Origin: a virus
Reading direction: 5' to 3' (one strand)
Length of the DNA stretch: 64,000 nucleotides
Virus record (IMG/VR): IMGVR_UViG_3300049491_000716
Coordinates: 1-64,000 of that record
Shown: positions 1 to 64,000 of the stretch, piece by piece
Layout of the letters: each line of letters begins with the position of its first letter
Position numbering within the stretch: the stretch's first letter is position 1
Notes under the pieces: generated by a model
What the model saw: the letters and a program-made list of their open reading frames with translations, nothing else
Told to the model about the DNA's origin: nothing
Databases searched by the model: none
Translations under genes and position numbers: made by a program

Positions 1-545
1 CGTCTTCACCATTCGAGGCAAGCCCCCCCCCTTTCGACCTGGCACCCGGGTGGCGCGCGGCGCAGCCGCCTGGAAATGCGAACCCGCGCCGCGGCTTAGG
101 TCAACTCACGGGGCGGGCGCCAGTGCCGTGCGGCTTACTTGAGAGTTGATCGAACCGGCATCGCGCCGCTCGATTGAATCGATCGGATTGCCTGATAGAA
201 AAAACCGGCCCGCAGTGGCGCGCGCAGAGGAGGGATGCGACTAGCGCGCGGGCTGCGCCTGGCCGACTGCATCGGGCATGCCGACCGTCGGGCCGAAAGA
301 CTGGCGCCGGGCCTTAGCTGGCATGCGCTTTATATAGAGGGGGTCTGTCATCGGGCGCCGATCGGGCCCGGGTCTGTCATCCGGTTGACTGGTGCCACGC
401 TATCGACGCAAGGGCCGATCTATGGGGGCATCAATCCGCAGAATGGCAGAAATGTACACCATGTGTCCCGCGGCTTATTCAAGTTTGAATCAGATGCGCG
501 CGATCATCATTCCAAAATGTTGTGAATTCTTGGCTATCTTTTGTC

Positions 546-574
546 TTGACCTTCACAACATTTTTGCCGATAGT
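546..574 (+). promoter_or_regulatory. Putative sigma70 promoter for the small plus-strand ORFs, overlapped by a 13-bp inverted repeat
   Basis: TTGACC(546-551)-17 bp-GATAGT(569-574); AAAATGTTGTGAA 514-526 / TTCACAACATTTT 552-564. Confidence 0.45.
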
Positions 575-875
575 CTAGTCATGCGCTGCACCTGGCGCAC
601 CTGACCTAGCAGACCTAGGCACGATCAAGCCCCGAGGGGCTAAGCATCAAGGATTGAACATCATGGCCCGTGCTACTCGCTCTGAATTCTCGGCATCGCT
701 TGAACTGCAAGCCCTGCCGCGCGCTGGCGCCGATTGGCGCGCGCCCGCCCCGGTTCGTGCAAACCGCACCCAGCGGCAAGCCGCATCCGTGCATGCGCTG
801 GCCATCATGGGCACACTGGGTGCCATCCGCGCCGCGGCTCGGTTCATCGGTCTTTCCTAACTCTAGGGGAACACC

Positions 876-1061
876 ATGACATTCAAGAATGCTGCGCGCA
901 CCTTTGCCCTGTTTCTTGTGCTGTTCGCACTGGTGCAGGGTTTCGCAGTCACCATGCATGCAGCCGCTCGATTCAAGCCCGTGGACTGCGCGGCGCCGGA
1001 ATCGGCGTGCACCTCGGCGCGGGAATGCGAGGCACTTTATAGCGGGCCCTGCGCCCGGTGA
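876..1061 (+). CDS. Small membrane/secreted Cys-rich hypothetical protein
   Basis: AGGGGA RBS, hydrophobic N-terminus, 4 Cys. Confidence 0.5.
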   Translation: MTFKNAARTFALFLVLFALVQGFAVTMHAAARFKPVDCAAPESACTSARECEALYSGPCAR

Positions 1062-1162
1062 GCATTTCGATGGACCCGATCATTCAACGCCTGAAGCTGA
1101 TCGAGAGCTTCGCCGCCGGCGAGGTCTGAACCCCTACCCCGCAATTTCAACGAAAGCACACC

Positions 1163-1315
1163 ATGGCATCCAAGGTCTACCACGTGATGACCCCAGACGA
1201 GCTGCGCAAGTTCTGCGTAAAGCGCCTGCCAGCGCTGCATGTTGACTTGGTGGCCAACTTGACGCCGACCGAGTTCGTGAGGCTGATCGAGGCGGCCGAG
1301 GCCGTCGAGTTGTGA
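1163..1315 (+). CDS. 50-aa hypothetical protein (MASKVYHV...AVEL)
   Basis: Manual translation; GAAAG upstream; phage-like codon usage. Confidence 0.45.
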   Translation: MASKVYHVMTPDELRKFCVKRLPALHVDLVANLTPTEFVRLIEAAEAVEL

Positions 1316-1341
1316 ACGACTGGACTTCGTCTCCGACGATC

Positions 1342-1762
1342 GTTTCCCGCGGTGGGCTGTAGCCAGCGAGCGCATAGACGAAGTATTTGATCCCTGACTT
1401 GGCGGATGCCCCCGTGATGATGGCGGCCTGCTGAACGATCTTCTCGTATCGCTTGCCCAGCTTGCCTGCTGCGTTGGCCGCTGCGATGGCGTTGCAAATG
1501 TCATCATCAGTGCGGCTTCAAAGCCCTTCACAAGCGACGGCGGTTGTTCGGCCCCTCCGCTACCCCATTGAAAACTAAGGGGATTTTCAAGTTTCTTCAC
1601 TGTTTCGGCCCCGACGAAATCGGCCATGGCCTGGCTACTGGTGAATCGAGCAAAGACGTTGCCGCGCGGCGAAATCCCAAGAGCGCGCGCCATGCCCGAT
1701 TGACTGACAACCGCCGTTTTCCCGGGGTCGTTCAAAACGTAGCACTCAACATCGACACCAAG
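1342..1762 (-). pseudogene. P63C-domain protein fragment, truncated and frameshifted
   Basis: GVDVECYVLND..AVVSQSGMARALG, then frameshift to DICNAI..QAAIITGASAKSGIKYFVYALAGY. Confidence 0.7.
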
Positions 1763-1872
1763 GTGCTCTTGCAACTCACCACCGATGGCATGCACGGCTA
1801 CCCCAACGCGGTCGCAAAGCACTTCGGCGAGAACGTGGACTACGGCGTGCTGAACAAGACCTATGCGGCTGG
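1763..1872 (+). pseudogene. IS1-family DDE transposase fragment
   Basis: QLTTDGxxGYxxAVxxxFGxxVDYxxLxKxY motif with no start or end. Confidence 0.6.
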
Positions 1873-1878
1873 CCCTGC

Positions 1879-1947
1879 CTTGTACGGGGACTTCTTCAGA
1901 CTCCCGTAGTAAAGATTGAAGCCATCGATGTAGACGATGGTCTTCAT
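1879..1947 (-). pseudogene. NYN/LabA-like (PIN fold) protein, N-terminal 23 codons only
   Basis: MKTIVYIDGFNLYYGSLKKSPYK. Confidence 0.7.
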
Positions 1948-2155
1948 TCTTTGATCCCGCAAAAAGCTAGGGCTCCATAAAGGAGCCCCGGCACCGCACG
2001 GACGAAGCCTTGCGGGAAGTAGTGAAACGGAGTATGCGGCTTCTTCTTGTGCATATCAACCCTTGTTGCAACTTTGCGACTGGAGATTGTGCGGAAAAGA
2101 TCGCTTTGGTAGGGGTAATATTGCCCGACCGACGGTCCATTCGCTAAGATCAGGG

Positions 2156-2239
2156 TGCACCCGACGGGGCTTGAACCCGTACGCTTCCTAGGGCTTCGGT
2201 TTTAAAGACCGCTGTGTCTACCAGTTCCACCACGGATGC
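2156..2239 (-). tRNA. tRNA with Leu-type body and UUA anticodon (putative ochre suppressor); CCA not encoded
   Basis: Acceptor GCATCCG/CGGGTGC + A73; D arm GTGGAACTGGTAGACAC; anticodon arm GCGGT-CTTTAAA-ACCGA; long variable arm; T arm ACGGG-TTCAAGC-CCCGT. Confidence 0.9.
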
Positions 2240-2271
2240 TTTGAACGGTGCTCACCGACGGCCTCTGACTC

Positions 2272-2877
2272 GTGTTCTTCCAAGGGGCACAGCGAGTCAG
2301 AGGCCTTTCTCATTCAGCCCCGGGTACGGCAAGCAGATCGCCGGGGCAGCAACTCTCTAAGGCCATCATGCACGCGGCGTTTCGGCCCGCGCTTTTTGCG
2401 GAGCTTCGCAAGGAGTATGGAGACAACCCCCCGAAGTCTGATGACTTCCTGCGGGCTTTCCTCCTAAAGCGGGGCTTCTTACTCAGCGTAGTAGACGTGC
2501 CGATCAAGACTTACCGCGATACAATGCTTATGGTCGAGGAGGCCCAGGCGGTTCTGGGTCAGGAGGCAGTCGCGTTGGAGACGACGCGAGCACTCGAAAT
2601 CGACGAAGACGAGGAATCGATAGTGAATCAGGTTTCGATCGCCGCTCCGGCGGCGCAGGCTCACAGCGTTGTCGTGGCGCAGCCGCCGGCTGCGCTCACA
2701 TCACCAGTCGCGCCAGACTATCTCGACGACGTGTACAAGCTCGGCGATGGGCGCGCGTTCATCCTGCGTTGGCCCGCGTCGCTGACCCAGGACGAGTTTG
2801 ACGAGTTCAGCGACTGGATCGCTTTGCTTCAGCGGAAGATGAAGCGGGCGATACCCAAATCCGATCCGATTCAGTAA
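2272..2877 (+). CDS. Hypothetical protein, probably N-terminally truncated accessory gene
   Basis: Protein-like from about residue 28; followed by a terminator; no good RBS. Confidence 0.55.
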   Translation: MFFQGAQRVRGLSHSAPGTASRSPGQQLSKAIMHAAFRPALFAELRKEYGDNPPKSDDFLRAFLLKRGFLLSVVDVPIKTYRDTMLMVEEAQAVLGQEAVALETTRALEIDEDEESIVNQVSIAAPAAQAHSVVVAQPPAALTSPVAPDYLDDVYKLGDGRAFILRWPASLTQDEFDEFSDWIALLQRKMKRAIPKSDPIQ

Positions 2878-2886
2878 ACCGATAGT

Positions 2887-2914
2887 GAAGCCCGCCTAGA
2901 GCGGGCTTTCTTTC
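2887..2914 (+). terminator. Intrinsic terminator (possibly also tR' on the minus strand)
   Basis: GAAGCCCGC-CTAGA-GCGGGCTTTCTTTC. Confidence 0.75.
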
Positions 2915-2982
2915 GTCTGCGATCTACCGGCTTGTCCCCGCCAGTCTAATGCGCTGGGTTTGCTTTGTACATACTTCCGAAA

Positions 2983-3011
2983 ACTTTACACCGCAAACTT
3001 CGGCTGCACAA
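2983..3011 (-). promoter_or_regulatory. Putative late promoter (pR'-like)
   Basis: TTGTGC-17 bp-TAAAGT immediately downstream of the Q-like gene. Confidence 0.6.
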
Positions 3012-3031
3012 CAAAAACGTGGACGAGTGGT

Positions 3032-3673
3032 TTAGGCGTCGTTCGGGTCCAAGATCAATCCGGCGCGGATGAACACATCTTCCATCTTGTTTTGAGCCAC
3101 GGTCTCGGTGCCGCCGCACACCTTGCGAAGCAACTGCTGGTCTCGATGTAGGGTGCTCTTGCTGCAGCCGTAGCTCTTTTCGATGGCCCGCAGTGACCAC
3201 TCGGATTCGCGCTTGCTGCGGCGCAGGTTGAAGGCTCTGGCGCCCTCGTCAGGACGCTGGCGCACGCCTGGCGCGTAGATGCCCCACAGCAGGGCTTTGA
3301 TCGCGCTCTGGTTGCCCGTCGTGCAGAGCGACCCGTAGTGCTGAGCCAACTCATGCACGCCGTTGCCGCGCGTCGTCTGATGGCCGAAGCGGGCGTGAAT
3401 TGCAGCTCGCTCAACACCCTTCAAGTGTCCCTCGACTTGCGCGCGGATCATGGCGCTCTGAGCCCGCAGTTCGATCGGCTTCAGGTCGCCGCGGTTGACG
3501 CGCGGGTCTCTGGGCGCAGCGTCGGCTGCCTTGCCGTAGCGCTGCTCCATCAAGTCTTCGATCAGGCTTTGAGTTGAGCCTCGTACCGACATGGAAGTGA
3601 ACTCCATGCCGAAAGCCGTGACCAAGGCTTCGCCTACCGTTGAGAACAGAGGATCTGAGTTGGCTGTGGTCAT
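3032..3673 (-). CDS. Putative late antiterminator/activator (Q-like position)
   Basis: Last gene of the Cro operon; FSTVGEALVTAF N-terminus; C-terminal HTH-like SLRAIEKSYGCSKSTLHR. Confidence 0.65.
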   Translation of the reverse strand: MTTANSDPLFSTVGEALVTAFGMEFTSMSVRGSTQSLIEDLMEQRYGKAADAAPRDPRVNRGDLKPIELRAQSAMIRAQVEGHLKGVERAAIHARFGHQTTRGNGVHELAQHYGSLCTTGNQSAIKALLWGIYAPGVRQRPDEGARAFNLRRSKRESEWSLRAIEKSYGCSKSTLHRDQQLLRKVCGGTETVAQNKMEDVFIRAGLILDPNDA

Positions 3674-4251
3674 GGCGCCCCTTTGATGACACGGAAAGAA
3701 AGCACCCATACCCATGAGTCAGCGCCATCAGCCATGTTCGGGAACGGGCAACCTTCGGCCGTGGCATCGCCTCGGCTGATGTCGTTCAGGCGCTCCACGC
3801 GGACTTCGGTGATCTCGAGCGTGATGCGGCTGGCCCATCTCGGCATGAAGATTGACGGCCGCCACTTGTAGGCCGGTTCGTCCGGCCGAGGTGTCGCTGC
3901 GTACTCAATCCAACCGACGTCAGGCGTTGGGTTATTGCAGATGCGCCGCGCTCGGTCGTTGCCACTAACAACCTGCCAAGTCTCGCGGACCCATAGGCGG
4001 TCTCCGCGTGTGCCGTATGGGCAACACTTTCTCGCTTCATCAGACCCAATGTCATACACGCCAAGCGCTGACTTGCCGTTGTACGTGCCGCCGTCAGTCA
4101 AAAGCGTCGCGCCGCTCGGGTAGCGCGGGTCATCTTCAATTCCTATGATGGGCCCGCGTTCTGTGTTCACGGTGCGGCGCGTTTGAGTTTTAGCGCCAGA
4201 CAGAATCGCACGCACCATTTCGGCCTTGAACAGGATTGGGCGCTCCTTCAT
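3670..4251 (-). CDS. ASCH-like phage protein (apparent internal deletion near C-terminus)
   Basis: MKERPILF..MVRAIL.G.KTQTRR, GDRLWVRET, WRPSIFMPRWASRI, WVWV motifs. Confidence 0.85.
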   Translation of the reverse strand: MKERPILFKAEMVRAILSGAKTQTRRTVNTERGPIIGIEDDPRYPSGATLLTDGGTYNGKSALGVYDIGSDEARKCCPYGTRGDRLWVRETWQVVSGNDRARRICNNPTPDVGWIEYAATPRPDEPAYKWRPSIFMPRWASRITLEITEVRVERLNDISRGDATAEGCPFPNMADGADSWVWVLSFRVIKGAP

Positions 4252-5985
4252 TTCGTCTTCTCCTTCGCGGCCTTGGCCGCCGACATCCACTTCCACACCA
4301 GCGCTCTGCCGGCCTTGTAGTCCTTCGGGAAGGCGACATGAATGGCGGCCACCAATGCCTCGGCATCACCCTTGCTGGCAGCATAAGCACCAGGTCCGAA
4401 AGCCAGGCGCCGAGCCACGCAGCTATCGCAGGACTCGATGTAGACGCCGCTGCAGGCCATGCGCGTCTGCGCGGCTTCACAGGCTAGGCAGGTCATCATG
4501 CCGGCCCGACAAACCATTCAGCGTCAAGCCATTTCTCGCCGCCGCCGTTCAGAACCACCTTGATCATGATGCCGCTTTGTGATGGCTGCTCACGCTTCAC
4601 CGCCATCACTTCAACCTCTGCCGGCAAACGGTTCCATTCGCGCTCCGTCCGGTTCCAAAGCGGTGATGGGACCAATGCGTCGCCACGCTTCACGGTCTTC
4701 ATCCAGGCCTTAGACGTTCGCACAAGCCGCCTCCGATTCACTGATCGGAGCGGCTTTGATCAACTCGGTATCGCTGTTGTCAGCCACTTCGTTGAAGACC
4801 ACCATTGTTGGCGTCGAACACGTCTTGGCGTCGTAGATATCCCAGTCGATGTCTCCCTTGCGGGCGTCAAGTCTCATGGGGCTTTCCTTTCTCGGCGAGT
4901 AGAAGCGCAACCAGTGCGATCTGCTGAGGGCTGGCGCAGCAGATTGGTTCGCCGGCTGGCGCCACCATGATCCAGTGTCCATCTGGAGCGGCTGCGCGCA
5001 ACACGCGCATGGCCTCGGCGACAAGCGCTTCGCCGGCCTGCGTGGAATTCGCTTGAATCGTTTCGGCTGGCTTTTGCGACTTCCAATTGGTCTTGAAGAT
5101 GCCGATGCCAGCCAACGCCACGGCCATCCAGAACAGGGTTTTGATCGTGCTGGAATCCATGATCAAGCACCAACCACTCTGACATCGCTGCCAGCATTTC
5201 TGCTCTCGGCAATCTTCAAGATGACCCGGCTGCCGGCGCTCTTAATGGTGTCGCGCGCCAGCCGGCCAAGGCACTCGTCGTAGGTGCACACCAAGGTGAT
5301 GAGTGCGGCCTCAGCGGCGCGGTTCATGCGCATCGGCGCCGGCGGGCAGTCAATGGCCTCCACCAAGCCGTCGATCGCCTTGTTGATCATCGGCGTGTAG
5401 GTCTTGCCGTCGAGTTTTCCTGCATGCACCAGGGCTTCCGTCATGTTCAGGGCGTCCGCGCAATCCGCCCACTCTTCACGGCGGCCGCGCCCGACTCTCA
5501 TCTCCCACAGCGCAGTGTGGATGCGAAGCGCGACACGCATGTGATCGGCGGCGGCAAGTGGCTGGGTACTCAGGCTCATGGGGCAATGCTCACGACACGA
5601 AACTTCCATTGGCCGAGGGTGATGATCTCACCCACAGTGATTGCAAACAAGTCACCCGGCTTGTCAATGACTACGGTGAAGCGGTGCCACTTTCCGCGGC
5701 CGCGCGGGGTGACCACCAGAGTCATTTTTGGGGCGCCTTCCAGTCCAACACAACCGGAGGCGGCGGTGGCGCCTTAGCCACACGCGGCCCGCGCTTTGCC
5801 TTGCGATCGGCAACCTCTTCAGGCGTCAGGCATGGCGCGCAAGCCAATGTTCCGTTCTTGAGATGACGGCGGCCGCCGACGTCCTTCGCTTTGCCGCATC
5901 GGCTGCACATGAAGGTCATGCCCATGCCGATGCCGGCCTGCAGCCATGTGGTTTCTCGCGCGTTGCCACGGCCGGTTTCGCTCAT
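4248..5985 (-). CDS. Run of small coupled nin-like hypothetical genes (4248-4499, 4496-4741, 4867-5166, 5163-5579, 5576-5725, 5722-5985)
   Basis: 4-nt stop/start overlaps; CxxC pairs in 4248 and 5722 products. Confidence 0.65.
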
Positions 5986-6227
5986 GTCTTCCACTCCAAA
6001 ACATCCACATAGGCGCTGGCCACGATATAGCCACGCGATTTACCACGGCGCTTGACGACGACGAGTTTTTGTTCAAGCGCCTTCAGATGATCGGCGGCGG
6101 CATTTGCGCTGTGATAGCCAAACTTCTCAGCGATCTCGGCACACGTTGGATTGCACTGCGCCGCTAAACGGAAAGCGTTGATGAAACACAGAACCGTGTA
6201 TTGAGTATCGGTGAGGCTCTCAATCAT
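5982..6227 (-). CDS. Stand-alone LexA-type DNA-binding domain protein
   Basis: LTDTQYTVL.FI....PT.AEIAEKFGYHSANAAADHLKALEQK. Confidence 0.85.
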   Translation of the reverse strand: MIESLTDTQYTVLCFINAFRLAAQCNPTCAEIAEKFGYHSANAAADHLKALEQKLVVVKRRGKSRGYIVASAYVDVLEWKT

Positions 6228-6914
6228 CTTGGCCCCTTTGCCTGCAGCGCGCGCCGCGCGTTCCATGCAGCCTGCACGTCGGCCGGCACTTCGTATTCCA
6301 TCTGAGTCCAGAACTTGCGCTTCACCTCACGGGCCGTCAACAGGCCGCGGTCAATCAGCGGCTTCACCTGCTCGGGGAATGGCCGGTAACGGATCCTGTG
6401 GCCGATCGCATCGTTCCAGCCACCATGAGTCAGCAGTTGTTGCTGGAGTACCGTGAGGCCGTTGAAGTCGTAGGTCATGGCTGCCACACTATGTAGGTCT
6501 CGGTATTAGCACTTTCGCCCCTGTCGCTGGCCAGCAGAAGCATCGCTGCCTCGGTCCTGATCTTCATGTCCCAGCATGCCATCTTCGCGAAGCCATGCAT
6601 GGCGGCGATGGGCAGCGCAGCTCGGGCAGCCATGTAGGTGGCCTGCGCGCGGCGCTGCACGTCAATCGCGTAGGCATGCCAGTCGGATGCATCAGCGAGG
6701 TTCACCACTGGCTCTCCGGTGCCACCACGTGCATGCTACGAGGCAGCATTTCACTTCGAATTGAGACGCGCAGCGCGCAATACTTGATGCGTGGGTCATC
6801 TTGTTGAACCAAGATGCACGGAGGCGATGCTCGCCAAAACCGCGGCGGCAGCGGCGCCTCTGGATGCATGCACAACTTGGCATGGCAATACTGACAATTG
6901 ACGTTGGCGGTCAT
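6224..6914 (-). CDS. Three small hypothetical genes (6224-6478, 6475-6708, 6702-6914)
   Basis: Overlapping coupled ORFs in operon direction. Confidence 0.55.
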
Positions 6915-6916
6915 TC

Positions 6917-7420
6917 TTAACCCCCGGATTGAAACAAGTCAGCGGGCTCAAAGGCGGGCGACGCCGCAGCGAGTTGGCGCGGAATCGGTGTGACCGTGAC
7001 GATCAGCCTGGCTTCACCGTCGGGGACCATGCGGCGCAGCAGGATGCCGCGGAACATGCTGTCGTCGGTGATGAGGATTCCGTTCATCGCATCCGAAAGC
7101 ACCTTTTCTACATTCCCGAGGTCAATGGCCTGCACGGTGTCATCCCAGCAGTCTGGATCCAGGCGCTGCCGCTTCTTCCAATCAAGCGGGAGCTTCGGGT
7201 ACATGTCCACGGTCAGTGCCACACGGCCCTTGATGGGTTCCGTCACTCCGTACTGCCTGGCAATCCACGCAACCTCTTCCTTGTAGGCTTTCGCCTCAGG
7301 CGTCACGTAGGTCATTGCCATCCACTTGCCGGTGGCCTTGACCTTCACGACACGGTGAGCCCAATAGCGGTTTGCTGAAACTGCCATGGGCAACTTCATC
7401 ACGATCGGCTGCGCCGTCAC
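6917..7420 (-). CDS. rusA: RusA-family Holliday junction resolvase
   Basis: SANRYW, DLGNVEKVLSDAMNGILITDDS. Confidence 0.9.
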   Translation of the reverse strand: MTAQPIVMKLPMAVSANRYWAHRVVKVKATGKWMAMTYVTPEAKAYKEEVAWIARQYGVTEPIKGRVALTVDMYPKLPLDWKKRQRLDPDCWDDTVQAIDLGNVEKVLSDAMNGILITDDSMFRGILLRRMVPDGEARLIVTVTPIPRQLAAASPAFEPADLFQSGG

Positions 7421-8533
7421 CACCACAGCCTCCCGTGGCCGAACGCCCAAATGAAGTACAGCACGGCCGGCATGACGATCCACCAGCCAACCCACTCGAA
7501 CACCGTGATGACGCCGATGAAGCCAAGCACGAAGCCCACGGCAATCAGGAAGATCACAAAGAACGGAGACGGAACTTCGTAGAGGTCACGGCGTTTCACG
7601 GCATCACCTTATTCAAAAACCGCTTCAGTTTCACGGCCTCTTCTGGGCCAAAGCGAATGACCTGGTCCTGCTGCAAAACGATGAGTTCACCGTTGCTGTA
7701 GAAGCCGTAGATGGGCTCCGGTGGTTCCTCATCTCTGAGTTCGTCTTGGAGTTCGTCGTCGGGCTGCGCGTGAAGCAGGCGGTTGACAATCTCGTCGTGC
7801 TCGGCATCTTCTTCAAGCGTTGGTTCGTTTGCCTTCAGGGGCAGGAACTGCGGGATCTGTTCGATGCCTGCCGCTGCGCCCGTAGTCGTGTTCTCAGTTG
7901 TCAACGATGGCTTGACAACTGCCGGCGTCACGCCATCCGGCATGAGGCCGCGAAGCCAGCCGGCGCCGCTGCGCTCACCTGCTGCGGCGGAGTTCTCGAG
8001 TCGGTAGAACATCTGATCGCCGCGGCTGACCCGCCGCACAAGGTTTGCCTTCACCGGCATTGCCATGGCGCCGTGCAGCACGCTGCGGTCAATGTCTAGG
8101 GAATCGGCAAGTTCGAACTCTTCGACCTCACCCAAGCCAGTCAAGTGCGCAATGGCTCGCTCAGCGTGGCTGCCAGGCCGCGGCACGTAACGAGGCATGG
8201 TCACAGCGAAGCCCCCAACTCAAAGACGGAACGAACAGGCTTGAGGCCATCGAAGTAGCTGTCAACGTTTTTTGGCCGCTGGGGGTGCGGCCTCACCTGC
8301 TTGTCAATCGGGTAAAAACGCGACCGGATCACGCGGCCCGAGAAGGTTTCCTCAAAGAACTTCTCGCGGCGATACCATCCGGCCGCCATCCCAGAGTTCA
8401 TCAACTTGCTTGCCGGCGAGTTGCCGGGTGGTGCGCCGAACTTTTGCTCGGCTTCCTCGGCTGTCATGCCCACGTTTGCGGCCAAACAGTGGGCATGGAC
8501 CGCCGCGCTCCACTTGCCCAACCCGTTTCTCAT
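7417..8533 (-). CDS. Three hypothetical genes: 2-TM protein (7417-7599), 7596-8204, 8201-8533
   Basis: Coupled ORFs. Confidence 0.6.
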
Positions 8534-8676
8534 GCTTTCTCCTGTTTTTGTTGGCTGAAGTTTTGTTCAAAGGCCCGCCAGTGCATTGTGTTGACTTCGG
8601 CTCCTTTGAAGCGGAAGTATGTACTTGACGCCACACAACAAAAGCGCGATGATTCATCCATTCCAGGAGAAACATC

Positions 8677-9597
8677 GTGGCTGCAATCGACCAGAAGCAC
8701 TTTCAAGACGAAGCTGAAGCCTTCGCCTACCTCGAATCTGTGTGCTGGCCGGAAGGCCCCGTTTGCCCGCACTGCGGCACGATCAACACCGCCTACGGTC
8801 TGACCTCGCGCCTGGGTCTGTACCGCTGTGGCGAGAAGGAATGCCGCAAGGACTTCACGGTCCGCGTCGGCACCGTGTTTGAAGACAGCCCCATCAAGTT
8901 GCACAAGTGGCTGCTTGCCGCCTACCTCGTCTGCGCATCGAAGAAGGGCATCAGCGCGAAGCAGTTGGAGCGCATGCTCGGCGTCAGCTACAAAACGGCG
9001 TGGTTCATGGCCCATCGCCTGCGTGAGGCCATGAACACCGACACCGACAAAAAGCTCGGCGGCGACTTTGGCATGGTCGAAGTTGACGAAACCTATTGGG
9101 GCAACGCCGGCAAGCAAAAGCCGGGCGCTCGCGGCGGCGACCATAAGATGAAGATCGTTTCCCTCGTTGACCGCAAGACCGGTCAGAAGCGTTCTGTCCA
9201 CGTCGCCGACGTGACGGCCGACACGTTGAAGCCGGTGCTGCAAAAGCACCTTGACGCGGCCACCACGCTGATGACCGACGAGGCCGCCGTTTACAGGAAA
9301 GTCGCGCCGTCCTTCGGTGACCACGAAACCGTCAACCACAGCGCCAACGAGTACGTGAACCGCATCCGTCCGTGGGTGACGACGAACACGGTTGAATCGT
9401 CGTTTGCGCTGCTGAAGCGTGGCCTGCACGGCACCTTCCACAGCGTCAGTGAACAGCACCTTCAGCGCTACGCGACCGAGTTCGACTTCCGTTGGAACAA
9501 CCGGATCAAGCTCGGCGTTGACGACGCGCAGCGCACGCGCAACCTGCTCGCCAGCATTCGCGGCAAGCGCCTCACCTATCGGCGGCTTGACTCGTAA
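8677..9597 (+). CDS. IS1595-family transposase
   Basis: WP.GP.CPHCG Zn ribbon, LGVSYKTAW HTH, VEVDETY, LMTDE, TNTVE, EFDFRWN. Confidence 0.97.
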   Translation: MAAIDQKHFQDEAEAFAYLESVCWPEGPVCPHCGTINTAYGLTSRLGLYRCGEKECRKDFTVRVGTVFEDSPIKLHKWLLAAYLVCASKKGISAKQLERMLGVSYKTAWFMAHRLREAMNTDTDKKLGGDFGMVEVDETYWGNAGKQKPGARGGDHKMKIVSLVDRKTGQKRSVHVADVTADTLKPVLQKHLDAATTLMTDEAAVYRKVAPSFGDHETVNHSANEYVNRIRPWVTTNTVESSFALLKRGLHGTFHSVSEQHLQRYATEFDFRWNNRIKLGVDDAQRTRNLLASIRGKRLTYRRLDS

Positions 9598-9610
9598 GCA
9601 GGGGCGATAA

Positions 9611-10441
9611 GTGGCGCGCTGGGTACTCCCTTCGGCTTTGGTTCTTGGCATCTCCATTGCAGCGTTCCTATCGGTGTCCAGTTGGGCCAATGGTGAATGC
9701 CAAAGACCACACGCTAGTTCCGAGGCAAACGTAGGTGGCGAGAAGCCACCAAGCAGCCTTGCATCCCCCCCAAAGACTCCCATCGGCGACAGCCTCAAGC
9801 GCATAGCTGAAGCGCAAGAGGCTATAGCTGCTGCCAGCAAGCCCAGCGACGAAAAGGAGCGCGACCAGAGAGACCTTGAGGCGCAACAGGAGATGGCTTG
9901 TTGGGCTCGGTGGATGTTCTACGCCACCGCATTTGGCGCGCTCGTTGCCGTTGTCGGGACCGGGTTGCTGTTGGCAACCCTCAGGCATGCCCGTAGCAGT
10001 GCCGAGACGCAACTGCGGGCCTATGTCAACGTCTTTGACGTTCGCGCTAAGTGGCTTGCCGAACCGGATGATGTGATCATGAAGAACGTTCAAGTTCAAG
10101 TTCACTTCAAGAACACGGGCCAAACCCCGGCTTATGCCGTTACCTGTTGGATGCGGTTCGACAGCAAGCCTCGTGATGCCATGGTCTTTGACCTTGAAAC
10201 TCCGCACATTTCTGCAACTGGAGTTCAAGGTCCAGGCGCAATCAACCATCTTGAAGAGATGAAGCAGGTTGATTGCGCTACTGGCGTTGTGGCCGCTTGG
10301 AAAGCCGGAACGCAGTCGCTTTTCGTGTACGGAACAATCAACTACTCTGACGCATTTGATAGCGGCGAAGTTATTGGACACGACGGGACCAAGTACAGGA
10401 CCGGTAAGTTTGAAGCCCACAAAGGCGGTTACTCCACATAG
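9611..10441 (+). CDS. IS passenger membrane protein, unknown function
   Basis: Signal/TM, DLEAQQEMA.WA + TM helix, QLRAYV, KNTGQTPA. Confidence 0.75.
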   Translation: MARWVLPSALVLGISIAAFLSVSSWANGECQRPHASSEANVGGEKPPSSLASPPKTPIGDSLKRIAEAQEAIAAASKPSDEKERDQRDLEAQQEMACWARWMFYATAFGALVAVVGTGLLLATLRHARSSAETQLRAYVNVFDVRAKWLAEPDDVIMKNVQVQVHFKNTGQTPAYAVTCWMRFDSKPRDAMVFDLETPHISATGVQGPGAINHLEEMKQVDCATGVVAAWKAGTQSLFVYGTINYSDAFDSGEVIGHDGTKYRTGKFEAHKGGYST

Positions 10442-10455
10442 CGCAAGGAGCAGCA

Positions 10456-10620
10456 ATGCGAAGACGACAACCCCAGACCGTGCCTGCGCCAGAGCCGCAG
10501 GTTGACGAGTACGCCGAGGTGCGAATTCCGTTTGATGTCGTGCTGCGGAAGTTGACGAACACGCCGGCTCCGCCGAAGAAGGCAGCGGCGAAGAGAGTGC
10601 CGACCCCAAAGAAGAGCTGA
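10456..10620 (+). CDS. 54-aa basic IS passenger peptide
   Basis: AAGGAG RBS; MRRRQ..FDVVLRKLTNTPAPPKK. Confidence 0.6.
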   Translation: MRRRQPQTVPAPEPQVDEYAEVRIPFDVVLRKLTNTPAPPKKAAAKRVPTPKKS

Positions 10621-10815
10621 GCGAACAAGCGGCCGAAGCCGCCGTCGCTATCCGGCCTGTCGCTGCGGATAGTAACCGTTTTGTGTGGCGCCAAGTACAT
10701 ACTTCCGCTTTGAAGCGATACACCACATAGCCATCAAGCACGCCCAGCACGCGAGCCGTGCGGCCGAGGCGAAGCCATGTCTGGCCCTTTTGAATGACTG
10801 TCGCTGCCTTGGCGA

Positions 10816-11028
10816 TCACTTGTTGACCTCCGGCATGACGGCCTGTAGCATGTCGCGGCGACCCGGCATGCACAACCGCTCGACCGGATCGGATCGCTGC
10901 GCCTGGTGGTAGCGGGCACAGGTCTCGCGAACCGTGCAGCCGCCGCCCATGCATGCCGGAAGGCGCGCCGCTGAGCGCACGACGCGCAGCGGGCGTCCAT
11001 CTGGTTCACCCCACGCTTCATAACTCAT
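10816..11028 (-). CDS. Cys-rich hypothetical protein
   Basis: CMGGGC..RETCARY; coupled to neighbours. Confidence 0.6.
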   Translation of the reverse strand: MSYEAWGEPDGRPLRVVRSAARLPACMGGGCTVRETCARYHQAQRSDPVERLCMPGRRDMLQAVMPEVNK

Positions 11029-11794
11029 CGCTGCCGCCTTTCTCGTAGAACTCAACCTTGCTTGCAGCCTCGGCCTTGAGTTTTCGTGTGCGCGCTTTCT
11101 CGGCGGCGTCCATGCCTGGCGCGTGCGTCTTCTCCACCAACATTTTGCGCAGTCGATCCAGCGATTCGCGAACGTGATCAGGCATTCCCGTCACAGGCGT
11201 TGCGGCAAGCAGCAGCGGCTCGCCACGGGCAGCCGGGCCAGTGATCGCCAAAACTTCTGTCTGCGAAATCACACCAAGCCGTTCGGCACGCTCGAGCGCG
11301 ACGTCGCGACGCTGCGTGTCGAAGCCAAGCGACACATTCCACCGCACTGGTGGCATGCGCTTGGCTCGCGCCAGCGCGACGAAGCGGTTGTAGGAATCTC
11401 GGAAAGCTAACCTGGCGCCGATCTCATCTCCGGAAACGAACACCGGCTTAGCCGTTGACCATGCCTCGGCCATTTCTGCAGTCCACACCACGGTGTCGCC
11501 TTCATCGGCGGCTGTGATTGCGACGGCCCATGCTTCATCGGCGCCGGGCCTGCCGTCACCACCAGACCGCGCCTCAATCTGCGCAATCACGTCAGCGGGG
11601 GTCGGTGGGAAGCGGCCGCGTGCTGGATCCTTGACGTGGCCGTCAAAGCCGGACGCCACGTTCTCGATGCTGTAGCTCGAAAGCGCTCGGAAAAACATGG
11701 TGCCCTGAGCGGAGTTCAGCGGCTTCGCGTTGGGCCACAGCGCCCAGACCTCGGACAGCAACTTCGCAAAAGTCTCGATGTCGGATTCGATCAT
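11018..11794 (-). CDS. Replication protein, P-like/helicase-loader position
   Basis: Follows initiator; FPPTPADVI, RPGADEAWA motifs. Confidence 0.7.
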   Translation of the reverse strand: MIESDIETFAKLLSEVWALWPNAKPLNSAQGTMFFRALSSYSIENVASGFDGHVKDPARGRFPPTPADVIAQIEARSGGDGRPGADEAWAVAITAADEGDTVVWTAEMAEAWSTAKPVFVSGDEIGARLAFRDSYNRFVALARAKRMPPVRWNVSLGFDTQRRDVALERAERLGVISQTEVLAITGPAARGEPLLLAATPVTGMPDHVRESLDRLRKMLVEKTHAPGMDAAEKARTRKLKAEAASKVEFYEKGGSDEL

Positions 11795-12807
11795 GCCACG
11801 TCCTGTTGACTGGCTTTTGTCAGGCTGGCACGCATGCTGGCCGCCAGTGAATCGGCCGACTGACCGGCGCCGGATCTGGTGCTCCGCATTCCGCAGGCCT
11901 TCGGGAGCCACGTCTGCGCGTCAACGACGTTCTTCACGATCGCCTCACGGATAGCGTCAACAACGATTTCCTCTCCGTAGGACTTGACGAGCTTTCCGAC
12001 GAAACTTCCGCACTGCTTCTCGGGCATGCCCTGATGCGTGAGCAGCGACTTCCCGGCACGCCAGAGTTCCGTTCGGGTCATCTCTGCCGCACTCGGCAGG
12101 GGTTCGCCCACCGCCACGACAACGAGCGGCAACTGCTCGCCAGGCGCGGCAGCGCCCGAAGCGATAGCTTCGGAACCAAGAGAGTCTCCGTTCCGTTCCA
12201 TCTCCGTTCCATCTCCCTTTCCGTTCCCTTTCCCTTTCAGACTCGAATCCAGAGGAATTCCGGCGGAAGGCTTACGTGTTTCCGTTGGAATTCCTACGGC
12301 TGCATCTGCCTTTTCCATTGGAATTCCCCCAGCAATGCGCAACTCATTCCACTGATCAAATGTGATTTCCGGCAGCAAGGGCTGGCCTGCGGCCTCGCGA
12401 GACTTGTTCAATTTCCGCAGCCGATCGCGGGCGCGGTCGTAGTGGTGATGAAGCCTGGACTCCCATGCCGTCACGGCCTTCTTTGAGATAACCCGATGGT
12501 AGAGCCGCCCGTCACTGCACTTCACGAATAGCGCCAAGGCCTCTTCCTTGAACTTCAGCCACTCCTTGACGACGCGGCCGAATCCAGCAAGGCCTGACAA
12601 TTCCTTGTCGTTGTCCGGCAGCGAAGCTGCCGGCACCTGGTGCCACGATGCACACCACAGCAGCACGCCAGCTCTGAACGCCTCTGGCTCGACTTCGGCT
12701 GCGAACTTGCTGTCACGAAGGGTCTGCACGTCAAGTTCCATGTATTGGAAGTCGCGCAGGTCAACCTCCGCAGGAACGAGTGGCGCCGGCAACTTTTCGG
12801 CAGTCAT
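11791..12807 (-). CDS. Replication initiator, DUF1376/YdaU-like
   Basis: VDLRDFQYMELDV, LWCASWHQVPAASLP, CSDGRLYH; KGKGNGKG linker. Confidence 0.85.
   Translation of the reverse strand: MTAEKLPAPLVPAEVDLRDFQYMELDVQTLRDSKFAAEVEPEAFRAGVLLWCASWHQVPAASLPDNDKELSGLAGFGRVVKEWLKFKEEALALFVKCSDGRLYHRVISKKAVTAWESRLHHHYDRARDRLRKLNKSREAAGQPLLPEITFDQWNELRIAGGIPMEKADAAVGIPTETRKPSAGIPLDSSLKGKGNGKGDGTEMERNGDSLGSEAIASGAAAPGEQLPLVVVAVGEPLPSAAEMTRTELWRAGKSLLTHQGMPEKQCGSFVGKLVKSYGEEIVVDAIREAIVKNVVDAQTWLPKACGMRSTRSGAGQSADSLAASMRASLTKASQQDVA
12254..12327. repeat. Candidate origin iterons
   Basis: GGAATTCC at 12254, 12287, 12320 (33-bp period) inside the initiator gene. Confidence 0.7.
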
Positions 12808-12931
12808 ATCGTGCAACCTTCGTGAAGGTTGATGGCGCCGGCGATCTCGCCTTCGGTCCACGGCTTCATCTCAAATCCGCACCGTCGCCAGCGGATACGT
12901 CTCGCACTCAACCATGAAGTCGTGCATGGGA

Positions 12932-13177
12932 TCAGGACTTTTCGGCGAGCACCGCGTTGTTCTTCTCGATGTCGCCGTGCAGGTCGCGGAGCTTCTTGCC
13001 CTTCGGCAGCATCTTCTCGAGCCGCAGGAAGTATTTCGGGGCGCCCCAGCCGCGCTTTACCCAGCGCTGGACCTCTTGGTAGTGGACGATGTCGCCCATC
13101 TTGCGGGCAACCTCAGCCGGGCCGCCTTGCAGGGCCACGAGTTGAGCAATGACGGAGTCGGGTGGTGTGGACATCAT
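12932..13177 (-). CDS. Cro-like HTH repressor
   Basis: GGPAEVARKMG..YQEVQRWVKRG; first gene of the operon. Confidence 0.8.
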   Translation of the reverse strand: MMSTPPDSVIAQLVALQGGPAEVARKMGDIVHYQEVQRWVKRGWGAPKYFLRLEKMLPKGKKLRDLHGDIEKNNAVLAEKS

Positions 13178-13185
13178 GGTCGCCC

Positions 13186-13335
13186 ATCGTACACAACAAA
13201 ACTGGGATGCGCAACTTTTTTGCACAAGCCATCTTTCATGACCTCAGGTTTTGTTAAAGCCAAGAATGTGCTGAAAACATTATTTGCGAGCCGCCCATGA
13301 TTTTGGTTGTGTCGCCGCTTTTGTTGTGCGATGAT
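13186..13335. promoter_or_regulatory. Divergent early promoters with a 20-codon remnant ORF (13238-13300) where cI is expected
   Basis: Minus: TTGCGC-17-TACGAT (13214 to 13186); plus: TTGTGT-17-GATGAT (13307-13335); both spacers contain TTTTGTTGTG. Confidence 0.65.
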
Positions 13336-13570
13336 TCCTCAGTGGTCAGTGGTTGACCATCGGAGACACCGTGAAATTCATTGCTTGGTTCACCTTTCAG
13401 ACTGGAGTCGTCGACATCGCCTTTGCGTGGGGTTGGCTGCCGTGAGATTCGTGGCCACCCTGATTTCCGCCTGTGCGATGGCTTTGATCTGGATGGCACT
13501 TGCCGCCAGCGAATCCGAGTGCGTCAACCCACGGCAACCTGCCGCCAAAGCGGCCCACTGAGACTTTCAC

Positions 13571-14186
13571 ATGCAAGTCAAGCAACTGCTTCTCACCGGC
13601 GCCATTCAGGGGCCCTACTTCCGGCCGTGGTCGCCGCTGAATTGGCTGCGCCGCGCGTGGCTGAAGATGCGGATTTCGGACATCAACGATGAGTTGTCGC
13701 TGCATCACAGAACAGGTGCGCTCAGCAGTGCTCAGGCCGTGAACTGGATGCAGCAGAGGGATTGGCTCGAGCGTCGGCTGGAGGATCTGCGGTGACGCAA
13801 ACTGCGCTGCCGACGCATGTCGGCTCGAACGGTGCCGGAGCGATGGAGCGCGGCGCGTATATCAGCCCGTGCGGGCGCTACCTGGGGCTGCCTGAAACTT
13901 TGAGCCTTGCGTACCCGCAGGGCGGATGGGAGCAACGAAGATGATGATGGAACAGACTTGCACCGCCTCCAAGCTTGTGATGCGGCTCCGGGAGTTGATT
14001 GAAAAGCATGGCGATCTGCCCGTGTACGCTCGCGACCCCGATACACACTGGCGCCTTCCGGTCGGTTTGCGGTTTCGAGACGCGCAGCCAGAGGAAGAAA
14101 GGCCGGCCCGCTTTGAAATTGAAAGCGAGTATCACTTCCGGCCGCGTGGCGATCTTGTACCAGCCGAAGACCTTGAGTCCAATTGA
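13571..14186 (+). CDS. Hypothetical genes 13571-13795 and 13941-14186, with a DUF1643-like N-terminal fragment between
   Basis: ORFs; MERGAYISPCGRY fragment at about 13842-13880. Confidence 0.55.
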
Positions 14187-14219
14187 ATCGGGGCGCTCGC
14201 ACTCGGTGCCTTGTTTGAG

Positions 14220-14302
14220 GCCTAACGGTTGAGCTAACCGGCGATTTGCGGAGGCGGGGTTTGGGCTAGGCTTTTATAGCCAAAACCCCGCCCATGTAGG
14301 CA
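14220..14302 (-). other. attC half site (L'/R' present, R''/L'' arm deleted)
   Basis: Minus strand GGTTAGC-TCAACC-GTTAGGC with internal hairpin GGCGGGGTTT..AAACCCCGCC. Confidence 0.7.
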
Positions 14303-14313
14303 ACTGGAGGACG

Positions 14314-14646
14314 ATGATGACAGACGGAAAGCTACTTGAAGCCGCCGCAAAGGCTGCGGGGTTTGCCTACCGGTGGGAGCCGGGACTGCCATTTCCTCAG
14401 ATTGAAGAGCTGGAAGATGGTCGGCTTGAATGGAACTTCTGGCATCCGCTAACGGACGACGGCGATGCGTTGCGGCTGGCGACACAACTGCGCATTGACA
14501 TTTGTTTCGAGAAAACGCATTCGGTCAGTGCCTATACAGAGGATGATGAGTGGTTTCACGAACACTGCGACCAAGGGAAGCCCGAGCAGATTTTGGCCAA
14601 GACGCGTAGGGCGATTGTTTGCGCAGCCGCTTCTATGTCGGCATGA
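14314..14646 (+). CDS. Conserved phage hypothetical protein between attC sites
   Basis: GGAGG RBS; LLEAAAKAAG, WHPLTDDGDALRLA, TRRAIVCAAA. Confidence 0.85.
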   Translation: MMTDGKLLEAAAKAAGFAYRWEPGLPFPQIEELEDGRLEWNFWHPLTDDGDALRLATQLRIDICFEKTHSVSAYTEDDEWFHEHCDQGKPEQILAKTRRAIVCAAASMSA

Positions 14647-14659
14647 GGGTATTGGTGCT

Positions 14660-14759
14660 GCCTAACGTCGAAGCTCAGGCGCCCGACACGGCGCCTGGGT
14701 TGACGAAGTAGGCAAGGTGCGGCCCGCCGTGGCGGGTCGCTTGGAGCGACCAGTTAGAG
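14660..14759 (-). other. Complete attC site (100 bp)
   Basis: CTCTAAC-TGGTC-GCT(C)CAAG ... CCTGAGC-TTCGAC-GTTAGGC with paired interior. Confidence 0.9.
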
Positions 14760-15445
14760 CGCTGATGGATCAGGAGCAACCGATGCAGGACGACCGACAG
14801 GGCGAGCAGGCACACCGACTTGCGAGGCGATGCGGCGTGCCTGGTGCACTGACAGCCCGAATTTGCGCGCAGCTTCGGCCGCAGTGCCGTGGCCAGCGGC
14901 GAGCCACTTGGCTACGCGCTCGGCCGCCGCGGATGGGCGCCCGCTCATTCGGCGCGCTCGAAGTCGTGACGAATCACGGCGCGGCCGTTGTCGACCCAGC
15001 AGTACAAGCCGCCGATCGCTTCGGCGTCGGCCTCACACTGTTCGCGGTGCCCGGACGAGACGAACTCGCCAGCCTGCGTGAACACGGCGGCGTCGGCCGG
15101 GAGTGCGTCTTTAGGAAGTTGCAGGCTCAGCATGGCGGCTCCGAATCAGCGAGCGTTGGCGGCGTCGAACTTGGCTTGCTTCCAGGGCGATCTGGCGCGG
15201 GCAGCGGCTTCGCGGGCTGGACGGTCGGCTTGGATGATTGTGTCGAGCTCGCGGCCGATCTGACCGTGAGTGAACTTGACATAGGCGGCGTTTGCAGCAT
15301 CGACAGCAGCCTTGAGCGGCTTCAGTTGTTCGTAGCGAGCCTTCGAGTTCAGGCCGGCAGCGGCGAGGCGGTCACGCTCGGCGTCATGGGCAGCAGCGGC
15401 GGTGTCGAGGACTTGCTTCAGCGCGGCGATCTTGGTGGTGTTCAT
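14754..15445 (-). CDS. Three small genes (15146-15445, 14945-15133, HTH-like 14754-14948)
   Basis: Coupled; last stop TAA lies in the attC R'' box. Confidence 0.7.
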
Positions 15446-15542
15446 GGTGCTGGTCCGGTTGCGTTGTTCGATGAATGAATAATAGAGCATCATGCACCAT
15501 TACGCAAGGGCTAGTTTTGCTAGGACAAACCCGGAGCGCAAC

Positions 15543-16161
15543 ATGAACACTTACTCAATCACCGAAATCATTGCTGCGGCCAAAGCGGCCAACAACGGCC
15601 GCCTTCTGGCTTTTGCAATGACCGAGCCCCAAAAGCGCGCCGCAGAAAAGGCTGTCGCACGCGGCCTGATGACCGCGTACCACATGAAATTCCCCGGCTT
15701 CGGTTTCGTTGCAGCCTACGCAGTGGCCTAAACCATGAACAACGCGCACTCAATTACAACGATCAAAGACTTGCGCGATGCGCCGTGGCTTGACCCGCGA
15801 TGCGCCGATGCTGGGGCCTGCCAATCGCTTCGGTATATGGAAGCGCCGCCAATGTTGACAAATGAACAAGTGCTGCGAATCCTAGATTCCGTGCGCGAGC
15901 AATTTGCAAAAGACGGGCCGCCGAATGAAAGCGGAGCGCTGCTGTTTGCGCGTGCAATCGAACGAGCGCACGGCATCAAAAATGAACGTCGCTAAGACGC
16001 CAGCCCAGCGCCAGGCCGAGCGCAAGGCCCGCGAGCTTGCATCAGGCCGCGTGCAATGGAAGCTCTGGGTTCACCCTGATGATGTGCCAGAGCTGGCGGA
16101 ATACGCCGACAAGATGGCGCGGCGCAGGGAACGTGCCGCGAAGGCAAGTCCGGTTGAATGA
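15543..16161 (+). CDS. Three small genes (15543-15731, 15735-15995, 15982-16161)
   Basis: GGAG RBS; FARAIERAHGI and KTPAQRQAERKAR phage-type motifs. Confidence 0.65.
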
Positions 16162-16171
16162 AATGTTGTGC
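16141..16171 (-). other. attC half site (R''/L'' present)
   Basis: Minus strand GCACAAC-ATTTC-ATT(C)AACC-GGAC. Confidence 0.7.
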
Positions 16172-16260
16172 ATCACACGCGCTGACGCGGCACAATAGAC
16201 GAAGCCCGAATCATGGCAAGTGCAACGGGCTTCTGATCAACAACATCGGGAGTCGAAGAA

Positions 16261-18531
16261 GTGACTAAAAGCATTGTAGGCGGGTACGAGTCATTCATTC
16301 AAGACAAAGCGCTGGCGCAGATTGCGACGGGCTTTGATCCGCAACGACTCGGCCCCCACCTGTTCGATTTCCAGGCGGCCATCGTCGAGTGGGCTTGCAA
16401 GCGAGGCCGCGCTGCGATCTTCGCTGACACCGGCCTGGGCAAGACGGCGATGCAAGCCGAATGGGCCAGACAAGTAGCGGCCCATACTGGTGGCCGCGTG
16501 CTGATCCTGGCCCCTTTGTGCGTGGCACAGCAGACTGTCGAAGAAGAGGCGCGATTCGGCACTGCGATCAAGTATTGCCGCAAAGAGGCACAGACAGAAG
16601 GCGAGATCATCATCACGAATTACGAGATGGCGGACCACTTTGACGTAGCCGACTATGCCGGCGTGGTGCTGGATGAGTCTTCGATCCTGAAGAGCCACGA
16701 CAGCAAGACGCGGGCGCGCATCATAAGCATGTTCGACAAGACGCCGTACCGGTTGAGTTGCACCGCGACCCCAAGCCCGAACGATCACATGGAGCTTGGC
16801 AACCAGGCCGAGTTCCTGGGCGTGATGACGGCCGTTGAAACGCTGGCGATGTTCTTTGTTCACGACGGCGGAGACACCGCAAGCTGGCGCCTGAAAGGCC
16901 ACGGCAAGCAGCGCTTTTGGGAGTGGATGAGGACATGGGCTGTGTGCGTGCGCAACCCGTCGGACCTTGGCTTTGATGGATCGCGCTACATCCTGCCGGG
17001 CCTGCAAATGCACGAGCACACAATCGATGTGCAAGAGCCGCTGCCGGGGCAGTTGTTTGCTGGCATTGCGCAGACGCTGACCGAGCGCCGCGACGCAAAG
17101 CGGCAGTCGTTGGGCGAACGTGTTTGCATTGCCGCCGATCTGGTCAACAGCCACACGCGGCCAGCCATTGTGTGGTGCCACCTGAACGACGAAAGCAAGG
17201 CGTTGGCGCAGGCCATCCCCGATGCCATCGAAGTCACCGGTTCCATGACGGCCGACGAGAAAGAGGCCGCAATCATGGCCTTCACGCATGGCGAGAAGCG
17301 AGTGATCGTCACAAAGCCAAGTATCGCTGGATTCGGCATGAATTGGCAGCACTGCGCCGATATGGTTTTTGCTGGTCTTGATGACTCGTTCGAGAGCTTT
17401 TACCAGGCGGTGCGGCGCTGCTATCGCTTCGGCCAGAAAGACGTGGTGAACGTGCATCTGGTGTCGTCAAGTGCCGAGGGCGCAGTGAAGGAAAACCTGC
17501 AGCGCAAGCAAGCCCAGGCTACTGACATGGCCGAGAGCATGGTGGCGTACATGCGAGAACTCACGAAACAAACGATCAAGGGTGCGACGATGGAAAAGAG
17601 CGACTACGTGCGAGAAGTAGCCGAGGGCAAGGGCTGGACGATTCACCTTGGCGATTGCGTCGAAGTGGCAAGCGAACTGCCTGACAACAGCATCGACTTC
17701 TCAGTGTTCAGCCCGCCGTTTGCCAGCCTATACACCTACAGCAACAGCGATCGCGACATGGGTAACTGCAAGAGCTACAGCGAGTTTTACGATCACTTCC
17801 GGTTCCTCGTTGCGCAACTGTACCGCGTCACCAAGCCTGGCCGGCTGCTGAGCTTCCATTGCATGAATCTGCAAACCAGCAAGTTCCGCGACGGCGTGAT
17901 CGGCCTGCACGACTTCCGTGGCGAACTCACGCGCATGTTTGTCGCGGCCGGCTGGGTCTTCCATTCCGAGGTTTGCATCTGGAAAGACCCCGTGACCGCG
18001 ATGCAGCGCACCAAGGCCCTGGGCCTACTGCACAAGACCATCCGCAAGGATTCGAGCATGAGCCGGCAGGGCATCCCTGATTATCTGGTGACGATGCGCA
18101 AGCCTGGCGAGAATGCCGAGCGCATCAGCCACACTCACGAGAATTTCCCTGTCGAAAAGTGGCAGCGTTACGCCAGCCCGGTCTGGATGGACGTGAACCC
18201 GACTCGCACGCTTCAATTTCGCAACGCCCGCGAGACTGACGATGAGCGCCACATCTGCCCGCTCCAGCTTGACGTGATCGAGCGAGCTATGGAGTTGTGG
18301 AGCAACCCGGGCGACTTGGTTTTTAGCCCGTTTACGGGCATCGGCAGCGAGGGCTATGTGAGCATCGAAATGGGCCGGCGCTTTGTTGGCGCGGAACTCA
18401 AGCGGAGCTACTTCGACTTGGCAAAACGCAATCTGACTGATGCCCGCAAGACTCAGGTCGAAGGGCTGTTCGCTGACGATTACGAGGATGCATTTGCAGA
18501 AGATGGCGAGCCACAGGCGGCGGAACTGTGA
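16261..18531 (+). CDS. SF2/SNF2-like helicase fused to beta-class N4-C/N6-A DNA methyltransferase
   Basis: DTGLGKT, LDESS, TATP, QAVRRCYRFGQ; SPPF, HICPLQ, FTGIGSEG. Confidence 0.92.
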   Translation: MTKSIVGGYESFIQDKALAQIATGFDPQRLGPHLFDFQAAIVEWACKRGRAAIFADTGLGKTAMQAEWARQVAAHTGGRVLILAPLCVAQQTVEEEARFGTAIKYCRKEAQTEGEIIITNYEMADHFDVADYAGVVLDESSILKSHDSKTRARIISMFDKTPYRLSCTATPSPNDHMELGNQAEFLGVMTAVETLAMFFVHDGGDTASWRLKGHGKQRFWEWMRTWAVCVRNPSDLGFDGSRYILPGLQMHEHTIDVQEPLPGQLFAGIAQTLTERRDAKRQSLGERVCIAADLVNSHTRPAIVWCHLNDESKALAQAIPDAIEVTGSMTADEKEAAIMAFTHGEKRVIVTKPSIAGFGMNWQHCADMVFAGLDDSFESFYQAVRRCYRFGQKDVVNVHLVSSSAEGAVKENLQRKQAQATDMAESMVAYMRELTKQTIKGATMEKSDYVREVAEGKGWTIHLGDCVEVASELPDNSIDFSVFSPPFASLYTYSNSDRDMGNCKSYSEFYDHFRFLVAQLYRVTKPGRLLSFHCMNLQTSKFRDGVIGLHDFRGELTRMFVAAGWVFHSEVCIWKDPVTAMQRTKALGLLHKTIRKDSSMSRQGIPDYLVTMRKPGENAERISHTHENFPVEKWQRYASPVWMDVNPTRTLQFRNARETDDERHICPLQLDVIERAMELWSNPGDLVFSPFTGIGSEGYVSIEMGRRFVGAELKRSYFDLAKRNLTDARKTQVEGLFADDYEDAFAEDGEPQAAEL

Positions 18532-18532
18532 T

Positions 18533-18590
18533 GCACAACGTTTGAATTCACCTGCCGCCGGAGGCGGTCAGGTGGAATGAAGGGTTATGC
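18533..18590 (-). other. Complete short attC site (58 bp)
   Basis: GCATAAC-CCTTC-ATT(C)CACC-TG(A)CCGCC-TCC-GGCGGCA-GGTGAAT-TCAAAC-GTTGTGC; extrahelical G and T on the bottom strand. Confidence 0.95.
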
Positions 18591-18620
18591 GTCTGATTCA
18601 ACAACGAAGGAATTTGAAGC

Positions 18621-18875
18621 ATGAGACAAAGCCTGTTGGTAGCCGCGCTTGAATATGAGGAAGGCGGACAAACTCTGTGGTTTCATGCGCCTGATGGAAC
18701 GACGCTGCTGCGCCTAAAAGTCGATGGAGCTATCACGACACAAACATGCGAGACAAGCCCTGTCGCGCATGCCGATGGATGGGTGAAGGGGAACTTGGTT
18801 TTTTGCGTTCCGGAGAACAAGACGCATAACGTCGGCGATGAGCGGACCGCGAAGGCGCCGCCTACCGACGAGTGA
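18621..18875 (+). CDS. Cassette-borne hypothetical protein
   Basis: AAGGA RBS; bounded by 11-bp inverted repeat 18584-18594/18820-18830. Confidence 0.75.
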   Translation: MRQSLLVAALEYEEGGQTLWFHAPDGTTLLRLKVDGAITTQTCETSPVAHADGWVKGNLVFCVPENKTHNVGDERTAKAPPTDE

Positions 18876-18925
18876 AGAAGCAATGCGGCCCGCCGGAGCG
18901 GGTCCGCTCGATCAACCTGTTCGGC
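18824..18925 (-). other. Complete attC site (102 bp)
   Basis: GCCGAAC-AGGTT-GAT(C)GAGC ... GCTCATC-GCCGAC-GTTATGC. Confidence 0.9.
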
Positions 18926-19332
18926 TAGAAGGTGCAAAGCGATGGGAGCTTGCACGTCTTCAATGACTCCGCAACGAGCCAATACGTGAAGGTGTCGGGC
19001 TCGGTCGTGGTTTCTGCTGCGGATGGAGGTGGCCCGGACATGGCAACCTGACTACGCCACCAAGATGGACCGCGATACCTTGCAGCACGCAGAGGACTTC
19101 GCGGACTGCAAGACGCCCAACGTGTTCTAGGCAACTCGTTAGATTGCAACCAGACCCAAGAGATGTGAGGATGTGGCGCGCGTATCGCGATGGCGAGCCA
19201 TGGATCGTTGACGGCCGGCCGATGCGCGGCGGTCTTGAGATGATGTGGCGTGCGATCCAAGCCGAGATCGCAAAGCCACTTGGTCGTCGACACTGGAACT
19301 GATAACTTTCAACCAACAGATAGGAGCACCCT

Positions 19333-20391
19333 ATGAGCAACGAACTCGAAGTCACCAAGCAAGCCATCGTCGAACAAGACACCAGTGCGGCGGGCCTGAT
19401 GTTCACGCCTGGCGCCATGCAGCAACTGGTCGCCGTTGCCGACTTCATGGCCAAGGGTCGCGCCACCGTGCCGAAGCATCTGCAGGGCAACCAAGGCGAT
19501 TGCTTGGCTGTCGTGATGCAGGCCACCACGTGGCGCATGAACCCGTTCGCCGTGGCTCAGAAGACGCACCTCGTCAACGGCGTTCTCGGATACGAGGCTC
19601 AACTCGTGAACGCTGTCGTCAACACCATGGCGCCGACCAAGGACCGCATCAACTACGAGTGGTTCGGCGAGTGGACCCGCGTGATGGGCAAGTTCGAGGA
19701 ACGCGAGTCAAAGAAGAAGGTCGACGAAGACACCGGCAAGCCACTGAAGTACCGCGTGCCGAATTGGAACATCAAGGACGAAGACGGTCTCGGCATCCGT
19801 GTGTGGGCCACCATGAAGGGCGAGGCCGAGCCGCGCGTTCTTGAGTTGCTGCTCGTGCAGTGCCGTGTCCGCAACTCGCCGCTGTGGGCCGACGATCCGC
19901 GCCAGCAGATTGCCTATCTTGCCGTCAAGCGCTGGACCCGCCTGCACTGCCCCGACGTGCTGCTCGGCGTATACACGCCGGATGAACTCGACGACGCGCC
20001 GGTTCCGAAGGACATGGGCGCCGCCGATGTGGTCGGAAAGCCTGTGGATCCGAAGAATCCTCCGGGCCTGAGCGATGCCGAGCTTGCGGCATGGCGCCGG
20101 GAAGCCACTAAGGGGCTGGCAGCCGCCGAGGCGCACTGGAAGGCCATGGGTCGCGAGTTGCGCATGAAGGCCACCATGGACCAGCAGGTTGAGATGCGCA
20201 GGCTTGCCGAGGAAGCCGACAAGAAACGCACGGTGGACAACGGTGCCGCCGAGACCAAGACGGCGCAGCCCGCCACCAATGCCCCGGCTGCTACCGTGGC
20301 CGCCAAGGCCGACCCAGCAACCGGTGAAGTTGATCCCGACTTCGTGGCCGCCATGGATCGCGCCGAGCAGGCGGCTGGCGCGAAGGCCTGA
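19333..20391 (+). CDS. recT: RecT-family ssDNA annealing protein
   Basis: VPKHLQGNQGDCLAVVMQA..W.MNPFAVAQKTH..LGYEAQLV; LGVYTPDEL. Confidence 0.9.
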   Translation: MSNELEVTKQAIVEQDTSAAGLMFTPGAMQQLVAVADFMAKGRATVPKHLQGNQGDCLAVVMQATTWRMNPFAVAQKTHLVNGVLGYEAQLVNAVVNTMAPTKDRINYEWFGEWTRVMGKFEERESKKKVDEDTGKPLKYRVPNWNIKDEDGLGIRVWATMKGEAEPRVLELLLVQCRVRNSPLWADDPRQQIAYLAVKRWTRLHCPDVLLGVYTPDELDDAPVPKDMGAADVVGKPVDPKNPPGLSDAELAAWRREATKGLAAAEAHWKAMGRELRMKATMDQQVEMRRLAEEADKKRTVDNGAAETKTAQPATNAPAATVAAKADPATGEVDPDFVAAMDRAEQAAGAKA

Positions 20392-20394
20392 CCC

Positions 20395-21297
20395 TTGATC
20401 TACGTCCAGTGCGAGCAAGGCGATGCGGACTGGCACCGGGCCCGTTGCGGCCGACCGACCGCTTCGCTTTTCCACATCATGCGGGAGAGCGCCAGGAACA
20501 AGCGCGGCCCCAACGCCGGCGACTGGAGCGACACGCAGAAGAACCTCGCCTTCAAATACGCAATCGAGCGCAAGAGCGGTGAGCCGCTGGACGAAGGCTT
20601 CGAGACTTTCTTCATGCGCCGCGGCACGGCGCTCGAGCCCGAGGCGCGCCAAGAGTACGAGAAGGAATTCGGCGTTTTCGTGACGCGCGTTGGCTTCGTG
20701 ATGACCGACGACGGCAACTTCGGCGCCAGCTTGGACGGCACGATTGACAACGACGGCAGCCAAGAAATCAAGTGCTACCTGCAGCCCATGAAGTTGCGTG
20801 CCATTCACACGACCGGCGACATCAGCATGGTCATGGACCAGTGCCAGGGTGGCCTGTGGATCAGCGGCCGCAAGTGGATGGACTTTTGCCTGTACTGCCC
20901 GGCCCTGCGCAGCATCGGCAAGCAGTTGTGGGTGAAGCGCATCTACCGCGATGACAACTACATCGAAGCGCTCGAGGCCGACCTTTGGGCGTTCAAAAGC
21001 CTGATTGACGAATACGACAGGATCCTGAGTCTTCCCTACGACTCGTCTGCGTTTGAAGTGCAGCCACGGGTGGTGGTCGAGAAGGCCAGCAAGCGGACAG
21101 CGACACCCGCGCCGATCGCGCAGCCGCCTGTCGCGCCTGTCTCGCGCTTCGCCGCCCTTTCCGCCCGCATCGCCGCCGCGCCGAGCCGCGCATCCTGCGA
21201 CCTGATCCTTGACGGCGCCAGCGACCTGGATGCCATTGAGTACGCGGCGCTGGTTGGCAAGGCGAATGAGCGGTTTCCGGCAGAACAGGCGGCCTGA
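20395..21297 (+). CDS. YqaJ/lambda-exonuclease family
   Basis: WHRARCG.PTAS, GTALEPEAR, GASLDG, EIKC, QCQGGLW. Confidence 0.92.
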   Translation: MIYVQCEQGDADWHRARCGRPTASLFHIMRESARNKRGPNAGDWSDTQKNLAFKYAIERKSGEPLDEGFETFFMRRGTALEPEARQEYEKEFGVFVTRVGFVMTDDGNFGASLDGTIDNDGSQEIKCYLQPMKLRAIHTTGDISMVMDQCQGGLWISGRKWMDFCLYCPALRSIGKQLWVKRIYRDDNYIEALEADLWAFKSLIDEYDRILSLPYDSSAFEVQPRVVVEKASKRTATPAPIAQPPVAPVSRFAALSARIAAAPSRASCDLILDGASDLDAIEYAALVGKANERFPAEQAA

Positions 21298-21299
21298 GC

Positions 21300-21593
21300 A
21301 TGCAACGCAAGCCCGCATCCACTGCCGCCGCTAAGCGCCACATGGGCCGCGTGGCCGCGCTCGGCTGCATCTGCTGCTCCATGCTCGGCTACGGCGAGAC
21401 GCCTGCGCAGGTTCATCACATCCGCGAAGGTCGCATCGCACGCAGCGACTGGCTCGTGATCCCGTGCTGCGCGAAGCATCACATCGGCGCCGCGATGTCC
21501 ATCCACATGGACAAGGAACCACTGCTGCGCGCGCTTGGCGTTTTCAGCGAGTTCGATCTGCTTGCCATCGTATTGGAAAGGATTGCGAAGTGA
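21300..21593 (+). CDS. Ref/DUF968-like HNH-fold protein
   Basis: VAALGCICC..QVHHIR..IPCCAKHH. Confidence 0.75.
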   Translation: MQRKPASTAAAKRHMGRVAALGCICCSMLGYGETPAQVHHIREGRIARSDWLVIPCCAKHHIGAAMSIHMDKEPLLRALGVFSEFDLLAIVLERIAK

Positions 21594-21643
21594 ACCCGAT
21601 AAAGCCGGGGCCGCGTCCTCACATCAATCTAAGGAGAAAGCGT

Positions 21644-21835
21644 ATGCTGAAAAACAGAGAGTCAAACTGGTACGGCATTTTTGTCGTTGCCATGACCGTG
21701 TGGGTTTTCGCTGCATGGTTTACCCATGTCTTTGTTTGCCTGAAATCGTCGGCGTGGGGGTTCCTAGTTGCTGGCGCCATATTCTTCCCCGTTGCATGGG
21801 TTCACGGCACCGGGATCTGGCTCGGGGTCTGGTGA
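21644..21835 (+). CDS. Small membrane protein
   Basis: AWFTHVFVC..FLVAGAIFFPVAWVHG. Confidence 0.65.
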   Translation: MLKNRESNWYGIFVVAMTVWVFAAWFTHVFVCLKSSAWGFLVAGAIFFPVAWVHGTGIWLGVW

Positions 21836-21838
21836 TTC

Positions 21839-22330
21839 GTGAGCGACCAGTTCGTCACCGTAATCGCTACCGAGGAAGGCGCTCGCGCAGCCTTCATCGC
21901 GGCCATGAACCATGCCAAGTGCATGTTTCTCAACGGCGAGCGCGTCGAGCTTCGCGTCGGGCCAGCGCTGGACCCGATCCGCGCGAAGCAGCGCAAGTTC
22001 CTCAAGGACATCGTGTTCGGCCAGATCGCTGAACAGGTCTGCGTCGGCGAGAAACGCGAGCGCTTCACCAAGGAAATCTGGGCCGAGTTCTTCCGCAGGC
22101 GATTGCTTGGCGACCGCTTCGAGATGCGTAAGCTGCCGGGCGCCAAGAAGGCGACGCCACACAAGGTACGGAACTCGACTGAAGAACTCGGCGTGCGCAA
22201 GTACGCGGCCTACACCGACCAGGTGATCGACATTGCCGTTGCCGAACACGGCGTGGAGTTTGTATTCGAGACAGGTGAGCGCGAGGCCGTTCGTCACGTC
22301 TCCAAGAAAGACCGTCAGCCGCAATCGTAA
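21839..22330 (+). CDS. NinB/YbcN-like protein
   Basis: EIWAEFFRRRLL, STEELGVRKYAAYTDQV. Confidence 0.7.
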   Translation: MSDQFVTVIATEEGARAAFIAAMNHAKCMFLNGERVELRVGPALDPIRAKQRKFLKDIVFGQIAEQVCVGEKRERFTKEIWAEFFRRRLLGDRFEMRKLPGAKKATPHKVRNSTEELGVRKYAAYTDQVIDIAVAEHGVEFVFETGEREAVRHVSKKDRQPQS

Positions 22331-22358
22331 ACCGCACAACTTTATTTTCCGCAACCCC

Positions 22359-22387
22359 TTGCGGCACAACAAAAAGGTATGCATCAT
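22359..22387 (+). promoter_or_regulatory. Putative internal promoter
   Basis: TTGCGG-17 bp (contains CACAACAAAA)-CATCAT in AT-rich gap. Confidence 0.45.
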
Positions 22388-22417
22388 TTGGAAATGGCAA
22401 CCGCAGATGGCAGACAA

Positions 22418-22618
22418 ATGACGGACGAAGAGTTGGACCACACACCAGTCACCAAGGGCAAGTACAGCGGCAAGACGATGAGCCAGATCGCTGAGATTGA
22501 CCCAGCCTATGTGATCTGGGCATGCGGCGAGTGGAAGCCGATGCCGTGCAGCAAGTTGCTGCTGCGTGACTGCAAGAAGGACATCGCTGACTCGCGCCGG
22601 CCGCGCGGCAGCGCTTGA
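22418..22618 (+). CDS. Small protein with GKYxG motif (DUF3820-like)
   Basis: GKYSGKTMSQIAEIDPAYVIW. Confidence 0.6.
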   Translation: MTDEELDHTPVTKGKYSGKTMSQIAEIDPAYVIWACGEWKPMPCSKLLLRDCKKDIADSRRPRGSA

Positions 22619-22703
22619 CACGGAAAGGCCGGAGAGGAATCGAAAGACAAGGCACGGCCAGCAAAAGCGTGGCTCGGCAGGAACTGACTTCATTGGAGAA
22701 CCC

Positions 22704-24200
22704 ATGAGTGAGCAAGTAGCGGAGAACCCGCAGATTGAAGTGCTGGATGCGGCGCCGAAGATCACCACCGAGGTGGCCGAGTACACCAAGACGGCTGCCG
22801 GCCTGGCCGATCTTCATCGTCGATACGGCAACGTCGCATGGACGGTTGACACGAAAAAAGATGAGGACGCCGCGCGTGCAGTTCGTAGGGAATTGGTGTC
22901 GTTGCGAACCGGACTCGACAAGCTCCGCAAGGACATGAACGCCGACGATCAGGCGCGCATTGCCCTTCGCAACACCGAGGCCAAGCGCATCACAGCCTTG
23001 ATCGAAGCGCTCGAGGCGCCGGTGGATGAGGCGATCAAGGCCAAGGAAGATCGCATTGAACGCGAGAAACAAGAGCGCCTACAGGCCGAGGCCGCTCGCA
23101 TCGCCGCACTGCGCGCCAGCATTGACGACATTGCGTCGGTCGCGACTCGCGCCTCAAGCCTTTCGTCTCCGGCCGAGTTGGACCGCAAGATCGAAATGCT
23201 TGTCCGCGTGGAGATCACGGAAGCCGCTTTCTCTGAACTGAAGGATCAGGCCTTCGTCGTGAAGGCCGAGGCACTGCGTCGACTCGAGGACTTGAAGGTC
23301 TCTGCTGTGGCCCGCGAAGCCGCCGAAGCCAAGGCCCAGCGCGATGCCGAAGAACTCGAGAAGCTGCGTGCCGAGGCCGCCCAGCGCGAAGCCGATGAAG
23401 CCGCTGAGCGCAGCCGCGTGCTGGCCGAGCGCCACGCCCGAGAAGCCCGGCAGCGCCTGCATGACGACTTCCTTGCCGACCTTCGCCAGCAGATGCGCGG
23501 CACCCTCACCTGCAGCGCCGACCAGGTTTCCCAGAAGATCGAAGCCGTGAAGGCCATGGTGCTGCCGGCCGGGCTGGACGATCTTGCCGCCACGGCAGAG
23601 TTGGCGAAGGCCGACACTCTGGAAGAACTGACCGAGCTGCACGCCGTGGTCGTGCGCCGCGAGGAAGAACAGCACGTGGCTCGCGCCGAAGCCGATCGCG
23701 TGCAGCGCCAGGCCGATGAAGTCGCGGCTGCGCAGAAGCGTATTGATGACGCCGAAGCGCAAAAGGAAGTTTCCAAAAGGGCGGATTTTTTGGATCGCAC
23801 TCTTCAAGGTCTTGCGACTGAAGAATTCAAGCAACTGATGAGCGGCGAGACGGCTGCAATCATTGAACCGAAAACCGAAGGCTCACCCGAACTCGCAAAG
23901 GCATTTGACGATATTGCAGCGCTGGAACCGTCTGCGGCGCAGTTCAATGGCTGGACTGAAGTTCAAGAACCCGATCTTCGCGACACTGTTGACCCGCGGC
24001 CCGACATCAAGCTTGGCGACATCGCCGCCAGGCTCGGCTTCCCGCTGTCCGAGTCATTCGTCACCGAAGTCCTCAACATCAAGCCGGCTGGCTTCATCAA
24101 GCGTTCCGTGATGTTCCGGGCTGCCGACTTCGACGAGATCTGTTTCGCCTTGACTCAACACATCATCCGCGTGACGACCGCGCATCGGAGGCCGGCATGA
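22704..24200 (+). CDS. Coiled-coil phage protein
   Basis: GGAG RBS; EYTKTAAGLADL; Ala/Glu/Arg-rich. Confidence 0.8.
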   Translation: MSEQVAENPQIEVLDAAPKITTEVAEYTKTAAGLADLHRRYGNVAWTVDTKKDEDAARAVRRELVSLRTGLDKLRKDMNADDQARIALRNTEAKRITALIEALEAPVDEAIKAKEDRIEREKQERLQAEAARIAALRASIDDIASVATRASSLSSPAELDRKIEMLVRVEITEAAFSELKDQAFVVKAEALRRLEDLKVSAVAREAAEAKAQRDAEELEKLRAEAAQREADEAAERSRVLAERHAREARQRLHDDFLADLRQQMRGTLTCSADQVSQKIEAVKAMVLPAGLDDLAATAELAKADTLEELTELHAVVVRREEEQHVARAEADRVQRQADEVAAAQKRIDDAEAQKEVSKRADFLDRTLQGLATEEFKQLMSGETAAIIEPKTEGSPELAKAFDDIAALEPSAAQFNGWTEVQEPDLRDTVDPRPDIKLGDIAARLGFPLSESFVTEVLNIKPAGFIKRSVMFRAADFDEICFALTQHIIRVTTAHRRPA

Positions 24201-25037
24201 GCATCATGAAGTGGAACAAGGGCGTGCCGCCGAGCATGGGTTGGTGGCCGGCCAGGATCCCGGGTCGCGAAGACGCGCCTTCGTTGCGCTGGTGGAATGG
24301 CAAAGTCTGGAGCTGGCCGGTGATGGTTGGATCAACTCAGATCAAGCACATCGTGGCGTGTGCCGGCATCAAGTCGCTCTGGTCGGATCAAGTAGTGTGG
24401 GCCGATCGACCGGCTGACTGGCCTGCCCGGAGCCGCACATGAGCGGCTTTCACACACCCGGGCCGTGGTTGCCGCGTCGCGTTGACTCTCAGTGCTGGGA
24501 GATTGACGCGCCGAACGGCGACCCGCGGATCGGTCACACGACATGGACTGGATTGGCAGTGGTTTACGGCAGCGATGACGTCGGCCGCACCGCTGCGCCT
24601 GTCTGCGAGGCCAATGCTCGCCTGATCGCCGCCGCCCCGAATTTGCTGGCCGCCCTGCAATTGCTGACCACCAAAAGTGAGAAGCAGGCTACCGGTGCCG
24701 GCTGGAACAAGCGGCTGGCAGCGGCGCGCAAGGCAGTCGCGGAAGCCTTGGGAGAGCAGCCATGAGTGCGCCAGACCATGGCAGCCCTGCGCGATGCCAT
24801 GCTGAAGGCGAGGCAGTCATGAGCGAACTGAAGTTCTGCAAGGATTGCCGGCACTTCTATGACGATGCTACCGAGCACGTCTACCCACTCTGCTCACACC
24901 CGAATGCGCGCGGCGAGCCAGACATGGTGACCGGAGGCCGCAATCGCCCAACCTGCGACTTCGCCCGCCGCACCGAGGGCATGTGCGGCCGCGAGGCTCG
25001 CTGGTATCACGAAATTCACACTGAAGGGAAACCATGA
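24197..25037 (+). CDS. Three small hypothetical genes (24197-24442, 24439-24765, about 24819-25037)
   Basis: HTPGPW..ANARLIAAAP motif; CKDCRH Cys-rich ORF. Confidence 0.7.
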
Positions 25038-25375
25038 AACGCATCTTGAAAACAACCGCGCTGCTTGCAGCCTTGGCATCTGTCTCCGCATGCACCGTGA
25101 TCCAGCCGTCGTGCTGCGCTCAGGCTTGCGCATGCCAGCAACCGGTGGCGGCGGCTCCGATCGTTGCGCCGCCGAGTCATTCGACGCCGCCCGCGATTCC
25201 GGTGGTGGCAGCCGTGGCCCCCAAACCGCCCGCCGTGAAGCCGCCGCCCGTGGCAGTAACGCCTGCGCCGCCGCCGGCTCACAGCAAGCCGCACCCGAAG
25301 CCGCCGGCACCGCCCCCGCCTCCGCCCGCACCCCCGAAGCATTCGCCTGGCAAGCCATGCGTCAAGAAGTCCTGA
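25034..25375 (+). CDS. Proline-rich lipoprotein
   Basis: Signal peptide with VSAC lipobox; poly-Pro tract. Confidence 0.7.
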
Positions 25376-25400
25376 ACCCATTCAACCCAAGGGGGTCACC

Positions 25401-25886
25401 ATGAAAACCAATCGCAATTTCTCCGGCTTCACGTTGATCGAAGTCCTCATCGTCGTGGCGCTGATCGGCATCCTGGCCGCCATCTCGCTGCCGGTCTACC
25501 AAGACTACGTCAAGCGCACGAAGCTCACCGAAGTCCTGCTGGCCGCATCAACCTGCCGCACCGCGGTTACCGAGGTCGTGCAGACTGCTGGCGTCCTGCC
25601 GGCAGCCGGTGCGTGGGGATGCGAGAGCGCGACACCGACTTCCAAGTACGTGGCTGCCGTCGAGACCGATGCCTTTGGGGCCATCCACGTGCTGGTGTCC
25701 GGCATCGGCGACAAAAACATTGACGGCCACTACGTGAGCCTCGTACCCTTGGCTACCGGCGACGTTCCGCCTGTGGCCGGCGACACCATCTTCCGCTGGG
25801 TTTGCGGCAACCAAGCCGTGCTTGGCACCAGCACTTTCGTGACCGACATCCCTGCCAAATTCCTGCCGGGCTCTTGCCGCGGCTGA
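25401..25886 (+). CDS. pilA: Type IVa major pilin
   Basis: G|[27 protein letters not shown] prepilin motif; C-terminal WVC...PGSCRG disulfide loop. Confidence 0.95.
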
Positions 25887-26316
25887 CCTTCAACTTCTGA
25901 CTGCGAGGTAATCTATGAGCCTGCTTCCTGCCGCCATGAAATTGGCCGACGACATCCAACCGCTGGGCCCACCGATTCGGCGCCAGCCCGAGTCTAAGCC
26001 TGATGGGGCAGTCTGCGATCAGATCATGGCCAGCGTGTTGACGCTGATCAAGATCAACAATGGCTTGGACGGCATGCTCGCGAAGTCGAATCCTTCGAGG
26101 CTTCTCAAGGCGAAAGCAGTCGAAGACTTCCGGAAAGACTACTTGGTGGAGGCTCGTATCACCTACGCGAAGGCTACAGCCGAACGCAGCGTCTTTGCTC
26201 AGGTCTGCGAAGAAACATCGCAATCCATTCTGTCGTCAATTCAAGAAAGCGGCGAGGTCAGCGGTGAAGACTACTCAAGGACGAAGACAGCAGATCCAAC
26301 AACCCCGAAAGCCCAC

Positions 26317-26916
26317 ATGAAATTCGAACTCACGAACCCTACGACGGTCAAGCTCAAGCACGTCAACGCCCGCAAGGAGAACCACGGCGAGGCCAAGGTT
26401 CTAGCCATGGATCTGCGGCTCTGCTGGACCACGAACAATCGCGCTCTGGATGCGATGTTTCCAGGCTTGCGCCAATCTCTCTTTGCCGCCCTGCCGATCG
26501 GCGAACTGGAAGACGACGAACTCAGCGGCTATACGCTTCGCATGGAGTTTGGCTTGGGCGGAGAGAAGTCCGACACCGTGGTCAAGGTCTGCGTAGTGAA
26601 GGGGTTTTCAGTTTCGCCCATTGAAGGCGGCAGCGTCGAAATTGAGTTTTCGGTTTCTTCATCGGCTGACATCACTGGTGAGGTTTCGGGTCGATTCAAC
26701 GACTTCATCCAGCAAGACATCGTCATCACCCTGCTCGCCCCCACCGTGCTGGCCACCGACCTGATCGACGCCAGCGCCGGCAGCGGGGCTCCCGGCACCG
26801 GCCCGGCCGATGAACCCGAGAAGCCGAAGAAGGCCAAGAGCAAGGCCGTGATTGACGCAACGGAAGCCTTCATCCAGCGCAACACCGATGCCGACGGTGC
26901 CGCCCTGCCTCACTAA
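26317..26916 (+). CDS. Conserved phage hypothetical protein (upstream 25915-26316 looks like fused fragments)
   Basis: VNARKENHGE..AMDL, PIEGGSV. Confidence 0.7.
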   Translation: MKFELTNPTTVKLKHVNARKENHGEAKVLAMDLRLCWTTNNRALDAMFPGLRQSLFAALPIGELEDDELSGYTLRMEFGLGGEKSDTVVKVCVVKGFSVSPIEGGSVEIEFSVSSSADITGEVSGRFNDFIQQDIVITLLAPTVLATDLIDASAGSGAPGTGPADEPEKPKKAKSKAVIDATEAFIQRNTDADGAALPH

Positions 26917-26932
26917 ACCCTGCGAGACCATC

Positions 26933-27145
26933 ATGGAAGAACCCGACATCAAGAGCGGCTGGTCCACACACCATGAACTCAGGTTCATCGAGGCGCTGGG
27001 GAGCTACGCAGTCACCGGCTTCACGCCGGTCGAGTTGCTGCGCGGCTATCGCATGGCGCTGATCAACCGGAAGCGCATGGCTGGCATGGATCGCGACAAG
27101 TTGCTGGCCAAGGTGCATGCGCGGATGGATGCGCTGGGCGCCTAA
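26933..27145 (+). CDS. Hypothetical protein
   Basis: WSTHHELRFIEALG..LLRGY. Confidence 0.6.
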   Translation: MEEPDIKSGWSTHHELRFIEALGSYAVTGFTPVELLRGYRMALINRKRMAGMDRDKLLAKVHARMDALGA

Positions 27146-27148
27146 GCC

Positions 27149-27352
27149 GTGAACATCGAACTTCTGCCGTGCCCGTTCTGCGGGAGCTTTCATGTCTCGG
27201 TTGCCGATGTCGGGACTTCGGCTTGCTCCGTCTTGTGCGGCAACTGCGGAGCCGAAGGCCCTTTTGCTGAGGACGTGGATGCCGCAGCCAACGCATGGAA
27301 TGCCCGCACGCTCATCGGTGGCAAAACTGTGTCAAGTGATATTCCTGCATAG
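27149..27352 (+). CDS. Lar-family restriction alleviation protein
   Basis: LLPCPFCG..CGNCGAEGP..AANAWNAR. Confidence 0.85.
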   Translation: MNIELLPCPFCGSFHVSVADVGTSACSVLCGNCGAEGPFAEDVDAAANAWNARTLIGGKTVSSDIPA

Positions 27353-27512
27353 CAGAGCGCCGCCACACCCGAAGATTCATGAGCGCTAGTCATCAATGCG
27401 CGGGCGCATCCCAAAAGATGCCCGACACTCTTATTTGGCTTTGCTTTTCAAGCACGCCATCACATCGCCTCAACTCATCGGCGACTCTCTCAAAGAAATC
27501 CGGAGCAGACCA

Positions 27513-28339
27513 ATGATCATTGAACGCACCAAGATCCTCGAAGCCTACAACCGCGTCATCCAGCAGCTCGGCGAGCACAGCCACGAACAGGCATGCGCAG
27601 CCGTGAGCCAGGCGCTGGGCAACCCGCCCGACGTGGTGTCGGATGTCGTGATGCTGGCAACGCAGGAAGAGGCGGCAGCCGCGCAAGGAGTGGCGGCGTG
27701 AGCACAGATCACCTGACAACCGAGCGCTTCCTGGCGCTTGACGCCGCGCTTGCCAAAGTCCGTGCCGAAGTGCTGGCCGCCATGCAGCGAAGCCTGGGGG
27801 CTTGAGCAGGAAAGCAAGGCGCTGAACCTGCTGGGATCCTTGGTCACGCATCGCCAGTTCAAGCAGTACGTGCTGACCGGCATGTTCGTCGAGTCCAGCA
27901 AGCGCAGTGGTGTGACCTACGTCTTCCGCAGGCTCAAGCCGACCGTGGCGATGCACATCGTGGCCGGCAAGGTCAAGGTGCTGTGTGCGCTCTGCATGCA
28001 TGCCTGCGCTCATTACGCAGGATCGTGGGCTGGCGGCATGGCACCAAGCGACGACGTGGCCAGCCATCTCGTCATGATGCGAGGTGATGAGCGGCTCTAC
28101 TGGGCCAGAGCAAACCAACACGCCGCATGGCGCGCGGAGGCAGGACTGTGAAGCGCTACGCCATCCTCATCCTGCTGTGCACGCTCTACGCTTGCTCAGA
28201 CGACTTCGCGGCCAACGGCACCTACTGGCAGTACCAAGCGCTGAAGGATGCCTGCGTGAAGGATTCCATGACGGCCTACCGCACGAAGTCAGCCGAAGGC
28301 CAGCCCATGCTGGTGATCACCTGCCGGGAGAAGAAGTGA
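27513..28339 (+). CDS. Small hypothetical genes and fragments, ending in a small lipoprotein (28148-28339)
   Basis: Coupled ORFs; LYAC lipobox. Confidence 0.55.
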
Positions 28340-28986
28340 AGCGCATTGACGTCAGGTGCTGCGGCCAGCCGCTGAAGTTGCTGGGCACGTTGCCCGTGAT
28401 GGATGCCGTGCGCGACGGAGATCCGGTCAGATTCATCTTGATGCAGCCGCGAGTCCGGGACTTCGACGCGGCGCAAGGCGGAACCAACACCGAGATGGTG
28501 GCTGTGAACGAAGCCTGGCAAGTGCTCGGCGACGACAAGACGCGCAAGCACTACGACCAGACGGGAGAGAACAGCCCGCCATCGGTTGAGCTTCGCGCCC
28601 ACCAGCAGTTGACGGAGTTCTTCGCGGCAGCACTTTCAAACGACCACGTACCGCTGCTTGTTGCCGTTGGCCAGATGCTTGACATGCAGCAGGCGCAGGC
28701 CAAGCAGGCCATCAGCCAGAACGGCCACAAGGTCGTAAAGCTCACGGCGCGCCGGGACAAGATCAAGACGAAGGCCGGCAAGCAGAACTTGGTGCACCAA
28801 CTCATTGACCACGGCATCTTGGTGCTGAACGCGCAGATCGCGGAAGCCGAGGAAATTCTTGTCGTTAACGCCGCGGCTCGAGTGCTGGCGGCCAACTACG
28901 AATCTGAAGAAGACGCTGGGCTGATCGTGCCGCGTGGCCCAGTGTTTAGGGCGGGCTCGTTCACTGGAGGATTTCACAATGGCTGA
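28336..28986 (+). pseudogene. Chimera containing a truncated J-domain (DnaJ-like) protein
   Basis: GG..EMVAVNEAWQVLGD..RKHYDQTG but no HPD or helices I-II. Confidence 0.7.
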
Positions 28987-29596
28987 GACCACCGCAATTT
29001 CTTGGTGCGACAGCACGCTGAATCCGTGGCTAGGATGCACCAAGGTCGGCCCTGGATGCGACAACTGCTATGCCGAGGCGATGATGGACAGGCGCATGCA
29101 CAAGGTCAAGTGGGGGGCCGGCCAGCCGCGTGTGCGCACCAATGAGGCCAACTGGCGTCAGCCGATTAAGTGGAATGCATCGCCGTTCTACGAATGCCCG
29201 ACGTGCCACTGGCGCGGCGCCGAATCCGATTTGCTGAAGACGCGGCCCGGCTATGCACCGTGGTGCCCGGCCTGCGGGCTCGGCTTGGTCGCCGCGCGGC
29301 GACGCGTGTTCTGCGCCAGCTTGGCAGACGTCTTCGACAACGAAGTTGATCCGCAGTGGCGCGTTGATCTGTTCAAGTTGATTGCCGGCACGCCGAACCT
29401 TGATTGGCTCCTGCTGACCAAGCGCATCGGCAATGTCGCCAGCATGCCAACTCGACGCATCCATGAAGGAGGTGGAGAGGCTCAGTGGCGCGCTCATAAC
29501 CGGTGCCTGACGGAATTCAGGCTCGGGGCATCCGCAGGCCTAATCGGTGTTGCAGTTTACGAACTCATTCCAGAAACACAAAAGCCGAGTGGTTAG
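28979..29596 (+). pseudogene. Gp37/Gp68 (DUF5131) family, C-terminal half lost
   Basis: TAISWCD.T.NPWLGCTKV.PGCDNCYA, RVFCASLADVFD, WLLLTKR, then unrelated tail. Confidence 0.85.
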
Positions 29597-29733
29597 CTCG
29601 GCTCTGTGCGGTTCCTGCGTCGCTCGCGTTGCGGCGCCCGGCAGTTTCATCGTTGCCCCGGTGGAACCTATTGCGCAATGCCGCGGATTATGCACTCATT
29701 TCAGGGGAGTGCAAGCGGCCCCGAATTGCTCCA

Positions 29734-30108
29734 TCACAGGGCGTAGCGCCCCGGCTTCTTCTCGTCGGGCTCGGTTTCGTCGGATGCCGGCGCCTTGTCA
29801 TCGCTGCACGGGTAAGCATCCCTAAGGATGGACGCCACCAACTTGATAGCCGGCAGGCCAAGCAATGGCGTCAGCCGGGCCATGCGCTCCTGCACGGCGT
29901 CTTTGACATCCCCCGCCGTCAGCGAATCCGGCACGCAGTGCTCGGCGCTTGTCGCGTCATGAGCGGCCAGCACGAAAATCAGGGCTTGCGCCTGGCCCTT
30001 CTCGTTTCCATCGAACAACTCCAACAGGCGCTGCCCAGTGAGGTAGTAGCCGCCGGCGTGAGTCATCCCGCAGACCGAAAGCAATGCTGCCGCAAACATG
30101 GACTTCAT
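29734..30108 (-). CDS. Rap1a/Tai-like periplasmic immunity protein
   Basis: Signal peptide; TGxxLL, C.PD..T.G, LRDAYPC. Confidence 0.75.
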   Translation of the reverse strand: MKSMFAAALLSVCGMTHAGGYYLTGQRLLELFDGNEKGQAQALIFVLAAHDATSAEHCVPDSLTAGDVKDAVQERMARLTPLLGLPAIKLVASILRDAYPCSDDKAPASDETEPDEKKPGRYAL

Positions 30109-30182
30109 CTGATTTCCTGCTCAAGTTGTGGGTACTTCGGGCCAGCAAGATTGAAGCCAGCGGCGGCGGCTGGCTTCATTCC

Positions 30183-30515
30183 TCACTTGGCTGGCGGCGG
30201 GCTCTTGGTGAGCGGCGTGGACTTCGCTGGCGGAGGGCTCTTGGCCATGGCTGCCTTGGCAAGATCCGTAGCTTCGGCGATGCTGTAGTTGCTCTCCGGC
30301 AGCGGGAAGCCGCGGCGCACCGTCTTCGGCTTCTGGCCGACGGCATGCACCACCATGCGTGCGTAGGGCATGTGCCGGCCGGCCGTCATGAAGGCGCGGC
30401 GCGCGTTCGCCGGTGAGTCAAAGGATTCCTCGGTGCTGATCTTCTTGCCGTTGCTGGCCGTCGTGTTGACGAACCATGCACCCCGGGCGTTCTGTCTGAG
30501 GTTGATGATCCACAT
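30183..30515 (-). CDS. DUF1508/YegP-like protein
   Basis: GAWF...ASNGKKI..ESFDSPANARRA. Confidence 0.6.
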   Translation of the reverse strand: MWIINLRQNARGAWFVNTTASNGKKISTEESFDSPANARRAFMTAGRHMPYARMVVHAVGQKPKTVRRGFPLPESNYSIAEATDLAKAAMAKSPPPAKSTPLTKSPPPAK

Positions 30516-30517
30516 GG

Positions 30518-31068
30518 TCACGGCACCCTAGGCAAGGTGGCCTGAGCAGCCAAGGCGTCGGTGGCGGCCACGGCAGCGGCTCGCATGGCGGCAATCTCGG
30601 CGTCGCTGACGTCGCGGCCTTCGGCGGCGGCAGCGTTCAGGATGGCCGAGAGCTTCGCGGCTTCGGTCAGGGATGCCAGCAGGAGCTGGGTCACGAGCAG
30701 CGTGTTGTTCATGGCTTCACTCCTTGTTGGCTGGCCAGGTAGGACTCGAGGGCGGTCAAGATCGTCAGGGTGGCCGTCAGCTTGGTCTGCGCGGCACCAA
30801 GGTCGGTCTTGGCTGTGGCGGCGGCGATGTCCAGGCCAGCGATCGCCTGACGGTTGGTCGACACCACGTTCTCAAGATCGGAGTCGCTGAGCTTGCCGGC
30901 GGTGCGCAGGACGCCAGCCGTCTTGGCCACGGTCGTCACCGTCGCGTAGCCGCCGAGCAACTTCTTGTTGAAGGTGTCGGCAGTCGGAACGCCGAGAGCG
31001 GCGCAGGCCACCAAGGCTGTGGCCAGCATCACTGCGATGCCGGTCTTCAGGGTTTGAAGCAGTTTCAT
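30518..31068 (-). CDS. Lipoprotein (30709-31068) coupled to a small helical protein (30518-30712)
   Basis: LVAC lipobox; AAGGAG RBS and ATGA overlap. Confidence 0.7.
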
Positions 31069-31095
31069 GAGTTGCCTTTCAGGCGGTTGGGGTGA

Positions 31096-31815
31096 TCAGT
31101 TCACGGTGACGGTTGAGATGCCGCCTGCAGGCACGCTGCCATGGCAGTAGAAGCCGATTTCGACGTACTTCTTGACCCACGTTCCGGTGGGAACCATCTT
31201 GCGGGACGGCGCACATGAGATGCCGGCTGGCACGGTGAACAAGTGATGCGAGTAAAGCCATGCCGGGTCGTTGACATAGATCGCTGTGTCTGCCGAAACT
31301 CGAGCCTGGCCGCTGTTGTCGAACACCACGTAGGGCATCTGCCACGTTGCGGTGGCCTGCTTCGCTGGCGTCAAATAACAGGTGATCGGGTTCGGCCACA
31401 ACTCTTGGTCGTAGAAGGTTTCGCCGTCGTTCGTCAGCGTCAAATGCAAGTCTTGCAAGATGCCGCCGTCAGCCGGGCACGTGTATCGCTGCACGCTGGT
31501 CGTTTGAAGATGAAACTGACCGGGGCCTGCGCAGGTGAAGCCGATATAGGTGACGCCGTTGAACTTTGGCACGTAGTCGCGCACGCAGTTGCCGCTGATG
31601 ATCCACTGGTAAGACAGGTCAACCGCTAAAGTGTTCCAGCGCACCACGCCGCCATCCGTGACGATGACAACGTCGGTGCCGCGACCCGGCGGTGTCGGCA
31701 ACGGAACCAGTTCTCCGCCATAGACATCCTGCTTGAATGCGGCGGCGCCAGCGTAGGCCGGTGATGCGACAAGAAAACTGGCGAACGCCAGCAGGACAAA
31801 GAAGAGTTTCTTCAT
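31096..31815 (-). CDS. Secreted beta-rich Cys-containing protein
   Basis: Sec signal ending AYA; GAGG RBS. Confidence 0.75.
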   Translation of the reverse strand: MKKLFFVLLAFASFLVASPAYAGAAAFKQDVYGGELVPLPTPPGRGTDVVIVTDGGVVRWNTLAVDLSYQWIISGNCVRDYVPKFNGVTYIGFTCAGPGQFHLQTTSVQRYTCPADGGILQDLHLTLTNDGETFYDQELWPNPITCYLTPAKQATATWQMPYVVFDNSGQARVSADTAIYVNDPAWLYSHHLFTVPAGISCAPSRKMVPTGTWVKKYVEIGFYCHGSVPAGGISTVTVN

Positions 31816-31841
31816 GGTTCACCTCTTGGGTGGTTGGGGGG

Positions 31842-32015
31842 TCAATGAGTCGGGGGTAGCGGAATTTCGGTCTGGAACTTGCCGTCGGCATCGACCATCA
31901 CGCCTTTGGCTGCGCCTTCGACTTGTCGCAACACGGGCTGCGCCTGCGGCTTTTCGGATCGGATTGGCTTACCGAGAACGAAGTCGTCGGCGTCGTCTTG
32001 GTCAAGGTCTTTCAT
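31842..32015 (-). CDS. Small acidic hypothetical protein
   Basis: ATGA overlap with endolysin. Confidence 0.55.
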   Translation of the reverse strand: MKDLDQDDADDFVLGKPIRSEKPQAQPVLRQVEGAAKGVMVDADGKFQTEIPLPPTH

Positions 32016-32557
32016 GGAACTCCCAGTGCAAGTTTGGCGGCGCCCCAAAGGGCGATGCGTTGGTCTAGGTGGGTGAGCCCGCCGTTGATGCGGCGGGTGA
32101 GTCCGGTGAAGTCGCCGTTGTCGGCGTAGGCGTTCAGGTGGTTGGATGCCCAGAACCAGGCCGCGCTGCGAGACGCGAGGCCGGGCTCGGCCAGTAGTTG
32201 CGGGAATGCTTCGAGGTCGACGCCGAGGGCGGCGCCGCAGCGCCTGTAGTTGGCGCGGCCCGTCACCTGCAGAAGGCCGCGGCCAAGGAAGCGGATGCCA
32301 TCGCCGGGCTGCGTGTTCCCGAGATCGGCGGCTTTCTTGCCGGGCGGCTCGTATCGCCGCTGAGCAATCGTTGGGCCCCACAACTCGGTCAACCAATGAA
32401 GGCCGCCGCTTTCGTGGCCAATCTGAGCCAGCCAAGCCGCCTGACGCCGCGGGGTGTCAATGCCGAACTCCGTCATGGCTGCCGTGATGAACGGCAAGAA
32501 TCTGGACGCCCGGTCAATCCGGGCGCCGGTGCAGGCCACGAGCGTCTGCGGCGTCAT
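32012..32557 (-). CDS. Endolysin, glycoside hydrolase family 19
   Basis: LAQIGHESG, GRGLLQVTGRANY, SAAWFW, TRRINGG. Confidence 0.95.
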   Translation of the reverse strand: MTPQTLVACTGARIDRASRFLPFITAAMTEFGIDTPRRQAAWLAQIGHESGGLHWLTELWGPTIAQRRYEPPGKKAADLGNTQPGDGIRFLGRGLLQVTGRANYRRCGAALGVDLEAFPQLLAEPGLASRSAAWFWASNHLNAYADNGDFTGLTRRINGGLTHLDQRIALWGAAKLALGVP

Positions 32558-32558
32558 C

Positions 32559-32837
32559 TCACTTCGTCGGCGGCGTAGCCTTGGCTGCCGGGATGCTGCC
32601 GGACACTTCAGCCGGCGCATCGGGGCTCGGCTCGATCGGCTCTGATTCCTCCAAGGCGACGCCATCGAAGAAGTAGGCCAGCGGCACCTTGGCGTTGGCG
32701 ATGATGGCGCCGATCAGCGTACCGACCATCGTCATCTGTGTCGGCGTCATGTTGGCGAAGGTCACCAGCAGCACGCAGGCGAACAGCATGGCGGTCATGC
32801 CATACGCCAGGACGGCGCGAACAGTCTGTGAGTTCAT
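32559..32837 (-). CDS. Putative holin (2 TM)
   Basis: Two hydrophobic helices, YFF, directly upstream of the endolysin. Confidence 0.7.
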   Translation of the reverse strand: MNSQTVRAVLAYGMTAMLFACVLLVTFANMTPTQMTMVGTLIGAIIANAKVPLAYFFDGVALEESEPIEPSPDAPAEVSGSIPAAKATPPTK

Positions 32838-32863
32838 TCGGGTTCTCCTTGGGTTGAACTGTA

Positions 32864-33663
32864 TTACGGCAGCGTGGTTGACGCCATCACTTCAAAGGAT
32901 CCGCTGTACCACGTGATCAGTTCGGTGCGCACGGTTCCCTGAACCTCGGCGCTGCCCTCAACATGGTAGATGCCGGGCGCCGTCTTGGGTGGCACCACGT
33001 TGATCGCGCTGGTCGCAGTTGTGCAACCCGGCACGATTGAAGCCTGAGTGACGGGCAGCAGGATGGTTGGCAAGCCTTCGCCGACAAGCTGGTGGGCGAT
33101 GGAATAGACGCGCGGCCGGTGGTCGGAGTTGCATCGCCTCACCTCGAGCAGAACGGCTTGGCCGGGTTGGACTTGCGGTGTCAGCACCTTGAACGGGAGA
33201 TCCGGATAGCTCAGGTAGGGTGCCTCGATCATGCCGTAGTAGGCGCCGACAACCAGCACCAAGATCAGCGATCCCGTGTTGAAGGCGCGGTACAGGGTCT
33301 TCATCATGGTGGCGTTCTCCCGCCGTGGGTGATTGCGTAGATGGCCGACCAGATGGCGACACCGGCGCCGGCTACGATGCCGGCCCATCGCACGAGCTTC
33401 ATGATGCCGCGGCCGACCATTGCCAGCCCGCGGCCAAACTTCGCGATGGCCGACATGCCGGCGCGCCAGGCGAGCAGCATCTCGTGCACGTCTCGCGTCA
33501 TGTCGGTGTTCTCTTTGACCTCGCCTTCAATGCGGTCCATGCGGCGGGCGCCGAGGGCCAAGCGTTTTTCGATGGAGTCGAAGCGGCTCTGATCATTCAG
33601 GGTGTCAAAGTCGGTATCGATGTCGCCTGGGCTTGTCTCTTTGAATTCTTGTTCGTTGGTCAT
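32864..33663 (-). CDS. Two membrane-anchored lysis-region proteins (33304-33663, 32864-33307)
   Basis: Coiled coil + C-terminal TM; N-terminal TM + periplasmic Cys pair. Confidence 0.7.
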
Positions 33664-33680
33664 GTCTTGTCTCAGTTATT

Positions 33681-34547
33681 TCAGGCAAGGGTGATGGCCA
33701 ACGAGTCGGCGGCGTGCGATTGCGGGCTGGAACCCGAGGCGATGGTTCGTGATGCGATGGCGCCCCAGAACATCAGGTTGCCGGCGGTGCTTGCGTCTTT
33801 GAGGCCTTCAAACCCAACGGTTCCCCATGATGCGGTGGCTGTCGGGTAGGTCAGTGCCGAGTTGTTGCTGATGCGGCCGCTGGTGCCCGTGCTCGCCGTG
33901 GTGCTGCCAGCCGACTGCGTGCCACTCCACGCGGCAAGGCTTGACGCGATGGCCGGCCGCGCGTAGCTGCCACCCGACACTTCGGTGCCGCCGCCGGCGT
34001 TGCTTGGCGTCGCCGTGTACAGGGCGCCGTAGAGGTTGCTTGGCCACGAGTAGGCCTGAGCGCGGAAGATCAGGTCAATCAACTTGTTGGCGCAGTAGTC
34101 GGTCATGCCGCCACTGAGGCCAAGCGTCACAGCGACGCTGCCGATGGCAATGCTGACCGGGATGCCGCCGGCGCCGATCGCAATGGGAACCGGCAGGCTG
34201 AACCACATCCAGCAGTTACCGCCGCTGCCGGCGTCGAAGAGTCCCAGATGGCTTGCCGTTCCCCATGCGCCACCCGATGTGCCGAAGTCCCACAGCGTGT
34301 TGTTGCTGGTGGCGTGGCTTGTGCCTGTGCTGGCCAGCGTGGAACCAGCGCTCTGCGTTCCGGCGAAGTTGGCCAGGCTGCGTGCTACGCCGAACCGCGA
34401 GTAACCGGTTCCGCTGAGTTCAGTGAATGCGCTGTCGGATGCCGCACTCCCAAGCGCGACAGACCAGTTGGTTGGCAAGCCCGCCAAGCCTTGACCCCGA
34501 AAGTAATCGGCAATCTTGTTCTCGCCGTAGTCCGTGAATTGGCTCAT
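33681..34547 (-). CDS. Virion fibre/appendage protein with two tandem homologous domains
   Basis: TDYxxNK..SG.xYxR..GTQSAGST.ASTGTS..SNN occurs twice. Confidence 0.75.
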   Translation of the reverse strand: MSQFTDYGENKIADYFRGQGLAGLPTNWSVALGSAASDSAFTELSGTGYSRFGVARSLANFAGTQSAGSTLASTGTSHATSNNTLWDFGTSGGAWGTASHLGLFDAGSGGNCWMWFSLPVPIAIGAGGIPVSIAIGSVAVTLGLSGGMTDYCANKLIDLIFRAQAYSWPSNLYGALYTATPSNAGGGTEVSGGSYARPAIASSLAAWSGTQSAGSTTASTGTSGRISNNSALTYPTATASWGTVGFEGLKDASTAGNLMFWGAIASRTIASGSSPQSHAADSLAITLA

Positions 34548-34559
34548 GAGTTTTCCTTT

Positions 34560-37307
34560 TTATACCGTGCCAGCCAACATGCTGATCGTTGCCGAAGCAA
34601 GGATTGTTGTCTCACCAACCTTGCGGATATCCAGTCGGAAGTAGGCCGTTCCATAGCGAGCCTGAGATCCGTTCGGCGCGGCTTGCGTGATGGACCAAGT
34701 TCTGTTCGTCCCAAGGTTCAACCAAACCCCAATGTTGCCGGGATTCGTGGTGACAGCGATTGGGTTGCCGCCATAGCCAGGCATGCCACCAAGGAATGTT
34801 GCGTAGACCTCGTAGAGCGCGGCGACCGTTGGCTCAACAATGCCGTACAGCATCCACTCGGTCGGGTAGGCGTGCGACCCGCTGTCGTCGCCGCGAATCG
34901 CATTTCCGTCGTTGCGCAACGAGAAGCTGTTGGCGCCCGAGTAGTAGGTGCGGATGTAGTGGCTGCTGAGATTGGCGATGTACAGGACACCAGAGCCAGG
35001 ATCAATCACATCGGATCCAATGACGATCGGATCTTGAATGTCGCCGGGGCCTGGCAGATAGGCATTGTCAGCGGTGTGGACGCGCTCGTCGTCAATCACG
35101 CCGTCAACGTCGTAGAGTTGCTCGCCCTCTTGTCCACGGCCGCCGTCTCGGATGGCCAGCACCTTCACGAGTTCGTCACCACCGACCTGCGGGCCAAGCA
35201 GGTACTTCGGGCGCTCACGGGTGCCATCGTCAATCACGAGATCAAAGTCCGGAGCCGCGGGAAGCGTGATGTCGTAGTTCGTCGGTCCCGGCGTCACCGC
35301 CACCGGAGTCGTGAGCGTGCCATCGTCCTTCTGCATCGTCAGGTAGAGCGACGCCGCGCCAAACACAGGTGGCTCTGTCAGGCCGAGAACGAGATTCGCA
35401 GGATCCCAGTAGGCAACGTCGCCGCTCTGCCCGTAGCCGTAGATCTCAGGCATCCAGCGCACGGCGCTCATGAAAGCCGGCAGCACGCCCTGCATCTCGG
35501 TCTTGCAGGTCGTGGTGCGAGGCCGATACGTGAGGTTCGCTGCTTCGTACATGCCCTCGCGTCGGGCCTGCGTGGCGCCGGTGACGCCTTCAATGAACTT
35601 GCGCACGGGGTTGGTCATCACCGTGACGCCGGGACACGGGCATTCGATCGGCGTCTTCAGCCATGTGCGGTTGTCTTCGTACTCAATGACATAGCCGTCG
35701 GGCGTGTCGTTCGTTGGCAGTTTCTCGCTGATCACCATGCTGCCCGGCATGCAGTTGCGGTGCGTGAAGGCAGTCACGGGAAGCGTAGCGAGTTCGTCTC
35801 TGGCAATCGTGTAGACGCCATTGCGGCGGAACACTCTGGAGCGGCATGATCTGGCGATCAATTGCGCAGCATCCCACAACGGCATGGCGGTGTCGAACAC
35901 CCAGTCGAAGCGGTCTTGCCTCAGATTGGCCGTGAGGGAGATGTCGTAGAAGGACTGCAAGTCAATTCTGTCATCCGCATAGCCGCCACCCCATGTGGAC
36001 TTGCTCAGCAGATCCATGAGCCACAGCATGCCGTTGCGTGTCGCGACCTCGGAACCCCAGCCACCGCCGGGCGTCCATGTCCGGCACTTGCCGGTGACGA
36101 TCAACGCGATGTCGCGCTGCGACAGTTGGCTGAGTTGATCACTGGCGCGCAGCACGACTTCATAGTGCGCAGTGTTGGCGTTCAGTGGTGCCGGCTCATT
36201 GGTGTAGGCGCGCAATCCGGCCCATGTGATTTCATGGGCGGCCGTGGAGTCTGGATCTTTCGGGTCGGTGCGGACAACTCTGACTTCAATGCGCGCCGGC
36301 GTTGAAAGCACAAACTTCTGGCTCCAACGTTGCGGGGTATTCGTGGCGCCCGTCTTGGTGCCGCTGCCAAGCGTTGACCACACGCTTGTCGCAACACCGA
36401 AGTCATCAATGGTCCTACTCTCGACGCGCCAAGAAACCGTGAGCGGGCTGGTGCCCTTGCCAAGGCCTCGAGTTGCCACGATGTCAATGCCGATGGCGGC
36501 ACACGTGCGCTTTGGCTTGCAGGCCGCAAAGCCACCGACATAGCGGCCACTGTCAAGCAGGCTCCCGCTCACCGCGGGGCAGTTGCTGACGTTGGCGAGC
36601 ACTTGACTCGGCGGCGTGCCTGGTGGCAAATACTGACTGACGATGACGTCGTCATAGTGACCGATCGGGGTGCCACCGATCAGCGCCTGCTCAAGATCAT
36701 GGTTTCCCTCGCCAACAGCGAACAGGGCGTAGTAGAACTGATCGCAGTCAAAGCCTGTATCGGTTTCGGCGAACTCAAGATACGGCTCGCATGCAAACGG
36801 GGGCGTGATCTTGCGGCGACCGCATACCTTCCAGATCGGCTGATCCAGCTTCGCTTGGTTGCCGCTGAGCGATGTGCTGAAGACGGCATTGGCTGCCTGC
36901 TGGTTCTGGGACTCGGGAAGCGTTGGCGGCAGCAGGAGGTTGCTGACTGTGAGGCCAACACCCACGGCAACCACCGCGCCACCAAACGTGAGCGCGCCGA
37001 AACCGCTGGTAGCAGCGATGTATGCGGCGGCCACCACCACGGCCAAAACACCGCGTACCGTGCCATCACTTTCTGGCGGGTCAATGGTGAAGACGACGAT
37101 GTCCTGCGGCTGCAGTTTGTAGCCCCACTGCTCCCGCGGGATGTAGCCAGGGATCCCGGAGACTTGGCATACCACCGGCTTGTCGGTAATCGGCGCCACC
37201 TCGGCAATCGTGCGACCCGCTGGCTCGGCCCGCATGTCCTGCGGGCGCAGGCCCAACAGCGGGTTGTCGACGACCCCAACGGTCGCGTCGAAACTCAGCA
37301 TGAACAT
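34560..37307 (-). CDS. Central tail tip/host-specificity J-like protein
   Basis: SLSGNQAKLDQPI, ATRN..W, size and position. Confidence 0.88.
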   Translation of the reverse strand: MFMLSFDATVGVVDNPLLGLRPQDMRAEPAGRTIAEVAPITDKPVVCQVSGIPGYIPREQWGYKLQPQDIVVFTIDPPESDGTVRGVLAVVVAAAYIAATSGFGALTFGGAVVAVGVGLTVSNLLLPPTLPESQNQQAANAVFSTSLSGNQAKLDQPIWKVCGRRKITPPFACEPYLEFAETDTGFDCDQFYYALFAVGEGNHDLEQALIGGTPIGHYDDVIVSQYLPPGTPPSQVLANVSNCPAVSGSLLDSGRYVGGFAACKPKRTCAAIGIDIVATRGLGKGTSPLTVSWRVESRTIDDFGVATSVWSTLGSGTKTGATNTPQRWSQKFVLSTPARIEVRVVRTDPKDPDSTAAHEITWAGLRAYTNEPAPLNANTAHYEVVLRASDQLSQLSQRDIALIVTGKCRTWTPGGGWGSEVATRNGMLWLMDLLSKSTWGGGYADDRIDLQSFYDISLTANLRQDRFDWVFDTAMPLWDAAQLIARSCRSRVFRRNGVYTIARDELATLPVTAFTHRNCMPGSMVISEKLPTNDTPDGYVIEYEDNRTWLKTPIECPCPGVTVMTNPVRKFIEGVTGATQARREGMYEAANLTYRPRTTTCKTEMQGVLPAFMSAVRWMPEIYGYGQSGDVAYWDPANLVLGLTEPPVFGAASLYLTMQKDDGTLTTPVAVTPGPTNYDITLPAAPDFDLVIDDGTRERPKYLLGPQVGGDELVKVLAIRDGGRGQEGEQLYDVDGVIDDERVHTADNAYLPGPGDIQDPIVIGSDVIDPGSGVLYIANLSSHYIRTYYSGANSFSLRNDGNAIRGDDSGSHAYPTEWMLYGIVEPTVAALYEVYATFLGGMPGYGGNPIAVTTNPGNIGVWLNLGTNRTWSITQAAPNGSQARYGTAYFRLDIRKVGETTILASATISMLAGTV

Positions 37308-37714
37308 CTCCAGATTTCAACGGGGCCAGCAACGTGGCGCAGTGCTTCGTCTATCGGCGGCGCCACTACACAACCAACGGCGCCGCGCTCACCAAGGTGG
37401 CCGTCGCTGTGCAGCAGGCGCAGCGCACGATCCGCGTAGATCACGACGCCGACGTGCCTGCGATGGAATGGGCTTGTCATCACGAGAACGTCATCGACTT
37501 GCGGCTCGCCTTCGATGCGACGCCAGCCTGACAGCGATGCCGTGTGCTTGATGGCGGCCACGTTCTCGGCGGCATGGTCTTCGGTGTCGCCGACCACGAC
37601 CTGCGGCATGTCCAGTCCGCAGCGCAGCGCGAAGAACTGGCGCACCAGCCACCAGCAGTTTCTGGCTGGCGTCCAAGGCTCACCGATCAGGTGAGCCGCC
37701 CAGTGCGCCGCCAT
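37295..37714 (-). CDS. NlpC/P60 tail tip assembly protein (K-like)
   Basis: NCWWLVR, HVGV, LLH. Confidence 0.85.
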   Translation of the reverse strand: MAAHWAAHLIGEPWTPARNCWWLVRQFFALRCGLDMPQVVVGDTEDHAAENVAAIKHTASLSGWRRIEGEPQVDDVLVMTSPFHRRHVGVVIYADRALRLLHSDGHLGERGAVGCVVAPPIDEALRHVAGPVEIWRCSC

Positions 37715-38259
37715 CAGGCCAGCCCTGAGTATTCGGCGCGGCGGAACGTGAGGCGCGGAATGCTCACGTTGGCTGGATCTGCAAAGCTGGCGCGGATGCT
37801 GGCGCCGTTGCCGCTCATGTCGGCCTGGCTGATCATGTAGGTCAGCACCGGCAACTTGGCTGGCCCCGTCGTGTCGTCGCTGGCATACAGCCGCTCAATC
37901 AGGATCCACGGTACCAGTGACCCGCGGGCCGCGTCGAAGGCTTGTTTCAGCAAGCCACTGATGCCTTCCCGGCTGAGTGTCACTTCTGGCGTGGCTGCTG
38001 TATCGCTTTCCTCGGGACGCTCAACGGAGAGCGGAACCGAGATGAAGGTCTGCGATGTGCCGGCGTTGCGATCGGCTCCGGCTTCAATCTTTGCCGTGAG
38101 GTCGGCCTTGTCGTCCACGAAGTAGATCGGGGTCGCGAGGCTTGGGTGCCAGAGTTCATAGGCCCACAGCATGGCTCTGCCAAGCGGGGCGATGGCTGCC
38201 GCCTCTTGGTAGGCAACGCTGTATGAGACGCCGCGAAGTGGTGTGCTGTATGAGGGCAT
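37714..38259 (-). CDS. DUF1833 minor tail protein
   Basis: ELWHPS, RLYASDD, position. Confidence 0.8.
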   Translation of the reverse strand: MPSYSTPLRGVSYSVAYQEAAAIAPLGRAMLWAYELWHPSLATPIYFVDDKADLTAKIEAGADRNAGTSQTFISVPLSVERPEESDTAATPEVTLSREGISGLLKQAFDAARGSLVPWILIERLYASDDTTGPAKLPVLTYMISQADMSGNGASIRASFADPANVSIPRLTFRRAEYSGLA

Positions 38260-38260
38260 G

Positions 38261-39190
38261 TCAGCAGACGTCCAAGTCAGAGATCGTGCTCGGCGACGGC
38301 GATGAACTGACGTCGGCGTTGAACTCAATCGAGTCGTAGGTGATCGGCGGATGCGCCAAACTGAAGTTCGTGGAGTCAATCACGACGTTGTCGCTCAAGC
38401 GCTTGATCGTGCAGTTCGTGGCGCCGGCGACCGCAGAGAACGTGAATGTGAACTCGTACCAAGTGCCAAGCGTCAATGCTGCCGTGGACACGAAGTTCGA
38501 CTCCGATGGTGTGGCGACGAGCGCGCGGCGCGTTGCATCGCCAGAACTAGCACGCCTTGCGATGATCGCAATCACCTGCGTGGCACCGTTGTTCAGAACA
38601 ACCGGAATGGAGTCATCGGATGCCGATGAAACGACCAGCGACTTGAATGTGATGCTGCTCACGCGACGCGGGGTCACCGTCTTTCTAAGGTAGGTCTGCG
38701 CAGTGGTGTTCAAGCCGACAAGGTGAACGCCATACCCATAGGGGGTGGTGACAACAGTGAATTGGCCAGCATCCCCGCTGATCAAGGAATAGGACGAAAG
38801 GCTCCTGAACTTTTCATGGATGCAGGTTGTCGGCAAGACGCCGACGCCACGCACCTCAAGCACGCCGCTGACCTTCCATCCGATGGCCGCCATGTACTCC
38901 CAGCGTGGCGGCTGCACGAAGCGCCCAACGAATGGCGACACCGGGTTCGGCACAAGCCAGCCCGCATAGAACCAGCAGGCGCCGTAGACGAGATCAGTCT
39001 TCCACCACGCCCTGAACACCGATGCGTGAGCAAAGGTGAAGGCAAACGAGACCTCGCACTTGGAAAGTCTGTCGCGCTGAAGAGGCCGCGTCTCGCGCGG
39101 ATCCATCTGAGCAATGGCGCGCAGTTCCTCCAGTTCGAATGGCGATGCCGTTGGACCCGGCAGGCTCTCTGGATAGATGACTTCAAACAT
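38261..39190 (-). CDS. Distal-tail-like protein with lectin-like C-terminus
   Basis: YPESLPGP, FRAWW..L..G..WF, WKVSGVLEV. Confidence 0.7.
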   Translation of the reverse strand: MFEVIYPESLPGPTASPFELEELRAIAQMDPRETRPLQRDRLSKCEVSFAFTFAHASVFRAWWKTDLVYGACWFYAGWLVPNPVSPFVGRFVQPPRWEYMAAIGWKVSGVLEVRGVGVLPTTCIHEKFRSLSSYSLISGDAGQFTVVTTPYGYGVHLVGLNTTAQTYLRKTVTPRRVSSITFKSLVVSSASDDSIPVVLNNGATQVIAIIARRASSGDATRRALVATPSESNFVSTAALTLGTWYEFTFTFSAVAGATNCTIKRLSDNVVIDSTNFSLAHPPITYDSIEFNADVSSSPSPSTISDLDVC

Positions 39191-39197
39191 GAGTGCC

Positions 39198-40487
39198 TTA
39201 CTGCAACGTAAAGTCGTCAACCATCAAGCCTGCAATACCAACGCCTGGGCCAAACTCTGGCTTTCCGATGCGCCACTTCAGCCCAGATCCAGATGGCAAT
39301 GTAATGCCAGTCATGTCATATGTTGCTGCTGTGTTGTTGCCAACCTGAAGACTCAGTGTGTTGCCGACCATCTTCACCTTGTAAACAGCAACATTGTTTG
39401 ATGGATTCATTCCGCTTGTTCTGCTCAAAACTTGTGACCGCGTTGTGCCATCGCTTATATAAAGCAAAATATTTCCAGCCGACTCAAACAAGGCAAAAAC
39501 AGTTCCAGAAGCAGATGCTGATGAATCTTGAGCCGACAGGATATAGCCAGATGGATTGACTGTTGCGCATTTGAATGAGCAAATCATTTCAAAGTCACCG
39601 TGACCTGGCAGGCCATTTGTTGATTGAACGTAGTTGGCCTCGATGTAATCGCTGTCTGCTGTAAGAAGCAATGAACTTGATCCAGATATCGGACTGCCTG
39701 TAGTCAGCGCAGCGCCTCCAGTACCTGACCAAGATGACCCACCGGATCCGTTATCGGTATACGTTGTTGAGCCATTAGAGCCTTCAAAGTACATCTTGAT
39801 TTTGTAAGAATCAAGCGGAAGTCCGGTGAACGAAAGCGAGCCTGATCCAGGAAAGGCAAACATCCCAGTGCTTCGGAATGCCGTTGGCGTCAACGTGCTG
39901 AGCGCCATGGACCCAACGCTTGGCGCCACGTATACCGCGAACGACAACTGCACAAGCGCCGCCGAGAACGAAAGCGACCCGACTGCCGCGATGCTTTGAA
40001 GGGCGACGCTGATCTCAAGAGCCAGCGGTTGCGGCGCCGAGAGTGCCGCCGTGCCAAGCAGAGGCACCGAGATAGACATGGCCAGCGCCGACGACACCGG
40101 CGCTACGCTGCTGCCCTCTCCGAACAGGATGATGACGCCAGTCACGCGCCAGCGATTGCTGGTCAGCGGTGTCGCCTTGAACGGAGCCGCCCACTTGGCC
40201 TTCCACCACAGCAGGCCGCGCGAGTCTTGGTCCTTCACGCGGATGCTGAAGTAGTTGGAGCCGACGTCCAGCGCGTTGTGAAACCAGTCTTCGAAGACCG
40301 CCATCTCGGCGGCGTCAAGCGACCAGTTCACGGGGATCTGACGGTCGGGCACCGTGTAGCGGCGGCGCATGCGGCCGTGGCCGGTAGCCGGCTTGACGGC
40401 GGCGAACACCGACGACTCTTCAATGGCATGGCCCTCACCCAGCAGGATGGGGATGCCGTCGGGAACGGTGATGCCTGGAAGTGCCAT
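39198..40487 (-). CDS. Distal-tail-like protein with LamG-like C-terminal domain
   Basis: GHGRMRRRYT, FEDWFHNAL..G..YF; FEGSNGSTTYTD. Confidence 0.75.
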   Translation of the reverse strand: MALPGITVPDGIPILLGEGHAIEESSVFAAVKPATGHGRMRRRYTVPDRQIPVNWSLDAAEMAVFEDWFHNALDVGSNYFSIRVKDQDSRGLLWWKAKWAAPFKATPLTSNRWRVTGVIILFGEGSSVAPVSSALAMSISVPLLGTAALSAPQPLALEISVALQSIAAVGSLSFSAALVQLSFAVYVAPSVGSMALSTLTPTAFRSTGMFAFPGSGSLSFTGLPLDSYKIKMYFEGSNGSTTYTDNGSGGSSWSGTGGAALTTGSPISGSSSLLLTADSDYIEANYVQSTNGLPGHGDFEMICSFKCATVNPSGYILSAQDSSASASGTVFALFESAGNILLYISDGTTRSQVLSRTSGMNPSNNVAVYKVKMVGNTLSLQVGNNTAATYDMTGITLPSGSGLKWRIGKPEFGPGVGIAGLMVDDFTLQ

Positions 40488-40489
40488 GT

Positions 40490-43400
40490 TCAGGTGCGAC
40501 GCGGAATGTTGCCGCCTGTGGGGATGCCGATCGCCTTCATGGCGACGCCGGCTGGGCCCGTGCGGCTTGCGATGTCGGCAGCCACGGCGTGCCGCGACTG
40601 CTCAACGGCTTGACGGATGATCAGGCGAACCTGCTCGCGGCCATCGGGGCCAGTCTCCTGCGTCTTCTGAATGTCGGCGCCGTGGTTCTCGATGACGATG
40701 TTGGTGCCGCCGCCAGCCGCGCGGCCGCTGACCTGGGGAGTCTTGGCCGGTGAGGTTTCGGCCGATGGTGGATCCGCGTAGAACGACCCGCCGGTAGCAA
40801 AGGCGCGCACACCCGCCGTGCCGCTTGCAAATGCCCCGCCTTTGGCGAATGCCTGCACACCAAGAGAACCACCGGGGCCGCGGGTCAACGCAAGCACGGG
40901 GCCCGGCCGACCATTGGCGCGATAGGACTGAACGCCCTGCACGCCGCCGCCACGCTTGAGCGGCACCACGGCTTCCGGACCGGCTTCGCCCATCAGGCCG
41001 AGGCGCGACTTGCCGCCATCTTTGAAACGGAAGTAAGTCGGCTGCGAAACCACGCGGTTCGTGAACTGGCCGCCCGCCGCGAACTTCTGGGCGCGCGGCT
41101 CGGCGTCGCGCTCAAAGGCGCCTCCCTTGGCAAACGGGAAGATGCCGTCGGCGGCGAAGCGGTTTCCTTCGGCGAAGGCCATGACAGAGCCACCGGAGAA
41201 TGCATCGCCCTTGGCTTTCGCAAACACACTGACCGCGCTTCCGCCTGCCGCTTTAGCCGCGGCCGCCGTGACCGCAGATGCGAACAACTCAACGGCTGCC
41301 AGCGCGTTGATGATGCCGTCACCAAAACCCGAGATGAAGATTGCCGAGGCAGCCGACTCCGAGCCGATCGCGTTGACGCCGAGTGATGCCGTCGTGGCTT
41401 CGCTGGTCAGCGCGCTGATCACGGGCGCCGCGGCGCTCGCCGCCGTGCCGACTGACGTCAGGCCGGTGGATGCCGTCGTGGCAGCAGTTGCGGCGGCCGC
41501 ATCTGCGGAGGCTCCGCTGACGGAAGACGCGGCGCCGACCAAGCCCGTGTCCTTGGCTGCCGAGAACCCGGCGCCAGTGGCGTTGATGCCGGCGTCGTTC
41601 TTCGGGTTGCCGCGGCTGCCGAACTTCAGGAACTCTGCGAAGCCGCTGCCGCCGTCAATGAAGGTGCGGATCTGGCCTTGAATGGCGGTCTCAAGCGGCT
41701 TTTCGTAGAACTCTTTGACGAGGATCTGGACGGCCTTGTCCTTGATGGACTCCAGCAGATCCTTGAAGCTCTTGGCATGCAGGGCGGCATCGCTGAAGAT
41801 CTGAGCGAGCCCGGTTCCGAGGTCTTCGCCGGCGCCACGCAGGCGCGTGATGTACGGGTTGACGGAGTCCAAGGCCTGCGCGTACTTCAGGGAGGCATCT
41901 GCGGCTTCCCCGATGATCTTCGGGTTGTAGGCGCGTCCCGCGGCATCGGCGGCGTCACGTTCGCGCTGGGCCAGTTTCTCGGTCTCGTCCGCATAAACCT
42001 TGAGTTGGTCGACAAGCGTTCCGCGGATCGCGAAGACTTGCTTTTCTTGCGCCTCCAGCGACAAACCGTCCTGAGTGGCGCGCAGCAGGAAGGCAGTCTC
42101 GGCGCGAGCCGCATCGAAGGCAGCGATGCCAACCTTGCGTTGTGCTTCGGCCAGATCGTTGGTGATGGCCAGGGCTGTTTGCAGACCCGACACGTCAACC
42201 GGTGGCGCCGACTCGAAGCGGCGCACGCCGCCCGGCGTCTTGATGTCGGGACGCGCCTGATTCGCGAGTTGGCGCGCCGCCGCGACTTGCTGCTGGGCAC
42301 GCAGGTCGGCGGCCGTCTTCTCGTCGCCCACGAGTTGCGCCAGGCTGGCGCGGTAGTCGTTGACCTGTTGACCGAGAGCCTTGAAGGCGGCGACCTGTTC
42401 AAGGTTCGACAGCGTGATGTCGTTGGCCGCCTTGATCTGGATGGCCGCGCTCTTGTCGGCGCTGGCGTTGATCTCGGTCTGAGTCTTCTCTTTGTCGGAG
42501 CCCGACGTCGTCTTGAGGTCGCGGTACTCAGCGAGTTTCTTGCGTTCGGCGGCAAGCGTCGCTAGTTCGTCGGCCACACCCTTGGCGGTGTTGGCGTTGC
42601 GCTCTGCGTAGAAGTCGATCAGAGACTTGCCGCCAGCCGCGTAGATAGCCTGCAACTCTTGGTTGTGGAACTGCACGGCCACACGTTCGGCGGCGAGTTC
42701 GTCTTCGAGCGCCTTCAGTGCGCTGGCGAGGCGGGCCTTGCGCAGGCGCTCGGCTTCGCTTTCACTTTTGCTGACGGCGCCTGTGTCGGTAAAGTCCTTC
42801 TTGAGTTGAGCGAGCGCTGCCTTCTGATCAGTTTCGCTGACGGGGTCACCTAGAGATGCGCTCTTGCGGAAGTCTTCTTGAATTTTATTCAGCGCCTTCT
42901 GGTATTCAGCGCCAGACTTCGCTTTGACCAAGAGACCCTTGAGACGCTCTTGGAATGCTGCGACATCCTTGGTGTCAGATGCACGCTCGGCATCCGCGAA
43001 AGCGTTGTCGTCTTGGCGCAGTTTCTTGCGCGACAAGGACAGCACGTCGGCTGCAGCCTTTGCTTTTGCAGCCTCTGTGCCTTGTCTCAGGTTCGCCGCA
43101 TCGCCAGTGTTTTCGGGTGCGATCGGGCCGTTGGCTGGTGCCTCGGTGACGATCTTGGTTTTGGCGAGTGTGGCCTGCAAAGCAATGGCACGCTTCAGGT
43201 TCTCTTCGACTGTCTGCGCGCGGCCGGTGCCAGTCGCGGCATCCCAAAACTTGTCCCAGAGGTTCGCGGTTCCACGCAGCAGTTTGTCAAGGCCCGTGAG
43301 GTTATCCTCCAACCCACGGAAGCGCAAATTCAGGGCGTCATAGACGATGCCCTGCGCCTCGGCGGCGCGCCCCTGCTCTTGAAGAGTGCGGATCTGGCGG

Positions 43401-46174
43401 AACTGCGCGACGCTCAGGAAGTTGAGCGAGCGGTTGTGCTCCGTCGCCCATGCTACGACATCGCGCGACATGCTGGCGAAGTCGCCCGCCACTTCTTGCG
43501 CCGTCTTGCCGGTTGCCGCACCGTAGCGCGCCGCGGCTTCCGTAGCTGAGCCAAGAACACGCGGGCCAACTTCGCCGGTGCTGATAAGTGCTTGGCCGAA
43601 CTTGCGGGCCGTGCTGGCGCTAATCTCGCCAGTCGCCGCAACGCTCTTGGCGAGTGCGTTGAACTGGCCTTCCGTGACACCAGCGTAGCCGCCGGTGAGC
43701 ACCAAGCTGTCTGCAAAGGCTTTGCTCTGCTTGCTGCCTTCATAAAAGGCAAAGGCTGTAGCAGTAGCCGCAGCAGCAACACCACCAAGCGCAAGGCGAA
43801 GCGGCGTTACAAAGCTCAGCAAGCCTTTGAAGAATGCCCCGACACCGCCGCCTTGTGCGCCCGGCCCGGTGAAGGCGTCAATGACCTGCCCACCCTGTTG
43901 CAGCAGGATGGTGAGCGGAGAGATGCCGCTGGCCGCGGACGCCGCGATGTCGCCGATCGTGTACTGCAGGGTCAGCAGTTGATTGCGTGACGCGAAGGCC
44001 GACTTGCCGAGTTGGCCGGTGCGCGCATCGAAGGCGGCGATCTTGGCGATCGCGGCTTCGGCTTCCTTGCTGAGGCCACGTTCGGCGGCTTGCAGTTGAA
44101 GGATTTCAACGCGGGTCTTGCCGGCGGCGACGGCTTCGCGCTCAAGTTGCGCCAAGAAGGCCGTGTTGCCGCTGGTGACGGCGTCCTGTCTGGCCTTCGC
44201 TGCCGCCAACTCTTGATTGGCCGTCGTCAGACGTTGCAGTTCAGCGATGGCAGCGGCCGTCTCTGTCGTCAGCCCCTTCTCGGCGGCACGCAGCGCCAGC
44301 ACTTCGGTTGCCGTCTTGCCGAATTCCTCGGACAGCCGACGCTGCGTCAGGATCTGCGCTTCGATGCTGGCGACGAACTCGGTGTTGCCGGTTGCCTTGA
44401 TTTCGGCAGCAGCGACACCGGCATTCACGCCGGCGCGGGCGGCGCGCAGCGTCAGCAGTTCCTCGCGGGTCTTGCCAATCTCTTCGCGTTCACGGACCAG
44501 GTCGCGGATGAACTGATCGGCCGGCGTGGTCGGTGCCTGCACGCCTCCGAGTGATGCGTTGGCCTCCTTCAGCGCCTTGAGTTGCGCAATGGCCGGCGCC
44601 AGCGACTCGCCGAGCCCGCGCTGCGCGGCTTCGAGTTGCAGGATCTCGATTTCGGTCTTGCCGAACTCGGCGGCGAGTTTCTGCTGGGCGGCAATCTCGG
44701 CCTGCACGCGAGCCACGAAGCCATCGGAAGCCGCCTTGGCTTCGTCGGCGCGACGTGCGGCTGCCGCCACGTCTTCGTAGGCTTTCTGTTCGCGTTGCAG
44801 CGCCGCAATGGCCGCCGCGTTCTCGGCGCCGGTGCCCTGTTGGGCGGCGCGAAGTTGCAGGATCTCGGCGGCTGTCTTGCCGAACTCTTCGCGGAGTGCG
44901 CGGACCTTCAGAGTCTGCGCAGCAATGTCCGCCGTGAGTTCGGCCTTGCCGAGCCCGGTGATCAGTGGCTCGGCTTGTTGCGAGCGACCGACGGCAGCGG
45001 CTTCGAGACGCAGTTTCTCTTCGCGCGTCTTGCCGATGGCGAAGACCTGCGCGTTCAGGTTCTGGATGAAGCGGTTGCCGGCCTCGATCTCGGCATCGTT
45101 CTGCGTGGCTTGGCGAGCCGTGTCGCCGAGCTTCACGTAGCCGGTAGTCAGGACTTCGATGCGTGCCTGCATCGCCTGGAATGCGTTGGCGCGCAGCCGC
45201 GTGCCTTCCACAACCGCGGCGGCGGCGGCCTTCTCTTCGGCGATCTGCTTTTGTTGGCTGACGAAGGCCGGTTGCTGCTCGACCAACTTCGTCTTGGCCT
45301 GCAGGAACTCGGGGCCCGTCAACTTGTCTTTGGCGAGCAGCGCCTCGAGGTCTTTGAGTTGCTGGCGGTACGAGGCCGAGATTCCGTTGTTGGCGTCGAT
45401 GACCTTTTGGGCGGCGGCGACTTCAGCTTGGCGCTGCTGGACAACTGGCTGTGCACTGACTAGCTTGGCGCCCTCTTCGCGGAACTTGGCCGGCGTGATG
45501 TCTCCGGCATCCCGCAGAGCGCGCAGCGATTGCAACTGCGTGCGGTAACTGGCGCTCAACCCATTCTGGGCATCGGTGAGTTTCTGGATCGCCGCAGCGC
45601 GCCTGATGGCACCTTGCTCGGCAACCGAGGAAATTTCAAGTTCTGCGGCCTTCTGATCGCGTGCCGCACGGAAGCCCGTAATGGCGTCGTCGCGCTGCTG
45701 GCGCGCGTTCGCCAAATCGGCCTTGAGTTTGTCGCTTGTGATAGCGCCAGATGTGCCTTGTTCGCGAATGGCATCGCGCTTCTGGCGATACAGCGCGTTG
45801 ATCTCGAGCAGGCCCTGGCGCTCCTGCGCATTCAGGGCGGCCAGTTGCTGTTCGTAGGACTGCGCTGCAACGCTCGCCGCCGTGTAGCCCTCGGCGGCGG
45901 CCTTGCTTGCGCGTGCCGTGCCTTCCTGTTCGCTGAGCTTCGCCAGTTTCTCGCTGGTGTCGATCAGGCCGGCCTGCGCGGCCTGCACGGCCAAGGCTTC
46001 GGTGGACGTGCGCTTGAACTGATCCTGCTGCTTCTGAAACGCCGCCTCAACGGCGCGAGCCGCCCGCGACATCTTCTCGCTGTCGCGAGTGATGATTTGG
46101 GCTGCCTTGCCGCTGTCGCCCTCGAATTTCGCGAGCGCAAGTGTCAGGTCAACTGAAAGACTGGCCAAGGCCAT
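40490..46174 (-). CDS. Tail tape measure protein (1894 aa)
   Basis: Ala-rich; LLQQGGQ; GLMGEAGPEAVVPL. Confidence 0.95.
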   Translation of the reverse strand: MALASLSVDLTLALAKFEGDSGKAAQIITRDSEKMSRAARAVEAAFQKQQDQFKRTSTEALAVQAAQAGLIDTSEKLAKLSEQEGTARASKAAAEGYTAASVAAQSYEQQLAALNAQERQGLLEINALYRQKRDAIREQGTSGAITSDKLKADLANARQQRDDAITGFRAARDQKAAELEISSVAEQGAIRRAAAIQKLTDAQNGLSASYRTQLQSLRALRDAGDITPAKFREEGAKLVSAQPVVQQRQAEVAAAQKVIDANNGISASYRQQLKDLEALLAKDKLTGPEFLQAKTKLVEQQPAFVSQQKQIAEEKAAAAAVVEGTRLRANAFQAMQARIEVLTTGYVKLGDTARQATQNDAEIEAGNRFIQNLNAQVFAIGKTREEKLRLEAAAVGRSQQAEPLITGLGKAELTADIAAQTLKVRALREEFGKTAAEILQLRAAQQGTGAENAAAIAALQREQKAYEDVAAAARRADEAKAASDGFVARVQAEIAAQQKLAAEFGKTEIEILQLEAAQRGLGESLAPAIAQLKALKEANASLGGVQAPTTPADQFIRDLVREREEIGKTREELLTLRAARAGVNAGVAAAEIKATGNTEFVASIEAQILTQRRLSEEFGKTATEVLALRAAEKGLTTETAAAIAELQRLTTANQELAAAKARQDAVTSGNTAFLAQLEREAVAAGKTRVEILQLQAAERGLSKEAEAAIAKIAAFDARTGQLGKSAFASRNQLLTLQYTIGDIAASAASGISPLTILLQQGGQVIDAFTGPGAQGGGVGAFFKGLLSFVTPLRLALGGVAAAATATAFAFYEGSKQSKAFADSLVLTGGYAGVTEGQFNALAKSVAATGEISASTARKFGQALISTGEVGPRVLGSATEAAARYGAATGKTAQEVAGDFASMSRDVVAWATEHNRSLNFLSVAQFRQIRTLQEQGRAAEAQGIVYDALNLRFRGLEDNLTGLDKLLRGTANLWDKFWDAATGTGRAQTVEENLKRAIALQATLAKTKIVTEAPANGPIAPENTGDAANLRQGTEAAKAKAAADVLSLSRKKLRQDDNAFADAERASDTKDVAAFQERLKGLLVKAKSGAEYQKALNKIQEDFRKSASLGDPVSETDQKAALAQLKKDFTDTGAVSKSESEAERLRKARLASALKALEDELAAERVAVQFHNQELQAIYAAGGKSLIDFYAERNANTAKGVADELATLAAERKKLAEYRDLKTTSGSDKEKTQTEINASADKSAAIQIKAANDITLSNLEQVAAFKALGQQVNDYRASLAQLVGDEKTAADLRAQQQVAAARQLANQARPDIKTPGGVRRFESAPPVDVSGLQTALAITNDLAEAQRKVGIAAFDAARAETAFLLRATQDGLSLEAQEKQVFAIRGTLVDQLKVYADETEKLAQRERDAADAAGRAYNPKIIGEAADASLKYAQALDSVNPYITRLRGAGEDLGTGLAQIFSDAALHAKSFKDLLESIKDKAVQILVKEFYEKPLETAIQGQIRTFIDGGSGFAEFLKFGSRGNPKNDAGINATGAGFSAAKDTGLVGAASSVSGASADAAAATAATTASTGLTSVGTAASAAAPVISALTSEATTASLGVNAIGSESAASAIFISGFGDGIINALAAVELFASAVTAAAAKAAGGSAVSVFAKAKGDAFSGGSVMAFAEGNRFAADGIFPFAKGGAFERDAEPRAQKFAAGGQFTNRVVSQPTYFRFKDGGKSRLGLMGEAGPEAVVPLKRGGGVQGVQSYRANGRPGPVLALTRGPGGSLGVQAFAKGGAFASGTAGVRAFATGGSFYADPPSAETSPAKTPQVSGRAAGGGTNIVIENHGADIQKTQETGPDGREQVRLIIRQAVEQSRHAVAADIASRTGPAGVAMKAIGIPTGGNIPRRT

Positions 46175-46189
46175 GGTTAGACCCTCACT

Positions 46190-46827
46190 TCAATTGATTG
46201 GCAGCGAATCTTCATCTGGTGTCCTGTGCGTCTTGATCGTGATCAGGCGATCCGTGAGGCCGTCAATGTCTTCAACGCCGTATTTGGCCGCCATCAACTC
46301 AATGCCAGACCAGTCAACGCCGCCCATCCCATTGCTCAGTGCATTGAAGATGAGCAGGCTAACGTCGTCGTCGTGCGTGAACTCGGGACCGACTCCCTCA
46401 AACCTAGCGCCCGGCTGAGCCGCAAGACGAGCTTGCAGCGTCAACCGGGCGGTCAGTTTTTTGCAGCCTTGTCGCGCTCCGTGATGTGGTCCACCACCGA
46501 ATCCAAGATGGCTTGGCCAACCTTCTGCTGCCAATCGAATCGGTCACCGACGACCTCAGCCCAAAGGGCCGGGTCGAAGGGTTCTTCATCGCTGCTGCCA
46601 ATGGCGGAGCCGATCATGTCGGCCTCGGTGATACCTTTCCACCCGGTCACGTACTTGCGCACGTGTTCCAAGGTGATGTTCCACACGCCCTTGCCGTCCG
46701 TGAAGGACAGCAGGGATGGGAAGTCGGCCTCGAGCGGCCGTTCGAATTGAACGGTCTTGCCCTCGGCGACTTCCACGCTCTTTTCGCGGCGAGCCTTGAG
46801 CTTCGCCAGCAACTCCTTCGCGGCCAT
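46190..46827 (-). CDS. Tail assembly chaperone G (46453-46827) and -1 frameshift product GT
   Basis: A AAA AAC at 46462-46456 just before TGA; -1 frame open to 46190. Confidence 0.88.
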
Positions 46828-46830
46828 GGT

Positions 46831-47496
46831 TTAGGCCGTTTCGCCAAGGTACAGGATCTGGCCGCGGATCGTCACCGACAACTGGCCGGTGCCCGTGGCG
46901 CCCTGCTGCACCGACTCGCCCGGGATGGACGGTTGGCCGCGGAACAGACGCTGTGCGCCGCCCGGCATCGTGATGCGGAACACCATGAAGCCGAGGTTGC
47001 GCGCCACCGAGCGGATCTTGGCGAGCGCCTGGTTGTCGACCTTCAGCGAGCGGATGTCGATCGTCACCGTCTCGGCCGCGTTCTTGATGGTCAGCAGCTT
47101 TTCACGGGTGTCGATCAGCGTGCCCACGTCTTCGGTCTTGCCGGCGCCGCCGCCCAGTTGGTACTGGGTGGATTGCGACAGCGTGGACCAGGCCGTGACG
47201 GGCACGAAGCTGCCGGCGGTGAAAGCCGGGAACGACGTGGTGTCCAAGTCTTCCAGACCGAAGTTGTCGGCGGACGGCGAGCCAGCCGAACCCACGCGGG
47301 CGGCTTGGCCGTCCAGCGGGTCCATGCCGGTCACGTCGGTGAAGTAGCCAGCGCTGCCGACCGCCAGACCGTGAGCGGCTTTCGACGCCACGGCGGGAGA
47401 AGCCAAGCTCACAGCAGAGATCGTGACGGCCGCACCTTCGGTGTAGCCGATTTCGACCTTGACGCCGCTGCCCAGGATGATTTCGTTCGATGCCAT
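46831..47496 (-). CDS. Major tail tube protein
   Basis: Position; ITMPGG..F.G.PS; small insertion domain. Confidence 0.85.
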   Translation of the reverse strand: MASNEIILGSGVKVEIGYTEGAAVTISAVSLASPAVASKAAHGLAVGSAGYFTDVTGMDPLDGQAARVGSAGSPSADNFGLEDLDTTSFPAFTAGSFVPVTAWSTLSQSTQYQLGGGAGKTEDVGTLIDTREKLLTIKNAAETVTIDIRSLKVDNQALAKIRSVARNLGFMVFRITMPGGAQRLFRGQPSIPGESVQQGATGTGQLSVTIRGQILYLGETA

Positions 47497-47601
47497 TTCA
47501 ATGACCTTTCAGGGGGGAGAAACCCGGAATCCCGGGCGGGGTTGGGGGAAACAGAATGGCTCGCCAGAGACGGGCCGGTGAGGTGGTTGATCGGAGTGCA
47601 G

Positions 47602-47630
47602 AAACAAAAAAGGCCACCCGAAGGCAGCCT
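47602..47630 (-). terminator. Intrinsic terminator upstream of tail tube gene
   Basis: AGGCTGCC-TTCG-GGTGGCCT-TTTTTGTTT. Confidence 0.75.
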
Positions 47631-47823
47631 GTGAAGATGTGCTGGTTACGACTCCAGCGGCATGTCGCCCGGGTTGTTGCGCTTGCCAGTGCGCTTGTCT
47701 AGGCAGTAGGTGGTGACGTGTGGGCTGGGAGTTGCGCTTCCGGTACGCGCGGCGCCCGAGTTGCCGGTCTTGCAGTTCGTTGAGACCCCCGTCGCCGCAA
47801 GTCGCTTCGGGTGAATTTGGTGA

Positions 47824-48198
47824 TCAGATGACCTCGGGTGTGATCCAGGTCGGCACGAACACGTCGGCGCAGCGCACGTCAACTGTCGGGTCCATGCCGT
47901 CAGGGCCGTTGGCGTCCGGAATCAGGCCGGCGGCGATCAGCGCCGTCACGACCTCTTCTTCCAACTGGTTCGCCTGTTCGCGAGTCTCGCCCCAGCACTC
48001 AAGGTGATAGGTCTGCTTCTTGGCCATCAGCGTGTTGTCAAGGCCGAAGATGCGCTCAACCGCCACACTGTGGCCGACGATGAAGGGGTAGGCGTCGGTG
48101 TCGATAGCGGCATCCACGCGGATCTTCTCGCCGGCCGACGTGGGTGTAGGGCTGCCCGTGGTCAGGGCCGCCACGACTTGTTCCCAACCGGTTGCCAT
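47824..48198 (-). CDS. Tail terminator-like protein
   Basis: YPFIV, ECWGETREQA; position. Confidence 0.7.
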   Translation of the reverse strand: MATGWEQVVAALTTGSPTPTSAGEKIRVDAAIDTDAYPFIVGHSVAVERIFGLDNTLMAKKQTYHLECWGETREQANQLEEEVVTALIAAGLIPDANGPDGMDPTVDVRCADVFVPTWITPEVI

Positions 48199-48199
48199 G

Positions 48200-48691
48200 T
48201 CAGAAGAGTTTCAGTTGGTTCATGGACTGGATGTCGACGCCGAGCGAGTTCTTGATCTCGGTGAGGGCTTGGCCTTCAAGCTGTGCGGCACCAACCAGAA
48301 GGAACGGGCGCGGCGTGTTGTTGCGCTTGGTCTTAAAGTGAATCCAGCGCCAGTAGTAGTTATCGTTCGGGTTGTTCTTGCCGCGATCGGCGCCGCGCGC
48401 CGGCGCCACGTTCACGAACACGCCGACGTCGCCGGTCTTCGCCGTGTCCTTGCTGGTCCGCGTCTTGATGGCGTCACGCACCGCGCCTGGCTTGCGGATC
48501 AGCACGCCGCGGCGATAGATCGGATTGCCGAGCACGGGCACGACACCCGGCGACGCCGCCACCTTGCGCACGACCTCGGCGCCCTTCAGCAGCGCCTTGC
48601 GGGCGAAGCGGCGGCGAATGGTCGGCGTCATCTCGGCGAGACGCGCATTCAGGCGCTCAATGCCTTCAATGCTCAGTTGAAAGATGCTCAT
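48200..48691 (-). CDS. HK97 gp10-like tail completion protein
   Basis: IEGIERL, YYWRWIHFKT, RPFL. Confidence 0.85.
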   Translation of the reverse strand: MSIFQLSIEGIERLNARLAEMTPTIRRRFARKALLKGAEVVRKVAASPGVVPVLGNPIYRRGVLIRKPGAVRDAIKTRTSKDTAKTGDVGVFVNVAPARGADRGKNNPNDNYYWRWIHFKTKRNNTPRPFLLVGAAQLEGQALTEIKNSLGVDIQSMNQLKLF

Positions 48692-49032
48692 GTCAGCCGT
48701 CCGTCGCCGATGCCGGCGTTGCACATCAAGTCCACCCACTCGTTCGCTGCCTGAACCGGGTTCACGGCGGCGATGTCGTAGGGCTGGTCGCGCCACAGCA
48801 GGCGCATCTTCGTCGTCACATCGGTGCGGTGGCGGATGCGGAACACGATCGTGCTCTGCGCCTGCTCTTGGCCGGCGGCGAAGAACTCCTTGCCGCGCGG
48901 CGTGTAGACCTTGGCCCAGATGCCGGCCGGCGTGTACATGATCCAGGCCTTCGACTGCTCGCGCAGGGCACCCAGCGTAGGGTCGCGGCGCTGCAGGTAG
49001 ATGCGCTGGTTCAGGTCACCGGCGACTGTCAC
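48688..49032 (-). CDS. Head closure protein (SPP1 gp16-like)
   Basis: AGDLNQRI, WAKV, FRIRHR, YDI. Confidence 0.9.
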   Translation of the reverse strand: MTVAGDLNQRIYLQRRDPTLGALREQSKAWIMYTPAGIWAKVYTPRGKEFFAAGQEQAQSTIVFRIRHRTDVTTKMRLLWRDQPYDIAAVNPVQAANEWVDLMCNAGIGDGRLT

Positions 49033-49634
49033 GCGAAACCTCGGCGGATCTTCACGGTGTCCAAGAAACAGGTGGCGCCCATCGGAATGGTGGTCAACGC
49101 GGCCTGACTTGAAGCCTCGCGATTCTTGTACAGGTGGCCGATCGTCAGCAGCAGCGCCACCTTGATGGACCGCGGCATCGGGTTGTCTTGCGGACTCTCG
49201 CCGGGCGCCGAGTAGCCGACGGCATAGAACACGCGGATGCCGTTGGTCTGCGTGCCGACGTCATCCGGCCACGTGGCATCCGGCGCCAGGATCACGCGCG
49301 CCGGCGTGCTGAAGGTGTCGAGTTGGTAGTCGGCGGCCGGCACCACGAGTTCAAGGCCGTCCTTGTCCAGGTAGGTGATGTAGGCAATGCCGATCACCGG
49401 GCCGTAGGGGAAGGTGATCTCGGCAGGGAAGGCGGTCAGCGCCATCTCGAGCGTGCGGCCGCCGAGCGCGAGCCCGGTGTACTGCTCTGCCCACTCTCGG
49501 GCGGCTGAGATGAACAGCTCCAGTAGCAAGTCGTCGGGGTGCGACGGCGGGCTGCCGAAGGCGTCGATCTTGCACTGCAGCCGCGCTTCTTCGAGCGATA
49601 CAGGCTCGTAAGTCGGGGCGGGCAGATTGCTCAC
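49029..49634 (-). CDS. Head-tail connector (gp6-like)
   Basis: EPVSLEEAR, AAREWAEQYTG, GHLYKNRE. Confidence 0.92.
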   Translation of the reverse strand: MSNLPAPTYEPVSLEEARLQCKIDAFGSPPSHPDDLLLELFISAAREWAEQYTGLALGGRTLEMALTAFPAEITFPYGPVIGIAYITYLDKDGLELVVPAADYQLDTFSTPARVILAPDATWPDDVGTQTNGIRVFYAVGYSAPGESPQDNPMPRSIKVALLLTIGHLYKNREASSQAALTTIPMGATCFLDTVKIRRGFA

Positions 49635-50317
49635 AGGGTTTCCTTCAGCCAGATGTCATCGAACTCGTGTGGCGCCCAGTCCGGGAGGAACGGGCCGCCT
49701 TCTGTGAAGTGCGCGATTTGCGGAACCGCTGGCTTCGGCATCACGCCGACCAGCCAATTCCATTCGTAGGGCAACTCGCCGATTTCGCTGTCGTGTAGCC
49801 AGCAGAACTGGTGCAGGTCGATGCCGCGCGTGTGGTTGATGGCATCCAACGTCAGGCGGCGGTTGCCCGGGTGGCCCACGTTGAACAGCATCACGCTTGA
49901 CCAACCCTTGCGCTCGTAGGGCACCTGAGCCTGGCCATCCATCTTCTCGCCGGCGCGGAAGTCGGCGTAGTGCTTCACAACCTGCACGGCCTTCGTGTAG
50001 TCGGCCAGCGCGAAGAGTTTGGTCACGTCTCCGAGAAAGACGACGTCGCTGTCAACGAACAGCGCGAGGCCGTTCTGCGCGAGGATCGGCGTCAGAAATC
50101 GGCTGATCGCGAAGCCAGTTGAGCATGGCGCGTTGCTTGTCAGGTCGTACATGCTGCCGCGCAGATCGGTCGGGCGGCGCAGCAGGCCGCAGCGCTCCAG
50201 GTTGTCGCGGTTCAGCGGCGTGATGCTCACCGGGGCCTTCGTGCGGCGCAGCATGGACTTCACGGCCACGTCGTAGGCGCGCTGCTCGCGCGGCTCGTGG
50301 CCGATGTAGACGCGCAT
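49631..50317 (-). CDS. GT-A glycosyltransferase (GT8-like)
   Basis: STGFAISRFL, FVDSD (DxD), WSSVMLFN, WNWL, HFTEGGP. Confidence 0.85.
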   Translation of the reverse strand: MRVYIGHEPREQRAYDVAVKSMLRRTKAPVSITPLNRDNLERCGLLRRPTDLRGSMYDLTSNAPCSTGFAISRFLTPILAQNGLALFVDSDVVFLGDVTKLFALADYTKAVQVVKHYADFRAGEKMDGQAQVPYERKGWSSVMLFNVGHPGNRRLTLDAINHTRGIDLHQFCWLHDSEIGELPYEWNWLVGVMPKPAVPQIAHFTEGGPFLPDWAPHEFDDIWLKETL

Positions 50318-50319
50318 GG

Positions 50320-50526
50320 TCAAGACACCTTGCCGTATCGCCATTTCATTTCTTCAAAGGCAGCCTCTGGGTCGCCTCCGCTGTTCAGCCAGACTTCATT
50401 GATTTCTACAGCAGGTGCACCGAACGCCTCGCGGCACTTTGTGTAGAAGGATTTCGCGACCTTAATATTTTCATAGCCGCGGTCCGGCCGGCGAGCAAAG
50501 GCCAATCCAATTTCAGTCAGGCTCAT
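50320..50526 (-). CDS. Hypothetical protein
   Basis: GGGG RBS; in operon. Confidence 0.5.
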   Translation of the reverse strand: MSLTEIGLAFARRPDRGYENIKVAKSFYTKCREAFGAPAVEINEVWLNSGGDPEAAFEEMKWRYGKVS

Positions 50527-50541
50527 GGCGCCCCCTATTGA

Positions 50542-51192
50542 TCAATCGCAGGTCATCAGGTAGTCGCCGCTCATCTCCTTGCGCACCTTGTAGCCCAAGG
50601 ATTGAAGATAGGGAACGGCGTCGGTGTCGCCGATGCCGTAGCGCACGGCGTGGCCCTTCTTCTGTTCGACGCAGATCACCGGCTTGCAGCGTGCGATGGT
50701 TTCCTCGGCGCCGCGGAGCACGAACAGTTCATGGCCTTCGGTGTCGATCTTGATCAGGTCCACTCGGCTCAGCGCGAAGCTGTCCAGCGTGTGCATCGGG
50801 ATGTCGCCGTCGCCGTCCACGCGGCTGTCGCCTGAACTGGTCGGTTCGGTGCGGATGGCAACCATGCCTTCGTGATCACCCAGCGCGCAGGCGTGAAGCG
50901 TGATGTTGTCGCAGGCAAGCGTGTTGGCCAAAAAGCACTCGCGATGCGCAGCCACCGGCTCGAAGGCGTGGACTTCGTCGAACTCGTGCGACAGGTTGAA
51001 TGACCACAGACCCACGTGGCCACCAACGTCGATCGCGACGCGCTTCTGTTTGCAGAGGCCCATCGCAGCCACCTGCTTCTGGCCTTGGTAACTCGCGCGA
51101 CCGTTCAAGTGCATACGCACCTTCGGGTTGGCCATCCAGATGGGGAGGTGGGCTTCGCGATCGGGGAAATACCAGCCGTCAGTCTTCAGCAC
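50542..51192 (-). CDS. FkbM-family methyltransferase
   Basis: IDVGGHVG, AFEP, IKIDTEGHE. Confidence 0.92.
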   Translation of the reverse strand: MLKTDGWYFPDREAHLPIWMANPKVRMHLNGRASYQGQKQVAAMGLCKQKRVAIDVGGHVGLWSFNLSHEFDEVHAFEPVAAHRECFLANTLACDNITLHACALGDHEGMVAIRTEPTSSGDSRVDGDGDIPMHTLDSFALSRVDLIKIDTEGHELFVLRGAEETIARCKPVICVEQKKGHAVRYGIGDTDAVPYLQSLGYKVRKEMSGDYLMTCD

Positions 51193-51923
51193 AGAATCTG
51201 CTCCAGGTTTGTTTGAACTTCGTCGACCGTAATGGCCAGCATGGATGCGCGGCAACCAGCGCAGGGAACTCGAGAGCCGCAGGCGCCGCCGGCGTGCCGC
51301 AGGTTGCGGTGCTGCGGATAGCCGGTGTAGTCGGGGTGGATGAACTCCGAAAAGAGCACAACCGCTGGGATGTTCAATGCGGCCGCCGCGTGACCGAGGC
51401 CGCCCTCGGCGCCAACGAATGCCCGGCTGACCGCCAGCACCGCCATGGCATGCCGGAAGGTCGGCGTCTCGACGAACTGCACGCCATTCAAGCGCTCGGT
51501 GGCTGGCTTGCCGATCTGAATGCACTGGCCGGCGTTGCGGTCCGCGAGTTCCTGCCAGCGCTCCCAGATCCAGGCCTTGTTGGAGCCCGGAACCTTGGTG
51601 CATGGTTCGATCAGGATGTGGCCGGCGTGCGGCGCCGCCCACGTTCGCTCGCCATGGCTCAGGTAGACCTCGCCGGGCTCGATCTGCCATCGCTTCCAAG
51701 TCCACGCCGTGGCTGACTTCGCCGCGATGTAGGGCCGCACGCCGCCACCGTTGATCAACTTCACGGCGCCGCGGTCGCCGGCTCGGGCGATGCGCGGGTT
51801 GTTCTCGAAGACCTCAGACCACTGGTGCCGTCCGTCCCTGCCGAGCACCATCACCTTGCGTTTCGTCTCGACATTGAGTTGCCGAACCTGTGCAGTGCAC
51901 ATCAGCCAATCGCCGACGCCCAT
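51186..51923 (-). CDS. GT9-like glycosyltransferase
   Basis: GVGDWLM, NKAW..ERW, EGGLGHAAAAL..P.VVLF, C..C..SM. Confidence 0.85.
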   Translation of the reverse strand: MGVGDWLMCTAQVRQLNVETKRKVMVLGRDGRHQWSEVFENNPRIARAGDRGAVKLINGGGVRPYIAAKSATAWTWKRWQIEPGEVYLSHGERTWAAPHAGHILIEPCTKVPGSNKAWIWERWQELADRNAGQCIQIGKPATERLNGVQFVETPTFRHAMAVLAVSRAFVGAEGGLGHAAAALNIPAVVLFSEFIHPDYTGYPQHRNLRHAGGACGSRVPCAGCRASMLAITVDEVQTNLEQILC

Positions 51924-51930
51924 GACAGCC

Positions 51931-52734
51931 TCAGGCGCCGCGGCGGGTGTACTTGCGCTTCGGGCGCTCCTGCTCTTGGCTTGTGGCGTCAGGCAGCAGG
52001 TCTTGCTGGGGTTCGGTGACTTCGGGTTGCAGGGTCACCGGTTCGGCATCATGCATCGTCGTCACGTCCAGCGCCACCGGTTCCGCGGCGGCATCCTGAA
52101 GCATGGCGTTGAAGCCCGGCATCGTGTCGAAAACTTCGGTTTCCGTAGACACGTCGGCTTCGACGTGTACAGTTTTCGGAGTTTCCTGAACACGTCGGCG
52201 GAAGTAGCCCTGCCATTCGCCGCGCGGGCCCTCGCCTTCGGTTTCCAGGTCGAAGCCTTCGCTGGCCATGACAGCCAGGATGTCGTGCGGCACGTTCTCG
52301 CTGCGCAGGTCGCGGATCACGGGGCCGTAGGGCGGCAGGCGGATGACCACAAGGTCATCACAAGCCGCGGCCAACATGGAGCACACAGCGCTCGGGTTCT
52401 TGAGTTTGTGAAGCGACGCGAGCATCACGATGATGTCGTATCGCTCGTCTTCCGGGTGAGCATAGTGGTTCAGATTCGCCTGTTGAAATTCGCAAGGCAA
52501 GTCGCCGGCCAACGTTTTTGCAACCGGTATGTACCAATCCACGATCTCCAAGCCCTTGCAGAACTTGGCCCCAGCTTTCGCCAACTCCATGGAGATCAGG
52601 CCCTCTCCGGCGCCAACGTCAAGAACGGTTTTCCCGGGAACTTCTTTGAGCAACTGACCCAAGCCGGTCATCTGCTCATCAATCGTCCTGTCTCCGTCTT
52701 GCACGCCTTCGATCTTGAACCAGCCTTTTTTCAT
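51931..52734 (-). CDS. Class I SAM methyltransferase with acidic/basic tail
   Basis: VLDVGAGEG; YDIIVML..LH. Confidence 0.88.
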   Translation of the reverse strand: MKKGWFKIEGVQDGDRTIDEQMTGLGQLLKEVPGKTVLDVGAGEGLISMELAKAGAKFCKGLEIVDWYIPVAKTLAGDLPCEFQQANLNHYAHPEDERYDIIVMLASLHKLKNPSAVCSMLAAACDDLVVIRLPPYGPVIRDLRSENVPHDILAVMASEGFDLETEGEGPRGEWQGYFRRRVQETPKTVHVEADVSTETEVFDTMPGFNAMLQDAAAEPVALDVTTMHDAEPVTLQPEVTEPQQDLLPDATSQEQERPKRKYTRRGA

Positions 52735-52824
52735 TGTTTGCTCCACTAAAATAGGCGAGCCCCTGAAGCGTGGCAACGCGACAGGGGCCCTGATCACACC
52801 TTGACCTGCTTCATAGGCCACAGC

Positions 52825-53343
52825 ATGACTGTTGAAAATTCTCTCACAGCGGAACGTCTCCGCGAACTTCTTCACTACGACCCGGCCATCGGCGTCTTCA
52901 AGCGCATTCTTGAACTAAGTCGAAGGCGTCGCGACAAGGTCGGCAGCCTAACTTGGAACAAGTACCTGCTGATCTGTGTTGATGGTAAGCAGTACCGTGC
53001 TCATCGATTGGCTTGGCTCTACATGACTGGATCTTGGCCAACCAGCGACATTGACCACAAGAATCGGATCAAGACGGACAACCGATGGACGAATCTTCGT
53101 CAGGCCACCAGAAAGCAAAACATGGAGAACACTGGCCTGCAGAAAAATAACAAATCAGGCATTTGTGGCGTGTATTGGGATACCAACCGAGAGCGATGGC
53201 ACGCGATGATTCAACACAACAAAAGGATGATCCACATCGGACGGTTCGTGGCGTTTGAGGATGCAGTGAAGGCTCGCAAGGACGCTGAAAACCTCTACTT
53301 CACTCATCACTTGAAAGAGCCGACCACGCAAAACCAGATCTGA
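52825..53343 (+). CDS. HNH-AP2 homing endonuclease
   Basis: AHRLAW, IDHKNR..DNR..NLR, N.SG..GV, HIGRF. Confidence 0.93.
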   Translation: MTVENSLTAERLRELLHYDPAIGVFKRILELSRRRRDKVGSLTWNKYLLICVDGKQYRAHRLAWLYMTGSWPTSDIDHKNRIKTDNRWTNLRQATRKQNMENTGLQKNNKSGICGVYWDTNRERWHAMIQHNKRMIHIGRFVAFEDAVKARKDAENLYFTHHLKEPTTQNQI

Positions 53344-54058
53344 ACTCGTCAAGGCTCCACTGCTGGTCGGCCAGTTGGTTCGCCCACTCGTGGCGGCCAT
53401 CAGGCGTCGGCAGGTTTTCGATCTGCTCAAGCGTGCCGCTCATGGGTCGCGCTGAGCAATCATCCGATTCAACAACGACTGGTATGCCCGCCAGCAGCGC
53501 AGTGACGGCTGCGGCTGACGACCAAGTGACCAGCGCATGTGCGCCGACCAAGTCTGCAGCCAGCGTTGCAGAGGACTTGCTCTTGTTTGCCGACCACGGC
53601 CGGACACGGATCTCGCGGTCAGTGACCGTCTTGAGTCGCTGCAGCGTCTGTTCAGTCCAGTCAAATTCGACTCCAGCCAAGGTCTTCATGAAGTGGGCCG
53701 ACTGGGGGCACACGACGATGTGGCTGCCGCTGCTGCGCCACGGCTTGATCTCAATGCCGAGCGCGGCAAAGCGCGTGCCGTCACTGGCGCCCTCGGCGAT
53801 CGGCTGCAACATGTTCTTGGCGACGCGGAAGTAGGCTTCGCGAGCCGAGTCGAACAGGCTGCCGTCCGAGTAGAAGATGGTGCGTCCGTCTTGCGATCCC
53901 TGCCACGCCTCCAGGTTGCCGGCCGTCACGCCGTAGAAGAACGATCCGCCTTCGCTGCGCAGCTTGTAGGCAATCTGGCCATTGCAACCACGGGCAAAGG
54001 CCAAGCAGATGTCGGCACTCTTCTGCTTGTGCGGAACCGGGTAGGCGGTCACGATCAC
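53300..54058 (-). CDS. KpsC/KpsS-like GT-B glycosyltransferase-like protein
   Basis: IVVCPQ, VRP, VTWSSAAAVTALLAGIPV. Confidence 0.7.
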   Translation of the reverse strand: MIVTAYPVPHKQKSADICLAFARGCNGQIAYKLRSEGGSFFYGVTAGNLEAWQGSQDGRTIFYSDGSLFDSAREAYFRVAKNMLQPIAEGASDGTRFAALGIEIKPWRSSGSHIVVCPQSAHFMKTLAGVEFDWTEQTLQRLKTVTDREIRVRPWSANKSKSSATLAADLVGAHALVTWSSAAAVTALLAGIPVVVESDDCSARPMSGTLEQIENLPTPDGRHEWANQLADQQWSLDEFRSGFAWSALSSDE

Positions 54059-54834
54059 GATGCCAACTTTCTCAGGATCCTGGCGAAAGGCTCGCCGCTC
54101 TCAATGTCGGCCACGCTCCATTGTGCGTGGGCCATGCGCGAGAAGGCATCAAGCCGTGACTGATCGTCACGCTTCAACTCGGCCAGCCCGTCAGACCAGC
54201 GCGTCGCGGCGCCACCGCAGATCCAGTGCGGCGCCGAGTAGACCACCGGCACACCCTCGATCAGTGCCTTTACCCCGCTGGCGCTGCTCCACACGAAGCA
54301 CGCCTCGCAGCCTGCCAGTTCGGTGTCAAGCGTCATCTTTGGCGGGAAGCGGCCCGGGTGGCGGCGAATGCGAACCTGAAGGCCCATTCCCCGCAGTTGC
54401 ACCGTAGTGCGGTCTTCCCATCCGTGCGGGCTGGCCATCTCGGTGGAGCCGACGCCGCGCTGACCACATACCAAGACGTGCTTTCCCTTCTGCCAAGGCT
54501 TGAAGTTGATACCGAGAAGCGAGAGGCGGTCATCTTGTTCCACGGGGAACCAGCCGCTTCCGTTGTGGCCGCCGACGGCGATGGCATAGTTCGGCCGGCC
54601 TTCGCTGTCTTGGCCGTAGTAGCCGTTCTCGCACACCACCACGGTGCCGCCCTTCAGTTCCCAGTTGCGGGCCAACTCCTGTTCGGCACCCTGCCGATTC
54701 CAGAGGATGAGCATGTCGCGCTCGTCCTTCGGGTCACCGGCAACAGTGACGGCGTAGCCGAGGCGGCGGAGCCCGGCTTCGAATGCGTCGCGTCGGTATT
54801 CCGGCTTGAACCGGATATTGCAGAGAGCGATCAA
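54055..54834 (-). CDS. KpsC/KpsS-like GT-B glycosyltransferase-like protein (paralog of previous)
   Basis: ENGY, VLVCGQ, RRHP, WSSASGVKALIEGVPV, QWS. Confidence 0.75.
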   Translation of the reverse strand: MIALCNIRFKPEYRRDAFEAGLRRLGYAVTVAGDPKDERDMLILWNRQGAEQELARNWELKGGTVVVCENGYYGQDSEGRPNYAIAVGGHNGSGWFPVEQDDRLSLLGINFKPWQKGKHVLVCGQRGVGSTEMASPHGWEDRTTVQLRGMGLQVRIRRHPGRFPPKMTLDTELAGCEACFVWSSASGVKALIEGVPVVYSAPHWICGGAATRWSDGLAELKRDDQSRLDAFSRMAHAQWSVADIESGEPFARILRKLAS

Positions 54835-55574
54835 GCCAGGGCTTCCTTCAAGTCGGCGAGTCGGAAGCACGTCAGGCGCGTTGACCGCGTGCAGTTCACC
54901 ACCTCCACGCCGGCCTTCTTGATGTCGTGCGCCAGCGGGTCAAATGCCTGAATCCAGAGTTCGAAGAGGTAGTTCGGGATGCCTGTCAGCGGCTTCGGGT
55001 GATCGCTGTGCCAGTGCTTGCCGTGCATGTCGAAGCCCAGCAGGATGATCTTCTTGGCGCCGGCCTGATACGCGAGGTTGATCGCCTGGTAACCGCCGTT
55101 GCGGCCTTGGTTGATCACGCCGGGCGTCTTGTTCAGGCCTGAACCCGGCCGGCTTTCGATGTGCTTGACGCCTTCGTGGGCGACATTCTTGTCTTGTGTC
55201 CAGAACTCGGATTTGCTGACGCGGCGCGCTTCGCCGATGTACTGGTTCCACCACGGCGCATCGCATGCGTAGAGGACGTCCGCCCACGGCGCCAGCATGA
55301 AGGTGGTGTTGATCGCGATGACCCGGCGGCCGCCCGCGGCTTCTCGCCACTCGCGCACCAGCTCGCAGTCGGCCAATTTCAGGCTCTGCCCGCTGGCCAG
55401 AATCACGACTGTGTCGCCGGCCCACTCGAGGCCGCGCCACGCGAAGCCGCCAAACGGGCGGGCTTCACCCGTCGCGATCATGGCTTCTGCCGTGGTCTGA
55501 TCAGCCTCAAAGGTGGACCCTTCAAAGATGGTGCCGACGGCATGGCCGATCGGCTTCAGCGCGATCATCTTCAT
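54831..55574 (-). CDS. GT29/Maf-like Rossmann-fold transferase-like protein
   Basis: VILASGQSL, IAIN, NGGYQAINLA..GAKKIILLGFDM, VVNCT. Confidence 0.7.
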   Translation of the reverse strand: MKMIALKPIGHAVGTIFEGSTFEADQTTAEAMIATGEARPFGGFAWRGLEWAGDTVVILASGQSLKLADCELVREWREAAGGRRVIAINTTFMLAPWADVLYACDAPWWNQYIGEARRVSKSEFWTQDKNVAHEGVKHIESRPGSGLNKTPGVINQGRNGGYQAINLAYQAGAKKIILLGFDMHGKHWHSDHPKPLTGIPNYLFELWIQAFDPLAHDIKKAGVEVVNCTRSTRLTCFRLADLKEALA

Positions 55575-57244
55575 GTGTATCGGCGGTCTTGCCCGGGCAG
55601 GCCGCGCTCTCCCTTTTCGCCACGATCACCGTCTTTGCCGTCGCGGCCGTCGCTGCCCTTCTTCACGATCAACTGCCAATCGGCGGTCAGCGGCTTCTCA
55701 CGTGTTCGGGTCTTGCAGTGATGCATCGAACCAGCCCATGTGACCTGATCACCAGGCAGGTATTCCTCGCCTTCGCGGAACACGCCCTTGTAAAGCGGCA
55801 CCGGGATGTTGAAGGACTCGGCGGCGGCCGTCTTCCCGAATGCGGTGATGCTCTTGAACTCAAAGGATCTCGGGTCGGTTTCGCTTTGCACGAACACAGT
55901 CTTCACAACCGGGTCAAGGATGATGTCCCAACCGGATTCCTCAACGCCGGCCGTGATCGGGTCCGTTGTGCGGATGGCGGTCATCAAGCCGCCGCGGTGC
56001 TTGGCAAAGGTGCCGCGGGCGTAGCTTCGGGTTTCGTCAATCGCCGGCAGGATGGTGATGTGCAGAGCATCGCGGCCCGGCGCGCCATCCTTGCCGTCGC
56101 GCGGCGCTGGCATGTCCTGAGCTGCCCGAGCCACCATCAAGCGAATCACGGCCGGGTCGGCATCGGCTCCTTTTTCGCCGTCCTTCCCGTCTCGGCCGTC
56201 CTTCGGCGTCGGGATCTCGGCAACCGCCTTTGCCACGAGTTCGGCGACGACAGCCGGGTCGACATCTTTGCCGGGGGCGCCAGGTTCTGCCGGCGGCAGC
56301 GACTTGACGTGTGCAGCCACGATCTCGGCAACCATCTGGACGCTGACATCCTTGCCGTCGGCACCGTTCGCCCCGTCTTTGCCGTCAACACCATCACGAG
56401 GCCGCGGGATCTGGTCAACCGCCTTCGCCACCAAGTCAATGATGACAGCCGGGTCAACGCTCTCGCCATCGCGGCCGTCTTTAGGAACCGGGATCTCATC
56501 CAAGAATTTGCTGACTTCAGCCAAAACATCCTTGGCGATTTCGGCGGGGTCTGCGTCTTTCCCGTTCGCGCCGTCCTTCGGCTTCGGCATGGCAGCCACG
56601 GCCTCAGCCACGCTGGCCTGCACCATGGCTGCCAGTTCTTCAGGATCCGGGCCTTCACCGTCACAGCCGTCGGCGCCGGGCGGGCCGACCAGCGAGTCCA
56701 GCCATTCTGGCTCTGTGCCGACGAAGCCATTGGCCACAGCCAGTTCGTAGGCTGACTTGCCGTCGGCGCCGTTGATGCCATCCTTCGGGATCGGGATTTC
56801 ATCCAAGAACTTGCTGACCTCAATCAGAACGTCCTTGGCAATCTCGGCGGCGTCGGCATCTTTGCCGTCCACCGCCTTCGGGAGAAGCGCGACGGCGCGC
56901 TGCACGGCGGCATCGATGACGGCCGGGTCGGCGTCGCGACCATCGCTGCCGTCTTTGCCGTCCATGCCTTTCTCGCCGGGTTCGCCCTTGACCGACTCGC
57001 CGCGAAGAGACTTCAGCCATGCGGCCTGGTCGCCATCGAAACCGCAGGCCTTGGCAACCTCAAAGGCGCCGAGACCGTTCAAGCCGTCGGCGCCGTCCTT
57101 GCCGTCCTTGCCCGCCGGGATCTCGGCAAAGCGAGCCAGCAACGGCTCGATCGCCGTCTTGAGGCGACGATCGAACTCGACACCAACATAGCCTTTGACG
57201 GCCAGGAAGATGGAGTCCGAGAGTGCTTTGATGTCGCCCTTCAT
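55571..57244 (-). CDS. Head-associated protein with KDGxDG/collagen-like repeats
   Basis: Repeated PKDGxDGKD; GKSAYELAV..GF.GTE.EWL; W.L.VKKG. Confidence 0.8.
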   Translation of the reverse strand: MKGDIKALSDSIFLAVKGYVGVEFDRRLKTAIEPLLARFAEIPAGKDGKDGADGLNGLGAFEVAKACGFDGDQAAWLKSLRGESVKGEPGEKGMDGKDGSDGRDADPAVIDAAVQRAVALLPKAVDGKDADAAEIAKDVLIEVSKFLDEIPIPKDGINGADGKSAYELAVANGFVGTEPEWLDSLVGPPGADGCDGEGPDPEELAAMVQASVAEAVAAMPKPKDGANGKDADPAEIAKDVLAEVSKFLDEIPVPKDGRDGESVDPAVIIDLVAKAVDQIPRPRDGVDGKDGANGADGKDVSVQMVAEIVAAHVKSLPPAEPGAPGKDVDPAVVAELVAKAVAEIPTPKDGRDGKDGEKGADADPAVIRLMVARAAQDMPAPRDGKDGAPGRDALHITILPAIDETRSYARGTFAKHRGGLMTAIRTTDPITAGVEESGWDIILDPVVKTVFVQSETDPRSFEFKSITAFGKTAAAESFNIPVPLYKGVFREGEEYLPGDQVTWAGSMHHCKTRTREKPLTADWQLIVKKGSDGRDGKDGDRGEKGERGLPGQDRRYT

Positions 57245-57257
57245 GCTGTGCCCTTGT

Positions 57258-57569
57258 TCATGGTGTCACGACAACGACAGTTCGTTCGCAATCGGTCATG
57301 TCTGCTGCCACTCGCGTGGCCGCTCCGTCAACCGAATCGAATTCAACATGTTCGTGTCCAGTACCTTGGTTCGTGATTCGTGTCTTGCCGGCCGCCACTG
57401 CCGCCAGCAGGCGGAACAGTTGCGCCGCCGTGTACGGTGTTTCGATCACGGCATCCAAGTCGCTCGGGCTGAGCAACAGTGCTTCTGAGTTGGCTTGGGC
57501 TTCAATGAGCCCTGCTTGGCTTGGGTAGCCGTTGTCGAGCGTGAAGCTCCAGATGCTTGATGCCGACAT
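57258..57569 (-). CDS. Paralog of the C-terminal domain of the 848-aa protein
   Basis: VIE..YTA..AVAAG.T..QG.GH.HVEF..A.MT..ERT.VV.TP shared. Confidence 0.8.
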   Translation of the reverse strand: MSASSIWSFTLDNGYPSQAGLIEAQANSEALLLSPSDLDAVIETPYTAAQLFRLLAAVAAGKTRITNQGTGHEHVEFDSVDGAATRVAADMTDCERTVVVVTP

Positions 57570-57577
57570 GTCTTTGC

Positions 57578-64000: not shown

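Follow-up and report, generated by a model that had tools for sequence, protein, structure and literature searches.

The record IMGVR_UViG_3300049491_000716 is an 80,304-bp sequence (CheckV completeness, 68%) of an uncultured, siphovirus-like phage from freshwater sediment, and its first 64,000 nucleotides are the window analyzed here. The early region of this phage, with replication genes on one side and RecT/exonuclease genes on the other, contains three intact attC sites (S1, S2, and S3) and two broken ones, with integrase absent (Table 1). Among the genes at the locus, the helicase-methylase fusion matches the type II and orphan methyltransferase models of PADLOC; it is encoded on the attC bottom strand and enclosed by a cassette-like unit (16172-18538). 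The three small ORFs have zero matches in PADLOC and a single, far-below-cutoff match in NCBIfam (UrfF, 20.3 bits against a cutoff of 100, for the ORF at 15982-16161). No attC is present at the left edge of this ORF group (15543-16161), and positions 15990-16121 match, at 70% nucleotide identity, a cassette of the metagenomic attC array L270 (JACCDR012111305.1) that is different from the one described below. The 84-aa ORF has no homolog but itself among 5.8 billion proteins, and its codon-position GC pattern is coding-like. Viral contigs yielded no related locus when searched with the 110-aa and the 84-aa protein.

Table 1. Features of the attC-bearing early region, in positions of the window (plus strand = attC bottom strand)
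Feature	Position	Strand	Description
Half attC, R'-L' arm (bottom-strand 5')	14220-14243	+	R' GCCTAAC, 6-nt spacer GGTTGA, L' GCTAACC, then GGC; L''-R'' arm absent
GC-rich hairpin, 16 bp	14253-14292	.	Inverted repeat I16, 94% complementary; z = -3.9; outside attC grammar
phrog_5086 gene, 110 aa	14314-14646	+	PHROG E 1.9e-20, full length; between half site and S1
S1 attC, 100 nt	14660-14759	+ (bottom strand)	R1 47.8 bits, E 1e-9, full length
Three-gene cassette	14666-15541	- (attC top strand)	m1, m2, m3, own conserved promoter region, cognate attC S1
m3, helix-turn-helix	14948-14754	-	HTH_28 23.6 bits, below Pfam cutoff of 25; E 5.5e-5
m2	15133-14945	-	Cassette gene
m1	15445-15146	-	76 homologs
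Small ORFs, three	15543-15731, 15735-15995, 15982-16161	+	From ORF list; last overlaps 16148 half site
Half attC, L''-R'' arm (bottom-strand 3')	16148-16171	+	GTCC, L'' GGTT(G)AAT, spacer GAAAT, R'' GTTGTGC
Inverted repeat, 12 bp	16165-16176, 18528-18539	+	GTTGTGCATCAC, partner GTGATGCACAAC; brackets helicase-methylase gene (sequence)
Helicase-methylase fusion, 756 aa	16261-18531	+	SNF2/DEAD-type helicase plus N6/N4 DNA methyltransferase; Pfam PF01555, PF00271, PF00176
S2 attC, 58 nt	18533-18590	+ (bottom strand)	R1 62.7 bits, E 2e-13, full length
Mini-cassette, 291 bp	18539-18829	-	Bounded by S2 and S3 crossovers
Inverted repeat, 11 bp	18584-18594, 18820-18830		GTTATGCGTCT, AGACGCATAAC; ends of 18539-18829 mini-cassette (sequence)
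Orphan ORF, 84 aa	18621-18875	+ (bottom strand)	From ORF list; crosses S3 crossover, stop codon within S3
S3 attC, 102 nt	18824-18925	+ (bottom strand)	R1 48.9 bits, E 6e-10, full length
Possible collapsed attC	19115-19144	+	GCCCAAC, 16 nt, GTTAGAT; R1 10.2 bits, E 2.1

The sites were evaluated with a covariance model, R1, whose training set consisted solely of 42 real attC sites, taken from 14 bacterial genomes and each located on the cassette side of a TIGR02249 intI gene; R1 is our own surrogate rather than the IntegronFinder model, and its E values are rough. On 53 held-out real attC sites, all of them on the cassette side of intI and 52 on the intI strand, R1 gave 23 to 67 bits, and at an E value of ≤0.01 it had zero matches on the control sides of intI loci, in the remaining phage genome, and in 1.29 Mb of RecT-phage loci. 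The original prediction had placed three complete attC sites on the minus strand and had expected at least three covariance-model matches. Run on the window with filters off, R1 matched exactly S1, S2, and S3 at the predicted coordinates, with scores inside the range of the held-out sites; the next-best match in the window reached 12.8 bits (E value, 0.47). In a scan for attC grammar near intI, 119 matches fell on the cassette side and 42 on the control side, and in real arrays 96 fell on the intI strand and 23 on the other strand.

The full attC grammar that had been read from the window is present in all three sites. On the plus strand, S1 to S3 share the layout 7 (xxxxAAC)-6-7 ... 8-5-7 (GTTxxxx), with an extra G at position 5 of the 8-nt L'', which gives the asymmetric spacing of attC sites. 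S1 reads GCCTAAC-GTCGAA-GCTCAGG...CTTG(G)AGC-GACCA-GTTAGAG, and S3 reads GCATAAC-GTCGGC-GATGAGC...GCTC(G)ATC-AACCT-GTTCGGC. S2 has the outer boxes GCACAAC...GTTATGC, and its boxes are near-identical to those of two real sites (L169:7686 and L159:12771). All three sites have outer boxes of the RYYYAAC...GTTRRRY type with invariant AAC and GTT, some R/Y positions deviating as they do in real sites, and the two long sites share, as predicted, a 12-mer, TGCGGCCCGCCG, at 14718 in S1 and 18884 in S3. The predicted crossovers are 14665|14666 in S1, 18538|18539 in S2, and 18829|18830 in S3. The attC fold of S2 is its minimum-energy fold (-14.8 kcal/mol; z = -4.95), and those of S1 and S3 lie 4.2 and 5.2 kcal/mol, respectively, above their own minimum-energy folds. 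Among 16 phage-borne attC sites, 94% of the inner helix (the L box with the stem next to it) is paired, and 11 of 12 pairs show compensating changes.

These results bear on the alternative that the sites are plain intergenic stem-loops, for instance terminators or regulatory structures, with a chance likeness to attC. The sites do lie in intergenic gaps, and a plain AAC...GTT palindrome scan, later superseded by the grammar scan and the covariance model, gave no clear distinction between them and background. However, R1 was built from real attC sites only and scores S1 to S3 at least 35 bits above all else in the window, none of the three is listed among the intrinsic-terminator-like sites, and none has a relevant family in Rfam. 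The complementarity of their ends with those of their neighbors and a cassette shared with an attC array outside this phage, both described below, also speak against chance, and the R1 scores and controls effectively refute this alternative.

In real arrays, the longest cassette ORF runs opposite to the intI-strand reading in 34 of 42 cases (81%). Because the grammar reads on the intI strand and the ORFs run opposite to it in those arrays, the plus strand here corresponds to the attC bottom strand and the minus strand to the top strand, so that the predicted polarity agrees with the strand statistics of real arrays. The phage-family genes between the sites, encoding the helicase-methylase and the phrog_5086 protein, are on the bottom strand and so run against the orientation of 81% of real cassettes; the hairpin therefore stands ahead of the gene, which is the reverse of the usual arrangement. 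The proposal that most of the enclosed genes are inverted holds for these two genes but was overstated, as the minus-strand trio at 14754-15445 forms a canonical cassette.

The ends of neighboring sites are complementary. The R'' box of the half site at 16148-16171 is the exact complement of the S2 5' box; the box at 16165 and S2 agree at four of four variable positions with a 5-bp extension, and S2 and S3 agree at four of four with a 4-bp extension. Of 42 neighboring pairs in real arrays, 34 are perfectly complementary, and the extensions measure 0 to 6 bp. Such ends are what formerly circular cassettes should show. The S1 3' box has no complementary partner downstream, where the arm of the next site is missing, and S3 and the box at 19115 match at three of four variable positions, which falls short of the complementarity rule.

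The three-gene cassette is of a bacterial type and in canonical orientation. Its sequence (14666-15541) is 77% identical at the nucleotide level to a segment lying between two attC sites in the contig L271 and 82 to 84% identical to one inside L270, whose array comprises at least 13 attC sites, and the arms of S1 are homologous to a 58-nt attC that follows the same genes in both. The left edge of the cassette has no canonical G|TT junction, is 10 nt shorter than in L271, and has no adjoining attC arm.

The two broken sites were evaluated with HMMs of single arms of real attC sites (arm5 and arm3), searched across the whole 80-kb genome. The left arm at 14220-14243 scores 15.6 bits with arm5 (E value, 0.0018; rank 2 genome-wide), compared with only 12.6 bits (E value, 0.53) under the full R1 model, and the right arm at 16148-16170 scores 11.1 bits with arm3 (E value, 0.055; rank 2 genome-wide). 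Half sites had been proposed at 14220-14302 and 16141-16171; the two arms are real, but the stretch at 14253-14292 is a separate GC-rich hairpin, which is not followed by a T run. Two of the five sites have been truncated by events other than IntI crossovers. Together with the noncanonical left junction of the three-gene cassette, these truncations indicate that some of the rearrangements were not made by IntI. A collapsed remnant, also proposed, at 19115-19144 is unsupported: its R1 score is at noise level, and it is missing from the match lists of the arm HMMs in the 80-kb genome. At 19124, a contig from the source sample departs into attC-like sequence.

The source-run contigs also bear on whether the locus could be a misassembly in which repeated attC sequence has fused phage DNA with a bacterial integron array. 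Contigs from the probable source run end at 18006 and at approximately 19053-19095, and a 100-nt piece (19024-19123) has a depth of 117, compared with 24 to 28 elsewhere, so this piece is common to other genomes of the sample; both observations could fit such a join. Against it, a 13.2-kb contig from the same run spans approximately 4.8 to 18.0 kb without mismatch and links the replication genes, both half sites, S1, and most of the helicase gene, the depths of the three source-run pieces are even (27.2, 28.4, and 24.4), genes of phage families lie between the sites, and other phage contigs have the same arrangement. A misassembly is therefore very improbable. With at least two nearby attC sites and no integrase, the region 14220-18925 is confirmed as a CALIN, a genuine integron cassette array in which the integrase is absent. 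IntegronFinder clusters sites by default within 4 kb. S2 and S3 are separated by 233 nt, and S1 and S2 are separated by 3.8 kb; under the 3-kb clustering distance of Qi et al. (PMC9892861), S1 therefore stands apart from the S2/S3 pair.

The original prediction had noted no tyrosine recombinase in the window, and neither PF00589 nor TIGR02249 has a match in the whole 80,304-bp record, which is rated 68% complete, and of the components of a complete integron (intI, attI, and Pc) no intI was found. The portion of the genome that was not recovered, about one-third, could in principle encode a phage recombinase that uses the sites, making the system self-contained and independent of the host. However, a related record (G307) that is rated 100% complete has two attC sites and no TIGR02249 match, and the sites of the present phage are of the type that accompanies intI in bacteria; together with the lack of a tyrosine recombinase in 80 kb, this makes a phage-encoded enzyme improbable. 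Within the bacterial order to which the Methylophilaceae belong, 126 of the 301 genomes sampled have an intI gene, a count that includes two unpublished genomes (G297 and G029). The portal protein has only distant matches in genome contigs (≤33% identity), none of which points to a host.

The helicase-methylase gene has more than 597 viral relatives, and no S2-type hairpin lies downstream of the gene in the relatives examined. Among 80 contigs with the same gene, 8 contain attC sites, 14 sites in total, and 13 of the 14 are on the helicase-methylase strand, the reversed sense found here. Two related phages, L031 and L034, share 96% identity on the right of an attC box, whereas to its left their sequences are unrelated. 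The homology of the helicase relatives ends at the gene edges, and indels at S1 to S3 are therefore not comparable. Megablast of the stretch at 12-22 kb returned no match among 50,697 phage records, and the megablast, helicase-anchored, and RecT-anchored searches gave no close relative with cassette gain or loss at S1 to S3; the closest RecT-anchored relatives are at most 69% identical, are without an attC site, and served as a negative control only. The expected breakpoints in related phages were found in one pair, L031 and L034, which diverge exactly at the attC box, and not in a close relative of the present phage. With this divergence and the cassette shared with an outside array, cassette exchange is plausible.

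No excision, deletion, or circle joints at the crossovers occur in the assembled contigs of the one probable source run, a result that is uninformative on their absence. The only joints in these contigs, 18035/18238 and 18279/18367, lie within the helicase gene and probably belong to other organisms.

The array may instead be real but inert, in which case part of a bacterial array, or a small number of cassettes, would have been acquired in the past through IntI or illegitimate recombination and would now decay as a hitchhiker with no continuing role in exchange. The reduction of two sites to single arms, the noise-level remnant at 19115, the shortened left junction of the three-gene cassette without an adjoining attC arm, the attC folds of S1 and S3 that are not of minimum energy, and the lack of excision variants in contigs of one run would all fit this explanation. 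However, the three sites are full-length and high scoring with compensating changes, arrays of the same kind occur in 8 of 80 related contigs, a near-identical phage pair differs exactly at an attC box, and phage-family genes, not bacterial cargo alone, lie between the sites. We consider an inert array possible but on the unlikely side. The best explanation overall is probably that of a genuine phage CALIN through whose sites S1 to S3 a host IntI would exchange early accessory genes.

Phage CALINs were first described in 2023 by Qi, Rajabal, Ghaly, Tetu, and Gillings (Front Microbiol 14:1091391; PMC9892861), who screened 10,705 NCBI phage genomes and found attC arrays in approximately 0.2% of phages. 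Their CALINs are like the present one in that the phage genome carries at least two attC sites and no integrase and in having multigene intervals and N6_N4 DNA methyltransferase cassettes, and the action of a host IntI was proposed there as well (PMC9892861). In their assays, IntI1 recombined five of six phage attC sites tested (PMC9892861). The novelty suggested by the original prediction was accordingly too great, as phage CALINs, N6_N4 methylase cassettes, and recombination by IntI1 had all been published (PMC9892861). The present phage differs in being an uncultured freshwater-sediment phage outside their 10,705 genomes, in having a methylase that is fused to a helicase, reversed, and part of a unit with cassette ends, and in the occurrence of arrays in approximately 10% of the related contigs compared with approximately 0.2% of the surveyed phages. 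It is a well-documented additional example of a phage cassette array, a kind of system that is already known.

S1 to S3 match, in sequence and structure type, the attC sites beside intI in the order containing the Methylophilaceae. The sedentary chromosomal arrays of this order (L158 to L188) resemble the phage array in attC grammar, boxes, G and T bulges, site lengths (57 to 146 nt), and neighbor complementarity, and the large array L270 has one cassette in common with the phage. In contrast to the sedentary arrays, the phage array is without intI and apparently also without a Pc promoter and attI, a site for which no general model exists; it has three intact sites only and carries bottom-strand genes of phage families. 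In real arrays, the longest ORF of 34 of 42 cassettes is on the top strand. CALINs of bacterial genomes (Cury et al. 2016, IntegronFinder, bioRxiv 10.1101/030866; PMC4889954) are likewise attC clusters with no integrase nearby and are partly degraded; the present one, however, lies in a virus genome with phage replication and recombination genes on both sides.

We infer that this phage uses a host integrase in the following way. When an infected host makes an integron integrase, the bottom strand of the phage attC sites would fold, and IntI would recombine attC with attC at AA|C. Circles of 18539-18829, 14666-18538, or 14666-18829 could thereby be deleted, and foreign cassettes could be inserted at any of S1, S2, and S3. 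Early accessory genes of the phage could be swapped in this way, and phage genes could reach the cassette pool, while ordinary illegitimate recombination would also erode the array, as the truncated sites suggest. The one published survey (Qi et al., PMC9892861) does not take up the reversed orientation of the phage genes; the consistency of this orientation may reflect how phage DNA becomes single-stranded. A wider proposal, which we put forward tentatively and think rather unlikely to hold in full, is that a lineage of environmental phages, probably infecting betaproteobacteria, keeps early accessory genes, including the widespread helicase-methylase, as sense-reversed cassettes with the attC site ahead of the gene, in some relatives with the ribosome-binding site and start codon apparently inside the attC loop; host integrases would shuffle these cassettes, and phages would be a birthplace of cassettes and not mere carriers.

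The origin of integron cassettes and their travel between bacteria are still unsettled. That attC clusters in phages can be used by a bacterial IntI was already published, and what is gained here is depth and testable predictions, not a new principle. Both questions are touched by the widespread phage helicase-methylase gene bracketed by the ends of a once-circular cassette, by the bacterial-type three-gene cassette beside the helicase-methylase unit, and by the arrays in about one-tenth of the related contigs. Together, these provide material with which gene traffic in both directions between phages and the integron cassette pool may be tested.

The phage record (80,304 bp, its first 64 kb being the window; 68% complete by CheckV) encodes in the window a portal, a tape-measure protein, tail proteins, a replication protein, a RecT-like annealing protein, and an exonuclease, and the array lies between the replication genes (about 11 to 13 kb) and RecT (19333-20391). 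The window had been described as lacking a tyrosine recombinase, and this extends to the whole 80,304-bp record, which has no match to TIGR02249 (integron integrase) or PF00589 (tyrosine recombinase). ARAGORN called a tRNA at 2154-2239 on the minus strand, whose UUA anticodon makes it a possible ochre suppressor. Among public runs, only a freshwater-sediment metagenome contains the stretch; it is probably the source sample and was examined as assembled contigs.

The three complete sites S1, S2, and S3 share a plus-strand grammar of xxxxAAC, 6 nt, a 7-nt box, a variable middle, an 8-nt box, 5 nt, and GTTxxxx, in which the 8-nt box pairs with the 7-nt box and carries one additional, unpaired G at position 5. 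A scan of the 80-kb genome gave 24 loose matches to this grammar, S1 to S3 among them, so the grammar alone is not decisive. In reference arrays taken from 20 loci of about 20 kb each around intI genes, the same scan found 119 matches on the cassette side versus 42 on the far side, with 96 of the cassette-side matches on the intI strand versus 23 on the opposite strand. Many real attC sites have boxes nearly the same as those of the phage; a bacterial site at L169 reads GCATAAC GTTTGA ATTCACC ... GGTGGAAT GATGG GTTGGGC, and its counterpart S2 reads GCACAAC GTTTGA ATTCACC ... GGTGGAAT GAAGG GTTATGC. Integron integrases (TIGR02249) are very common in the order of G001, a bacterial order containing a Methylophilaceae MAG, occurring in 126 of 301 sampled genomes, a count that takes in the unpublished genomes G297 and G029, whose sequences were left out of the analysis.

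A covariance model, R1 (19 base pairs), was built from an alignment, A1, of 42 real bacterial attC sites of 57 to 81 nt. It matched at full length all three sites that the original prediction had named as complete (see the table), and the next-best match in the window reached 12.8 bits (E 0.47). On ten held-out intI loci R1 gave 53 matches of 23 to 67 bits, all 53 on the cassette side and 52 on the intI strand, with no match on the control sides; it also found no match in the last 17 kb of the phage genome and none at E <= 0.01 in 80 RecT-phage loci (1.29 Mb). Because calibration was shortened, the E-values are rough, and the argument rests on bit scores against controls. These scores and the clean controls establish that R1 is specific and that S1, S2, and S3 are genuine attC sites. 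None of the three is in the list of intrinsic-terminator-like sites or matches an Rfam family. The attC hairpin is the minimum-energy structure of S2; in S1 and S3, other folds are favored by 4.2 and 5.2 kcal/mol.

Features of the attC array and attC loops of related contigs (for the loops, coordinates are those of the attC sites that hold them). R1 was run on the window with filters off.
Feature	Coordinates	Strand	Predicted crossover	Observation
attC site S1	14660-14759	+	14665/14666	R1 47.8 bits, full length
attC site S2	18533-18590	+	18538/18539	R1 62.7 bits, full length
attC site S3	18824-18925	+	18829/18830	R1 48.9 bits, full length
Half site, 5' arm	14220-14243	+		5'-arm HMM 15.6 bits, E 0.0018
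Half site, 3' arm	16148-16171	+		3'-arm HMM 11.1 bits, E 0.055 (match 16148-16170)
Putative remnant	19115-19144	+		R1 score at noise level
phrog_5086 gene (110 aa)	14314-14646	+
m1, first cassette gene	15445-15146	-
m2, middle cassette gene	15133-14945	-
m3, third cassette gene	14948-14754	-
attC loop, AGGAG-like motif then ATG	L003:6863-6965	bottom
attC loop, AGGAG-like motif then ATG	L003:7312-7424	bottom
attC loop, AGGAG-like motif then ATG	L031:3151-3225	bottom
attC loop, AGGAG-like motif then ATG	L034:3013-3087	bottom

In the held-out arrays the strand matched by R1 is the intI strand, and the longest cassette ORF lies opposite the R1-matched strand in 34 of 42 real cassettes, which identifies the matched strand as the bottom one. 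For the phage this makes plus the attC bottom strand and minus the conventional sense of the cassettes, the polarity originally proposed. The attC crossover falls between the G and TT of GTT on the top strand (PMC9892861), equivalent to a cut between AA and C on the plus strand, which places the predicted phage crossovers as tabulated.

Once cassettes are integrated in an array, each R'' box is expected to complement the first bases of its own cassette, which are located in the neighboring site. In real arrays this complementarity is perfect in 34 of 42 pairs, with pairing running 0 to 6 bp further. In the phage, GTTGTGCATCAC (16165-16176) complements GTGATGCACAAC (18528-18539) in a repeat flanking the helicase-methylase gene, and GTTATGCGTCT (18584-18594) complements AGACGCATAAC (18820-18830) in a repeat flanking a 291-bp unit; with AAC and GTT held fixed, the chance of these matches is about 4^-9 and 4^-8. 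The 3' box of S1 is left without a partner, the arm that would match it having been lost from the next site. An 84-aa ORF running into S3 is an orphan. The 756-aa helicase-methylase joins a helicase and an N6/N4 methyltransferase in one protein, and relatives are encoded in more than 597 viral contigs. In 80 fetched contigs, homology to the window ends at the gene edges, and the stop codon is usually overlapped by the next gene without a hairpin; the cassette-like ends are thus special to this phage.

Most cassette genes had been called inverted. This stands for the helicase-methylase and phrog_5086 genes, both on the attC bottom strand, and fails for m1, m2, and m3, which lie in canonical sense with S1 directly 3' of them. 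A possible reason for the reversed sense is that the sense strand of early genes would be most often single-stranded, favoring bottom-strand folding, either because a fork running rightwards from the replication region uses it as lagging-strand template or because transcription bubbles bare it.

The three-gene cassette (14666-15541) also occurs in outside arrays. There are 76 homologs of m1. The whole unit lies between two attC sites in a 1,370-nt metagenome contig (L271; 77% nucleotide identity), and it recurs at 82 to 84% identity in a 16-kb contig (L270), inside an array where 13 attC sites, a minimum, score E < 1e-5. An IS1595-family transposase gene (L270:7120-8061) lies just past the last attC site of that array. 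The attC 3' of the matching genes in both contigs is a shorter form of S1. The first and third genes are 80 to 89% identical to the L270 and L271 copies, and the middle gene is unrelated to theirs, which by sequence comparison marks a gene swapped inside the cassette. The conserved stretch takes in the region upstream of m1 (15446-15535; TTGCGTAATGGTGCATGATGCTCTATTATTCA), nearly invariant across all three copies, which appears to be the cassette's own promoter. At the left end, the phage has GTT then GCGCTCC, whereas L271 has GTT AGGGCGCAGC GCGCTCC; no attC arm adjoins this end in the phage, so the junction has been altered. In addition, the ORF at 15982-16161 has a 70%-identical counterpart within another L270 cassette.

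Arm HMMs cut from A1 were run over the whole phage genome. The top four 5'-arm matches were S1, the half site at 14220, S2, and S3, and the top three 3'-arm matches were S2, the half site at 16148, and S3. Each predicted half site is therefore one surviving arm, oriented like S1 to S3, and both were cut by other recombination, since IntI crossovers cannot yield half sites. The proposed collapsed remnant was not supported; its sole hint is a source-sample contig that tracks the phage to 19124 and continues into sequence resembling a full attC arm. A 100-nt contig of the source run is exactly window 19024-19123, at a depth of 117 versus 24 to 28 for the phage, and is therefore a piece common to other genomes in the sample; its end falls inside the putative R' box (19115-19121). 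Other contigs track the phage to 14235, in the 5' arm of the half site, and 18545, in the 5' arm of S2, and then diverge into different, attC-like sequence, e.g., GCTGAGCGGAC... and CATGAGCC.... No joints at the S1 to S3 crossovers were seen in the assembled contigs of this one run.

Across the 807 kb of the 80 helicase-methylase contigs, R1 detected 14 attC sites; they fall in 8 contigs (about 10%), and 13 of the 14 share the strand of the helicase-methylase gene. One contig, L051, has four consecutive sites with perfect neighbor complementarity and a bottom-strand phrog_13613 gene between two of them; the stop codon of this gene, TAA (L051:3245-3247), belongs to the R' box (ACCTAAC) of the following attC. 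In an alignment of 16 phage-borne sites, fitted to R1 and so favoring pairing, the inner helix (L box and adjoining stem) is 94% paired, and 11 of 12 pairs show compensating changes. Pairing is poor across the variable portion of the R box, as would be expected if half of it stems from the neighboring cassette. L001 comes from a record rated 100% complete that has two attC sites and no TIGR02249 match, so the absence of an integrase in the group is not just missing sequence. From an attC 5' box (xxATAAC) to the right, L031 and L034 share 96% identity, and to its left they are unrelated, a breakpoint consistent with exchange at the crossover. On the bottom strand, the long variable loops of some phage attC sites hold AGGAG-like motifs with an ATG after them (see the table), and in L003, L031, and L034 the downstream gene's translation may start inside its own attC.

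Phage attC arrays are already known, and the window array is another case. Qi et al. (2023; PMC9892861) screened 10,705 phage genomes and reported 17 CALINs (attC clusters without an integrase), with multi-ORF intervals, divergent site directions, and five methyltransferase cassettes, N6_N4_Mtase included; IntI1 recombined five of six phage attC sites. The window array resembles these in its multi-gene intervals and N6/N4 methyltransferase. What it and its relatives add is a phage-family gene bearing the ends of a once-circular cassette, a cassette common to a phage and an outside array, attC sites recurring in about 10% of a related contig set, a consistently reversed sense, and a breakpoint at an attC box between two relatives.

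Follow-up and report, generated by a model that had tools for sequence, protein, structure and literature searches.

The locus lies in the early operon of a phage, within a window of 64,000 nucleotides (the whole stretch of DNA that was analysed, positions 1 to 64,000 of IMG/VR record IMGVR_UViG_3300049491_000716; the record is 80,304 bp long and estimated to be 68% complete). At 16261-18531 on the plus strand, a gene with a GTG start and a TGA stop encodes a 756-aa fusion of a SNF2/DEAD-type helicase and a beta-class N6/N4 DNA methyltransferase. Pfam searches of the protein returned N6_N4_Mtase (1.6e-16), Helicase_C, SNF2-rel_dom and DEAD, its PHROG matches were 16, 62 and 67, and the solved methyltransferases nearest to it are 2zie, M.MboIIA. 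Its motifs include a Walker A GLGKT at 58, DESS at 138 and SPPF at 484 ahead of FxGxG at 691. Its domains make methylation of phage DNA (m6A or m4C) the most likely activity, as a protection against host restriction, and suggest that the SNF2-type motor would move the methyltransferase along DNA.

The helicase-methyltransferase gene and the repeat at its ends

A hairpin, GAAGCCCG-N17-CGGGCTTC, precedes the gene at 16201-16233 (+). The CGGGCTTCT hairpin also occurs 25-35 nt before the start codon in loci L005, L007, L010, L261 and L327, and because it is kept upstream of the closest homologs, which are without attC, we assign it to the gene module. A search for a sigma-70-like promoter on the plus strand around the gene found none, leaving unsupported the idea, put forward in a sequence-only reading of this DNA, that the module is self-promoted. 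The gene is co-oriented with the phage early operon and is therefore probably transcribed by read-through.

That reading had also described a perfect 13-bp inverted repeat bounding the gene, and the repeat is present. The left copy, GTTGTGCATCACA (16165-16177, +), consists of the R'' box GTTGTGC and six more bases; the right copy, TGTGATGCACAAC (18527-18539, +), is its exact reverse complement and takes in the final 5 nt of the ORF with the stop codon, a single spacer base and, as R' box, the GCACAAC of an attC site (site 2 below). The stop codon, TGA at 18529-18531, does sit inside the right copy as claimed, though one base outside the 7-bp R box (18533-18539). Since the stop lies within one base of the boundary and the ORF's final 5 nt fall in the 13-bp stem, the cargo fills the repeat-bounded unit exactly. 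The unit, at 2.4 kb, is large for a cassette, and its GC content (0.589) is the same as that of its flanks.

No exact copies besides GTTGTGCATCACA and TGTGATGCACAAC exist in the 80,304-bp record, near-matches to the 13-mer are as frequent as chance predicts (21 observed versus 20.6 expected), and complementarity around the gene continues to 26 nt at 81%. Perfect inverted repeats of at least 13 nt with arms within 3 kb form 14 distinct pairs in the window, equal to 24 13-mer pairs, versus a mean of 8.4 in first-order Markov random sequences. By itself, the length of the 13-bp repeat is unexceptional; its meaning comes from its position and register on attC R boxes, with both copies beginning or finishing exactly at the GTT/AAC of an R box and 10 further bases pairing.

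attC sites in the window

Site scores were taken from cmsearch with R1, a covariance model built from eight clinical class 1 attC (aadA1, gcu, cmlA5, aac(6')-Ib, VIM-4, dfrA27, dfrA1 and arr-3), whose E-values are rough because calibration was shortened. R1 yielded three complete attC in the window, at 27-42 bits, and because all three matches lie on the plus strand, this is the attC bottom strand. Genuine attC sites held out of R1 scored 29-38 bits, 1.17 Mb of RecT-phage loci gave no match at E<=1, and the top match in 0.77 Mb of bacterial loci, at 16.6 bits, is also the maximum over all 1.9 Mb of control DNA. No site was recovered by R1 on Tetrasphaera phage TJE1, which has published, experimentally validated attC; R1 is therefore specific but insensitive to distant attC types, making its negatives weak evidence. 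A strict structural scan found two of the same sites in the window versus 14 matches in 3.44 Mb of background (strands summed), and an Rfam 15 scan of 14000-21000 at E<=10 returned chance snoRNA and IRES matches only, with no attC family among them.

attC site 1 (100 nt, 14660-14759, plus or bottom strand) reads GCCTAAC / GTCGAA / GCTCAGG ... CTTG-G-AGC / GACCA / GTTAGAG, has a 7-6-7...8-5-7 architecture in the structural scan and scored 27.4 bits (E 4e-5 over the window, 8e-6 with filters off). attC site 2 (58 nt, 18533-18590, +) reads GCACAAC / GTTTGA / ATTCACC / 18-nt terminal stem-loop / GGTG-G-AAT / GAAGG / GTTATGC; it scored 41.7 bits (E 5e-9) on the plus strand versus 6.8 bits on the minus strand, and its DNA fold has an energy of -17.4 kcal/mol (z -4.6). 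Both repeat copies are attC R boxes as claimed, the right one belonging to this site, which a clinical-only model scores highly. Site 2 matches the aadA1 attC exactly in layout (7-6-7/8-5-7) and has a 4+G+3 L box; its two spacers recur letter for letter in the aac(6')-Ib attC, and its R'' box in the arr-3 attC. attC site 3 (102 nt, 18824-18925, +) reads GCATAAC / GTCGGC / GATGAGC ... GCTC-G-ATC / AACCT / GTTCGGC and scored 31.5 bits (E 3e-6), with an L box of 7/7 in the structural scan.

In general, attC sites are imperfect hairpins of roughly 57-141 nt overall, with an L box, one or more extrahelical bases on the L'' arm, an unpaired central spacer and a terminal structure that varies. On the attC bottom strand, R' (5'-RYYYAAC-3') pairs with R'' (5'-GTTRRRY-3'), and AAC/GTT is the sole conserved stretch (Nivina et al. 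2016, PMC5027507). AAC and GTT are kept in the R boxes of sites 2, 3 and 1 (GCACAAC/GTTATGC, GCATAAC/GTTCGGC and GCCTAAC/GTTAGAG, respectively), and departure from the R/Y consensus amounts to one position per box, as it does in the genuine arr-3 attC (R'' GTTATGC). L boxes pair at 7/7, 7/7 and 6/7 positions in the same order of sites, with a single extra G between the fourth and fifth pair on the 3' arm, as in aadA1. The spacers of the three sites are 6 and 5 nt long, and their central stems are mutually unrelated. The three complete sites match attC in R boxes, hairpin and L box, spacers and covariance score. Genuine attC are recombined as a folded bottom strand by an integron integrase, which would be the prediction for these sites too.

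The left repeat copy begins in a truncated attC (16152-16171, +) reduced to its 3' (double-prime) half, GGTT-G-AAT (L'', with the extrahelical G) / GAAAT / GTTGTGC (R''), whose architecture is that of the 3' arm in site 2 and in the aadA1 and aac(6')-Ib attC. We regard its 5' half as missing because R1 only forces a 169-nt match there, the best full-length fit, at 11.6-11.7 bits. No convincing 5' partner for this half site was found, the candidates at 16003 and 14222 being weak. The second of these is an uncertain 5' half attC with no nearby 3' partner (14222-14241, +; R' GCCTAAC, spacer GGTTGA, L' GCTAACC); it has a weak R1 match at 14220-14234 (11.7 bits) and pairs at 5/7 positions with the L box of the 16152 half site, and a contig from the one sequencing run that holds the region, probably the source sample, diverges at 14235, within the candidate. 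The half site at 16152-16171 would be the own attC of the helicase-methyltransferase unit.

The array holds further ORFs. Three small minus-strand ORFs (14754-14948, 14945-15133 and 15146-15493), putatively coding, have, with respect to attC site 1, the orientation of canonical cassette genes; the first has a weak Pfam HTH_28 match (E 5.5e-5, short of the curated cut-off), and none has a PHROG match. Three small plus-strand ORFs follow (15492-15731, 15735-15995 and 15982-16161, the final one stopping within the half attC), with no Pfam or PHROG match and no homologs in 240 helicase loci. Between sites 2 and 3 lies the cargo of a mini-cassette (18591-18829, +), in which an 84-aa ORF without a family match (18621-18875) begins before stopping inside attC site 3.

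A search for a tyrosine recombinase (PF00589) found none in the 80,304-bp record, itself an estimated 68% of the genome, and the control search was positive in 14/14 genomes. The region is without intI, so it is not a complete integron, which has an intI tyrosine recombinase, attI and Pc beside the array. A CALIN, or cluster of attC lacking an integron integrase (Cury et al. 2016; Neron et al. 2022), reportedly comprises at least two close attC with a spacing under about 4 kb and no integrase nearby; the region has three attC, with gaps of 3.77 kb and 0.23 kb, and no integrase.

Probable cassette junctions and the origin of the unit

R boxes pair better between neighbouring sites (13/13 and 11/11) than inside sites (only 6/7 and 5/7). 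In the mini-cassette, the 11-nt cross-site complement GTTATGCGTCT involves 18584-18594 and 18820-18830. Better pairing across than within sites is, by the sequence pattern, the apparent footprint of a G|TT crossover by an integron integrase, since it is this crossover that makes the first bases of a cassette (TTRRRY...) complementary to its own R''. The sequence-only reading had invoked the same complementarity, and it holds at 13/13 positions for the unit and 11/11 for the neighbouring mini-cassette, in other phage arrays (runs of 8-11 nt; L252, L005), and in real class 1 arrays, where the arr-3 attC starts with GCCCAAC beside cmlA5 (GTTGGGC) and with GCCTAAC beside aac(6')-Ib (GTTAGGC).

We consider it probable that 14.6-18.9 kb of the early operon is a CALIN and that the 13-bp repeat is the R''/R' stem of a cassette-type unit with the helicase-methyltransferase gene as cargo. 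The CALIN would comprise the three complete attC and the half site, with the plus strand as the recombinogenic bottom strand. The R'' at 16165-16171 (with its 6 further bases), the L'' and the spacer would be the remnant of the unit's own attC, and bases 18527-18538 would be the unit's first bases, which a crossover at G|TT (AA|C on +) fused with the following attC, inside its R' box; an integron integrase inserting a circular element would be expected to leave such a junction. The cargo, on the attC bottom strand, would consist of the gene and the conserved hairpin before it.

Several features depart from a standard cassette. In place of a complete own attC at its 3' end, the unit has L''-spacer-R'' only, and lack of the L'-R' half leaves its attC unable to fold and the unit unable to excise alone; the left attC is a half site, hence locked, in agreement with the proposal that half-site loss fixed the unit in place. 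With a host integrase acting in trans, mobility might remain for a 3.9-kb composite bounded by the complete sites at 14660-14759 and 18533-18590. The usual cassette ORF is promoterless and lies on the top strand, reading toward its own attC, whereas this ORF lies on the bottom strand and reads away. Genes in class 1 reference loci are on the strand opposite to their R1 matches; with the plus strand as attC bottom strand, the helicase-methyltransferase gene runs opposite to the genes of canonical cassettes. The proposal that the gene has the ends of a cassette therefore stands for the junctions and R boxes, but must accommodate an inverted gene, an own site that is half lost and a promoter search that came back empty.

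Helicase-methyltransferase homologs matched in 411 phage records, making this a very common phage gene, and neither attC nor the 13-mer was found at the gene ends in any of 240 viral, bacterial and metagenomic homolog loci, a count to be read with the insensitivity of R1 to distant attC types. The sequence-only reading had named homologs without these flanks as what would refute it, and taken literally the outcome (flanks in 0/240) goes against the cassette proposal. We read this as indicating that the gene family is not generally cassette-borne, and the junction evidence for this copy stands. The typical homolog ends in ...EAA*, its stop overlapping the start of the following gene in an ATGA. 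Neighbourhoods of homologs are highly varied, DNA similarity ends at the gene ends with no flanking similarity, and only 14/240 loci have an exonuclease gene close to the helicase gene, so that neighbour synteny is uninformative. A search for near relatives of the phage in which cassette presence or absence could be compared found none close, the best RecT relative being 69% identical. Where attC do occur near a helicase-methyltransferase gene, they lie on the gene's strand (7/7 loci), and in one four-site phage array two of the four inter-site ORFs on the gene's strand match PHROG families.

These same data bear on an alternative that we judge unlikely yet the best of the rivals, namely that the attC-bounded unit is real but the gene, with its hairpin, was swapped into a small pre-existing cassette by phage mosaic recombination, the 5' attC half being lost then or later. 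The abundance of the gene in phages, its varied neighbourhoods and the ending of similarity at the gene ends all agree with such a swap, as do a hairpin and gene module without attC in the closest clade, the lack of any attC-flanked homolog, a GC content that is not distinct and the size of the remaining units of phage arrays, which are merely 250-370 nt. Against this, a swap requires two or more additional events, and the cargo fits the unit exactly, with the stop codon one base from the boundary. A source-run contig shares the 33-nt junction at 18513-18545, diverging on both sides, and seems to hold a diverged C-terminus with the same junction, which would also count against a swap; its far side resembles the L box of a different attC, and both observations are hints only. 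An exact search of viral contigs for the 22-nt junction AACTGTGATGCACAACGTTTGA gave no match. In the source run, available as contigs only, divergence also occurs at 19024/19124, and no contig bridged a deletion of the unit; gaps in its cover are uninformative.

It is improbable that the whole 14.6-18.9 kb is a fragment of a bacterial chromosomal integron, brought in by one illegitimate recombination with an integrase never acting on phage DNA. Complements of the array's outer R boxes are lacking nearby, as such an event predicts (GTTAGG is absent upstream and CTCTAAC absent between sites, and the sole GCCGAAC is 3.3 kb downstream), and fragments of chromosomal integrons are reported in phages (PMC9892861). 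The cargo, however, is a typical phage gene with a phage-type upstream hairpin, the plausible ORFs all follow the phage operon on the strand opposite to that of canonical cassettes, other phage arrays have the same inverted layout and PHROG-family genes, and 0/80 bacterial homolog loci contain attC.

A chance or terminator origin of the repeat was our initial view, and was abandoned on the structural scan and the covariance model as strongly disfavoured: that the repeat is coincidental and the hairpins are terminator or RNA-stability stem-loops of the early operon is scarcely tenable, for although the window has 14 perfect 13-nt pairs, the hairpins are intergenic on the transcribed strand, there is no integrase and attC themselves are thought to be weak terminators (PMC9892861), a clinical-only model gives 27-42 bits versus at most 16.6 bits in 1.9 Mb of controls, the spacers and the L box with its extrahelical G match genuine attC exactly or are typical of them, a terminator scan of 15500-19500 that required a T run after the stem called neither attC hairpin there (site 1 lies outside it), and termination cannot account for 13/13 and 11/11 pairing in GTT/AAC register.

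Relation to known arrays and biological meaning

Phage attC arrays without an integrase are already published, and the window is a further example of the CALINs of Qi et al. 2023 (Front Microbiol, PMC9892861), who found 17 in 10,705 phage genomes, with five DNA methyltransferases in their cargo, and recombined phage attC sites with IntI1. Like those CALINs, the region is an integrase-less attC array in a phage; their cargo includes the N6_N4_Mtase type, for which an anti-restriction role was suggested (PMC9892861). It differs from them in its 2.4-kb helicase-methyltransferase fusion, in the truncated own attC and in having its plausible ORFs on the bottom strand. The attC of the window are class 1-like (27-42 bits with R1) and known from sequence alone, in contrast to those of published phage TJE1, which gave no R1 match.

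In structure, the sites resemble class 1 attC (aadA1, aac(6')-Ib, arr-3, cmlA5), with R' RYYYAAC, a 6-nt spacer, a 7-nt L', a variable stem-loop, a 4+1+3 L'' with an extrahelical base, a 5-nt spacer, R'' GTTRRRY and a hybrid R' set by the next cassette. Unlike class 1 integrons, the array has no intI, attI or Pc, its ORFs are on the other strand, and its R boxes pair over 11-13 nt rather than 7. The locked unit recalls fused cassettes of class 1 integrons such as blaOXA-10/aadA1 (plasmid NZ_AP028130.1, L166), whose ORFs are 16 nt apart, whose internal attC is lost and which are movable only jointly; here, unlike in that fusion, half of the internal attC remains, and the fusion would span 3.9 kb and carry some seven ORFs, on both strands.

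The combination of methyltransferase and helicase is common to the 756-aa protein and DarB of phage P1. DarB is an antirestriction protein with an amino-methyltransferase and a superfamily 2 helicase; it is packaged in the virion and about three times larger than the 756-aa protein. DarB is not known as a cassette.

We tentatively raise the possibility, which the present data favour less than the CALIN itself, that some phages maintain part of their early operon as a cassette array, with phage genes, anti-restriction helicase-methyltransferases included, on the attC bottom strand for phage transcription, and that host integrases shuffle these in trans from phage to phage; the gene described here may have been mobilised in this way and later locked by loss of half of its attC. 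The locus adds a well-supported case of integron recombination sites bounding a large phage DNA-modification gene, with sites as canonical as the attC of clinical resistance cassettes and yet from an uncultivated freshwater-sediment phage. The half-lost attC illustrates a cassette becoming a fixed part of a genome. Should host integrases act on arrays of this kind, the machinery that serves resistance and defence cassettes in bacteria could allow phages to acquire and shed anti-restriction genes, and the consistent inversion of the genes would indicate a phage-specific use of it.

attC sites in the window

In the bottom-strand layout of integron attC sites, an R' box (RYYYAAC) and an unpaired spacer lead into an L box with an extrahelical base on its double-prime arm, followed by a variable terminal structure and then R'' (GTTRRRY) (Nivina et al. 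2016, PMC5027507). A 58-nt imperfect hairpin on the + strand at 18533-18590 (site 2), directly after the stop codon of the helicase-methyltransferase gene, fits this layout, reading GCACAAC / GTTTGA / ATTCACC / 18-nt stem-loop / GGTG-G-AAT / GAAGG / GTTATGC and folding as DNA at -17.4 kcal/mol (z -4.6). Its 7-6-7/8-5-7 layout is identical to that of the aadA1 attC of plasmid R100; both spacers, GTTTGA and GAAGG, are the same as in the aac(6')-Ib attC, and R'' GTTATGC is that of the arr-3 attC. A structural scanner that recovered the aadA1 attC of R100 and the cmlA5, arr-3 and aac(6')-Ib attC sites matched only 18533-18590 and 18824-18925 in the window under strict settings (L box 7/7), against a background of 14 matches, strands summed, in 3.44 Mb of other phage loci.

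We also built a covariance model, R1, from the bottom-strand attC sites of aadA1, a gcu cassette, cmlA5, aac(6')-Ib, VIM-4, dfrA27, dfrA1 and arr-3, taken from annotated plasmids with clinical class 1 integrons; the model has 16 base pairs and includes no sequence from the window. On the + strand, R1 scored site 2 at 41.7 bits (E 5e-9), site 3 (18824-18925) at 31.5 bits (E 3e-6) and site 1 (14660-14760) at 27.4 bits (E 4e-5); the opposite strand of site 2 scored 6.8 bits, and genuine attC sites outside the training set scored 29-38 bits. Across 1.17 Mb of RecT-phage loci the model gave no match with E<=1, and 0.77 Mb of bacterial loci yielded nothing beyond one 16.6-bit match. R1 found zero sites on Tetrasphaera phage TJE1 (L334, NC_019930), whose attC sites were validated by experiment (Qi et al. 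2023, PMC9892861), indicating that R1 is specific rather than sensitive; models from proteobacterial attC sites evidently miss those of actinobacterial phages. The window sites are very probably genuine attC-type sites.

At 16152-16171 (+) we found the 3' half only of a further site (GGTT-G-AAT / GAAAT / GTTGTGC), where the best full-length R1 fit reached just 11.6-11.7 bits. Separately, an isolated attC-like 5' half (GCCTAAC GGTTGA GCTAACC) lies at 14222-14241 and is followed by an unrelated near-perfect hairpin with 16-bp arms (14253-14292).

The inverted repeat as a probable cassette junction

The sequence-only reading had described a perfect 13-bp inverted repeat around the gene with the stop codon inside the right copy, and both observations are exact: GTTGTGCATCACA lies at 16165-16177 and its reverse complement at 18527-18539, enclosing the TGA at 18529-18531, and these are the sole two exact copies in the 80,304-bp IMG/VR phage record, of which the window is the first 64 kb. 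Over 26 nt, the extended repeat is 81% complementary. Its length, taken alone, is nothing special, because the window has 14 separate perfect inverted repeats of 13 nt or longer whose arms lie within 3 kb. The window has 24 inverted 13-mer pairs, where Markov-random sequence averages 8.4, and near-matches to the repeat 13-mer occur at the chance rate. Two perfect repeats unrelated to the attC boxes, of 15 nt (15657-15671 / 16040-16054) and 14 nt (16052-16065 / 17850-17863), fall within the same 7 kb, so that length alone is uninformative here. By our own calculation, ten extra bases matching at a fixed GTT/AAC register would arise by chance with a probability of about 1e-6.

Integron integrase cuts the bottom-strand AAC between A and C, so insertion leaves every attC with a hybrid R' box, whose first six bases are those of the neighbouring cassette and complementary to that cassette's own R''. 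In real arrays, the arr-3 attC starts with GCCCAAC next to a cmlA5 cassette (R'' GTTGGGC) and with GCCTAAC next to an aac(6')-Ib cassette (R'' GTTAGGC). In the window, R'' of the half site pairs with R' of site 18533 at 7/7 positions within a perfect 13-nt run, which is the repeat itself, and R'' of site 18533 pairs with R' of site 18824 at 7/7 within an 11-nt run; pairing within sites 18533 and 18824 is only 6/7 and 5/7. Two phage arrays found with R1 (loci L252 and L005) obey the same rule, with cross-site runs of 8-11 nt. This cross-site pairing, in the window and in other arrays, argues that a cassette-type unit, with its R stem split between the two copies of the 13-bp repeat, spans at least 16152-18538 and has the helicase-methyltransferase gene as its cargo. 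The repeat is quite likely a cassette junction made by integrase. The earlier propositions that its copies are attC R boxes and that a cassette's first bases are complementary to its own R'' are thereby upheld; the accompanying interpretation is partly supported, holding for the junction but finding no support for an own promoter, for excision alone or in the flanks of homologs.

Gene setting, orientation and mobility

The gene (16261-18531, +, GTG start) is the sole ORF between the repeat copies and encodes a 756-aa protein in which an SNF2/DEAD-type helicase (Walker A GLGKT, DESS) is fused to a beta-class amino-methyltransferase with motif order SPPF, then FxGxG; its closest solved structures are 2zie and M.MboIIA. 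Small ORFs without known function lie upstream, and RecT (19333-20391, +) and an exonuclease (20395-21297, +) lie downstream. The setting is an early operon of the phage for recombination and replication. The module had been called self-promoted; a scan of the + strand over 15500-19500 found no sigma-70-like promoter, and read-through of the early operon would be a simpler account of expression. A hairpin at 16201-16233, GAAGCCCG-N17-CGGGCTTC(T), about 30 nt before the start codon, is common (as CCCG...CGGGCTTCT) to the window and the closest homolog clade, of about 80% identity (L005, L007, L010, L261, L327), and might act in regulation or processing for the module. On the minus strand, three small ORFs (14754-15493; one matches HTH_28 weakly) are in canonical orientation upstream of the attC at 14660-14759 and run antisense to a 253-aa plus-strand ORF (14717-15478) that looks spurious.

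The attC bottom strand is the + strand of the window. Resistance genes in class 1 reference loci lie on the strand opposite to R1 matches; the helicase-methyltransferase gene lies on the same strand and is therefore inverted within its unit, starting 89 nt after its own R'' and running up to the first bases of the unit. Because L' and R' are missing from the unit's own attC, the unit cannot fold or be excised alone. This agrees with the earlier suggestion that loss of half of the site near 16141 may have locked the unit, and corrects, as to excision alone, the reading of the gene's flanks as the ends of an excisable cassette. Complete sites at 14660 and 18533 still bound a 3.9-kb composite, analogous to fused class 1 cassettes such as blaOXA-10/aadA1, from which the internal attC is gone. 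No PF00589 tyrosine recombinase occurs anywhere in the 80,304-bp record (completeness estimate 68%); any recombination would need a host enzyme.

Homologs, source-sample contigs and other phage arrays

The helicase-methyltransferase is a very common phage gene, with matches in 411 phage records, at least 597 stretches in viral contigs and 182 in bacterial genomes. We surveyed 80 homolog loci from each of viral contigs, bacterial genomes and metagenomes, and found neither an attC nor the repeat 13-mer at the gene ends in any of the 3 x 80, the clade of about 80% identity included; the R-box boundaries, whose recurrence in homologs had been proposed as a check, do not recur, and the gene family is not generally cassette-borne. 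In a typical homolog the protein ends ...EAA* and the next gene begins at an overlapping ATGA; DNA similarity to the closest relatives does not extend past the ends of the gene. This copy may have been captured whole or, less probably, swapped into a pre-existing cassette.

R1 attC sites do occur 1.3-2.8 kb from the gene, always on its own strand, in six homolog loci (L003, L005, L033, L036, L053 and L267). On these viral or metagenomic contigs, sites near homologs lie at G005:C1:7878-8997 (L053; region L252), in L253, and at L005 6863-7424, L003 6551-6612, L033 151-224 and L267 4548-4605. One homolog record carries a four-site array with units spaced at 300-400 bp and cross-site R-box runs of 8-11 nt, in which two of four bottom-strand ORFs match PHROG families (phrog_13613, phrog_30366).

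One public run, a freshwater sediment metagenome that is probably the source, covers the region as contigs only. It shows loose ends at 18513 and 18545; if both came from one contig, that contig would match only 18513-18545, which comprises the gene's last 19 nt, the R' box and the spacer. By our own translation, the 30-nt consensus before 18513, read through the shared stretch, gives a different acidic C-terminus (...QAAEL*), and the sequence after 18545 resembles a different attC L box. Further contigs part from the window sequence at 14235, just past the R'-spacer motif of the 14222-14241 half site. Depth over a 100-nt piece (19024-19123) is about fourfold the local level. The piece has loose ends on both sides, stops three bases past a GCCCAAC box (19114-19120) and looks like a fragment common to other genomic contexts in the sample. 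Coming from short single contigs of a non-independent sample, these observations are leads only, which fit cassette ends joined to different partners.

Taken as a whole, an integrase-less attC array with a junction repeat, an inverted cargo and a half-lost attC is, on balance, a probable account. Qi et al. 2023 described 17 CALINs (clusters of attC sites without an integron integrase) among 10,705 phage genomes, demonstrated recombination of phage attC sites with IntI1, noted five DNA methyltransferases (an N6_N4_Mtase included) in the cargo, and suggested a benefit against restriction (PMC9892861). The window array is therefore a further case of this known class, distinguished by its large helicase-methyltransferase cargo, the half-lost attC of the unit, the inversion of the gene relative to canonical cassettes, and the close resemblance of its sites to clinical attC sites.
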